The translations under genes and the position numbers were made by a program. From the NCBI GenBank assembly GCA_048938295.1, contig JBHLMI010000001.1, positions 89,449-121,448 of the forward strand: a stretch of 32,000 nt of DNA, in the 5' to 3' direction. The stretch comes from Promethearchaeota archaeon. Its GTDB lineage: Archaea > Asgardarchaeota > Hermodarchaeia > Hermodarchaeales > Hermodarchaeaceae. Positions 1 through 32,000 of the stretch are shown piece after piece. The first letter of the stretch is position 1. The number at the start of each line of letters is the position of its first letter. The notes under the pieces were generated by a model. The model was not told where the DNA came from and did no database searches. It saw nothing but the letters and a program-made list of their open reading frames with translations.

Positions 1-13
1 TTTGATTTATATC

Positions 14-1546
14 CTAATGCTCATCCAACTCTGCGAGATTGTTAAAGATTGGTGAGAGCTGACGATATGCATTTTGAAAAATCGGAAACAACTTCGAATA
101 GTGTTCATAGGCCTCTTGGTTACATTGAAGCTGTGTTTTGATGGGTATTACCTCTAATAATGAATCGAAACTCGGATAAATCCCCAAGGCAACTGCTGCA
201 GTCAATGCTGCCCCAATCGAACCTGCATTTAGAGGTTCTTTCACCAAACGAATAGCTCGACCAGTTACATCCGAAATTATTTGCATCCAAAATTCGCTGA
301 TGGCGCCTCCCCCTACTCCGCAGATGTTGTCGATGACGAACGGAGCAGTTTCTTCCACCGAGTCAAGAATCCATCGAATGTTGAATGCCACCCCTTCAAG
401 GATAGCTCGAATTAGATGGCCCAGAGTGTGACCTAATTTGAGGCCCAAATATGTTCCTCGTGCGTTATGGTCGTTAAGGGGAGAACGTTCCCCAGACAAC
501 CAAGGAGTGAAAAGCAGCTGGTCAGATCCTGGGGGAACACTGCTAGCCAGTTTATCCATTTTCACGTATGGAATACCTTCTGCATCAAGTGAATCTAGGT
601 CGTTGCAAAGTGTATTACGTAACCACCGAAGGGCTGCACCTCCAGTTTCCATTTCGCCCATAAGGATGTTTTTATCGGGGTCTCCAGAACACATTGTTAA
701 ATAGCGTTTATGAGGGTCAATTATTACCTCTTTTGTAGTGACTCCAATCCATGTCGCAGTTCCTATACAGACGTGGCTGTCACCATGCTGTACACTTCCC
801 GACCCTATAGCCGCTACCGCCACATCACCTCCCGTCGCTATGACGGGGATGCCAGCAGGAACTCCAATCTGACGGGCGGCATCTTGTGTAATCTCTCCGA
901 TGATATGTGTTGAGGGGTAGGGGGTTGGGAGTTTCTCGGGTGAAATATTGGTGATGTTACAAACACGTTCAGACCATCTATGCTCACGAATATCAAAGAG
1001 TCCATAAAGGGACGCGTTGCTCCAATCAGTGACAAAATTGCCGGTTAGTTTGAGTTCAAGAAAATCTTTGCAATCCAAGAACTTGTGTGTCTTGGCATAG
1101 ATTTTTGGTTCTTTTTCTTTTATCCAGAGAATTCGGCTTACGATGTCTTTTGCGGAGGGTGCCATTCCAAGGATAGGATAAATCTCGTCAGTATACTGTT
1201 GAAGCCAATCACCCTGTTTTGTTGCACGTAAATCAAGCCAACTAATTGAATTTCGTAAGGGTGTTCCTTTTTTGTCAACCGGCATTATGGTGATCATCTG
1301 CGCCGATGGAGCAATTGCGAGTATGTCATCAGGTGATTTTGCTTTTTGGGCCACAGCTTTAGTTGTAGCACAAAATGCCTGCCACCAATCTTTAGGATCT
1401 TGTTCCACCCAATGTGATTTGGGGTAAAGAAGTGAGTATTCTCTAAACTCAGATGCAAGGACATTTCCTCTAATATCAGAGAGCACAGCTTTATCGCCGC
1501 TCGTGCCAAAGTCATGCGCAATAATGTACCCGTCTTTGCTAACCAT
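14..1546 (-). CDS. FGGY-family carbohydrate kinase (xylulokinase-like, substrate unknown)
   Basis: 510 aa; DFGTSGDKA phosphate-1 loop, VEQDPxDWW, WLDLRA, GGDVAVAAIGSG, FTPWLSGERSP, GGGAISEFWMQIISDVTG; lacks the GlpK signatures DQGTTSSR and YFSGTK. Confidence 0.9.
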   Translation of the reverse strand: MVSKDGYIIAHDFGTSGDKAVLSDIRGNVLASEFREYSLLYPKSHWVEQDPKDWWQAFCATTKAVAQKAKSPDDILAIAPSAQMITIMPVDKKGTPLRNSISWLDLRATKQGDWLQQYTDEIYPILGMAPSAKDIVSRILWIKEKEPKIYAKTHKFLDCKDFLELKLTGNFVTDWSNASLYGLFDIREHRWSERVCNITNISPEKLPTPYPSTHIIGEITQDAARQIGVPAGIPVIATGGDVAVAAIGSGSVQHGDSHVCIGTATWIGVTTKEVIIDPHKRYLTMCSGDPDKNILMGEMETGGAALRWLRNTLCNDLDSLDAEGIPYVKMDKLASSVPPGSDQLLFTPWLSGERSPLNDHNARGTYLGLKLGHTLGHLIRAILEGVAFNIRWILDSVEETAPFVIDNICGVGGGAISEFWMQIISDVTGRAIRLVKEPLNAGSIGAALTAAVALGIYPSFDSLLEVIPIKTQLQCNQEAYEHYSKLFPIFQNAYRQLSPIFNNLAELDEH

Positions 1547-1575
1547 TATTTCTCCATCCCTAATAGCTTAGGGTC

Positions 1576-2682
1576 TTATGGTTTGAGTATATGTTTCATC
1601 GCCTCAACAAATCTCCGATTATTTTCTGGTGAACTAACTGTAATTCGGAAATATGCTCCACCTAATCGATGGCTAGACATATCTCGAGCAAAGATTCCCA
1701 TATCTAGTAATTTTTCAATTATCTCTGGTGTGTCATGACCAGTATCTCCAGCGTTGATTAAAACGAAATTTCCGCTGGAGGGGAAAGTCTGAACCCCTTG
1801 GATAGATTCTAGTTCATTTCGAATATAGTCAACACCGGCTCTATTTGCTTCAACCCTCTCGCGTAAATAGTTGGGGTCATCAAACGCTGCTTCTACTGCT
1901 CGCTGAATGGGCATAGCGATGTGAAATGGTTGTGCGACCCGACTGAAATACTCAATTACCTTTTCATCAGCAACAAGATATCCGATTCGTAATCCTGCGA
2001 GACCCCATGCTTTTGAAAGTGTTCGAATAAAAACGATATTCGGATAAGAGGAAATTAGGTCTGTCATATTCTGATCGATATACTCTGCGTAAGCTTCATC
2101 AACCGCAATAATGATGTTGTTTCTAGCAAGCCTCTGGATATCTGATTTGTCACAGAAATTACCTGTTGGATTGTTGGGGGTGCACACAAACATGATTTTT
2201 GTTGAATCGGTTATGCCTTTTTCCATCGCCTCAAAGGGGTACACAAAGTCTGGGGGAGACATCCTTATTGAGGTGAGTTTGGCTCCATGAAGATTGGCAA
2301 ATTTCTCATAAGCAGAGAACGTCGGAGTATGAATTATCACTTCTTCGCCCGGTTCAACAAAGGTTCGAATTAAGACATCAATTACCTCCATAGAGCCAGC
2401 ACAAACGGCGATGTTTTCAGGCCTCATTCTTACATGTTTAGCAAACCGCTCACATAGTCCAGATGGAGGAGCAGGATACAAGTTGGTTGCTTCAATTTCA
2501 CTTATCATTGCTGCAATTACTGCCTTTGAAGGAGGAAGTGGGTTTTCATTCGACATCATCCGCAATAAGTCTCTATCTGACCATGCCCGAATGAAATGGC
2601 TGACATTGTAACCACTCGATTTCTTCACACTTTCGCGAACAAGGCTTTTCAAGTCAAACACAGTTTGCACCCGTAACTCCAC
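1576..2682 (-). CDS. Class I/II PLP aminotransferase, histidinol-phosphate aminotransferase (HisC/CobD) family
   Basis: 368 aa; MSNENP, CTPNNPTG, VDEAYAEY, RTLSKAWGLAGLRIGY (PLP lysine); GTG start uncertain. Confidence 0.85.
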   Translation of the reverse strand: MELRVQTVFDLKSLVRESVKKSSGYNVSHFIRAWSDRDLLRMMSNENPLPPSKAVIAAMISEIEATNLYPAPPSGLCERFAKHVRMRPENIAVCAGSMEVIDVLIRTFVEPGEEVIIHTPTFSAYEKFANLHGAKLTSIRMSPPDFVYPFEAMEKGITDSTKIMFVCTPNNPTGNFCDKSDIQRLARNNIIIAVDEAYAEYIDQNMTDLISSYPNIVFIRTLSKAWGLAGLRIGYLVADEKVIEYFSRVAQPFHIAMPIQRAVEAAFDDPNYLRERVEANRAGVDYIRNELESIQGVQTFPSSGNFVLINAGDTGHDTPEIIEKLLDMGIFARDMSSHRLGGAYFRITVSSPENNRRFVEAMKHILKP

Positions 2683-2785
2683 TAATGTATAATCTCTTTT
2701 TGGAATTTGTGATTGGTCAATCTTCTGAAACTTGTTGACACCTTTTTGGCATTATAGCTGAATCTGTTGGAAATCAGTTATCCAG

Positions 2786-2797
2786 AAAAAAAGGGGG
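2786..2797 (-). terminator. Possible archaeal oligo-T terminator after the permease gene
   Basis: Minus strand reads CCCCCTTTTTTT, starting about 17 nt after the permease stop. Confidence 0.35.
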
Positions 2798-2813
2798 AGG
2801 GGATTCCATCTGG

Positions 2814-4418
2814 CTATTCAGGTGGAATCTCCGCTTGAGCCTTGCTTATTGAAATACCCTTGGACTTGTGATAGAAGTAACTGATGTAGTAGATGATGGG
2901 TGCGATAATGAACGTCACGACTACTGCGAGCATAAACGACCAATCAATCGTGCCAGCTACCGCAGGAGACACTGAGGCATATCCAATGAATATGGAGATT
3001 GGGATAGAGATCAATGAGAACAGAGAAATTAATGGAATACCTGCTATCTTTTTCTTCGCAAAGTCCGGTGCAAGTTCAAAGATGTCCTTTCTTCGCCATG
3101 GGAAGATAACGCCTGCGATGCCAACAATGACCATCGCAATCCACCACGCGAGTATACTGTAGGTAAAGTAATCGAGGGCAGTTGTGTAGATGTAAAGGAT
3201 GTTCATTATCATAGAGATAATGAAAGTGACGATGATGGCAACCCAGGGAGCTCTAAAGCGGCTATCAACCTTTGAGAGGGAGCTAGGAAGTACGCGGTCA
3301 AATGACCATGCGAATATATTTCGGACACTGGAAATGAACAGACCAAGTGCAGCACCGAAACAACCAAAGGCGAAACAGATAGTTAGAAACGGTGGTATAA
3401 AGGCAATATCTGTGGCAAACATCGCTAGAATGTTGCCTAAGGGTTCAATTGGGAAATGACTCCACCAAAGTGGATCTCCTGCCACATCAAGATACGCTAA
3501 GCTATTCATAATCACTGGACCCATGGCGTAGTTATAGACAGCATAAAGACCGAAGGCAGTGAATCCGAAGATAAAGAGTGCGCCAATAATGGCGATGATA
3601 TGTGACCGAGTTACTCCCTTAATCTCTCCTGCAATATATGCAGAGTTAGTATATCCAAGGAAGTTTAACGTTGTATACGTGGTCGCAAAGAATGTCACTC
3701 CAATACCAATCGGAAGCGCTGCCGCGACGACCCAGCCTCCTGCCACAGCCGCGGCTTCTATCGACGCAAACGAAAGTGCTCCTCCTGTAAGAAGCTGCAT
3801 TCGTGCGTCAATAAGCGGAGCCCCAGCAATCATAATGCCGGCCCACACCATCAATCCAATGTAACCCAGAATAATGGATACCCATTCTGCTCGGAATTCC
3901 CATTTGGACCCGAGGAATGAAAGGAGTGCCATTAGTACGATTATCACTGTACCTATTGCTAGTTTTACCTCGTTGATGTTTAGCAAAGCAAAAATGGCCA
4001 ATGCACCTGCGTCACCTGTCATGGTTCCCCAAGTAAGCCAAATTGGCGCTAAACCCCATTCGACAATCCATGATGCAAAAGGTCCTGCCCAGGAAAGGAG
4101 AATCAGGGTGATATACCAGTTAACTGCGAACCCGACGGCTGGATGAATGATTCGGCTAACCCAAACGTAATCGCCACCTGAACGGGGCATCGCTATGCTA
4201 AACATAACGTACATAATGGCGTTCGGAATCATGAAAGCGATTGCAATGAGTGCCGAAAGGGGCATCCACACGCCGGGACCGTGAAGACCTACTGCCCACA
4301 TTTGATAGACCCAAGGCCAAAAGATCCCTGGAATCAGAATGCACATAACTAGAGCGTCCCAAGCACTGACGTTGCGAACAAGACCGGAAGCTTTTCGAAC
4401 AAATATTTCTTCTCCCAT
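2814..4418 (-). CDS. APC-superfamily amino acid/amine permease
   Basis: 534 aa, about 12 hydrophobic segments; FVRKASGLVR N-terminus, MPRSGGDYVWVSR, AYIAGEIK, RNIFAWSFDRVLP. Confidence 0.9.
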   Translation of the reverse strand: MGEEIFVRKASGLVRNVSAWDALVMCILIPGIFWPWVYQMWAVGLHGPGVWMPLSALIAIAFMIPNAIMYVMFSIAMPRSGGDYVWVSRIIHPAVGFAVNWYITLILLSWAGPFASWIVEWGLAPIWLTWGTMTGDAGALAIFALLNINEVKLAIGTVIIVLMALLSFLGSKWEFRAEWVSIILGYIGLMVWAGIMIAGAPLIDARMQLLTGGALSFASIEAAAVAGGWVVAAALPIGIGVTFFATTYTTLNFLGYTNSAYIAGEIKGVTRSHIIAIIGALFIFGFTAFGLYAVYNYAMGPVIMNSLAYLDVAGDPLWWSHFPIEPLGNILAMFATDIAFIPPFLTICFAFGCFGAALGLFISSVRNIFAWSFDRVLPSSLSKVDSRFRAPWVAIIVTFIISMIMNILYIYTTALDYFTYSILAWWIAMVIVGIAGVIFPWRRKDIFELAPDFAKKKIAGIPLISLFSLISIPISIFIGYASVSPAVAGTIDWSFMLAVVVTFIIAPIIYYISYFYHKSKGISISKAQAEIPPE

Positions 4419-4634
4419 TTTTCATTCAACTCGAGAATGACTTGTAATGGGTGTTTGGTTCATAGGTTACCAAACGTCCTCTCATCGTGTGTATATCGTA
4501 TAAAACCGTTACTTATGAAAGGGCACAATTGAGAAATCTGCAATGTCGCTATTCTTTCAACGGTATACGAGATGAATGAGCAAGTCGTATACTAAAATTG
4601 GTCGATTTTTAAAACAAATAACCACCTTTATGTT

Positions 4635-4658
4635 AAATTATTTTTATAAAAATAATTT
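4635..4658. promoter_or_regulatory. Perfect 24-bp A/T-only palindrome in a divergent intergenic region
   Basis: AAATTATTTTTATAAAAATAATTT equals its own reverse complement; lies in an AT-rich patch between the permease and phosphoesterase genes. Confidence 0.45.
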
Positions 4659-5135
4659 TAGTTTATTTTAACTAAATATTGCTGGCTCAATCTCAGCCTT
4701 ATCGGAGCCACAAGTTGAAGGATTGACTTCGAGTTAAGTCCTCGTCGGTTTACATTTCCTCACTGTAGGAAATCATTTTTATGAATTTCTTCGTGTAATT
4801 CACCACCAGCAGTGCTTTGAAACCGCTTCTTGTGTGGACTCGATAGGAAAGTCAAATGAAATGGCATTTGAACAAAATCCAAGCACTTACTACGGCACAC
4901 GAAGTTAATCCACAACAGTTCACGATTCTTGGAAAACGAGGACTAACGGAAGCCGCTGCAAAAAGAATTACTCAGAATACCAGCGTTATTTGATTAACTT
5001 GTTTGCGTTCATGAATGTTTATCGAATCGAAAGTCTTTAATTTCGAGACACCGTTTTCCGATGGGTTGTTGCCCCTAATCTCCTCCTTTCTGCGAACCAC
5101 AAATAGGACTATAACAAACGGTAATGTGATAAAAT

Positions 5136-6095
5136 ATGAAAACACGCATTTTCTTCACGACAGATATTCATGGATCAGAACGTTGTTGGCGAAAATTCGT
5201 TAATGCAGGTCCTTTCTATGAAGCAAATGTTGTCATCATGGGAGGGGATATCACCGGCAAAGCTATCATTCCGATTAAACAAGACGGTGAGCACTATTCG
5301 ACCACTTTTATGAATAAAACTCACGAGATCGATTCGCAAGAAGAACTCGATGCTATTCTTAAAACGATTCGAAACAGTGGCTATTATCCATATATTGCAT
5401 CCACCGACGAGATTCACAAGATCAGTGAAAGCAAAGAAGCCATTGAGGAATTATTCAACAAGGTAATGCATGATGAACTTGTTCGGTGGATCAAGTTAGC
5501 AGAAGAAAGATTAGGTGACTCAGAAATCAAGATGTACGTTTGCCCAGGAAACGATGATCGATTCAATATAGATACTGCTCTGGATGCTTCGGATTATGTA
5601 ATCAATCCTAATGGGAAAGTCGTAATGATTGACGATGATCATGAAATGATCTCCCTTGGATATGGCAATGTGACACCTTGGGAATGTCCACGAGATATCC
5701 CGGAGGAGCAATTAGAAGAACGAATCGAAGCAATGGCATCAAAACTACAGAATCCTTCGTCATCAATCTTCAACATGCACGTTCCGCCATATGATTCAAC
5801 TCTTGACCTCTGTCCTGTCCTTGCTGAAGTGGAAGGCGGTGAGTTTCAAATCCAAACCAAGGGAGGACGAATTACAGACCAACCCGTAGGAAGCAAGGCT
5901 GTACGTGCTGCTATCGAAAAATATCAGCCCCTACTCGGTTTGCATGGTCATATTCATGAATCACGAGGGTTCCAAAAAATTGGAAAAACACTGGCGCTGA
6001 ATCCCGGCAGTGAATATCTTGAAGGCGTGCTCCGCGGTGCCCTCATCGATATTGAAGGGCGCAAGGTTAAGCATTTCATGCTTACTCAAGGCTAA
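5136..6095 (+). CDS. Calcineurin-like metallophosphoesterase
   Basis: 319 aa; metal motifs TDIHG, GGDITG, PGNDD, NMHVPP, LHGHIHE. Confidence 0.9.
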   Translation: MKTRIFFTTDIHGSERCWRKFVNAGPFYEANVVIMGGDITGKAIIPIKQDGEHYSTTFMNKTHEIDSQEELDAILKTIRNSGYYPYIASTDEIHKISESKEAIEELFNKVMHDELVRWIKLAEERLGDSEIKMYVCPGNDDRFNIDTALDASDYVINPNGKVVMIDDDHEMISLGYGNVTPWECPRDIPEEQLEERIEAMASKLQNPSSSIFNMHVPPYDSTLDLCPVLAEVEGGEFQIQTKGGRITDQPVGSKAVRAAIEKYQPLLGLHGHIHESRGFQKIGKTLALNPGSEYLEGVLRGALIDIEGRKVKHFMLTQG

Positions 6096-6136
6096 GACAG
6101 GTATTTCGTGTCCAATTCACGTGCCCTATCCTATGA

Positions 6137-7513
6137 CTACTTTCCCCAATCATTACTAGCCTTAAACAGTGTCCACGGATGGGGAATTATATCTCGAGTA
6201 TACGGAGCTTGCCAAGCATACTCAGGGTGGTCAGAGAAGAATTTCTTTGAATTAAACCGCAAATCGCATGCAGGTCCCCAATGCGCCCACCAGGATCCTG
6301 TTTCACTTAAAGAACTTGTTACAACCTTCGCATCTGTTGCCCCAAAGGCTTCAAACGGACCACATTTCCATTCTTTTAATCCTCGCTCATCATATTCCGT
6401 ATGACCACATATTGTATTTGCTGAGGGTTGTTCCTTGTCCAATGAGACGTCGAAATGGTCGCTTATAATCCGTTGGGCAATCTCGACATCTATTTGGCCA
6501 TTATATTGCTCCATCAGTTGAAGAAGCCGCTGGGTTCTTGATGCGCAAGAATGGGTTGCTTTCTGATTGAAGGAAATTCCTTTGCACTCCGCTCTTACCT
6601 TTTCATCTAATGCCCAATTCGAGCCAATAAAATACCCACTTTTCGTTCGGCGCGTGGCGTATTCATAAATCCCAAGTTCTAACCATCCAATTTCATTAGT
6701 CCTAGCATCTCCCACAAGATACGCATTGGCCCACCCGCCATTGTTCCCTTCGATCATAGTCTTCATCCAACTATCAATCGAATCAGCAAATTGAATTGCT
6801 AGTCTTCCCCGAACAAAATACGGAATTTCGTCTACTTTGAATTTACTAGCCCCTGTGATTGTTGTCTCAGCACACATAATTCCTGCATCATTCATATCCC
6901 AATCTATGGTTGATCCACCAATCGCCCCTGGCCAGGTATGAATGAACATCTTCTTCCCCTCAGAGGGGATTAAGCTCATCATGATATTATAGGTCGTTCC
7001 GATGATATAGGAAAACCACGTGTTGTGACAAAGGACAATCCGCTTGTCTTTTGTTGCCTCTCCCGTTGCAATGAAAGCACTGCAGTGTCCACTTTTTCTC
7101 CGGGCATCTTGGTTTTTTTCATGTTCTTTCGCATAATGACATGAAAGGGTATCACCATAGGCGTTGATTGCGAGTAAGTCCTTCCAGCTGACATCCTTTA
7201 TTCCTCGGAGTCGCACCCCGGCCTCAACAGCCTGAATCTCCTCTTGAAGTTTTTCAGGAGTCATATGCCAGCAGATCTTTTCCGAATCTGCGCGGAACTT
7301 TTTCCAAGGATAATTTTCAGCTTTATCGAGGAACATTCCTGTTTGCTTCACGTTAGCCTGAATCTCGTGAGCAAGCCAATATCCATGTTGAAATCCCATC
7401 TTTTGATAATCGCCAGAAAGATGAAGGCGAATCCACCCGTTCACATCGGTTCGAAAGGAACCACTTAACAGATTTGGAACTTCCTCCTTGCTTGGAAGCC
7501 AAATTGAAGTCAT
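6137..7513 (-). CDS. Ntn hydrolase, phospholipase-B-like / peptidase C45 family
   Basis: 458 aa; GH|CSAFIATG with a candidate nucleophile Cys144, followed by LCHNTW; N-terminal MGFQHGY and LLAINAY. Confidence 0.8.
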   Translation of the reverse strand: MTSIWLPSKEEVPNLLSGSFRTDVNGWIRLHLSGDYQKMGFQHGYWLAHEIQANVKQTGMFLDKAENYPWKKFRADSEKICWHMTPEKLQEEIQAVEAGVRLRGIKDVSWKDLLAINAYGDTLSCHYAKEHEKNQDARRKSGHCSAFIATGEATKDKRIVLCHNTWFSYIIGTTYNIMMSLIPSEGKKMFIHTWPGAIGGSTIDWDMNDAGIMCAETTITGASKFKVDEIPYFVRGRLAIQFADSIDSWMKTMIEGNNGGWANAYLVGDARTNEIGWLELGIYEYATRRTKSGYFIGSNWALDEKVRAECKGISFNQKATHSCASRTQRLLQLMEQYNGQIDVEIAQRIISDHFDVSLDKEQPSANTICGHTEYDERGLKEWKCGPFEAFGATDAKVVTSSLSETGSWWAHWGPACDLRFNSKKFFSDHPEYAWQAPYTRDIIPHPWTLFKASNDWGK

Positions 7514-7632
7514 GGGTCTACATATTCGCTACATGTCTAAAGCGTTTATGGATTGAATTGAGAGGAGAATCAGAATTACGTGGGATACTTATAGAAGTTA
7601 CTTCCCAATGCTCGTAGCAAAAATCTCATCCC

Positions 7633-7638
7633 AGGTGA
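7633..7638 (+). promoter_or_regulatory. Ribosome-binding site
   Basis: AGGTGA about 7 nt before the GTG at 7645; similar GGTGA sites at 30116-30120 and 31402-31407. Confidence 0.6.
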
Positions 7639-7644
7639 AAAACC

Positions 7645-8754
7645 GTGGAACCTAGCCAGATGAAAATTTTCGGATCAGCTAGTCGGTATGTACAAGGACG
7701 TGGAGCTCTAGACGAAGTTGGTGTCCACATTACTAAGATCGGCAAACAAGCACTCATTTTAGGGGGCAAAACGGCACTAGGCATAACAGAAAAACGGCTA
7801 AATAAAAGTCTAAATGAGTCTGATGTCAACATCGTAGCGATAGACAAAACGGTTCGAATGTCGACTTACCCAACAATTGAACGACTTACTGGTATTGGTA
7901 AAAAAGAGAAAGCTGACATCATTATTGGCGTGGGCGGGGGTGTGTCCGTTGATACTGCGAAGGCTGTTGCATATAAACTCCACGTACCAGTCGCGTGTGT
8001 GCCAACCCAATGCGCTACCAATGCAGATGCAAGTGCCCTTTCAGTCATCTATACCGATGAACATGAGTGGCTCGAATACCTCTTCTATCCAAAGAACCCA
8101 GATCTAGTCTTAGTAGATCCTGAAATTTTAGTAACTGCTCCTGCAAAATTCACAGTATGGGGAATGGGTGATGCATTGGGGGCTAATATTGAGGCAAAAG
8201 CATGCGTTGCCCAACCAAACGCTTCTAGCCTCCTATTTGGACGTCCAACCGCTGTATCACCTTGGATTGGAGAATTGTGCGAACATAACCTACTAACCTA
8301 CGGATATCGAGCTGCAAAAGACCTTGAACAAAAACTCGTAACTCCTTTTGTTGAACGTATCTTTGAATCCATTAAACTTCTTAGTAGCTTATGCGCCGAA
8401 AGCACTGGTCTAGCCGCGGCCCATGCTATTCACAATGGTCTAACTTTCATCTCTGGAGTAAAAGCTAATCATGGCGAAATCGTTGCATTTTGCGTTCTAG
8501 TGCAAATGATGCTTGAAAACCGTGAACCCAAAGAAATAGAGAGGATAATGGCATGGGAGCACAAGGTCGGCCTTCCCATAACTCTCGCTCAACTTGGTGA
8601 CATCAACCCCGAAGATCTTGGCACGGCTGCTGAAAAAGCCTGTAACCCTAAAGACACGATGGGAAACATGCCCATTGCAATTTCGCCTGGAATGGTCAGA
8701 GATGCTATAATCGCGGTGGATAAATGGGGTACAGATTTTACTGAAACCCACTAA
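7645..8754 (+). CDS. gldA: Glycerol dehydrogenase family, Zn-dependent polyol dehydrogenase
   Basis: 369 aa; SRYVQGRG, GVGGGVSVDTAKA, PTQCATNADASALSVIYT; Zn ligands in GMGDAL, AAAHAIHNGLT, HGEIVAF. Confidence 0.88.
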   Translation: MEPSQMKIFGSASRYVQGRGALDEVGVHITKIGKQALILGGKTALGITEKRLNKSLNESDVNIVAIDKTVRMSTYPTIERLTGIGKKEKADIIIGVGGGVSVDTAKAVAYKLHVPVACVPTQCATNADASALSVIYTDEHEWLEYLFYPKNPDLVLVDPEILVTAPAKFTVWGMGDALGANIEAKACVAQPNASSLLFGRPTAVSPWIGELCEHNLLTYGYRAAKDLEQKLVTPFVERIFESIKLLSSLCAESTGLAAAHAIHNGLTFISGVKANHGEIVAFCVLVQMMLENREPKEIERIMAWEHKVGLPITLAQLGDINPEDLGTAAEKACNPKDTMGNMPIAISPGMVRDAIIAVDKWGTDFTETH

Positions 8755-8810
8755 CCATTTCCAAAAAGACACTCAGGTTCTATAAAAACGAATAAACGAA
8801 GCTGGTCATA

Positions 8811-10160
8811 ATGGGATTAGTTAAAAAAGGAATGAAAGTCGTCCAACGCGACAGAAACGCAATCGGACAAGCTCTTCGTCTGGCTTATTACCCGGTAGTT
8901 GCTGTTCAGGCTGAAGGCTCCAAGGTAAAGGACAAAGATGGAAACGAATACATCGACTTCCTAGGCGGAGCAGCGGCTCTGCCCATTGGTCACCGGCATC
9001 CTGCTGTAGTTAGAGCCATCCAAGAACAAGCAGACAAATTGATCCACCATCCACCACTTTACGGATACCATGAACTTGCTGTCGATTTGGCTGAGAAATT
9101 AAATCAGCTTCCACCTGGAGATTTTCCTAAGAAGACAATCTATCAACTCGCGGGGGCTGCAGCAATGGATCTCACTGTAAAACTTGTTAGGGTGGGAACA
9201 AGGCGAACAAAAATCATCACCTTCCTAAAGGGGTATTATGGAGCACTTTATGGAGCCTTATCCTTGAGTGCCTTTTCCACTGTTCAACGGCGGTATTTGG
9301 GACCTTTTATCCCAGAAATTTATCATGTGCCTTTCGCTGATTGTTACCGTTGTATCTTCAAACAGCAATACCCAGATTGTGGGCTCGCTTGTTTAGACTA
9401 CTTGAAGACCGTACTTAGGCATCTCGTCCCTCCCGAAGAGGTTGCAGCAATCATATCAGAACCCGTCGGATCCGATGGAGGTTACATCTTTCCACCTGCT
9501 GAATGGCTGAAAGGCCTTCAAGAGATTTGCCAAAAAAACGATATGCTCTTTGCGCTTGATGAAATTCAAACCGGATGTGGACGATGTGGCTCCTGGTTTT
9601 TATCAGAGCAGTATCATCTGATCCCTGACCTCGTCGCCTTTGGGAAGGGATTCTCTGCAGGCGTACCGTTAAGTGGAGTAATTGGCCGCGCATCTGTGAT
9701 GGATGAATTAAAACCCCCTTCTGCAATTGGCACAGGTATTGGAAATCCAATTGCTTGTGCAGTAGCTCTCGCTGTCATGGATGTCATCAAAAAAGAAAAC
9801 CTCATCGTGCAATGTCAGAGAATGGGAGGCTACCTTAAGGAACGATTAGAAGAAATGAAAAAAGACCATCCGCTGATTGGTGATGTTCGAGGTAAAGGCA
9901 TGTTAATAGGCGTAGATCTGGTGAAGGATCAGCAGACTCGCGAACCTGCCCGTCTCGAAGCCTCGAAGGTGTGTTGGCGTTCTGGCGAGTTAGGGCTAAT
10001 ACTAACCACTCTTGGTGAATCCGTACTTCGTATCTGTCCAGCTTATAATCTTTCTAAAGAGGAAGCTGATGGTGCGTTGGAGATCATCGATAAATCTCTA
10101 GGTGCTGTTGAAAAAGGGAAGATACCTGACACGGTAGTTGCTTCTCTTTCTCCTTGGTAA
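8811..10160 (+). CDS. Class III (fold-type I) PLP enzyme, GabT-like, resembling the amino-acid racemase/epimerase subgroup
   Basis: 449 aa; YIDFLGGAAALPIGH, EPVGSDGG, DEIQTGCGRCG, FGKGFSAG (PLP lysine), GDVRGKG; C-terminal Trp. Confidence 0.85.
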   Translation: MGLVKKGMKVVQRDRNAIGQALRLAYYPVVAVQAEGSKVKDKDGNEYIDFLGGAAALPIGHRHPAVVRAIQEQADKLIHHPPLYGYHELAVDLAEKLNQLPPGDFPKKTIYQLAGAAAMDLTVKLVRVGTRRTKIITFLKGYYGALYGALSLSAFSTVQRRYLGPFIPEIYHVPFADCYRCIFKQQYPDCGLACLDYLKTVLRHLVPPEEVAAIISEPVGSDGGYIFPPAEWLKGLQEICQKNDMLFALDEIQTGCGRCGSWFLSEQYHLIPDLVAFGKGFSAGVPLSGVIGRASVMDELKPPSAIGTGIGNPIACAVALAVMDVIKKENLIVQCQRMGGYLKERLEEMKKDHPLIGDVRGKGMLIGVDLVKDQQTREPARLEASKVCWRSGELGLILTTLGESVLRICPAYNLSKEEADGALEIIDKSLGAVEKGKIPDTVVASLSPW

Positions 10161-10174
10161 CATGCTGGAAACTC

Positions 10175-10423
10175 TCAAGGGGGACGAAACATGATAACTG
10201 AAAGGAGAAGTGACGCGGCTGCTATTATTATAACAATGATAACAGGAATGGCATTCATTAGTCGTTCTCTTCGAGCCTTCTTCGCGAACAAGTTCTTGTG
10301 TTCTGCATTGCAATACTCCATGCCATAACGTACTGGAGCACCACAGAGTTCACAATGAGCATGTTTAGGAACTTGAAGGTGTGGTTCTTTTTCCTTGTGC
10401 TTTTTATGCGAGTTAGGCATCAT
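10175..10423 (-). CDS. DUF2116-family Zn-ribbon protein with C-terminal TM helix
   Basis: 82 aa; KHAHCELCG...YCNAEH, a basic helix, then a hydrophobic segment. Confidence 0.75.
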   Translation of the reverse strand: MMPNSHKKHKEKEPHLQVPKHAHCELCGAPVRYGMEYCNAEHKNLFAKKARRERLMNAIPVIIVIIIAAASLLLSVIMFRPP

Positions 10424-10671
10424 AGATCATCATTTTTGGTAGGGTAGTATTCAAGGGTCTATTAATCTTTATACTCTGAAAATTACAGACAACTCAACTA
10501 GTTCAGATATGATTTCAAAACAACGTCTGTTTTCTTCTGTTTTTCCTCTATCATTGAGTCAGGGGATTGAGCGTCATCGGATAAAGACGATACCCTGCGT
10601 TTGAGAACACAAGGGTTTCATATTAAAATTTGAAAAAGCTTTATGAACTTTAAGCCATCCTTAGCCCTTCA

Positions 10672-12006
10672 GTGGGGGTTTTACCCAAAATGCCAAAATA
10701 TGAACCCGAAGGATTAGCCATTCGAGAAAGTATTGATCCCGAAGACTATGTAATTGCTACATTCCATATCCGAACACAAGAACCGGATTTGCTTCACATT
10801 GTTGAAGGGCTGTCGATCGAGCAAACCACTGGTACCTGGATTCGGGTACCTCGTGAAACTGATGAAGTCCGCCGCCAGTTTCTAGGAAAAACTATGGGCT
10901 TTTACCGAACACCTGGACCAGATTATACTAATATCATCGCCCAGATTGGTTTTCCAATGGCTAATTTTCTGCCCTCTGTTGCACAACTTATGGCTGCTAT
11001 TGCTGGAAATATTTTTTACGTGAAGAATACAGCCGTTCGCATTCTGGATGTGCAATTTCCCAAATCATTTGCCGCACCCTTTAAAGGTCCAAAATTTGGT
11101 GTCGAAGGTATACGTGAGCTTCTCAAAGCCAAAGAACGACCACTAACTCTTACAATGATTAAACCTTGTGTAGGACTCGAAAGCAAAGTTTTCGCCGAGC
11201 AATGTTATGAAAGTGCCGCGGGAGGAATTGATATCATCAAAGATGATGAACTCATGGAATCTCCCTGTAACTGTCTTCTCGAGGATCGTATCACTGCTGT
11301 TATGGAGGCAATCGATAAAGCTGAATCTGAAACAGGCGAAAAGACTCTTTACACAATCAACGTCTCAGATGATGGACACCGAACATTGGAAAATGCCGAA
11401 AAAATGGTTGAAATGGGTGCCAATGCACTGCATGTCAATTTTCTGGCAACAGGATTAACGATTCTTCGAGATGTGGCAGAAGATCCATCGGTCAAGGTTC
11501 CCGTTCTCGCTCACCCAGCTGGAGCTGGAATGTGGTATCGCGGATTCCATGGCTTCAATTATCCAACAATCGCCAAATTCGTCCGACTATGTGGCGGCGA
11601 TATGTATATTCTTCCAACAAGCCATGGTAAGCTTTTCATGCCTTACTTCGATGAAATTACCTCTGCATTGAACTCCCGAGCTCCCTTCTATCATATAAAA
11701 GCTAATTGGCCAATCGTTGGTGGCGGGGTGTATCCTGGAATGATTCCAGTAAACCTGCATGAACTGGGGACAGACATTATCCTTGGCGCAGGCGGTGGTG
11801 TCCATGCCCATCCCAACGGCTCCACTGATGGGGCTAAAGCCATGCGACAAGCTGTTGACCTCTATATGCAAGGTGGTAATTTCGAAGAAATACCTAAGGA
11901 CATGAAGGAACTGCAACTGGCTGTTGACAAATGGGGAACATACCTTAAACCTCGGGTTGAAGGGTTTTCCACAGAGATAGAACCTGAATTTGGATGGGAC
12001 GGTTGA
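10672..12006 (+). CDS. RuBisCO-like protein (form IV RLP)
   Basis: IEQTTGTW, GPKFGVEGIR, MIKPCVGL, GIDIIKDDELM, GAGGGVHAHP. Spinach-numbered K177, R295, H327 and S379 are replaced (C, P, I, G). The start may be the ATG at 10690. Confidence 0.92.
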   Translation: MGVLPKMPKYEPEGLAIRESIDPEDYVIATFHIRTQEPDLLHIVEGLSIEQTTGTWIRVPRETDEVRRQFLGKTMGFYRTPGPDYTNIIAQIGFPMANFLPSVAQLMAAIAGNIFYVKNTAVRILDVQFPKSFAAPFKGPKFGVEGIRELLKAKERPLTLTMIKPCVGLESKVFAEQCYESAAGGIDIIKDDELMESPCNCLLEDRITAVMEAIDKAESETGEKTLYTINVSDDGHRTLENAEKMVEMGANALHVNFLATGLTILRDVAEDPSVKVPVLAHPAGAGMWYRGFHGFNYPTIAKFVRLCGGDMYILPTSHGKLFMPYFDEITSALNSRAPFYHIKANWPIVGGGVYPGMIPVNLHELGTDIILGAGGGVHAHPNGSTDGAKAMRQAVDLYMQGGNFEEIPKDMKELQLAVDKWGTYLKPRVEGFSTEIEPEFGWDG

Positions 12007-12114
12007 TAGACAACTGAATTCCTCAATTCACATATTCAACTAGAGTTGATGTGCAGTCGACATATTTCGAACTGCCTCCTCCTCTAGTATTCTCTTCTTC
12101 CCTGAAGCTTCACT

Positions 12115-13440
12115 TTATTCGCCTTCATAACTAGGTGATATTTTATCTAACGCTTGACGAGCGTGATACTGACAGGTCATTAACTGATCTTCCATCATTT
12201 TAACAAGAGCAGGTGCTGCATCAATCGCCTCAGGACCGAATTTTGCGAGAAGGCGAGCAGCCATTACTCGGGTTACTGGGTCACGATTTGTAACTTGTTT
12301 GGCAAGCTGGGGAATGACTTCTGGAACATCTGTGATGATTTGATTTAATAGGTTGAAACTATCTCGACGAATAAATGGCTCTGCTTTGCGAAGGGGTAAA
12401 TTACGCACTAATGCTTCTACAATTGGGCTAGGAGCTGATTGAAACCTATGCAACGTCTGCGATGCCACTAATCGTAACGCTGGGTGCCGGTGGGACAATA
12501 GTCGAAGCACATTCATCTCAGCGTCTTTTGCAGGTGTTCCTATGAATCCTAACGCTTGAATAGCAAAGATGCCATTCATGGGGTCTGGATCTCTAATACT
12601 TTTGGTAAAGAATTCAATACTGGCTTCATCATAAATAGCCAGACGTGCTAATCCGCTTTGACTAAACAGTCGGAGTTGTGAGTCTTCTGCGTCTTTGACT
12701 GCTCTTAAAGCTTTAATTACATCGCTTGATTTGACTCCGATCATTCCCAGAGCAATTGCAGCATCACGAGCAACGGTTAAATCTGAATCTTGAAGAAGAG
12801 AAATTAGTTTTGGAATAGCATCTTTGGCGGCTGGTCCGATTTTTGCTAAAAGAAGAGCTGAATGCCCTCTTATCTCTACGCTGTCGTTGTTTAGCAGTCC
12901 AATTACTGGTTCCACTGTCGATGCGGCGTCTATGTCAAAAAATCGTAGAGTGACAAGACTTGTTACCACAACCTCTGGATCCTTACTATGCAGGTTTGCA
13001 CGAATGTAGGGAACACTTTGTGCACCTGCCATTAGAAGTCGCAATGTTGCGGTTCGCTGATCCTTCGCTCGATTACTATACAATACCTGAGCCGCTTCGC
13101 GGATTTGTTCATTATTCAGCTCAAGTCGACCAATATCCGCTTCTTCATAGTCAATCATTTCATCTAATGCATCATAAGGATTGATGTGTTCGGTTAGCAA
13201 ATCTATTCTCAATCGTCCTGGCTTTGCCTGCCTCGATTGCCCAATAATGCCTTGAAGCCAGAGGAAAAAACCTAGACTTACGATTATCGCGCCAAAGAAC
13301 AGAATAAGGACACTAGCGACGACACCTATGATCATCACGATAATACCTACAACAGCAAAAGTGACTATAAGCCACCTGCGCCAAGATCTAGATTGCTTCG
13401 ATTTGGTTGACATCGTTGGTAACTCCAGTTTAGCTTCCAA
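12115..13440 (-). CDS. Membrane-anchored HEAT/PBS-lyase-repeat protein
   Basis: 441 aa; two N-terminal TM helices, then repeats of the type D...VR..AA..LG.IG..AK.AIP.L. Confidence 0.85.
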   Translation of the reverse strand: MEAKLELPTMSTKSKQSRSWRRWLIVTFAVVGIIVMIIGVVASVLILFFGAIIVSLGFFLWLQGIIGQSRQAKPGRLRIDLLTEHINPYDALDEMIDYEEADIGRLELNNEQIREAAQVLYSNRAKDQRTATLRLLMAGAQSVPYIRANLHSKDPEVVVTSLVTLRFFDIDAASTVEPVIGLLNNDSVEIRGHSALLLAKIGPAAKDAIPKLISLLQDSDLTVARDAAIALGMIGVKSSDVIKALRAVKDAEDSQLRLFSQSGLARLAIYDEASIEFFTKSIRDPDPMNGIFAIQALGFIGTPAKDAEMNVLRLLSHRHPALRLVASQTLHRFQSAPSPIVEALVRNLPLRKAEPFIRRDSFNLLNQIITDVPEVIPQLAKQVTNRDPVTRVMAARLLAKFGPEAIDAAPALVKMMEDQLMTCQYHARQALDKISPSYEGE

Positions 13441-13548
13441 CAGGGCATTGTTCCCTTAAACTTGTTATGTTCTTTGGAATCATTATATCAAACATCTGTT
13501 GCTCCCATTCCAATAGAACTAAGGAAAAGAATGCATCGCGCTTCATAT

Positions 13549-14244
13549 TTAGGATAGGGAGTGTAGGAATTGCTGCATTTTCCTGACTTCGTCAGTAATA
13601 ATAGTCTCTATCCCCGCATCCATCATTCTCTGCAAATCCTCTATTTCATTTACAGCCCAAGGGTAAACAGCTAATCCCACCTTACGACTCTTTTTCACTA
13701 GTTCTTGAGAAATCAACTGAGATTGGGGTGCAATCATTGAACACCCCAAACTGCCTGCAAGCTGAACGGAATCCGCTAGAGGGCTTTTGAAGATTAACGC
13801 TGTTTGAGCCTTTGCATCCAGTTCTTGAATTTTGCGCAGTACAGAAGGCTGGTATGACGAAATTACGACCTGATTGTCGATATTAGCCTCCTGAATCAAG
13901 TTAATCACTGCTTCTTCGATATTCTCTGGCTTAATCTCAATCATTACGAGTACATCGGATTTACCTTTAACCAGTTCAATTAATTCTCGTAAAGTTGGAA
14001 TCTGTAATCCGCCGCTAAGCTTAAGTTTCTGCAACTCTTCAAGTGCTAACTCTACGACTGCACCTGTTCCATTAGTCTTCGCATCAACCACAAAATCATG
14101 AAAAACAACAATCTCCCCGTCACTCGATCCTTGAACATCAATTTCAATCCCATTCACACCCAATCTTAAAGCCTCCCGCACGGCATACAACGTGTTTTCA
14201 ATCGGACCTTTTCCAAATCCCCGATGGGCAATTATCTTGACCAT
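13549..14244 (-). CDS. Glycerophosphodiester phosphodiesterase (GDPD/UgpQ-like)
   Basis: IIAHRG, ENTL, IEIDVQ, FHD, IPTLRE, MIEIK, WAVNE, IITD; ATG at 14244 preferred over GTG at 14256. Confidence 0.92.
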   Translation of the reverse strand: MVKIIAHRGFGKGPIENTLYAVREALRLGVNGIEIDVQGSSDGEIVVFHDFVVDAKTNGTGAVVELALEELQKLKLSGGLQIPTLRELIELVKGKSDVLVMIEIKPENIEEAVINLIQEANIDNQVVISSYQPSVLRKIQELDAKAQTALIFKSPLADSVQLAGSLGCSMIAPQSQLISQELVKKSRKVGLAVYPWAVNEIEDLQRMMDAGIETIITDEVRKMQQFLHSLS

Positions 14245-14375
14245 ACCAGACACCACGCCTCTTCATATCTTCCATCGCTTCCGAATAAAAAGGGATTCCC
14301 AAGCTATAGAATCTGGAAACCGCTTCCCATACTTTATAGACGCTACTACCATTCACAACAATGGACAAAAAGCGT

Positions 14376-14780
14376 CTAACTCTTATCCTTTTCAAATTTG
14401 AGTGCAATGGAATTGATACAGTAGCGGCATCCGGTCTTATCTTTAGGTCCATCATCAAAGACATGACCCAGGTGCCCACCGCAGTTCTTGCACACGACTT
14501 CAATTCGCCGCATCCCATGCGACAAATCCAACCTCTCCTCAATTTTGTCCTTATCCAGGGCCTCATAAAAACTCGGCCACCCACTCCCCGACTCAAATTT
14601 CGCTTCTGATGAAAAGAGTTCCACCCCACAACCTGCACATTTGTAAGTACCCTTTTCTTTTTGTTTCCAATATTTCCCCGTGAACGGCCGTTCGGTTCCC
14701 TTCTGTCGCAACACTTGATACTCTTCTTTTAACAGCTTCTTCTTCCATTCTTCATCAGTTACTTCTCTTGCCTTCTTCAT
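14376..14780 (-). CDS. msrB: Peptide methionine-R-sulfoxide reductase, Cys type, Zn-binding
   Basis: [12 protein letters not shown] and CKNC Zn motifs, [27 protein letters not shown]; alternative GTG start at 14792. Confidence 0.96.
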
Positions 14781-14976
14781 CTCAACCAACACTCCTACAT
14801 CTCTGAATTCCTAATTGCCTTAAGCAGACAATAATACCGACTAGTGAGTTAGAAAAGGGGGCTTTAACTCCAATGAACTTACCAGAGTTACCCACACCAA
14901 ACGCGTTCTTACTCGTTTTCCTACTCAGCCTGTACGATTCCATTAGGTATATATTCGGCAATTACTCTCTTCTAGT

Positions 14977-15222
14977 TTGGAGGCGAAAGGTATCAAAAAC
15001 CGCGTCCAAGACCATAATGGAAAATCTCATAACCGACACTGGGCGGCTTACATCGAAGCGATGCGTGGACCCCTAAGCAGCATACCGGCGGATGATCAAA
15101 AAATCGATGCCGAGATTGCCAGGGAACGTGCCGAAACCCGGTTCTTCCAGGCACGCAATCAATCCTCCATGAAACGATCAGCATTCCATCTGACCAAAAT
15201 GCTCAAACGCCAAAGTGGGTAA
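14977..15222 (+). CDS. Small hypothetical ORF or gene remnant (charged helical segment)
   Basis: 81 aa with TTG start; the core WAAYIEAMRG...DDQKIDAEIARERAE looks protein-like, but no family recognised. Confidence 0.25.
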   Translation: MEAKGIKNRVQDHNGKSHNRHWAAYIEAMRGPLSSIPADDQKIDAEIARERAETRFFQARNQSSMKRSAFHLTKMLKRQSG

Positions 15223-15246
15223 CCAACATAACACAAAACCAACCAA

Positions 15247-15834
15247 GTGAATGGGTTGCTGAACCGAAGGGTTAGTATCGCCATTTTAGTCGTGGTAGTT
15301 ATTAGTGGCTGGCTAACCTTCCCTAACCGAGTTACCGGGGAAACGATTGAAAGTGTTATAATCTGTGTGTACTGCGAGGGAGATTGGTCTGGCAGCTACG
15401 GTGCTAGATCCGACATTCACCAAATTTCTGGCAACACTAGCACAACCTACCAATTCAATCGAACCAATCCAACTTATGGGTGGGCACCCACAGCCATCGT
15501 GTCAAAAACCAGTCCTGGAACTTACAACCTCACCCTAACCATCGAGACACCAACGAGAATCAAACTCGAACGAGCCACGACCACCGCCGAATATGGTCAA
15601 GTCACAGTAGCCTGGAGTGAAGAACCCATACCAATTCCCGGATTTCCGTGGCCTGCAATTCTCTTCGCACTAATCGGCACTTTTCCCCTTATCCTGAAAC
15701 AAAAAAGAAACAACTCCTCTATAACAGGACCTAAAACGAATTACTGCTTGAATTGCAGGGCGCCTATAACCAATCCTTTTTCTGGATTCCTGTATCTTGA
15801 CACATTGGAATCGTGTTTTTCCTTGCAAGACTAA
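15247..15834 (+). CDS. Secreted/surface protein with PGF-like C-terminal sorting segment; 3' end probably rearranged
   Basis: N-terminal hydrophobic signal, Thr/Ser/Asn-rich beta domain, PIPIPGFPW + TM + KQKR, then a lone CxxC (YCLNC) and a tail that overlaps the fumarase fragment in antisense. Confidence 0.7.
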   Translation: MNGLLNRRVSIAILVVVVISGWLTFPNRVTGETIESVIICVYCEGDWSGSYGARSDIHQISGNTSTTYQFNRTNPTYGWAPTAIVSKTSPGTYNLTLTIETPTRIKLERATTTAEYGQVTVAWSEEPIPIPGFPWPAILFALIGTFPLILKQKRNNSSITGPKTNYCLNCRAPITNPFSGFLYLDTLESCFSLQD

Positions 15835-15928
15835 CATTATCTAAAATGGCTTTTAGCTGATTCCTAGCGGTGCAATTTGTCTCTTTTGCTAATGCGTGTT
15901 CAAGACCTTCAGAAACATCAGAATCAAT
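15764..15928 (-). pseudogene. Fragment of class I fumarate hydratase / L-tartrate dehydratase alpha subunit
   Basis: Minus strand gives IDSDVSEGLEHALAKETNCTARNQLKAILDNVSLARKNTIPMCQDTGI, then QKKDWL and stop. Matches the family N-terminus ending in the CQDTG motif; no start codon; absent from the ORF track. Confidence 0.8.
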
Positions 15929-16276
15929 AAACTCTTCATCAAAGGCCGAGAGCAGATATTGCAGAAAAAACTCGGCATTATGCGATTTAGCCCAGTTTTT
16001 GGCAGATTGCAGCCCGAGGATGATACCCGGAACTTTACTAATTACAGCATTAATAGCCCCAATTTGCTCAAATGTGAGGATAAACTGTATCTAGGGTAAC
16101 TTACAAAAGGTTGGTTTGCACCTAATACGTTTCCAGCTTAAAAACCTGAAAAGTCTCAATCATCAAGTGAAAGCCTATATCATACAAGTGGACAAGTACC
16201 TTATTAGAATTCATTGGGGGAATGTGAACCCCAGATCAACTTCAACATGTAAAAGCCCGGAGGATTGAGGGATATC

Positions 16277-18790
16277 ATGACATTGGACCAAGTTCGTACA
16301 TCAATATTAAAACGGCAATATGACCAAGCCCTTCAACTAATCTCAAACCTTCCAGAAAACGAAAAGATCAAAGGGCAAACCTACAAAGGCATTATCCTCT
16401 CGAAACAAAACGACTTCACCTCTGCGCTAGCTACAATTGATGAAATCCTAACTCGTGAAGGTTTGTCTGCAGCACAAGAATTTGTAGCTAGAGTTGGTAA
16501 GATTCTGATACTTTTGCGGATGAAAAATTATCCTGCTGCCCATAGTGAAGTCGATCAAAGCGAAAAACTTCTGAGTCAGTTGACGAAGACTCAACGGACA
16601 GACGTAACGCGTTGGAAAGGCCATCTGTTTTCAGCAAAGGCGACCTTTGAAATTATTGAAGGGAATCAAGACAAAGCCATTGACTGCTATGTGCGAAGCG
16701 CCTCGCTATTCGAAGAAGTGGATGATAAATACGACCACCTTATGCAAGTGATAAACATTAGCTGGCTGTATCGTGCTCAGGGCCTGCTGGATAAGTCGCT
16801 TGAATATTCGAGCCAACAATTCGAAATAAGTAAGGAACTTGGTGAGAAACGGTATATAGGATGGTCGAACTTCAACATCGCCATGATCTATTTCTACAAA
16901 GGGATACTCGATCAGGCTGCTCATTACGCCGCAAAAGCTGAACAAATCTTCGAAGAGTTAGGCCACCAGGAAGGACTCTCGTTTAGCCACGCAACAATTG
17001 CCTCAGTATATCGAAGCAAAGGCGAGTTCGAAAAAGCCCTCTTCTATTATAATAGAGTCCTGTTAAGTTATGAAGAAATTGCGAAGACAACCCAGCCTCT
17101 CCCGCACTGCTATTGCCTATCTCTCCGAGATATTGGATCCATCTATTTGTACCAAGACAGGCTGGACGAGGCGATTAACATCCTTCAGAAGGCGTTGACC
17201 ATCCATAAGAGCCGGTGCAAGATGCGGAACACGGTCATGGATTATGAAATCATGATCTCCAATTTGTACAGCATCTATGCACAAATTGAGAAAGGAGACA
17301 CAGATCAGGTAGAAAGAAACCTTAGCGATATCAGACAAACGGCACAGCAGTATCCGTGGTTAGATGTTGCAGCCAAAGCAGCCGAGGCATTCATCTTGCA
17401 AAATCAACCTCGGGGAAAAGACAAAGCTAGAGCTCAAGCACTGTATGAAGAAATCCTTGATGCAAAATTTGATTATGAATTGGAATTGCTCATTCAGGTC
17501 AATCTCAGCGATTTACTCCTAGACGAATTACGAATGTATGGCGAACCTGCTGTGCTAGAAGAACTCCAGACGGTAATGCGACGCATTTCAGAGACCGCCA
17601 ACAAGCAACGATCCATCACATCACTCATTTTCCTCTATCTCCTGCAGGCGAGACTAGCAGTCATCGATGGCGATGCCGACCGAGCAAAGGAGTTTCTTGC
17701 TCGCGCAGATATAATTGCCAAGGAAAAAGGATTAGTCCACTTCACTAAGAAGATCCAGAAAGCCAACCAACAGCTTAACGACCAGCTAAAAGAGTGGAAG
17801 ACCCTCTTTGTCCAGAATTCATCAATTCAAGAGCAGATTGAACTTCTAAACCTAAAGGAGTTTATCACCGAAGCCGTGACCTCTGCGTTGGAAAAACGCT
17901 TCGAGACAGCCAAGAAGTTCCTCCTCGTCTACGAAGACTTTCTCAAACCAAAGAACAAGATACCAGTTGAAACTTGTCGCGTTGGTATCGCTCAAATCGG
18001 AATAAGTCAAAGTGGTAACCTATTGGAAGAAATCTACGAGCAAAAGGCTCCAGGAATTTTTGGGATCAAAAAGCAACGTGTCGAAACAGTGAAAAAATGC
18101 GTAATAAAGCTCGTTGAAGAGGCCGTGGCGAAGGGCGTCAATATCTTGCTCTTCCCTGAACTGAGTATTGATTTAAACTATCAAACACTTCAGCAAACAC
18201 TGCAGGACCTAGTTTCGCAGCACAACATGTACATCATCCCGGGCTCTTACCACGACCCTAAATTGGCACGGAATGTCAGCCTTGTGTTGAGTCCACAAGG
18301 AATTCTATGGGAACAAGAGAAACACATACCTGCTACCATCCATTTTGAGGGAAACAAAATCGAAGAAGGAATCAACGTCGATACCCTGCCACACCAGATT
18401 ACCATTGCCGATACCGAGTACGGTCGCATCGCTATTGTTATTTGCCGTGATTTCCTCGATCTGGATCTACGCGTAGAATTGAAGAACAGTGAACCACCCA
18501 TTGACATCATCCTCAATCCTGCCTTCACTCCCGTTACCGCCGATTTCCAGGCGGCCCACTTCGATGCGCGACGTTCTATATACGCCTACTGTTTCTTTGC
18601 CAATATCGCTGAATTTGGCAACTCTTTCATTTACACGCCTGAACGGGAACGCACCGAGTATGAAATCCCAGCAAAACATGAAGGTCTCACCTACAAGGAT
18701 ATTGACCTATTCAAGCTAAGAGCTGAACGCCGTCGCTGGGAACAGAAACAAGCAAAGACACGACCATTCATTCAAAGTACGAGAAGCTAG
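16277..18790 (+). CDS. TPR-repeat protein fused to a C-terminal carbon-nitrogen hydrolase (nitrilase-fold) domain
   Basis: About 550 aa of TPR-like helices, then RVGIAQI, LLFPELS (Glu), QEKHIP (Lys), VICRDFL (Cys); ATG at 16277 preferred over TTG at 16265. Confidence 0.85.
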   Translation: MTLDQVRTSILKRQYDQALQLISNLPENEKIKGQTYKGIILSKQNDFTSALATIDEILTREGLSAAQEFVARVGKILILLRMKNYPAAHSEVDQSEKLLSQLTKTQRTDVTRWKGHLFSAKATFEIIEGNQDKAIDCYVRSASLFEEVDDKYDHLMQVINISWLYRAQGLLDKSLEYSSQQFEISKELGEKRYIGWSNFNIAMIYFYKGILDQAAHYAAKAEQIFEELGHQEGLSFSHATIASVYRSKGEFEKALFYYNRVLLSYEEIAKTTQPLPHCYCLSLRDIGSIYLYQDRLDEAINILQKALTIHKSRCKMRNTVMDYEIMISNLYSIYAQIEKGDTDQVERNLSDIRQTAQQYPWLDVAAKAAEAFILQNQPRGKDKARAQALYEEILDAKFDYELELLIQVNLSDLLLDELRMYGEPAVLEELQTVMRRISETANKQRSITSLIFLYLLQARLAVIDGDADRAKEFLARADIIAKEKGLVHFTKKIQKANQQLNDQLKEWKTLFVQNSSIQEQIELLNLKEFITEAVTSALEKRFETAKKFLLVYEDFLKPKNKIPVETCRVGIAQIGISQSGNLLEEIYEQKAPGIFGIKKQRVETVKKCVIKLVEEAVAKGVNILLFPELSIDLNYQTLQQTLQDLVSQHNMYIIPGSYHDPKLARNVSLVLSPQGILWEQEKHIPATIHFEGNKIEEGINVDTLPHQITIADTEYGRIAIVICRDFLDLDLRVELKNSEPPIDIILNPAFTPVTADFQAAHFDARRSIYAYCFFANIAEFGNSFIYTPERERTEYEIPAKHEGLTYKDIDLFKLRAERRRWEQKQAKTRPFIQSTRS

Positions 18791-18805
18791 TGTGTATCCG
18801 AATTT

Positions 18806-18900
18806 GCCATCTTCGCCCGTTCCCGCTCTTCCCAACTCCTCTCCTAGAACCACATCCATGATCTACTCCTCTTATCTAATCAGGTTTGAAAAGGATAATC
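18806..18900 (-). repeat. Copy 4 (most decayed) of the hydrogenase-gene 3' end
   Basis: Minus strand reads att atc ctt ttc aaa cct gat...gag gag tag a tca tgg atg tgg ttc tag gag agg agt tgg gaa gag cgg gaa cgg gcg aag, i.e. IILFKPD..EE*SWMWF*ERSWEERERAK, with stops and small indels. Confidence 0.7.
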
Positions 18901-18958
18901 TCAAACCGTAATCAAGAAAAGGCCAAATCTAGAATAGCAATTTCAAGGTGCATCAACT

Positions 18959-19369
18959 TTGACAAAGAAAAAAGGCTTCCTTCAACGCCGCTGGACTGAC
19001 TTCCGCACAGGACACAGTACCTACCTCGTCTATTTCCTCGCCTTCATGAACTTCAGCATCCTCATGTACGAACTCGTCCTCGTCAACATCCCGGGAATGC
19101 AACTCCTCTTCCCCAACATCCTCTACTTCCTCCTCGTATTCCTCGCCATCTACATCCCCCTCGCCGCCATCATCGGCTGGCTCCACCGCCGCTACCAAAT
19201 GCCTGTCGACATCGCCCTATCCATGAAACAAAACCCCTACTGGCGCGACATCACCAAATCCCTCGCTGAGTTCGAAAAAGGCATGCTCCTCATCGCCCAA
19301 GCCAAAAACAACGAAGCCATCACAATCCTCCAAAACGCCATCAAACGCCTCGAAATGGACTTCGCCTAA
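18959..19369 (+). CDS. Uncharacterised archaeal-type two-TM membrane protein
   Basis: 136 aa with TTG start; RRWTDFRTGHSTYL, two hydrophobic helices, IGWLHRRYQ...QNP; third codon positions almost all C or A. Confidence 0.75.
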   Translation: MTKKKGFLQRRWTDFRTGHSTYLVYFLAFMNFSILMYELVLVNIPGMQLLFPNILYFLLVFLAIYIPLAAIIGWLHRRYQMPVDIALSMKQNPYWRDITKSLAEFEKGMLLIAQAKNNEAITILQNAIKRLEMDFA

Positions 19370-19452
19370 CCACAAGATAAAGACTAATAGAAAACCGCCT
19401 CATCTACAACCAACGTGAACCAAGTTAAAGAAGACAAAACCAAACCAGACAA

Positions 19453-19570
19453 TTAACAACGCCACGCCTTGACGCGTTCTCGTTCTTCTCTTGGAACCAC
19501 GTCCACGGCTTCTCTTCTTTCGACCCATCAGGGGATGTGTGAATGATCCTGTCAGTGCAGGAGATGCAGG
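19453..19570 (-). repeat. Copy 3 of the hydrogenase-gene 3' end (includes part of the L2 motif; about 10-nt internal deletion)
   Basis: Minus strand gives CISCTDRIIHTSPDGSKEEKPWTWFQE, a frameshift, then ERERVKAWRC and stop. Confidence 0.92.
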
Positions 19571-19689
19571 TAACTCGAACAAATTGCTCTCTGGTGCCTT
19601 GAGAAGTGTGACGATTAAGACTGGAAAAGTCCTGTGCTAATCGAAGGTTCTTTCACAAGTCATAAAAACTCAGAAAATAACCATAATCG

Positions 19690-20163
19690 ATGGTGAACGA
19701 AATGGTAAAGGTTATTGTCGTTTATGATACAAAGTATGGCAACACAAAGCTTGTAGCCCAAAAAATCGTGGAGGGAATAAACGAAATCGAGGGAATAGAG
19801 ACCACCATCAGTGATGTCAAAGACACCGATCCCAAAAAGGTAGCCAATTATGATGCAATATTGATCGGGTCACCAACACATTTTGGGGGACCCGCTAGGA
19901 GCATAAATACGCTTATTGATAAACTAGGCAAACTCGACTTGAGAACGAAATGGGCTGCTGTGTTCGACACCTATCTGGGCGAAGACTTCGAAAAATCCGT
20001 AAAGAAAATGGAGGGACGAATACGCGAAAAGGCTCCCAAATTGAAGCTCATAACATCAGGCCTGTCAATACGGGTTGATGGAATGAAGGGACCAGTCACA
20101 GATGGAGAGCTCCCCAAATGCAAAGATTTCGGAAAGCAAATCGCAACCCAACTAAAGACCTGA
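19690..20163 (+). CDS. Flavodoxin-domain protein
   Basis: 157 aa; VYDTKYGNTK FMN loop, LIGSPTHFGG, AVFDTY; alternative start at 19702. Confidence 0.9.
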   Translation: MVNEMVKVIVVYDTKYGNTKLVAQKIVEGINEIEGIETTISDVKDTDPKKVANYDAILIGSPTHFGGPARSINTLIDKLGKLDLRTKWAAVFDTYLGEDFEKSVKKMEGRIREKAPKLKLITSGLSIRVDGMKGPVTDGELPKCKDFGKQIATQLKT

Positions 20164-20333
20164 CCAACTACCTTGGAAGAAATTGCTAGAACATAGTGCC
20201 TTATCTACTCTCTTACAAGCACTTTCTACCACATTCTGCCTTATCTAGCCTACATCAAATCACCTTGACAAAATCTACCACTAAACACCACTGTGTTTCC
20301 ATGCGATCTCCAATGTGAGACGGGGCAAACTAA

Positions 20334-20440
20334 CTACCATCGCCACGCCTTCGCCTGCTCACGTTCCTCATGACTCTTCGCTTGGAACCATGTCCACGGT
20401 TTCTCCTCTTTCGAACCATCAGGGTACGCAAGAATAATCC
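20334..20440 (-). repeat. Copy 2 of the hydrogenase-gene 3' end (intact frame)
   Basis: Minus strand gives IILAYPDGSKEEKPWTWFQAKSHEEREQAKAWRW and stop; 85/107 nt identical to 21999-22105 without gaps. Confidence 0.96.
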
Positions 20441-20457
20441 ACTCCAACAATTCAGGT

Positions 20458-21819
20458 TTACATTCTTCGCTGCCGTAAAATCCACACTAAAGCGAATATG
20501 ACTAATACCGCAACCACGGCGATCACAAACAATATGGCAGGAATTAGTTCTGGTGGGATACCCAGAAAGGGAAGGTTCGGATCAGGGGGTGGGATATCGG
20601 GAATCGAAAATAACCAAACACTGGAACAACATATCGTAACAATATCTGCACACACAACAAATACCCCAGGGCTTGACTCTATGATTCCAATGCCGAACGT
20701 CCCTTTAGGAAGATGATCAGGATACGTACAATTCCAGTCTTGGTTTCCAGTCGCATTTGTTCGAACCAACAAAATATCCCGGAAGTCTTCACCGATCCGC
20801 CAGGTACCACCAACCAGCATATATCCTCCATCTGAACACTGGACAGCATCAAATACGGTATCATGGAGTGGTCCTCCGAACGTTTGGTTCCAAAGCAATA
20901 CGCCGTTTGTATCAGTTCGGAGAAGATAGATATCGAAGGCAGCAGAATTTGATCCTTGACCAAAAGTTTCCCCGTACAAGATGAATCCGTTATCGGTTGT
21001 TCGTTTCAGACCCGAAAAAGTAAGACCAAGTGGTGCTCCTGGAAAGGTGAAGTTTTGTTCCCAAAGAAATCCTCCGGTCGAGTTGGTACGCGTCAAAGCA
21101 ATGTAATCTCCATTGTACGTCCCAGCCAGAGCAAAGCCTGCATCCTCGCATTGGACGAAATCCACAAAAGTACTCCCCGCTGAAGAATAGAACTGATGCC
21201 ACAGATAATTCCCTTCCGCATCTATCCGATGAAGGAAATAATCCGCTACTCTCCAACCAGTCATAGCAAATCCCCCATCTCCACATTCCATGACCGAACA
21301 ACCCCCCTGATTAATATTCCCCGATAGAAGGGGAAACATCTTCTTCCAACGAAGCATTCCATCAGGTTCCGTTCGAATAAGAAAATGTGTCATATCTCCA
21401 TGAATATTCGGAGTAGTGCCAATAATTGCAAATCCCCCATCCGCGCACTGGCACACGTCCTTCGGTGCGCCGCCTCCAAATAAATAATCGATTTTGTAAA
21501 CCTCTTCCCATAAAAGCATGCCCTGAGCATCAAAGCGACCCAGCCATATGGTCCCATCCGGATGACCCATAGTAAACGCCAGTACTGCATACCCGCCATC
21601 AGCGGTTTCAATTAACCGTTCAGGATACAACACAATACCCTGGTCATTATGCGCAATTATAGTAGACCAAACTGGCGGAGAGCCAGCCCGCGGAGCTGTT
21701 GATGCCTCTGCACTCGCAACGCTATTTCGAAGCTGGACACCCCCCAAGCCCGCAACCATCACCATGAGGGACACAACTACGACAATGCACGCTTCCCGAC
21801 ACCTCACTTGCGTACTCAA
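20458..21819 (-). CDS. Secreted beta-propeller-like repeat protein with C-terminal membrane anchor
   Basis: 453 aa; signal peptide, about 6-7 repeats of (E/Q)C.DGG(F/Y)...G......L.RTD..G...W, Pro-rich linker, TM helix and RQRR. Confidence 0.82.
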   Translation of the reverse strand: MSTQVRCREACIVVVVSLMVMVAGLGGVQLRNSVASAEASTAPRAGSPPVWSTIIAHNDQGIVLYPERLIETADGGYAVLAFTMGHPDGTIWLGRFDAQGMLLWEEVYKIDYLFGGGAPKDVCQCADGGFAIIGTTPNIHGDMTHFLIRTEPDGMLRWKKMFPLLSGNINQGGCSVMECGDGGFAMTGWRVADYFLHRIDAEGNYLWHQFYSSAGSTFVDFVQCEDAGFALAGTYNGDYIALTRTNSTGGFLWEQNFTFPGAPLGLTFSGLKRTTDNGFILYGETFGQGSNSAAFDIYLLRTDTNGVLLWNQTFGGPLHDTVFDAVQCSDGGYMLVGGTWRIGEDFRDILLVRTNATGNQDWNCTYPDHLPKGTFGIGIIESSPGVFVVCADIVTICCSSVWLFSIPDIPPPDPNLPFLGIPPELIPAILFVIAVVAVLVIFALVWILRQRRM

Positions 21820-21998
21820 TTCTCTCTGCCTCCCATCACACCCCTACTACTAATTTGGCGTTACAAAAATATTTGGAATGCGGTTCCTTAGGAAACCTCA
21901 ACTTCACAATGACCTCGGCCACTGTAATGTTGTACCACAACATAAGACGAAGCAATGAAAGGATAATGAAATCTAGCCCCAAATACTGGCTCAACTGT

Positions 21999-22127
21999 CT
22001 AACGACGCCAAGCTTTCACGCGGTCCCGCTCTTCACGGCTCTTTTGTTGGAACCATGCCCACGGCTTCTCCTCTTTCGAACCATCAGTGTATGCGAGAAT
22101 AATCCTATCAGTACATGAAAAGCAGGG
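21999..22127 (-). repeat. Copy 1 (current, in-gene) of the repeated 3' end
   Basis: Encodes PCFSCTDRIILAYTDGSKEEKPWAWFQQKSREERDRVKAWRR and stop. Confidence 0.96.
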
Positions 22128-23204
22128 ATCAATTGAGGCGAGGGCGATGGGGACGTCGGCGATTTTGCCGCCTTTGAGGAGTTCGATGACGCTGGGGATG
22201 TTGCCGAGGGTGGGGGCGCGGGCTTTGTGGCGTTCGGGTTTGTCGGTGCCGTTGCTGACGACGAAGTGGACGACTTCGCCGCGTGGGGCTTCGAAGGTGC
22301 TGAGGGCTTTGCCGGGTGGGACGCGTTTGGGGGCGCGGACGCTGATGTCGCCGGAGGGGAGGTGGGTGAGCCATTCGATGCAGCTGTTGCAGGCGTCGAC
22401 GGTTTCGAGCATGCGGACGACGACGCGGCCGGCGACATCGCACATATCGGAGGTGCGGATTTCCCAGTGTTTGCCTTCGCTTTCTTTGTAGGGGGTGCGT
22501 GGTTGGGTGTTACGGACGTCCCAGTGGATGTTGGAGGCACGGGCGGTAGGGCCGGTGGCGCAGAGGGCTTTCCCTGTCTCGGTTTCAAGGATACCGACGC
22601 CGAGAGCACGGTCTAGAATCGATTGTTCTTTGAGGATAAGCTTCAGGTAGTGGTTCACGCGGCCGCGGATCTTTTCTAGGCGCTCTACCATACCAGGGAC
22701 TTGGCTCTTCTCAACATCGTGGCGGACACCGCCGATGATGTTATTGGCATAGTTGACGCGGTTCCCACAAATTTCTTCGATGATATCTAGGCTGTATTCG
22801 CGATCCCTCCACGAGTAGTGGAATAAGGTATCCCAGCCGATTTCGTGTCCCGCTACACCGAGCCAGAGGATGTGGCTGTGAATCCGGTTCAGCTCATTCA
22901 TGATGCCCCGAATGTATAATCCCCGGCGGGGCACATCTAAGCCGAGTATTTCTTCAACAGCTTGAACGTAGCATGTGGTATGGGATTGGGAGCAGATACC
23001 GCAAATACGTTCCGCGAGGTAGACATTTTGGCTATACGTGCGGCTTTCAAATGCCTTTTCGATACCCCGGTGTACGTAACCAATACGGGCTGCGACGTCG
23101 ACGACGATTTCTCCGTCGACGGTGAGGGTGAAGTTTTCGGGCTCTTTGAGCGCCGGGTGTTGGGGACCGATGGGAATAGTCATGGTGGTGGGTGTCTTAG
23201 ACAT
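21999..23204 (-). CDS. Group 4 (energy-converting, complex I-like) [NiFe]-hydrogenase large subunit
   Basis: 401 aa; IPIGPQHPALKEP, GYVHRGIEK, L1 ERICGIC, ELNRIHSH, EAPRGE, L2 DPCFSCTDR and a 34-aa extension; all four Cys ligands present. Confidence 0.93.
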   Translation of the reverse strand: MSKTPTTMTIPIGPQHPALKEPENFTLTVDGEIVVDVAARIGYVHRGIEKAFESRTYSQNVYLAERICGICSQSHTTCYVQAVEEILGLDVPRRGLYIRGIMNELNRIHSHILWLGVAGHEIGWDTLFHYSWRDREYSLDIIEEICGNRVNYANNIIGGVRHDVEKSQVPGMVERLEKIRGRVNHYLKLILKEQSILDRALGVGILETETGKALCATGPTARASNIHWDVRNTQPRTPYKESEGKHWEIRTSDMCDVAGRVVVRMLETVDACNSCIEWLTHLPSGDISVRAPKRVPPGKALSTFEAPRGEVVHFVVSNGTDKPERHKARAPTLGNIPSVIELLKGGKIADVPIALASIDPCFSCTDRIILAYTDGSKEEKPWAWFQQKSREERDRVKAWRR

Positions 23205-23354
23205 AGTGAGTCAACTACCTGAAAGGATTCAGTGTAGTGTGTTCATGCCAGGTTCTTCCTTAAGAAATTAACCATCAAACTATGATACGGCAGGCTGTTT
23301 TTATAGTCTGGAGAAAAAAACGAACACAAGCGAACTGATTCAAAACGTAACAGC

Positions 23355-24182
23355 TTAGGTGCTTGGTTTTTTTGATAGACGTGTGTAGCCATAGATAATG
23401 ACCAAAGTGATGGCATAGATAGAGTACAGTATGATGATAGCTAGAAAGTACCATTGTAACTGAATGAGACCTAAGATTTCAACGAATAGGGCGAGTGAGA
23501 AGTTAAAGGACGCGTGGAAAATTATGGCGCCCAAGACGCTTCCATTGGTGTTGTTCACAATCCATGTGATAATGATGGATATGAACACCGTTAACAAGAT
23601 AAAACTTAGAAAATTAGGGATATCAAATTGCCCCTCCTCAAGTCCAATTAACAGATAAATGGGTAAATGCCAGAATCCCCAGAATACTCCAAGGATGAGG
23701 CTTGAACCTACTGCGCTAAACCGTGATTGCAGACGTGGTAATGCGAATCCCCGCCAGCCCAATTCTTCTCCAATGGCACCAATCACCACACTACCAATTA
23801 ACCATAACAAACCAACACTCCAGTCAAAGGGTATATGCGGTCCAGGGAGTGGATTACCCAGACCAATGGATAGCCCTATTGCTAGTAGGGCAATCGCGAA
23901 GGGCGAAAGAGCTGCAAAGTACCAACCAATTCCAATTCTCCATATCCCTAATTTTCCTACAAGTTTCTTAATTCCGTTCCGTTCTTTCAAGACTAATAAT
24001 ATCACGATGAACGCGGCAATACTTGGTGCCCAAGGAGGAAAAAGTTGGAGCACAAAAAGTGGTATTGCGGCCGAAATACCGATTGCCACGATGAAAAGTA
24101 CAAAGGCTAGAATAAAGAACCACAAGACAACAGATCCGCTCGAGGATATCTGTGTTTTAGAGTCGGTCGTTTCAAGTGTCAT
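23355..24182 (-). CDS. CPBP (CAAX/Abi)-family intramembrane metalloprotease
   Basis: 275 aa polytopic; GEELGWRG, FWGFWHLP, IIFHASFN. Confidence 0.92.
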   Translation of the reverse strand: MTLETTDSKTQISSSGSVVLWFFILAFVLFIVAIGISAAIPLFVLQLFPPWAPSIAAFIVILLVLKERNGIKKLVGKLGIWRIGIGWYFAALSPFAIALLAIGLSIGLGNPLPGPHIPFDWSVGLLWLIGSVVIGAIGEELGWRGFALPRLQSRFSAVGSSLILGVFWGFWHLPIYLLIGLEEGQFDIPNFLSFILLTVFISIIITWIVNNTNGSVLGAIIFHASFNFSLALFVEILGLIQLQWYFLAIIILYSIYAITLVIIYGYTRLSKKPST

Positions 24183-24587
24183 AATATTTCAAGACAAAAC
24201 AATTGAAAGATATACAAATACCTTCATAAACCGGTTAGTTCAAATTTTTCTATAACAAATTCATTTTTTTTAGTTTCAAGATTGTAACCTGAGTGTTGAT
24301 CTAAGAATTTACGAAACGATTTCTTGTTTGACCTTTTATGACCAAGGAAATTTGGGTTTGACCAATGATTTCCTTAAGAGATTTTGGTTTTATCAATGAT
24401 TCACAGCGTTAACCTAGCGGATAACTGGGTGTGAAAGGTTAGCTTCTGCCTTAATGGCCATGGTAATGAGTGTTGTAGATCTTGGGAAGGGTTAAAGATG
24501 AAGATCGCCTAATCGCGAAGTCGGATGCTTCAAGGGTCTTAAATATGAGGTATACTCACCATTCTCTACTTATGGAGCGTTTGTCGT

Positions 24588-26984
24588 ATGCCGAAAGTAG
24601 AAGTAGAACAACTTCGTGCACGATGTAAAAGTCGTGAATTTACCTGTAAAACTAGTGCTGAATTATCACTCCTAGAGGGCGTAGTGGGGCAGCCTCGGGC
24701 ACTGAATGCACTGCAATTTGGTTTAGAAATTCCTGATAAAGGCTTTAACATCTATGTGGCGGGCAGCCCCGGCACCGGCCGTACCACTGCGGTGAGCCGC
24801 TACCTAAAAGAGCTTGCAGCCAAGATGCGTGAAGTTCCCTCCGATTGGTGTTATGTGACCAATTATAAGAATCAGTTCAAGCCCACAGCCTTGGAGTTCC
24901 CTGCGGGGATGGGCAAGGTATTTGCCACGAAAATCGATAAGTTCGTTGAAGCGGCACGTACCTCCATTCAACGCATGATGGAAAGTGAAGAATATGCTCA
25001 GCAACGAGAAGAATTGACTAAATCCTATGAAACCCAACGCGATGAGCTCACTGAAGAAATGCGGGCTAAAGCACAAGAAGCTGGATTCGTATTACAGGGT
25101 ACTCAGACTGGGTTACTGATGGTGCCAGTTATCCAAGGAAAACCAGTCACACCCGATATGATTCCCAAACTGAAACCGGAAGTTCGAAAACAAATCGAAG
25201 AAAGCCGTACTGCTTTGGAATCCGAGTTACGTTCTGCCTTTCGAAAACTCCGGTCTCTTGAGCGGGATCTGCGTGAAGAGCTTAAGCAAATGGAAGAGAA
25301 AGGTGTCCGCTTTACCCTTGACCCCTTGATCAATGAAATTGAAGAAGAATTTAAGGGAAATGAGAAAGCAATCGTGTGGCTCAACCAACTCGCTGATGAC
25401 ATGATTGAGAATCTGAACGAGTTGATTGGGCGGGTCCCTCAAGGTCTTCCCCCTGAGCTCCTCCAGCGCTTGCCTTCACCTGAAGATTTTGCTAAACGCT
25501 ATAAAGTCAATCTCATTGTGGACAATTCTGAAACCGAGGGCCCCCCTATTGTCGAAGTGACTAATGCTTCATATGATCGGCTTTTCGGTGTCATTGAAAA
25601 AGAACCTCGCTTTGGCGCCCTGGTAACCGACACAACAATGATTCGCGCTGGTTATATCCACCAAGCTAACGGTGGTTATATCGTTATTCCTGTCCGCGAA
25701 CTACTTTTAGCACCTGCATCATATCAAGCCTTGAAACGTTCGCTTCAAAACGACGAGATTGTTATTGAGGAACCTGCCGCCGCCTTGGGCTTTCTTTCGG
25801 TTAAAACGTTGCACCCAGAACCAATTTCATTGAAAATCAAAGTCATCTTGATTGGTGAACCCCTATGGTATCAGCAGCTGTATCAGCTAGATCCTGATTT
25901 TCGTGAGCTCTTCAAGGTAAAGGCAGATTTTGATACATCAATGGATCGGAACAAAGAGGCTGTTAAAATCTACGGAGATTTTGTATGCACACTCACGGAA
26001 AAAGAAGGTCTTCTTCCCCTAAGTGTAGAAGCCATTGCAGAGGTTGTCGATTTCAGTTCAAGGCTAGCTGATGATCAAAGCAAATTATCGACTCGCTTTG
26101 ATGTTGTCTCTGATATTATCCGTGAAGCGAATTTTTATGCGAAAAAAGATGGAAAGAAGACAATTGAATTATTTCAGATCAAAAAAGCGGTGGATGAACG
26201 CTTCTTTCGATCCAGTTTGTATGCCGAGAAGGTTCGCGAATACATCAAAAAAGGGGTCATTCTCATTGACACCAAAGGCGAAGCAATCGGGCAAATCAAC
26301 GGCTTATCTGTTCTCTCATTAGGTGACTTTAGCTTTGGACAACCTTCACGTATCACTGCAACTGTAGCTCCTGGACCGGGACACGTGATTGACATTGAAC
26401 GGGAAGCTCAACTCAGCGGCCCAATCCAAATCAAAGGTGTCCAAATCCTCACCGGATTCATCCATGAAGCATTTGGACAAGACAAACCGCTTAGCCTGTC
26501 AGCACGGATCACTTTCGAACAAAGCTATGGTGGCGTTGATGGTGACAGTGCAAGCAGCACCGAACTTTATGCTCTACTTTCGGTCCTATCGGGTGTTCCA
26601 ATTCAGCAACGATTCGCCGTGACTGGCTCCGTCAACCAACATGGCCATGTGCAAGCCATCGGTGGAATTAACCAGAAAATCGAGGGCTACTTTGCCGTTT
26701 GCAAGGAAATTGGAATCACCGGTGACCAGGGGGTGCTGATGCCCGAATCTAACGTCCAAAACCTCATGCTCAAAGATGAGGTGATTGAAGCTGTGAAAGC
26801 TGGAAAATTCCATATCTATTCGATTCGAACCATCGAAGAAGGTATCGAACTACTCACAGGCATTCCAGCTGGTCAAAAACAGGCTGACGGAACATATCCG
26901 GCGAACTCCATTTTCGGGCGAGTCGATAAACGGCTCCAAGAAATGGCGAACATCATGCGAGAACATAACCGACCAACTGGATAA
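24588..26984 (+). CDS. LonC-type (S16) protease with AAA-like and coiled-coil domains
   Basis: 798 aa; VGQPRA, GSPGTGRT, coiled-coil insert, GYIHQANGG, DGDSASS (Ser), NQKIEG (Lys). Confidence 0.9.
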   Translation: MPKVEVEQLRARCKSREFTCKTSAELSLLEGVVGQPRALNALQFGLEIPDKGFNIYVAGSPGTGRTTAVSRYLKELAAKMREVPSDWCYVTNYKNQFKPTALEFPAGMGKVFATKIDKFVEAARTSIQRMMESEEYAQQREELTKSYETQRDELTEEMRAKAQEAGFVLQGTQTGLLMVPVIQGKPVTPDMIPKLKPEVRKQIEESRTALESELRSAFRKLRSLERDLREELKQMEEKGVRFTLDPLINEIEEEFKGNEKAIVWLNQLADDMIENLNELIGRVPQGLPPELLQRLPSPEDFAKRYKVNLIVDNSETEGPPIVEVTNASYDRLFGVIEKEPRFGALVTDTTMIRAGYIHQANGGYIVIPVRELLLAPASYQALKRSLQNDEIVIEEPAAALGFLSVKTLHPEPISLKIKVILIGEPLWYQQLYQLDPDFRELFKVKADFDTSMDRNKEAVKIYGDFVCTLTEKEGLLPLSVEAIAEVVDFSSRLADDQSKLSTRFDVVSDIIREANFYAKKDGKKTIELFQIKKAVDERFFRSSLYAEKVREYIKKGVILIDTKGEAIGQINGLSVLSLGDFSFGQPSRITATVAPGPGHVIDIEREAQLSGPIQIKGVQILTGFIHEAFGQDKPLSLSARITFEQSYGGVDGDSASSTELYALLSVLSGVPIQQRFAVTGSVNQHGHVQAIGGINQKIEGYFAVCKEIGITGDQGVLMPESNVQNLMLKDEVIEAVKAGKFHIYSIRTIEEGIELLTGIPAGQKQADGTYPANSIFGRVDKRLQEMANIMREHNRPTG

Positions 26985-27043
26985 ATTACGCTTCGCAATT
27001 CACTTTTAAGCATTTATCGCACAAGCCCATTTAGGACTGCCAG

Positions 27044-29890
27044 ATGTCTTCTAGCGGAGAATCTCAATTAAAACAAGAGGGTATTCACGACCCACACAGC
27101 CAGACCCTAGAGAAACTAGCCCAACAACTACACGCTGATCTGGAAAATGGGCTCATGAGCGGAGAAGCCCAGAAGCGGTTGGACATTTTTGGGCCAAATC
27201 AACTCCCAAGGATTCGTGGCTCCTTCTGGCGAGTCTATCTGGCTCCCATTCTAAATGGGTTAATTCTCATTTATCTAGTCGCTATTTGCTTGATGGCCGC
27301 TCTCGTGCTAATTTTTAATACCCCTGGTGTAGAGCAGGCCCTTATCTGGGTTGTAGTCATTGTATTCAATGCCATCCTGGCCATCGTTCAACAGTATCGT
27401 GCACAAAAGAAACTGGAAGCTCTCCAATCTCTGACGGCAGATACAACGGTGGTCATCCGTGAAGGTCTGAAGAAGGAAATTAACACCAAGGACGTGGTTC
27501 CTGGTGACATTGTTGTTCTTGCTCAAGGAGACAAGATTCCGGCGGACGGACGGCTCCTTGAAGCCAACCATCTGTCGGTAGTCGAAGCCTCACTCACCGG
27601 TGAGAGTGCCCCAGTAGAAAAAGAAGCCAGTGCAAAGCCATTACTGAGAGATATCCCGCTACATGAACGGTCGAACATGGTTTATAGTGGAACCTATATC
27701 GCAACAGGATCAGGACGCTGTCTTGTGGCCAATATCGGTGAAAGCACTGAAATAGGTCAAATAAGTGAAGGGCTTGAAACCCTCAACACTGGTGAAATAC
27801 CACTCCGACGCAAGGTCAATCGCTTGGCGGTTTATCTAGGTGTAGCTGCTCTCTTCTTAGGAATTTTAGGATTTGTCTCCTACATCGTTTTTCCCCGGCC
27901 CGTTGACGGGATTTTCCTAACGCTACCAGAGCTTGCGATGGAAGCCATCATCAACGCAATGACAGTAGCACCAATCAATATTCCACTTCTCACCACGATC
28001 ATCCTTCTCACTGGTGTGCTGGGAATGGCTACCCTAGGTGTTATCGTCAGTGACCTAACTGCAGTCGAAACTATTGGTCGTGTCAGTATCATTTGCACTG
28101 ACAAAACAGGAACTCTGACACGGAGCGAAATGATGGTAAGCCTAGTATGGGATGGCTCAGATCTTTTCCATGTAACTGGCGAAGGCTATAGTCCCAAAGG
28201 GGCAATTCAGTTGGTTGAGGAGAAAAAAGGCTTTGAAAAACCTATTGAGGTTGAAAATTACAATACCCTGTCATTACTCATACGCGTTGGTGCACTAAAT
28301 AACGATGCACAAGTCGTCCCAAACGAAGAATCGGATTTTGAAAACCAGTGGAAGGTCATCGGAGATCCTACAGAAGCCGCACTCATTGTCCTCCTTCGAA
28401 AGAGCGGTATCCCTGAAAGTTCTCTCTACTCCGCCTATCAACTGGAACAAGATTATCCTTTCGACTCTCGGTTGAAACGCATGACCCGTGTCTTCCGAAA
28501 TCCCGAAGGCGACTACATCGCCTTTGTAAAAGGTGCGACCGATGTCCTCCTCGAGCGATCAACTGCAATCGGTGATGATCGCACCAGTAAGCGACTAGCA
28601 AAGAAGCAAATCAAGGAAATCAGCGATTACGCAGACACCTATGCTAAAGGGGGATACCGTGTCCTCTCCCTTGGAATCCGGTATCTAGATGAATTGCCCT
28701 CAGGAAAAGGTATGACTCCCCGAGATCAGATAGAACAACAACTTACCTATCTGGGCTTTGTCTGTATTGTTGACCCACCACGCGAAGGAATTCGAGATGC
28801 TGTCGAAGAAGTCGCAAATGCAGGTATCCGCACCGTCATGATCACAGGTGATGCTGCGGGGACGGCTGAAACCATTGGCCGACAGCTTGCCATTGTCAAC
28901 GAGATGGACCTCGTTGTTGAAGGAAAAGACGCTCCTGCCATCAGTGACGATGACTTCAAGAGAGTAAGTGTATTCGCTCGCGTCAATCCTGAAGATAAAC
29001 AGGTAATCGTCGAACGGTACCAAAAGGCGAAACACGCAGTGGCGATGACGGGTGACGGGGTTAATGATGCGTTGGCACTAAGCATGAGCGATGTCGGTAT
29101 TGCTATGGGGATTACGGGCACTGATGTGGCCAAAGAAGCATCGGACTTGATTATCGCTGATGATAGCTACAACTCAATCGTTGAAGGCGTTCGGCAAGGC
29201 CGTGGGCTTTTTAACAAAATCCGCACAATGATTCTGTTCTACATCGCCATCAATGTGGCAGAGTCCATCATCTTCTTCGCAACCTTCTACCTTGGGCTCC
29301 GCTTCTTGACCTCCTGGCAACATATCTTCCTGGCTATCTCCAGCCACACTTGGCCAGGACTTGCCCTCACCTTTGACCGCAATCCCAAATATGTCATGGA
29401 TGAACCTCCCCGAGATACAGAAGGTGTCATAACTCGACCCTTAGGCACTTACCTTATTATCAATGCAATCCTCATATTCGTCGGGGCCGCAATCGCTTAT
29501 TTTGGCACTCTCTATGCTTTTCTTCCTGGAACAATTCCAGGAGATCCTCTCAATATTATGAAAGCTCAGATCATGACTATATGCGTCCTAGTCATAACCG
29601 AATCTCTAATGATGATAAGTATTCGTCGCATCAATCGATCTGCCCTTCAGTCAATTCGAGACGAAAGTTACTGGTTCATCTATCTTATGCTTGCGTTCGT
29701 ATTCCTCATGGTCTTGGTAGTCATGTACAGTCCCCTAATCAATGAAGTTCTTGCAGGAATTGGTATCAATTTCTACTTCGTTCCACTTACTACGCTGGAT
29801 TGGCTCGTTGTTATCGCCCTTGCAGTACCCGCAGTTGTCGGAATGGAAGTGATAAAATGGGCGGCTAGACACCGTGAAATCCACTTCTAG
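27044..29890 (+). CDS. P2-like P-type ATPase with non-canonical ion-binding residues
   Basis: 948 aa; LTGES, DKTGTLT, GDPTE, KGA, DPPR, MITGD, TGDGVND; TM4 motif is APINIP. Confidence 0.93.
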   Translation: MSSSGESQLKQEGIHDPHSQTLEKLAQQLHADLENGLMSGEAQKRLDIFGPNQLPRIRGSFWRVYLAPILNGLILIYLVAICLMAALVLIFNTPGVEQALIWVVVIVFNAILAIVQQYRAQKKLEALQSLTADTTVVIREGLKKEINTKDVVPGDIVVLAQGDKIPADGRLLEANHLSVVEASLTGESAPVEKEASAKPLLRDIPLHERSNMVYSGTYIATGSGRCLVANIGESTEIGQISEGLETLNTGEIPLRRKVNRLAVYLGVAALFLGILGFVSYIVFPRPVDGIFLTLPELAMEAIINAMTVAPINIPLLTTIILLTGVLGMATLGVIVSDLTAVETIGRVSIICTDKTGTLTRSEMMVSLVWDGSDLFHVTGEGYSPKGAIQLVEEKKGFEKPIEVENYNTLSLLIRVGALNNDAQVVPNEESDFENQWKVIGDPTEAALIVLLRKSGIPESSLYSAYQLEQDYPFDSRLKRMTRVFRNPEGDYIAFVKGATDVLLERSTAIGDDRTSKRLAKKQIKEISDYADTYAKGGYRVLSLGIRYLDELPSGKGMTPRDQIEQQLTYLGFVCIVDPPREGIRDAVEEVANAGIRTVMITGDAAGTAETIGRQLAIVNEMDLVVEGKDAPAISDDDFKRVSVFARVNPEDKQVIVERYQKAKHAVAMTGDGVNDALALSMSDVGIAMGITGTDVAKEASDLIIADDSYNSIVEGVRQGRGLFNKIRTMILFYIAINVAESIIFFATFYLGLRFLTSWQHIFLAISSHTWPGLALTFDRNPKYVMDEPPRDTEGVITRPLGTYLIINAILIFVGAAIAYFGTLYAFLPGTIPGDPLNIMKAQIMTICVLVITESLMMISIRRINRSALQSIRDESYWFIYLMLAFVFLMVLVVMYSPLINEVLAGIGINFYFVPLTTLDWLVVIALAVPAVVGMEVIKWAARHREIHF

Positions 29891-30126
29891 CCTGTTTCCA
29901 GAATCTTTTGGCTTCTATGGAGATTATGTCGGATATCAATATATAGAGGAAATTAAAACATCCCCCAGAGAAGATAACCTTAGTCAATATTGAGTGGAAT
30001 AAAGCATGCATGGTGTTGCAAACCTTGGGAAAAACGCGGTTCCTCCTTCAGTACCATGGGGTTTGGATATAGGGAGAACACTCCCTACTCGGTTTGTACT
30101 TAAGGAATGCAGTGTGGTGAGTCTTA

Positions 30127-31356
30127 ATGAGACTTCTCTATGGGATTAACACTAACGGGCAGGGGCATATTAACCGTGCTCGTGATGTCATTCGGCAACT
30201 CCTGCTCGATGGACATCAAGTTGACTGCTTGTTTAGTGGTCCAACACCACCATTGTATGCGAAATCACTATCCCGTCGCTGGCGGCATATCCCTGGATAT
30301 AAAATTAAATTTTCGGGTCATGGAATCAATGTCCCTGAAACACTGTTACAGAATCTGTTACATTTTCGTAACTTTCCCCGGATTTTTGAAAATGTTCGAC
30401 GGCTCGTAAAGCTGGAAGATTATGATGCAGTCATTACTGATTTTGAAGGCTTTTCCTGTATGGCTGGACTGGCTACCCAAAAACCAGTCATTTCCGTTGA
30501 TCATCAACATTCGTTGATTCATTTCAAACAGGTGCTGCCACCTGTTCAAGTCCACGATTTAATCGTAGGCATGGGCTTGGTTCTGTATTGCACACCACTC
30601 TGTCACCATTATTTTGCTATCGACTTCGTCCAAGAATTGCAACGCTCAGGAATTGGTACCCTCTTTCCACTATTTGAGAAATCTGAATTACTCGACTACA
30701 CCCCAACTGTGGAAGACCATTATTGTGTGTATCTACCTTATCTTCGGGAACAGCATCTCCTTAAGGTCTTGAAGACGTTCCCCGAGGAGCAGTTCAGAGT
30801 CTACGGTTATAACCGAAAAGAAACACATTGTAATATCTCCTTTGAACCTACAGGTCGGCAATCCTTCCTTAAAGACATGGCTTCAAGCAAAGGAGTCCTC
30901 ATGCATGCGGGCTTCTCATCTTCCTGGGAGGCTATTCTACTCAAGAAGCACATCTATCTCAATCCTCTCGATAATCACATTGAACAAGCCACCAACGCTC
31001 ACCGACTTGCAAAGATTGATCGGGCCCATGTAGCACCAATTTTAACACATGAAAGTGTTGCCGCCTTTCTCTCCAAGGCTCAAGACCAAGACTACCAAGT
31101 TAATGCAAATTTAACAATCACCCACCCCTCTGTACTCACCAATGCCATCTATGATCGCATTGACGACTTTGAACCCTTCGTCAGCTGGGCGATTGTCCGC
31201 AAACAGCTTAATCGTATTGCTGGAGGCATCAGTAACGGAATGGGTGGAGTTCGAGCCCAGGCTAGCCAAGCTGTTAACCACATTGCCCAACGTGTCAACA
31301 GTCGGTTTCTCAATCGCATAAAATCACCCCCTGAACTCCTTTCCAAACTTACCTGA
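30127..31356 (+). CDS. GT-B glycosyltransferase, MJ1255/GT28-like family
   Basis: 409 aa; LYGINTNGQGHINRA, ITDFE, SVDHQH, HAGFSSSWEA, HIEQATNA; GGTGA RBS at 30116-30120. Confidence 0.85.
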   Translation: MRLLYGINTNGQGHINRARDVIRQLLLDGHQVDCLFSGPTPPLYAKSLSRRWRHIPGYKIKFSGHGINVPETLLQNLLHFRNFPRIFENVRRLVKLEDYDAVITDFEGFSCMAGLATQKPVISVDHQHSLIHFKQVLPPVQVHDLIVGMGLVLYCTPLCHHYFAIDFVQELQRSGIGTLFPLFEKSELLDYTPTVEDHYCVYLPYLREQHLLKVLKTFPEEQFRVYGYNRKETHCNISFEPTGRQSFLKDMASSKGVLMHAGFSSSWEAILLKKHIYLNPLDNHIEQATNAHRLAKIDRAHVAPILTHESVAAFLSKAQDQDYQVNANLTITHPSVLTNAIYDRIDDFEPFVSWAIVRKQLNRIAGGISNGMGGVRAQASQAVNHIAQRVNSRFLNRIKSPPELLSKLT

Positions 31357-31413
31357 AACCAAACCTTTTTCTTCCAATCACCTATGAAGGCATTCCTTCA
31401 CAGGTGAAAAATT

Positions 31414-32000
31414 ATGGTTGATGAGCGAATATCACGACTTGCCCAACTAACCATCGAATATTCCCTGGGGGTCAAAAAAGGCGATCTCGTCGGCATCAGC
31501 GCCCCCGCCTTCAGCGAACCTCTCGTCCTTGAACTCACCCGAGAAATCATGAAAGCTGGCGGCCATCCATTTACTCGAATCTATCTCTCACGTGGCCAAG
31601 AACTCTTCTTCAAATACGCCCAAGACCACCAGTTGGATTATGTGAATCCCCTCATTCTTGACATGATTGACAAAATCGACAGCTACATTGTCATCCACTC
31701 ATCGGATAACCGAAAAGCAATGGCAAACGTAGATCCAGCTAAACAAGCTCGTGCTGCCAAAGCCCAAACCGAGCTTCAACAACGCTTCATGGCCCGGCTT
31801 AAGCAAGGCTGGTATGCATTGGTCCCTTACCCAACTGCTAGTCTGGCACAAGAGGGTGTCATGGGCACCGAGGAATACGAAGACTTCGTATACAGTGCTT
31901 GCCTAGTCGACAAACCAAATCCGGTGAAATTGTGGCAAAAACTAAGCAAAACCCAAGCTAAAATCACCAAGTACCTCAACACGAAAAACCTCATCCGGTT
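31414..32000 (+). CDS. M29-family aminopeptidase (AmpS/AmpT-like), 5' part, runs off the window
   Basis: Translated by hand: MVDERISRLAQLTIEYSLGVKKGD...AGGHP...LVPYPTASLAQEGVMGTEEYEDFVYSAC...WQKL; AGGTGA RBS at 31402-31407. Confidence 0.88.
   Translation, partial: MVDERISRLAQLTIEYSLGVKKGDLVGISAPAFSEPLVLELTREIMKAGGHPFTRIYLSRGQELFFKYAQDHQLDYVNPLILDMIDKIDSYIVIHSSDNRKAMANVDPAKQARAAKAQTELQQRFMARLKQGWYALVPYPTASLAQEGVMGTEEYEDFVYSACLVDKPNPVKLWQKLSKTQAKITKYLNTKNLIR

Follow-up and report, generated by a model that had tools for sequence, protein, structure and literature searches.

Hydrogenase gene and its downstream tail copies

The window, i.e., the whole 32,000-nt stretch of DNA analyzed here, belongs to a 2.52-Mb Promethearchaeota genome (G000) and carries a gene for the large subunit of a group-4 [NiFe]-hydrogenase (Table 1). 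Both metal-binding motifs of hydrogenase large subunits (RICGICSQSH and DPCFSCTDR) are intact in the protein, which bears a 35-aa C-terminal extension and has orthologues of 84 to 92% identity in congeners. A preliminary description of this DNA had reported that the 3′ end of the gene recurs as three co-oriented copies downstream of the stop codon (window position 21999). Querying the genome by nhmmer with a profile of orthologous gene ends confirmed these repeats: four tail copies were detected, including the gene's own end (tail 0), all of them on the minus strand and at the hydrogenase locus, with no further copy elsewhere in the 2.52 Mb. The repeated unit begins at the DPC motif, includes the C-terminal extension, and ends with the stop codon. 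Identity to tail 0 amounts to 79 to 81% in copy 1 (T1), 75 to 81% in copy 2 (T2), and about 65 to 71% in copy 3 (T3). Copies 1 and 2 are thus about equally diverged, and the proposed increase of decay with distance from the gene is clear only for copy 3. Likewise, the claim that similarity ends at the stop codon in all three copies stands for copies 1 and 2, where it stops there or within 5 nt. Since C-I-S-C-T-D-R is still readable in copy 2, this copy derives from a real hydrogenase end. Alignments judged by eye revealed a fifth remnant (T4), a tail end of 30 to 40 nt that is too short for nhmmer and lies before msrB; in the congener G002, the flank joined to this remnant comes right after the hydrogenase stop codon. 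This remnant extends the array to ∼7 kb (window about 14.9 to 22.1 kb).

Table 1. Hydrogenase gene, tails, and cargo genes of the array in the window
Feature	Position	Strand	Remarks
Group-4 [NiFe]-hydrogenase large subunit, 401 aa	21999..23204	-	PF00346, 9.6e-54; PF00374, 2.7e-18
Tail 0, the gene's own end	21996..22148	-	Profile positions 1-153; E 3e-46
Cargo 1, beta-propeller-like protein, 453 aa	20458..21819	-	Hydrophobic C-terminal end; homologous cassette in G012
Displaced tail T1 (copy 1)	20331..20443	-	E 8e-22; frame intact; starts at ..R|IIL, profile position 41
Cargo 2, flavodoxin, 157 aa	19690..20163	+	Pfam match; same cassette in G003 and G012
Displaced tail T2 (copy 2)	19449..19570	-	E 4e-24; 10-nt deletion; starts at P-C codons of DPCxxC, profile position 23
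Cargo 3, hydrophobic protein, 136 aa	18959..19369	+	No family; DNA matches part of the G003 array at 87% identity
Displaced tail T3 (copy 3)	18810..18909	-	E 3e-7; decayed, with stops and indels
Cargo 4, four ORFs	14977..18790	+	Interval between T3 and T4
Cargo 4, TPR + carbon-nitrogen hydrolase	16265-18790
Cargo 4, 74-aa ORF	15870-16094
Cargo 4, 195-aa ORF	15247-15834		G003 homologue with Loki-CTERM sorting domain, 3′ of a tail in G003
Cargo 4, 81-aa ORF	14977-15222		G010 homologue between two tails
Tail-end remnant T4	14891..14933 (about)	-	30-40 nt
msrB (SelR)	14376..14792	-	In the array of 8/8 congeners compared

Each of the first three intervals holds a single ORF, as previously described, encoding a beta-propeller-like protein, a flavodoxin, and a 136-aa protein. 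The first of these belongs to no Pfam family and has only a weak SBBP propeller match, and the flavodoxin cassette occurs in a different order in G003. The cargo ORFs of the array lie in both orientations. Tails or tail remnants precede msrB in G000, G002, G010, and G011. The earlier view of the locus as a series of tiny recombinase-free one-gene units is modified with regard to size and content, as the array spans ∼7 kb and includes one four-gene unit; genes for recombinases were not observed in the arrays. Logan contigs from two independent runs bridge every copy, indicating that the array is not a (strain-variant) mis-assembly. No cassette-skipping joints occurred in these contigs, which drop rare variants and are thus uninformative on excision. 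A genome-wide repeat family or MITE was discarded as the source of the repeats, because both blastn and nhmmer placed the tail only at the hydrogenase locus; an RNA gene or folded site was likewise rejected, with nothing above threshold in Rfam and no conserved structure. Counting 14-mers over the genome returned tRNA words only.

Arrays and tail exchange in related genomes

Tail-delimited arrays also lie behind the same hydrogenase gene in G003, G010, G011, G012, G013, and G014, as well as in the sister genus (G017), with up to five tails per array. Instead of sharing one fixed gene order, congeneric Hermodarchaeota MAGs differ in array cargo, order, and copy number, and G002 has neither an inserted cassette nor a displaced tail behind the hydrogenase gene. 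This variation in number, identity, and order of the cassettes upholds the proposal that the gene end is a landing pad. That the newest units lie nearest the gene could not be established, since an endonuclease-like gene (c2, see below) occupies position 1 in eight genomes, while outer cassettes differ and are reordered. Homology between shared cassettes begins inside the tails.

Groupings based on the gene body and on the tail are discordant. The G011 gene body groups apart from those of G006 and G002, yet its tail is 85% G006-type, and the G011 displaced tail has 84% identity to the gene tail of G013 versus 58% to G011's own. Similarly, displaced tails of G003 show 77% identity to the native tails of relatives, compared with 65 to 67% to the resident one, and two of the four displaced tails in G012 have foreign affinity, if more weakly. 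Comparison of tail 0 with T1 in the window yielded a pN/pS of 0.20 with a pS of 0.61, the pS between sister species being 0.27, which indicates that the two tails formerly served as functional gene ends, each in another lineage. Tail 0 of G000 looks mosaic, with a G004-like left part and a right part resembling displaced tails, and T1 and T2 are closest to this genome's own gene tail. A contig from run X3, representing a sister strain in sediment, differs from G000 at 16 of 746 gene-body positions and carries, just after ..CTDR, 30 nt identical to a G011-type tail. Judging from these sequence comparisons, tails have been exchanged between lineages.

The left edge of the displaced tails is precise and falls at the DPC codons, with six independent tails starting at GAY C|CN TGY. 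Those lying directly after c2 start further in, at profile positions about 85 to 89, or 41 to 43 with a deletion, an offset that may reflect multiple break sites or enzymes. No "resistance signature" could be defined by eye in these c2-adjacent tails from the tail alignment. The tails decay freely and lose 5′ parts.

The c2 family and its genomic contexts

The first cassette in eight congeners is c2, a gene for a protein of 650 to 770 aa that is convergent with the hydrogenase gene and lies 0 to 90 nt past its stop codon. A displaced tail immediately follows c2 in G003, G010, and G011. We did not find c2 behind the hydrogenase gene in G000, G002, or G013, and tblastn detected neither the gene nor a remnant of it in the array of the window; the sole c2 of G000 adjoins another hydrogenase on contig C37.

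Sequence profiles do not assign c2 to a family: the match to Pfam LAGLIDADG_3 (E 0.13) scores 13 bits against a cut-off of 22.5, NCBIfam and PDB sequence searches returned no match, and identification relied on fold search alone. An AF2 model of the protein (pLDDT 86.6) retrieved LAGLIDADG proteins as 50 of the 50 top Foldseek matches. In VIA comparisons, the model aligned with PI-PfuI (Z 17.5; rmsd of 2.4 Å over 186 residues), I-Tsp061I (Z 17.1; 187/204 residues), and I-DmoI (Z 15.7), the matches spanning both halves of the LAGLIDADG core. The two-fold pseudo-symmetric alpha-beta-beta-alpha-beta-beta-alpha core on two LAGLIDADG helices is present in the model, where the core helices 363-380 and 464-478 end in ..ALSD(C/G)H and ..IPE(D/E)G. 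Among 22 c2 sequences, the acidic residues D380 and E477 at these helix ends are invariant and position 478 is D or E, an assignment that reflects position in the model and not a residue-level superposition. WhiA, a non-catalytic member of the same fold, counts against assuming cleavage. By its predicted structure, c2 is a LAGLIDADG homing-endonuclease-like gene, and these features point to a previously unrecognized family of such genes. The encoded proteins are 57 to 80% identical among congeners. A recent co-transfer of tail and c2 between G011 and G006 found no support, as the tails are close while the c2 proteins are 58.6% identical. The gene is sporadic among close relatives at one site, has paralogues at the ends of several other genes, and is multicopy in two Asgard families (15/18 and 43/76 genomes).

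Further conserved genes have a c2 paralogue tail-to-tail with their 3′ end, and duplicated tails flank several of these paralogues. On contig C37 of G000, the end of a group-3 hydrogenase gene is followed by a c2 paralogue and a displaced tail, and in L081 a c2 gene and three displaced tails accompany a group-3 hydrogenase. In L125, c2 adjoins an ornithine carbamoyltransferase (OTC) gene with a 94-nt tail duplicate of 80% identity. Further c2 genes converge on those for EtfA, uS19, rubredoxin, and SAH hydrolase. In every context seen, c2 is convergent and on the opposite strand. Most of the contexts examined lack a detectable tail duplicate. Several automatically picked "target ORFs" look spurious (low complexity) and were ignored.

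Origin of the arrays

Fungal mitochondria provide documented cases in which endonuclease ORFs replace gene ends. Their mORF elements supply a foreign C-terminus and push the native one downstream, as in atp6 of Allomyces macrogynus and atp6, atp9, cox2, and nad3 of Glomus; in comparisons with relatives, the displaced tail is the less divergent of the two (PMC3630166). The Asgard loci resemble these elements in having a LAGLIDADG-like gene where a conserved gene ends, with the replacement piece in frame and the native piece downstream (G003, G010, G011, C37, L081, and L125). The displaced tail is also nearer to the native tails of relatives than the resident tail is in G011 and G003, but not in G000. 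Unlike mORFs, c2 lies on the opposite strand, is neither fused to nor co-transcribed with the host gene, carries large extra domains, and resides in an archaeal chromosome instead of an organelle. The arrays further differ in that as many as five tails are stacked, separated by unrelated accessory genes, and, in the window, in having duplicates without an endonuclease ORF. T4-like phages also have free-standing homing endonucleases, for the most part GIY-YIG or HNH enzymes, which likewise sit beside a conserved target and spread by break repair and co-conversion of the flanks ("intronless homing"); we know of no phage case with stacked duplicates of the target end or captured cargo.

The reading that we favor, with a probability of roughly 0.6, is that the arrays arose by serially repeated gene-end replacement initiated by an endonuclease, as in mORF elements. 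The c2 enzyme would cut the DNA encoding the conserved DPCxxCxxR region and the C-terminal extension. Repair from another allele or tail copy would then use gene-side homology to generate a seamless new tail and copy in whatever lies downstream in the donor (c2, other genes, or both), and the resident tail, from the break to the stop codon, would stay behind as a pseudo-tail. Serial events, together with recombination between tails, would stack, delete, and reorder the units of tail and cargo. At the G000 locus, c2 would have been lost or never acquired, so that the array is now decaying; the window probably holds a relic array that has lost its endonuclease. We infer that c2 cleaves the tail sites and drives the process, as well as the way in which cargo is captured. 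If c2 were passive cargo, its position at the 3′ ends of many genes would be left unexplained. Speaking against this role of c2 are its absence from the window's own array, the start of c2-adjacent tails inside the DPC edge, and the many c2 contexts without a detectable tail duplicate; moreover, no observation explains the capture of unrelated genes as cargo.

The preliminary description had proposed a trans-acting recombinase or illegitimate recombination as the mechanism, a view that we revise in that the relatives supply an endonuclease-like gene as the candidate enzyme. A recombinase encoded elsewhere and acting on the tails as site-specific targets, with c2 as a frequent cargo, nevertheless deserves consideration, although we regard it as unlikely. 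Integrons (IntI, attI, and attC), sedentary chromosomal ones included, also have co-oriented repeats, of about 100 to 130 nt in the arrays, between small accessory-gene units of variable content. The changing cassette order in relatives and the precise left edge of the tails fit such a system, and our genome search did find two tyrosine-recombinase homologues (PF00589) in G000. However, these lie on other contigs (C32 and C33), and Pfam scans of part of the ORFs showed no IntI-type or other recombinase gene within the arrays or next to them. Neither do the tails look like attC sites, which fold and have conserved R″/R′ cores: RNAalifold on the coding strand of ten tails predicted 4 pairs with a consensus energy of −0.38 kcal/mol, and no inverted repeat was found within the tails. 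In contrast to integrons, cargo lies in both orientations, and the repeats are former coding sequence of the neighboring gene, as their divergence pattern shows, which decays and loses 5′ parts unlike selected sites. Nor would such a system account for c2 appearing behind so many different genes. Plain homologous recombination is similarly improbable, even if a single crossover with a circle carrying a hydrogenase 3′ fragment and its neighbors would yield exactly the gene-tail-cargo-tail arrangement, with tail-by-tail recombination excising and reshuffling units and c2 as an unrelated selfish passenger. The mosaic tail 0 of G000 and the start of shared-cassette homology inside tails agree with this scenario, which does not predict a nucleotide-precise left edge in six independent copies and leaves a LAGLIDADG-like gene at the junction of several unrelated targets unexplained.

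Integrative elements are well known to accrete in tandem at gene 3′ ends. At tRNA/tmRNA genes, every insertion renews the end of the target and pushes the old end aside, resulting in tandem gene-end repeats, and the direct repeats in the arrays are indeed the 3′ end of the target gene. The arrays differ from such cases in that the target encodes a protein and the candidate enzyme is a nuclease and not a recombinase. That the arrays are decayed elements of this kind, which later lost their integrases and most genes, is very doubtful: Pfam revealed no integrase or recognizable integrase fragment among the array ORFs scanned in about a dozen genomes. Furthermore, the cargo looks like housekeeping/accessory genes and not like mobile-element genes, in units as small as 0.55 kb. 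Least credible is duplication of the whole gene in situ followed by deletions, or an assembly artefact. The repeats themselves are all that speaks for either, against the bridging Logan contigs of both runs, the variation in cargo and order between species, the precise left edge, the movement of tails between lineages, and a pS between tail 0 and T1 that exceeds the one between sister species at a low pN/pS.

Full-text literature searches returned no account of endonuclease ORFs replacing gene ends in the chromosome of a cellular archaeon or at a hydrogenase gene, nor of serial arrays that gather accessory genes in this way. Extending serial gene-end replacement beyond this locus is more tentative, and we put it at somewhat less than even odds that the arrays are a nuclease-driven Asgard counterpart of the integron, in which diversified free-standing LAGLIDADG endonucleases (the c2 family) would turn the 3′ ends of conserved genes such as those of hydrogenases and OTC into break-repair hot spots where foreign gene ends and accessory genes are captured, stacked, and reshuffled. 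If active, the c2 family would give conserved loci a concrete means of gaining genes horizontally, explain the frequent breaks of MAG contigs at such genes, supply a testable enzyme for Asgard "integron-like" arrays without a recombinase, and provide new long-target LAGLIDADG scaffolds.

Finally, the high G+C content of the hydrogenase gene does not denote a recent foreign origin, since a GC-rich core with C-ending codons is common to all congeners.

Hydrogenase gene ends and cassette arrays

The genome under study (G000), a 2.52-Mb Hermodarchaeota (Asgard) MAG with 45.8% G+C, encodes a group-4 [NiFe]-hydrogenase large subunit of 401 aa with both metal-binding motifs intact. The protein extends 35 residues C-terminal to its DPCFSCTDR motif; such extensions of [NiFe]-hydrogenase large subunits are removed by a maturation protease, and it is present in full in orthologues across the genus and its sister genus. 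A profile of orthologous gene ends recovered four tail copies in the whole genome, i.e., the gene's own 3′ end (tail 0) and three displaced copies (T1 to T3), all co-oriented and all at the hydrogenase locus, and comparison with relatives added a short fifth remnant (T4). The reading frame remnant of T2 is CISCTDR, indicating that the tail copies stem from real hydrogenase ends rather than from a small ORF fused to the gene. The preliminary description of one ORF in each of the three intervals between tails was confirmed. T4 abuts the same flanking sequence that stands immediately behind the stop codon of the hydrogenase gene in the relative G002, and msrB comes next; its position before msrB sets the variable region at ~7 kb, and the last unit of the array comprises four genes. 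Every tail copy is bridged by Logan contigs from two sediment sequencing runs (X1 records 2, 3, and 6; X3 records 12, 13, and 15).

Features of the hydrogenase locus (window positions unless a contig is named)
Feature	Position	Strand	Basis
Group-4 [NiFe]-hydrogenase large subunit, 401 aa	21999-23204	minus	PF00346 + PF00374
Codons 271-353 of the gene	22146-22394		
Tail 0, gene's own end	21996-22148	minus	genome-wide profile search
T1	20331-20443	minus	genome-wide profile search
T2	19449-19570	minus	genome-wide profile search
T3	18810-18909	minus	genome-wide profile search
T4, short fifth remnant	about 14891-14933	minus	comparison with relatives
LonB-hydrogenase gene interval	23205-24587		
NuoH-like orthologue	C2:87274-88434		

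Relatives had been expected to show either an empty site or differing cassettes. In G002, msrB lies directly after the hydrogenase gene, without inserted cassette or displaced tail; co-oriented displaced tails stand behind the orthologues of seven relatives (G003, G010, G011, G012, G013, G014, and the sister-genus genome G017) with different cargo. Among the cargo products seen in the arrays are a proteasome alpha subunit, an F420-dependent oxidoreductase, a luciferase-like monooxygenase, a solute-binding protein, and an AAT-family acyltransferase. Common cassettes stand in differing order among G000, G003, and G012.

Gene order behind the hydrogenase gene in three genomes (c2 is described in the next section)
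Genome	Order
G000	beta-propeller / flavodoxin / 136-aa protein / TPR-hydrolase..195-aa ORF, 81-aa ORF / msrB
G003	c2 / 195-aa ORF homologue.. / 136-aa protein homologue / flavodoxin / msrB
G012	c2.. / beta-propeller / flavodoxin / AAT / msrB

Conserved NuoH-like and NuoI-like partner genes come after the array site in G002, G003, G006, G011, and G014, and the NuoH-like gene lies 2.4 to 15 kb after the hydrogenase gene in five congeners. The hydrogenase gene and its NuoH-like partner probably belong to one operon; in G000 the NuoH-like orthologue is located ~1 kb before the window start and 23 kb downstream of the hydrogenase gene, so the array splits this probable operon and most of the window sits between the two genes. 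No small-subunit gene was found beside the large subunit at the loci of G000, G004, G010, and G013. Upstream of the hydrogenase gene, the interval to LonB is also species-variable, with a CAAX protease in G000 and unrelated 460- to 490-aa ORFs in G004, G010, and G013.

A candidate endonuclease gene at position 1

In eight congeners, the hydrogenase stop codon is followed first by c2, a convergent gene of 650 to 770 aa located 0 to 90 nt away, which holds position 1 while the outer cassettes vary. The c2 proteins of congeners are 57 to 80% identical, have homologues in Asgard MAGs only, and yielded no Pfam, NCBIfam, or PDB sequence match; two LAGLIDADG-like motifs are discernible by eye, with Pfam LAGLIDADG_3 at an E value of 0.13. 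In an AF2 model built from 22 homologues (pLDDT 86.6), residues about 361 to 653 agree with a complete LAGLIDADG core (Z scores of 17.5 versus PI-PfuI, 17.1 versus I-Tsp061I, and 15.7 versus I-DmoI), all 50 top Foldseek matches of the model have a LAGLIDADG-type fold, and both core helices are closed by acidic residues. On this structural model, c2 is a candidate LAGLIDADG endonuclease with putative catalysis; the non-nuclease WhiA has the same fold. The N-terminal about 340 residues (e.g., residues 1 to 340 of P0002, the G003 protein) form a large helical domain that is modelled with confidence, has a high content of His, Thr, Pro, and Leu, gives only a weak hint of a helix-turn-helix, and matches no known family. 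In G001, G005, G007, G011, G015, and G018, contigs frequently terminate within the hydrogenase gene or c2 or shortly behind them, as would be expected if duplicated tails and variation between strains interrupt short-read assembly.

Traces of probable tail replacement and alternative explanations

Displaced tails of G003 and G011 are closer to the gene tails of other species than to their own, and two of the four in G012 behave likewise, more weakly. The G011 gene body groups apart from the clade of G002 and G006 (100/99 support), yet its gene tail is of the G006 type (85%), and the displaced tail of G011 shares 84% identity with the gene tail of G013. Tail 0 and T1 of G000 (pS 0.61, pN/pS 0.20) exceed sister species (pS 0.27) in synonymous divergence, which argues that each functioned as a gene end in a separate lineage in the past. 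Six independent displaced tails share an identical start point, GAY C|CN TGY, and the others start near ..R|II.. or further in. A contig from run X3 with 16/746 gene-body differences from G000 (other species differ at 87 to 153) continues immediately behind ..CTDR with a 30-nt stretch that matches the G011-type tail at every position; this run also contains the G000-type junction. Third positions of codons 271 to 353 are almost all C (GC3 0.8 to 0.9) and 82 to 100% identical over 11 species, compared with 45 to 65% in the rest of the gene. This near fixation of synonymous sites breaks off sharply at codon 354, shortly ahead of the DPC motif, and from there to the stop codon synonymous sites are hypervariable. 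The C-rich patch could reflect either biased gene conversion beside a recombination hot spot or a constraint at the nucleic acid level.

The closest precedent for the array is the mORF of fungal mitochondria, an endonuclease ORF with a foreign C-terminus that leaves the native C-terminus downstream (PMC3630166). Full-text literature searches returned no description of such a system in archaea. By the same logic, the end of the hydrogenase gene would have been replaced serially, with subsequent tail-by-tail recombination, and the window would represent an array that has lost its candidate endonuclease gene. An integron-like recombinase system is disfavoured by the pseudogene-like decay of the tails, which are devoid of a conserved fold, and by Pfam scans of part of the ORFs, in which no recombinase gene was seen in or beside the arrays. 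Plain homologous recombination is a possible explanation, but predicts neither the fixed left edge of the tails nor a nuclease gene at the junction.

c2 at other genes

G000 has a second instance of this architecture on contig C37 (locus L080:1-2600), where its single c2 paralogue (41% identity), a convergent 636-aa open frame, is separated by 5 nt from the end of another [NiFe] large-subunit gene, of group-3 type (DPCLSCAVH), and is followed by a displaced copy of the tail of that gene. The arrangement recurs in a MAG labelled Thorarchaeota, where cargo separates three displaced tails, and a further homologue lies directly against a HoxH-type gene. Searching 301 Asgard genomes with an HMM placed c2 members in 15 of the 18 genomes of the family to which G000 belongs and in 43 of 76 of another, often in multiple copies per genome and often at contig ends. 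In sampled loci, c2 members face, in convergent orientation, the 3′ ends of genes that we named by eye from their C-terminal sequences, including those for ornithine carbamoyltransferase, EtfA, uS19, rubredoxin, and SAH hydrolase. The ornithine carbamoyltransferase locus contains a 94-nt tail duplicate (80% identity), and in many sampled contexts no duplicate was detectable. Finally, at L120 (G004 contig C119) a c2 homologue adjoins a prematurely ended ORF resembling the N-terminal part of UvrB, and a 179-nt stretch (3526-3703) recurs 4.4 kb away (8108-8285) with 73% identity; thus, some c2 members may be located within genes, or may duplicate gene portions other than 3′ ends.

Follow-up and report, generated by a model that had tools for sequence, protein, structure and literature searches.

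A largely Asgard archaeal family of P2A-like pumps with a probably altered transport site

What a P-type ATPase transports depends on a small number of transmembrane residues and, to our knowledge, each of the distinct ligand sets that have been characterised (P1A/B, P2A-D, P3A/B, P4, P5A/B) carries a different substrate. In the window analysed here, a 32,000-nucleotide stretch of the genome of a Promethearchaeota archaeon, one gene encodes a P-type ATPase with Ile at the position of Glu309 in the calcium pump SERCA, which raises the question of what such a protein transports. Knowledge of its substrate would give a textbook pump family a further specificity class, and would inform ion and metal homeostasis in the Asgard archaea, organisms whose physiology is very hard to study.

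Pump architecture and ion-site residues

As read from its sequence, the gene is that of an intact ATP-driven membrane pump with all catalytic motifs in place. ORF calling and translation yielded a full-length reading frame (27044-29890, + strand) without internal stops or frameshifts, and placed every motif at the coordinates given here and below:

27044..29890, + strand: complete P-type ATPase gene encoding 948 amino acids and 10 TM helices (ORF, translation, five P2-type Pfam domains, AlphaFold2, Foldseek)
27596..27607, + strand: TGES dephosphorylation motif of the A domain (translation; G186 and E187 invariant in the multiple alignment)
28100..28114, + strand: DKTGT phosphorylation motif with D353 (translation; invariant in the multiple alignment)
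29051..29068, + strand: GDGVND of the P-domain hinge; the next residues are ALAL, in place of canonical APAL, and L677 is a family marker (translation, family/canonical contrast)

[quoted passage not shown] The AlphaFold2 model of the protein (mean pLDDT 86.5, pTM 0.79) breaks the TM4 helix at residues 309-311, and its top Foldseek matches are SPCA1, SERCA and LMCA1, with TM-scores of 0.74-0.78. The same P2A Ca2+-ATPases are the best sequence matches (Listeria LMCA1, 386 bits; SPCA1/PMR1, 378 bits; SERCA, 318 bits), and have in common with the protein the 10-TM fold, the A, N and P domains, the TGES, DKTGT and GDGVND motifs, the TM4 P-x-x-x-P and the TM5 N/E pair. In contrast to them, it has Ile for E309, Asn for G310, Ala for N796, His for D800 and a DALAL rather than a DAPAL hinge.

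These equivalences were taken from a HMMER alignment of the pump to SERCA2, not by eye, and the alignment reproduced the by-eye register of the original prediction, in which E309, N796 and D800 had become I, A and H and N768, E771 and E908 had been kept. The residues concerned are as follows:

27245..27256, + strand: TM1 PILN (P68-N71), in place of canonical QF[K/T][D/S] (family/canonical alignment); we take it to correspond to SERCA Q56-D59
27389..27394, + strand: TM2 Q116-Q117, in place of canonical Q-E (family/canonical alignment); presumably SERCA Q108-E109
27971..27985, + strand: TM4 PINIP, with I311 at SERCA E309, N312 at G310 and the second Pro retained (translation, conservation, model)
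28019..28036, + strand: LGMATL, where TM4 ends on the cytoplasmic side; matched to SERCA RRMAKK in the original prediction (translation)
29252..29263, + strand: TM5 N737 and E740 (NVAE), the retained SERCA N768 and E771 (HMMER alignment)
29333..29335, + strand: TM6 A764 at the SERCA N796 position (HMMER alignment)
29339..29356, + strand: TM6 SSHTWP, with S767 at T799 and H768 at D800 (HMMER alignment)
29600..29605, + strand: TM8 E853-S854, E853 being the retained SERCA E908 (HMMER alignment)

Ca2+ site II, made up of the Glu of TM4 PEGLP and the Asn, Thr and Asp of TM6, is thus represented by I311, A764 and H768, with S767 alone conserving T799. Other members of the family share the same loss of site II residues, so that the idea of a dismantled site II beside preserved site-I-type residues has held up both in the HMMER mapping and in family conservation. 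On the cytoplasmic side, the acidic residues of the predicted entry funnel are neutralised, with TM1 QFxD replaced by P-I/L-F/L-N and TM2 Q-E by Q-Q.

Conservation and taxonomic spread of the family

To judge from the tree, the family is a large, old and mostly Asgard-archaeal branch of P2A-like (calcium-pump family) pumps. It comprises 115 homologues and about 35 further clusters at 50% identity, and was monophyletic in a tree of 43 rows (SH-aLRT 100, stem length 0.48). The clade was placed among prokaryotic PEGLP pumps with a backbone support of only 80-88, in a tree that leaves eukaryotic P2A-D, P4 and P5 references aside; curated HMM scores and a control pump from the same genome were used for comparison with the eukaryotic P-type classes. 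Within the clade, the pump of the window adjoins Hod- and Odin-type sequences. It carries all the marks of what we treat as an unnamed Asgard PxNxP/His family: P-hydrophobic-N-hydrophobic-P in TM4, His at the D800 position of TM6, N..E in TM5, E in TM8, Q-Q in TM2 and a position in the clade with SH-aLRT 100.

Across 115 full-length homologues with 46-69% identity, PINIP, N737, E740, H768 and E853-S854 are invariant. The MPINIPLLTT stretch as a whole does not vary from P310 onward; the residue before it is M in 112 of the 115 and A in the pump of the window. Conservation persisted in 40 more diverse family sequences (32-70% identity), in which H768 was found 39 times, against Asp in all 16 canonical pumps compared. 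E740 was present in 40/40 (and in 56/56 sequences of the alignment), N312 in 37/40 and N737 in 36/40, while E853 was present in 38/40 against an even split of E (8) and Q (8) among the canonical pumps. In TM1, P68 and N71 occur in 37/40 and 35/40 family sequences, where canonical pumps have Q (15/16) and, at the fourth position, D, S or G; in TM2, Q117 occurs in 35/40, where all 16 canonical pumps have E. Residue 311 is I, V, F, W or L in the same 40 sequences, and position 764 varies among Y, T, F, V, A and I. An unbiased contrast of family and canonical pumps returned only 13 discriminating positions in the whole protein, and these include P68, Q117, N312 and H768.

The basic end of TM4 behaves differently. 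The predicted change from RRMAKK to LGMATL applies to this pump and its close relatives but does not describe the family, most members of which retain MAKKG or MARKG, the loss of basic residues being limited to the subclade of the pump. Among the 115 homologues, position 330 is K in 56, R in 31 and G in 17, and position 331 is K in 65, R in 17 and V in 15.

When the TM4 motif was written as a DNA pattern, it matched in 259 of 400 genomes of the host phylum (Asgard), with no matches for a reversed-pattern control, and the gene is often present in two or three copies per genome. All 91 pattern matches in named genomes proved to be real pumps, nearly all of them Asgard, and the motif start lay exactly 43 residues before DKTGT in each of the 90 ORFs long enough to tell (the one remaining ORF is truncated), in agreement with the gapless alignment from TM4 to the phosphorylated Asp proposed originally. 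Named relatives come from Hod-, Thor-, Hermod-, Odin- and Promethearchaeota, as expected for the Asgard-like host that had been envisaged, and include a member in the cultured Promethearchaeum syntrophicum MK-D1; beyond Asgard, the taxonomic survey that had been called for found the family only sporadically, in TACK archaea. Substitutions unique to one sequence, an outcome named in advance as fatal to the prediction, were not what we found: the substitutions are invariant across a deep clade.

Drift or sequencing error as the source of the substitutions was also considered, and is ruled out by the conservation in 115 homologues.

One match carried the label Candidatus Aerophobetes. Its tandem arrangement and downstream luciferase-like gene are as in Asgard loci, and it forms a short branch beside a Hodarchaeote sequence; we interpret it as a contig that was binned wrongly or transferred very recently.

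We found no description of this pump family in the literature on Asgard P-type ATPases, on its motif or on the origin of P4 and P5 pumps. A transporter census refers to Asgard orthologues as putative Ca2+ ATPases (PMC7997004), and the family goes without mention in the Palmgren 2023 review (PMC10654040).

Class models, paralogues and gene neighbours

Among family-level models, the P2A Ca2+-pump models scored highest, yet the pump lies below every equivalog cut-off: 431 bits against 703.4 for TIGR01116 and 433 against 798.3 for TIGR01522, the SERCA- and PMR1-type models. It nevertheless has the P2-type 10-TM fold and the TM5 N..E of P2A Ca2+-ATPases. The P3A model TIGR01647 gave 302 bits (cut-off 615.5), with His768 rather than Asp in TM6, and P1B models gave 151-224 bits. 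With the P4 model TIGR01652 (cut-off 431) the pump scored 98 bits and the host's own canonical Ca2+ pump 89; with the P5 model TIGR01657 (cut-off 618) the values were 217 and 232, and TM4 reads APINIP in place of the P5-type PP(E/A)LP. Because the control Ca2+ pump scores alike, the pump shows no special affinity to P4 or P5.

This bears on the Ile itself, which had been taken as a pointer to P4 flippases. The two do have Ile directly after the TM4 Pro (PISL and PINIP), but P4 pumps have DGET and GDGAND where this pump has TGES, GDGVND and the second TM4 Pro, confirming a P2 rather than a P4 scaffold. Moreover, a hydrophobic residue at the E309 position is equally a feature of P3A H+-ATPases (plant AHA2, fungal Pma1 and archaeal relatives), and the host itself encodes a P3A proton pump with TM4 IPVALP (TIGR01647, 1024 bits against 615.5), so the pointer does not stand. 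P3A pumps also resemble this pump in having a single central protonatable residue in TM6. The host P3A paralogue has T, R and G where the pump of the window keeps N, E and E (TM5 YRIAETVRVLF, TM8 FLKLAVAGHMT), and falls outside the family clade in the tree. The host genome also encodes a SERCA-type pump (727 bits against 703.4). Since SERCA-type and P3A pumps coexist with it, the gene is a non-redundant paralogue. Of 91 genomes sampled from the phylum, 75 likewise carry a canonical-grade P2A-like pump, and these include all 7 sampled from the genus of the host.

The gene immediately upstream is the following:

24588..26984, + strand: LonC/LonB-like protease gene, 59 bp upstream of the pump gene and on the same strand (Pfam LonC_helical, AAA_32, LonB_AAA-LID, Lon_C)

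This order is repeated at the loci of two close (Hod-type) relatives and is absent beside Thor-type orthologues, and the LonC-like gene probably has no functional link to the pump. The subclade of the pump has the LonC-like gene upstream and a glycosyltransferase and an M29 peptidase downstream; Thor-type orthologues neighbour an S8 peptidase and a winged-helix, UFL1-like protein, and other subfamilies neighbour TFIIB-like genes and GNAT. The loci of the subclade, the Thor-type orthologues and the other subfamilies together held no neighbour common to the whole family and none indicative of a substrate.

Possible substrates

We favour, with some confidence, a working P-type ATPase with a rebuilt transport site that offers one site to a small inorganic cation other than Ca2+. 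Such a pump would run a normal phospho-aspartate (Post-Albers) cycle. With the ligands of SERCA Ca2+ site II gone (E309 to I/V/F/W/L, N796 to a variable non-Asn residue, D800 to His), the retained site-I-type N737, E740 and E853 would be joined by the new, near-invariant N312 of the unwound TM4 and H768 of TM6. From homology to SERCA, we infer that these five residues converge on one cavity, giving a putative single site of two Glu, two Asn and one His at which the cation would be bound before its release across the membrane. An Asn/Asn/Glu/His/Glu set without the TM4 Glu or the TM6 Asp matches no characterised P-type set, and here it is fixed throughout a deep clade that most genomes of the phylum carry, the phylum being the one among archaea that is closest to eukaryotes.

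Under this single-site reading, our leading guess, a tentative one, is a borderline divalent transition metal of the Mn2+, Fe2+, Co2+, Ni2+ or Zn2+ class. Histidine seldom ligates Ca2+, Na+ or K+ and is a transmembrane ligand in the P1B-3 and P1B-4 metal pumps. These (CPH and SPC/HEGxT types) are, as far as we know, the only P-type pumps described with a transmembrane His among their ion ligands, and they offer a possible analogy for a borderline-metal site, although with 8 TM helices and a CPx-type TM4 they are only distantly related. In terms of coordination chemistry, five conserved polar ligands speak for a metal ion bound in multidentate fashion and against a bare proton. Against a metal, the pump is without a cytosolic metal-binding domain and without a Cys or Met entry site, and all transition-metal P-type pumps that we know of are P1B, except for Mn2+ transport by SPCA. 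Within the same single-site reading, H+, or else a monovalent ion (K+, Na+ or NH4+, for example), is conceivable but somewhat doubtful, H+ being the second guess. The His-Glu pair could alternatively serve proton counter-transport only, or act as a built-in counter-ion.

Could the protein still pump Ca2+, or Ca2+ and Mn2+, through a single site-I-like pocket of N737, E740, S767 and E853, with His and Asn in place of the lost carboxylates? Its best scores are to P2A Ca2+-pump models and to the solved LMCA1, SPCA1 and SERCA, all but one of the five SERCA site-I residues remain, and public annotation pipelines label its relatives Ca2+-transporting ATPases. We nonetheless consider this rather unlikely, given the missed equivalog cut-offs, the neutralised funnel acids and the canonical Ca2+ pump that occurs alongside it in the host and in most of the relatives sampled. 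The single-site Ca2+ pumps known so far (LMCA1, SPCA, PMCA) rely on site II, which is the one destroyed here, and D800, which belongs to both sites in SERCA, is replaced by His in 39 of the 40 family sequences. A loss of transport altogether, leaving a sensor or regulator or a gene in slow decay, appears extremely improbable: the sole point for it, an indirect one, is that canonical ion ligands are missing, and it has to contend with intact catalytic motifs, with transmembrane polar residues invariant over very deep divergence, and with a gene that 259/400 genomes of the phylum carry, frequently as two or three copies, free of stops and frameshifts.

A substrate other than an inorganic ion, whether an organic cation such as a polyamine or a lipid head-group, would be the flippase-like idea of the original prediction taken at its broadest. 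It would parallel eukaryotic P5B and P4 pumps and would be in line with the hydrophobic residue at the E309 position, with an entry path stripped of acidic residues and with aromatics facing the pocket (Y/F at 764 in 17/40 and at 733 in 34/40 family members). A GNAT acetyltransferase gene 58-85 bp downstream of the pump at 12 loci would also fit, but it belongs to two other subfamilies; in the subfamily of the pump studied here, residues 764-769 are small and polar, and there is no GNAT gene near its pumps in the 32-kb window or the regions of four relatives, nor a recurring one in its loci of about 8 kb. This substrate type is unlikely, since the P4 and P5 models score the pump no better than the same-genome Ca2+ pump, its motifs are those of P2 and not DGET, GDGAND and PISL, and P4 and P5 structures are absent from its best 50 Foldseek matches. 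Nor did a membrane or CDC50-like partner recur beside the gene in 80 loci, a comparison qualified by the fact that a P4A partner need not be linked. The original prediction of an uncharacterised pump stands and altered specificity is probable, while a non-cation substrate, though possible, is argued for by none of the results. That PxNxP/His pumps more generally carry a non-classical substrate (an organic cation such as a polyamine, NH4+ or a lipid head-group) along an acid-depleted and partly aromatic-lined pathway is a quite improbable idea; if true, the closest relatives of eukaryotes would supply an archaeal precedent for a shift from ions to large substrates that we know of so far only in eukaryotic P4 and P5 pumps.

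Returning to the favoured single-site cation pump, family members are ordinary single-subunit pumps, one of them from the cultured MK-D1, and the question can be put directly to test by expression and assay. Positions 764, 766, 767 and 769 vary between subfamilies, and the substrate may accordingly differ among paralogues.

Rebuilt ion site of a P2-type pump

The pump is encoded by a single unbroken open reading frame of 948 codons. Its five Pfam domains (Cation_ATPase_N, E1-E2_ATPase, Cation_ATPase, Hydrolase and Cation_ATPase_C) are those of a P2-type cation pump, and it carries a full set of catalytic motifs, each checked by translation. The TM4 motif PINIP lies exactly where the original prediction had placed it.

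Features of the pump gene (window coordinates)
27044-29890, +: pump gene
27596-27607, +: TGES
27971-27985, +: PINIP, TM4
28019-28036, +: LGMATL, cytoplasmic end of TM4
28100-28114, +: DKTGT
29051-29068, +: GDGVND

With this catalytic machinery intact, the protein would be expected to run an ATP-driven E1/E2 cycle. An AlphaFold2 model made from 56 aligned sequences was confident (mean pLDDT 86.5, pTM 0.79) and contains ten long membrane helices; TM4 is interrupted at residues 309-311, a break that solved pumps also show. SPCA1, SERCA and LMCA1 were its top structural matches (TM-score 0.74-0.78), with Na,K-ATPase next; the first 50 included neither P4 nor P5 pumps.

The substitutions had originally been mapped onto SERCA by eye. 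When residues 700-948 were aligned to SERCA2 using HMMER, the same mapping was recovered (SERCA1 numbering): N737 and E740 correspond to N768 and E771 in TM5; A764, S767, H768 and P771 to N796, T799, D800 and P803 in TM6; and E853 to E908 in TM8. No gaps interrupt the segment between TM4 and the phosphorylated Asp: DKTGT starts exactly 43 residues past the TM4 motif in 90 of 90 family reading frames that extend that far (91 matches in named genomes, one of them cut off). This places I311 where SERCA has E309, and N312 at the position of G310. In SERCA, site II is formed by E309, N796 and D800 with TM4 backbone carbonyls, and site I by N768, E771, T799, D800 and E908. Compared with SERCA, the pump has lost all three side chains of site II and kept four of the five of site I, the shared Asp having become His, and it has gained an invariant Asn (N312) in the unwound part of TM4.

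Conservation and taxonomic spread

We searched 5.8 billion proteins and took the best 120 hits, whose named sources were all Hod-, Thor-, Hermod- or Promethearchaeota; 115 full-length sequences, 46-69% identical to the query, entered the counts. PINIPLLTT is present in all 115, preceded by Met in 112 (Ala in the query), and N737, E740, H768, E853-S854, N71, N109 and Q116-Q117 are likewise kept throughout. The substitutions are thus not unique to this sequence, and they are not drift. Replacement of the basic RRMAKK stretch by LGMATL is real in the query; it is a feature of its subclade rather than of the family, since two of these positions are mostly Lys or Arg in the 115 homologues. Three basic residues that most family members have near the cytoplasmic end of TM4, namely K330, K331 and R336, are lost in the query subclade alone, being replaced here by Thr, Leu and Ser (28019-28036 and 28049-28051).

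An exhaustive HMMER search over 1.84 billion cluster representatives added about 35 clusters at 50% identity with TM4 P-[I/V/L/F/W]-N-[I/L/F]-[P/V] and the TM6 His. The weakest family members scored down to 488 bits and canonical PEGLP pumps started at about 510, so that the ranges overlap. Across 40 diverse family sequences, E740 was kept in 40, H768 in 39, E853 in 38, N312 in 37 and N737 in 36; the E309 position was hydrophobic in all, and the N796 position variable (Y, T, F, V, A or I). In 16 canonical pumps the E309, G310, N796 and D800 columns read E, G, N and D. An unbiased whole-protein contrast between the two groups yielded only 13 separating positions, including P68, Q117, N312, H768 and, in the hinge, L677 (DALAL in the family versus DAPAL). 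Together with N71, P68 and Q117 neutralise acidic residues where TM1 begins and TM2 ends; we take these to be SERCA E58, D59 and E109, which line the cytoplasmic ion entry.

At the DNA level, a degenerate pattern for P-h-N-h-P-h-h-x-T-h-x-L-h-T-G matched at least 119 stretches across 185,579 prokaryotic species (one genome each). Among the matches listed, 91 of 91, in 80 loci, were real pumps; they make up at least five subfamilies, which vary around an invariant core. Named records among them were nearly all Asgard: Thor, Hod, Hermod, Heimdall, Odin, Atabeyarchaeia and Loki-type, with Promethearchaeum syntrophicum MK-D1 and Ca. Harpocratesius in the last group. The named exceptions were one Nitrososphaeria, one Methanomethylicus and one Candidatus Aerophobetes record (L031), the only bacterial-labelled match listed. 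The tandem arrangement of L031 and the luciferase-like gene downstream are typical of Asgard loci, and in the tree it lies on a short branch beside a Hodarchaeote sequence; it is probably a misbinned Asgard contig. Cluster look-ups extended the family to Odin- and Korarchaeota and returned no eukaryotic or bacterial names.

Within the host's phylum, 259 of 400 genomes (65 of 90 of high quality) contain the strict TM4 pattern, and a reversed-pattern control had no matches. Families differ widely: two have the pattern in 0/31 and 0/12 genomes, others in 122/135 and 16/18. Many genomes hold two or three copies.

Relation to other pumps and predicted substrate

A maximum-likelihood tree (LG+C20, quick search), built from 74 sequences, placed all 43 rows of the family in one clade (SH-aLRT 100, stem 0.48) among prokaryotic PEGLP pumps, with weak backbone support between PEGLP groups (80-88). 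The window's genome also has P3A-like and P3B-like paralogues, which fell outside the clade. Against curated models the query scored 433 and 431 bits on IIA, 394 on IID, 358 on IIB, 330 on IIC, 302 on IIIA, 285 on IIIB, 217 on V and 98 on IV, under the cut-off on every one. As a control, the genome's own canonical PEGLP pump reached 727 bits, above cut-off, on the SERCA-type model. Since this control scored comparably on the P4 (89 bits) and P5 (232 bits) models, the query shows no particular affinity for either flippases or P5 pumps. By these profiles it is not flippase-like, and the original interpretation, which had linked the TM4 Ile to flippases, is partly right. The gene encodes a conserved variant of the P2-type pump whose ion site has been rebuilt, in an Asgard archaeon, and a literature search found no paper describing the family or its motif.

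Eight P-type ATPases are encoded in the window's genome (2.5 Mb, 91.6% complete). Besides the query there are three P1B pumps, a P3A proton pump (TM4 IPVALP; 1024 bits, above cut-off) and one pump each of the PQLLP, PEGLI and SERCA-type PEGLP kinds. A canonical-grade P2A-like pump was found in 75 of 91 sampled genomes of the phylum, among them 7 of 7 of the query's genus, the window's included; the TM4 pattern occurs in 13 of 14 other searched genomes of the genus as well as the window's own. This coexistence argues for different jobs.

From the loss of site II, the largely kept site I and the new TM4 Asn, we infer a single predicted ion site built from E740, E853, N737, N312 and H768. Five polar ligands fixed over deep divergence suggest that it may bind a metal ion in multidentate fashion rather than a bare proton. 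Histidine coordinates Ca2+, Na+ and K+ poorly and Mn2+, Fe2+, Co2+, Ni2+ and Zn2+ well; His-Glu pairs also occur in known proton carriers. On these residues, the putative substrate is probably a small inorganic cation other than Ca2+, for which a transition metal would be a possible candidate and H+ or a monovalent ion a slightly less likely one. That the protein is still a Ca2+/Mn2+ pump would fit the retained site I side chains and the SPCA1-like fold; set against the His, the lost site II and a canonical pump in the same genome, it seems unlikely. Transport of an organic cation or lipid, to which a hydrophobic residue at the E309 position might point, is also doubtful given the P4 and P5 scores. 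A non-transporting protein is very improbable for a sequence with every catalytic motif in place. The pump merits a biochemical test but does not amount to a novel type of machine.

Gene neighbourhood

The neighbours of the pump gene are not informative on its function.

Other genes in the window
6137-7513, -: phospholipase-B-like protein
10672-12006, +: RuBisCO large-subunit homologue
12115-13440, -: HEAT-repeat protein with a weak adaptin-N match
21999-23204, -: membrane-bound [NiFe]-hydrogenase large subunit / complex I 49-kDa subunit-like, a few kb upstream of the pump
23355-24182, -: Rce1-like CAAX-type intramembrane protease, a few kb upstream of the pump
24588-26984, +: LonC/LonB-like protease, 798 aa (LonC_helical, AAA_32, LonB AAA-LID, Lon_C), ending 59 bp upstream of the pump gene

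The LonC-like gene/pump order is syntenic only in close (Hod-type) relatives. Thor-type orthologues have a gene for a ~650-aa winged-helix protein 9-15 bp past the pump gene (L011:8922-10895, L012:8880-10814), with helix-turn-helix-like stretches and a weak UFL1-like sub-domain match to E3_UFM1_ligase (1.5e-10), and a divergently transcribed subtilisin-like S8 peptidase gene upstream; neither gene adjoins the pump in the window. In many Loki-type genomes two subfamilies lie head to tail, their TM4 matches about 3 kb apart (loci L016, L025, L032, L053, L063, L064, L068, L069, L081, L090 and L091), in the order PINLP with TM6 GI[V/A]HSLP, then D-x-x-P[I/L]NIP with TM6 ITLHxFP. In 17 of 18 such loci, a gene for a TFIIB-type zinc ribbon protein lies 51-177 bp upstream of the tandem pumps (the distance in L076 is 1167 bp), with a TFIIB-repeat paralogue farther upstream and a GNAT acetyltransferase 58-85 bp downstream.
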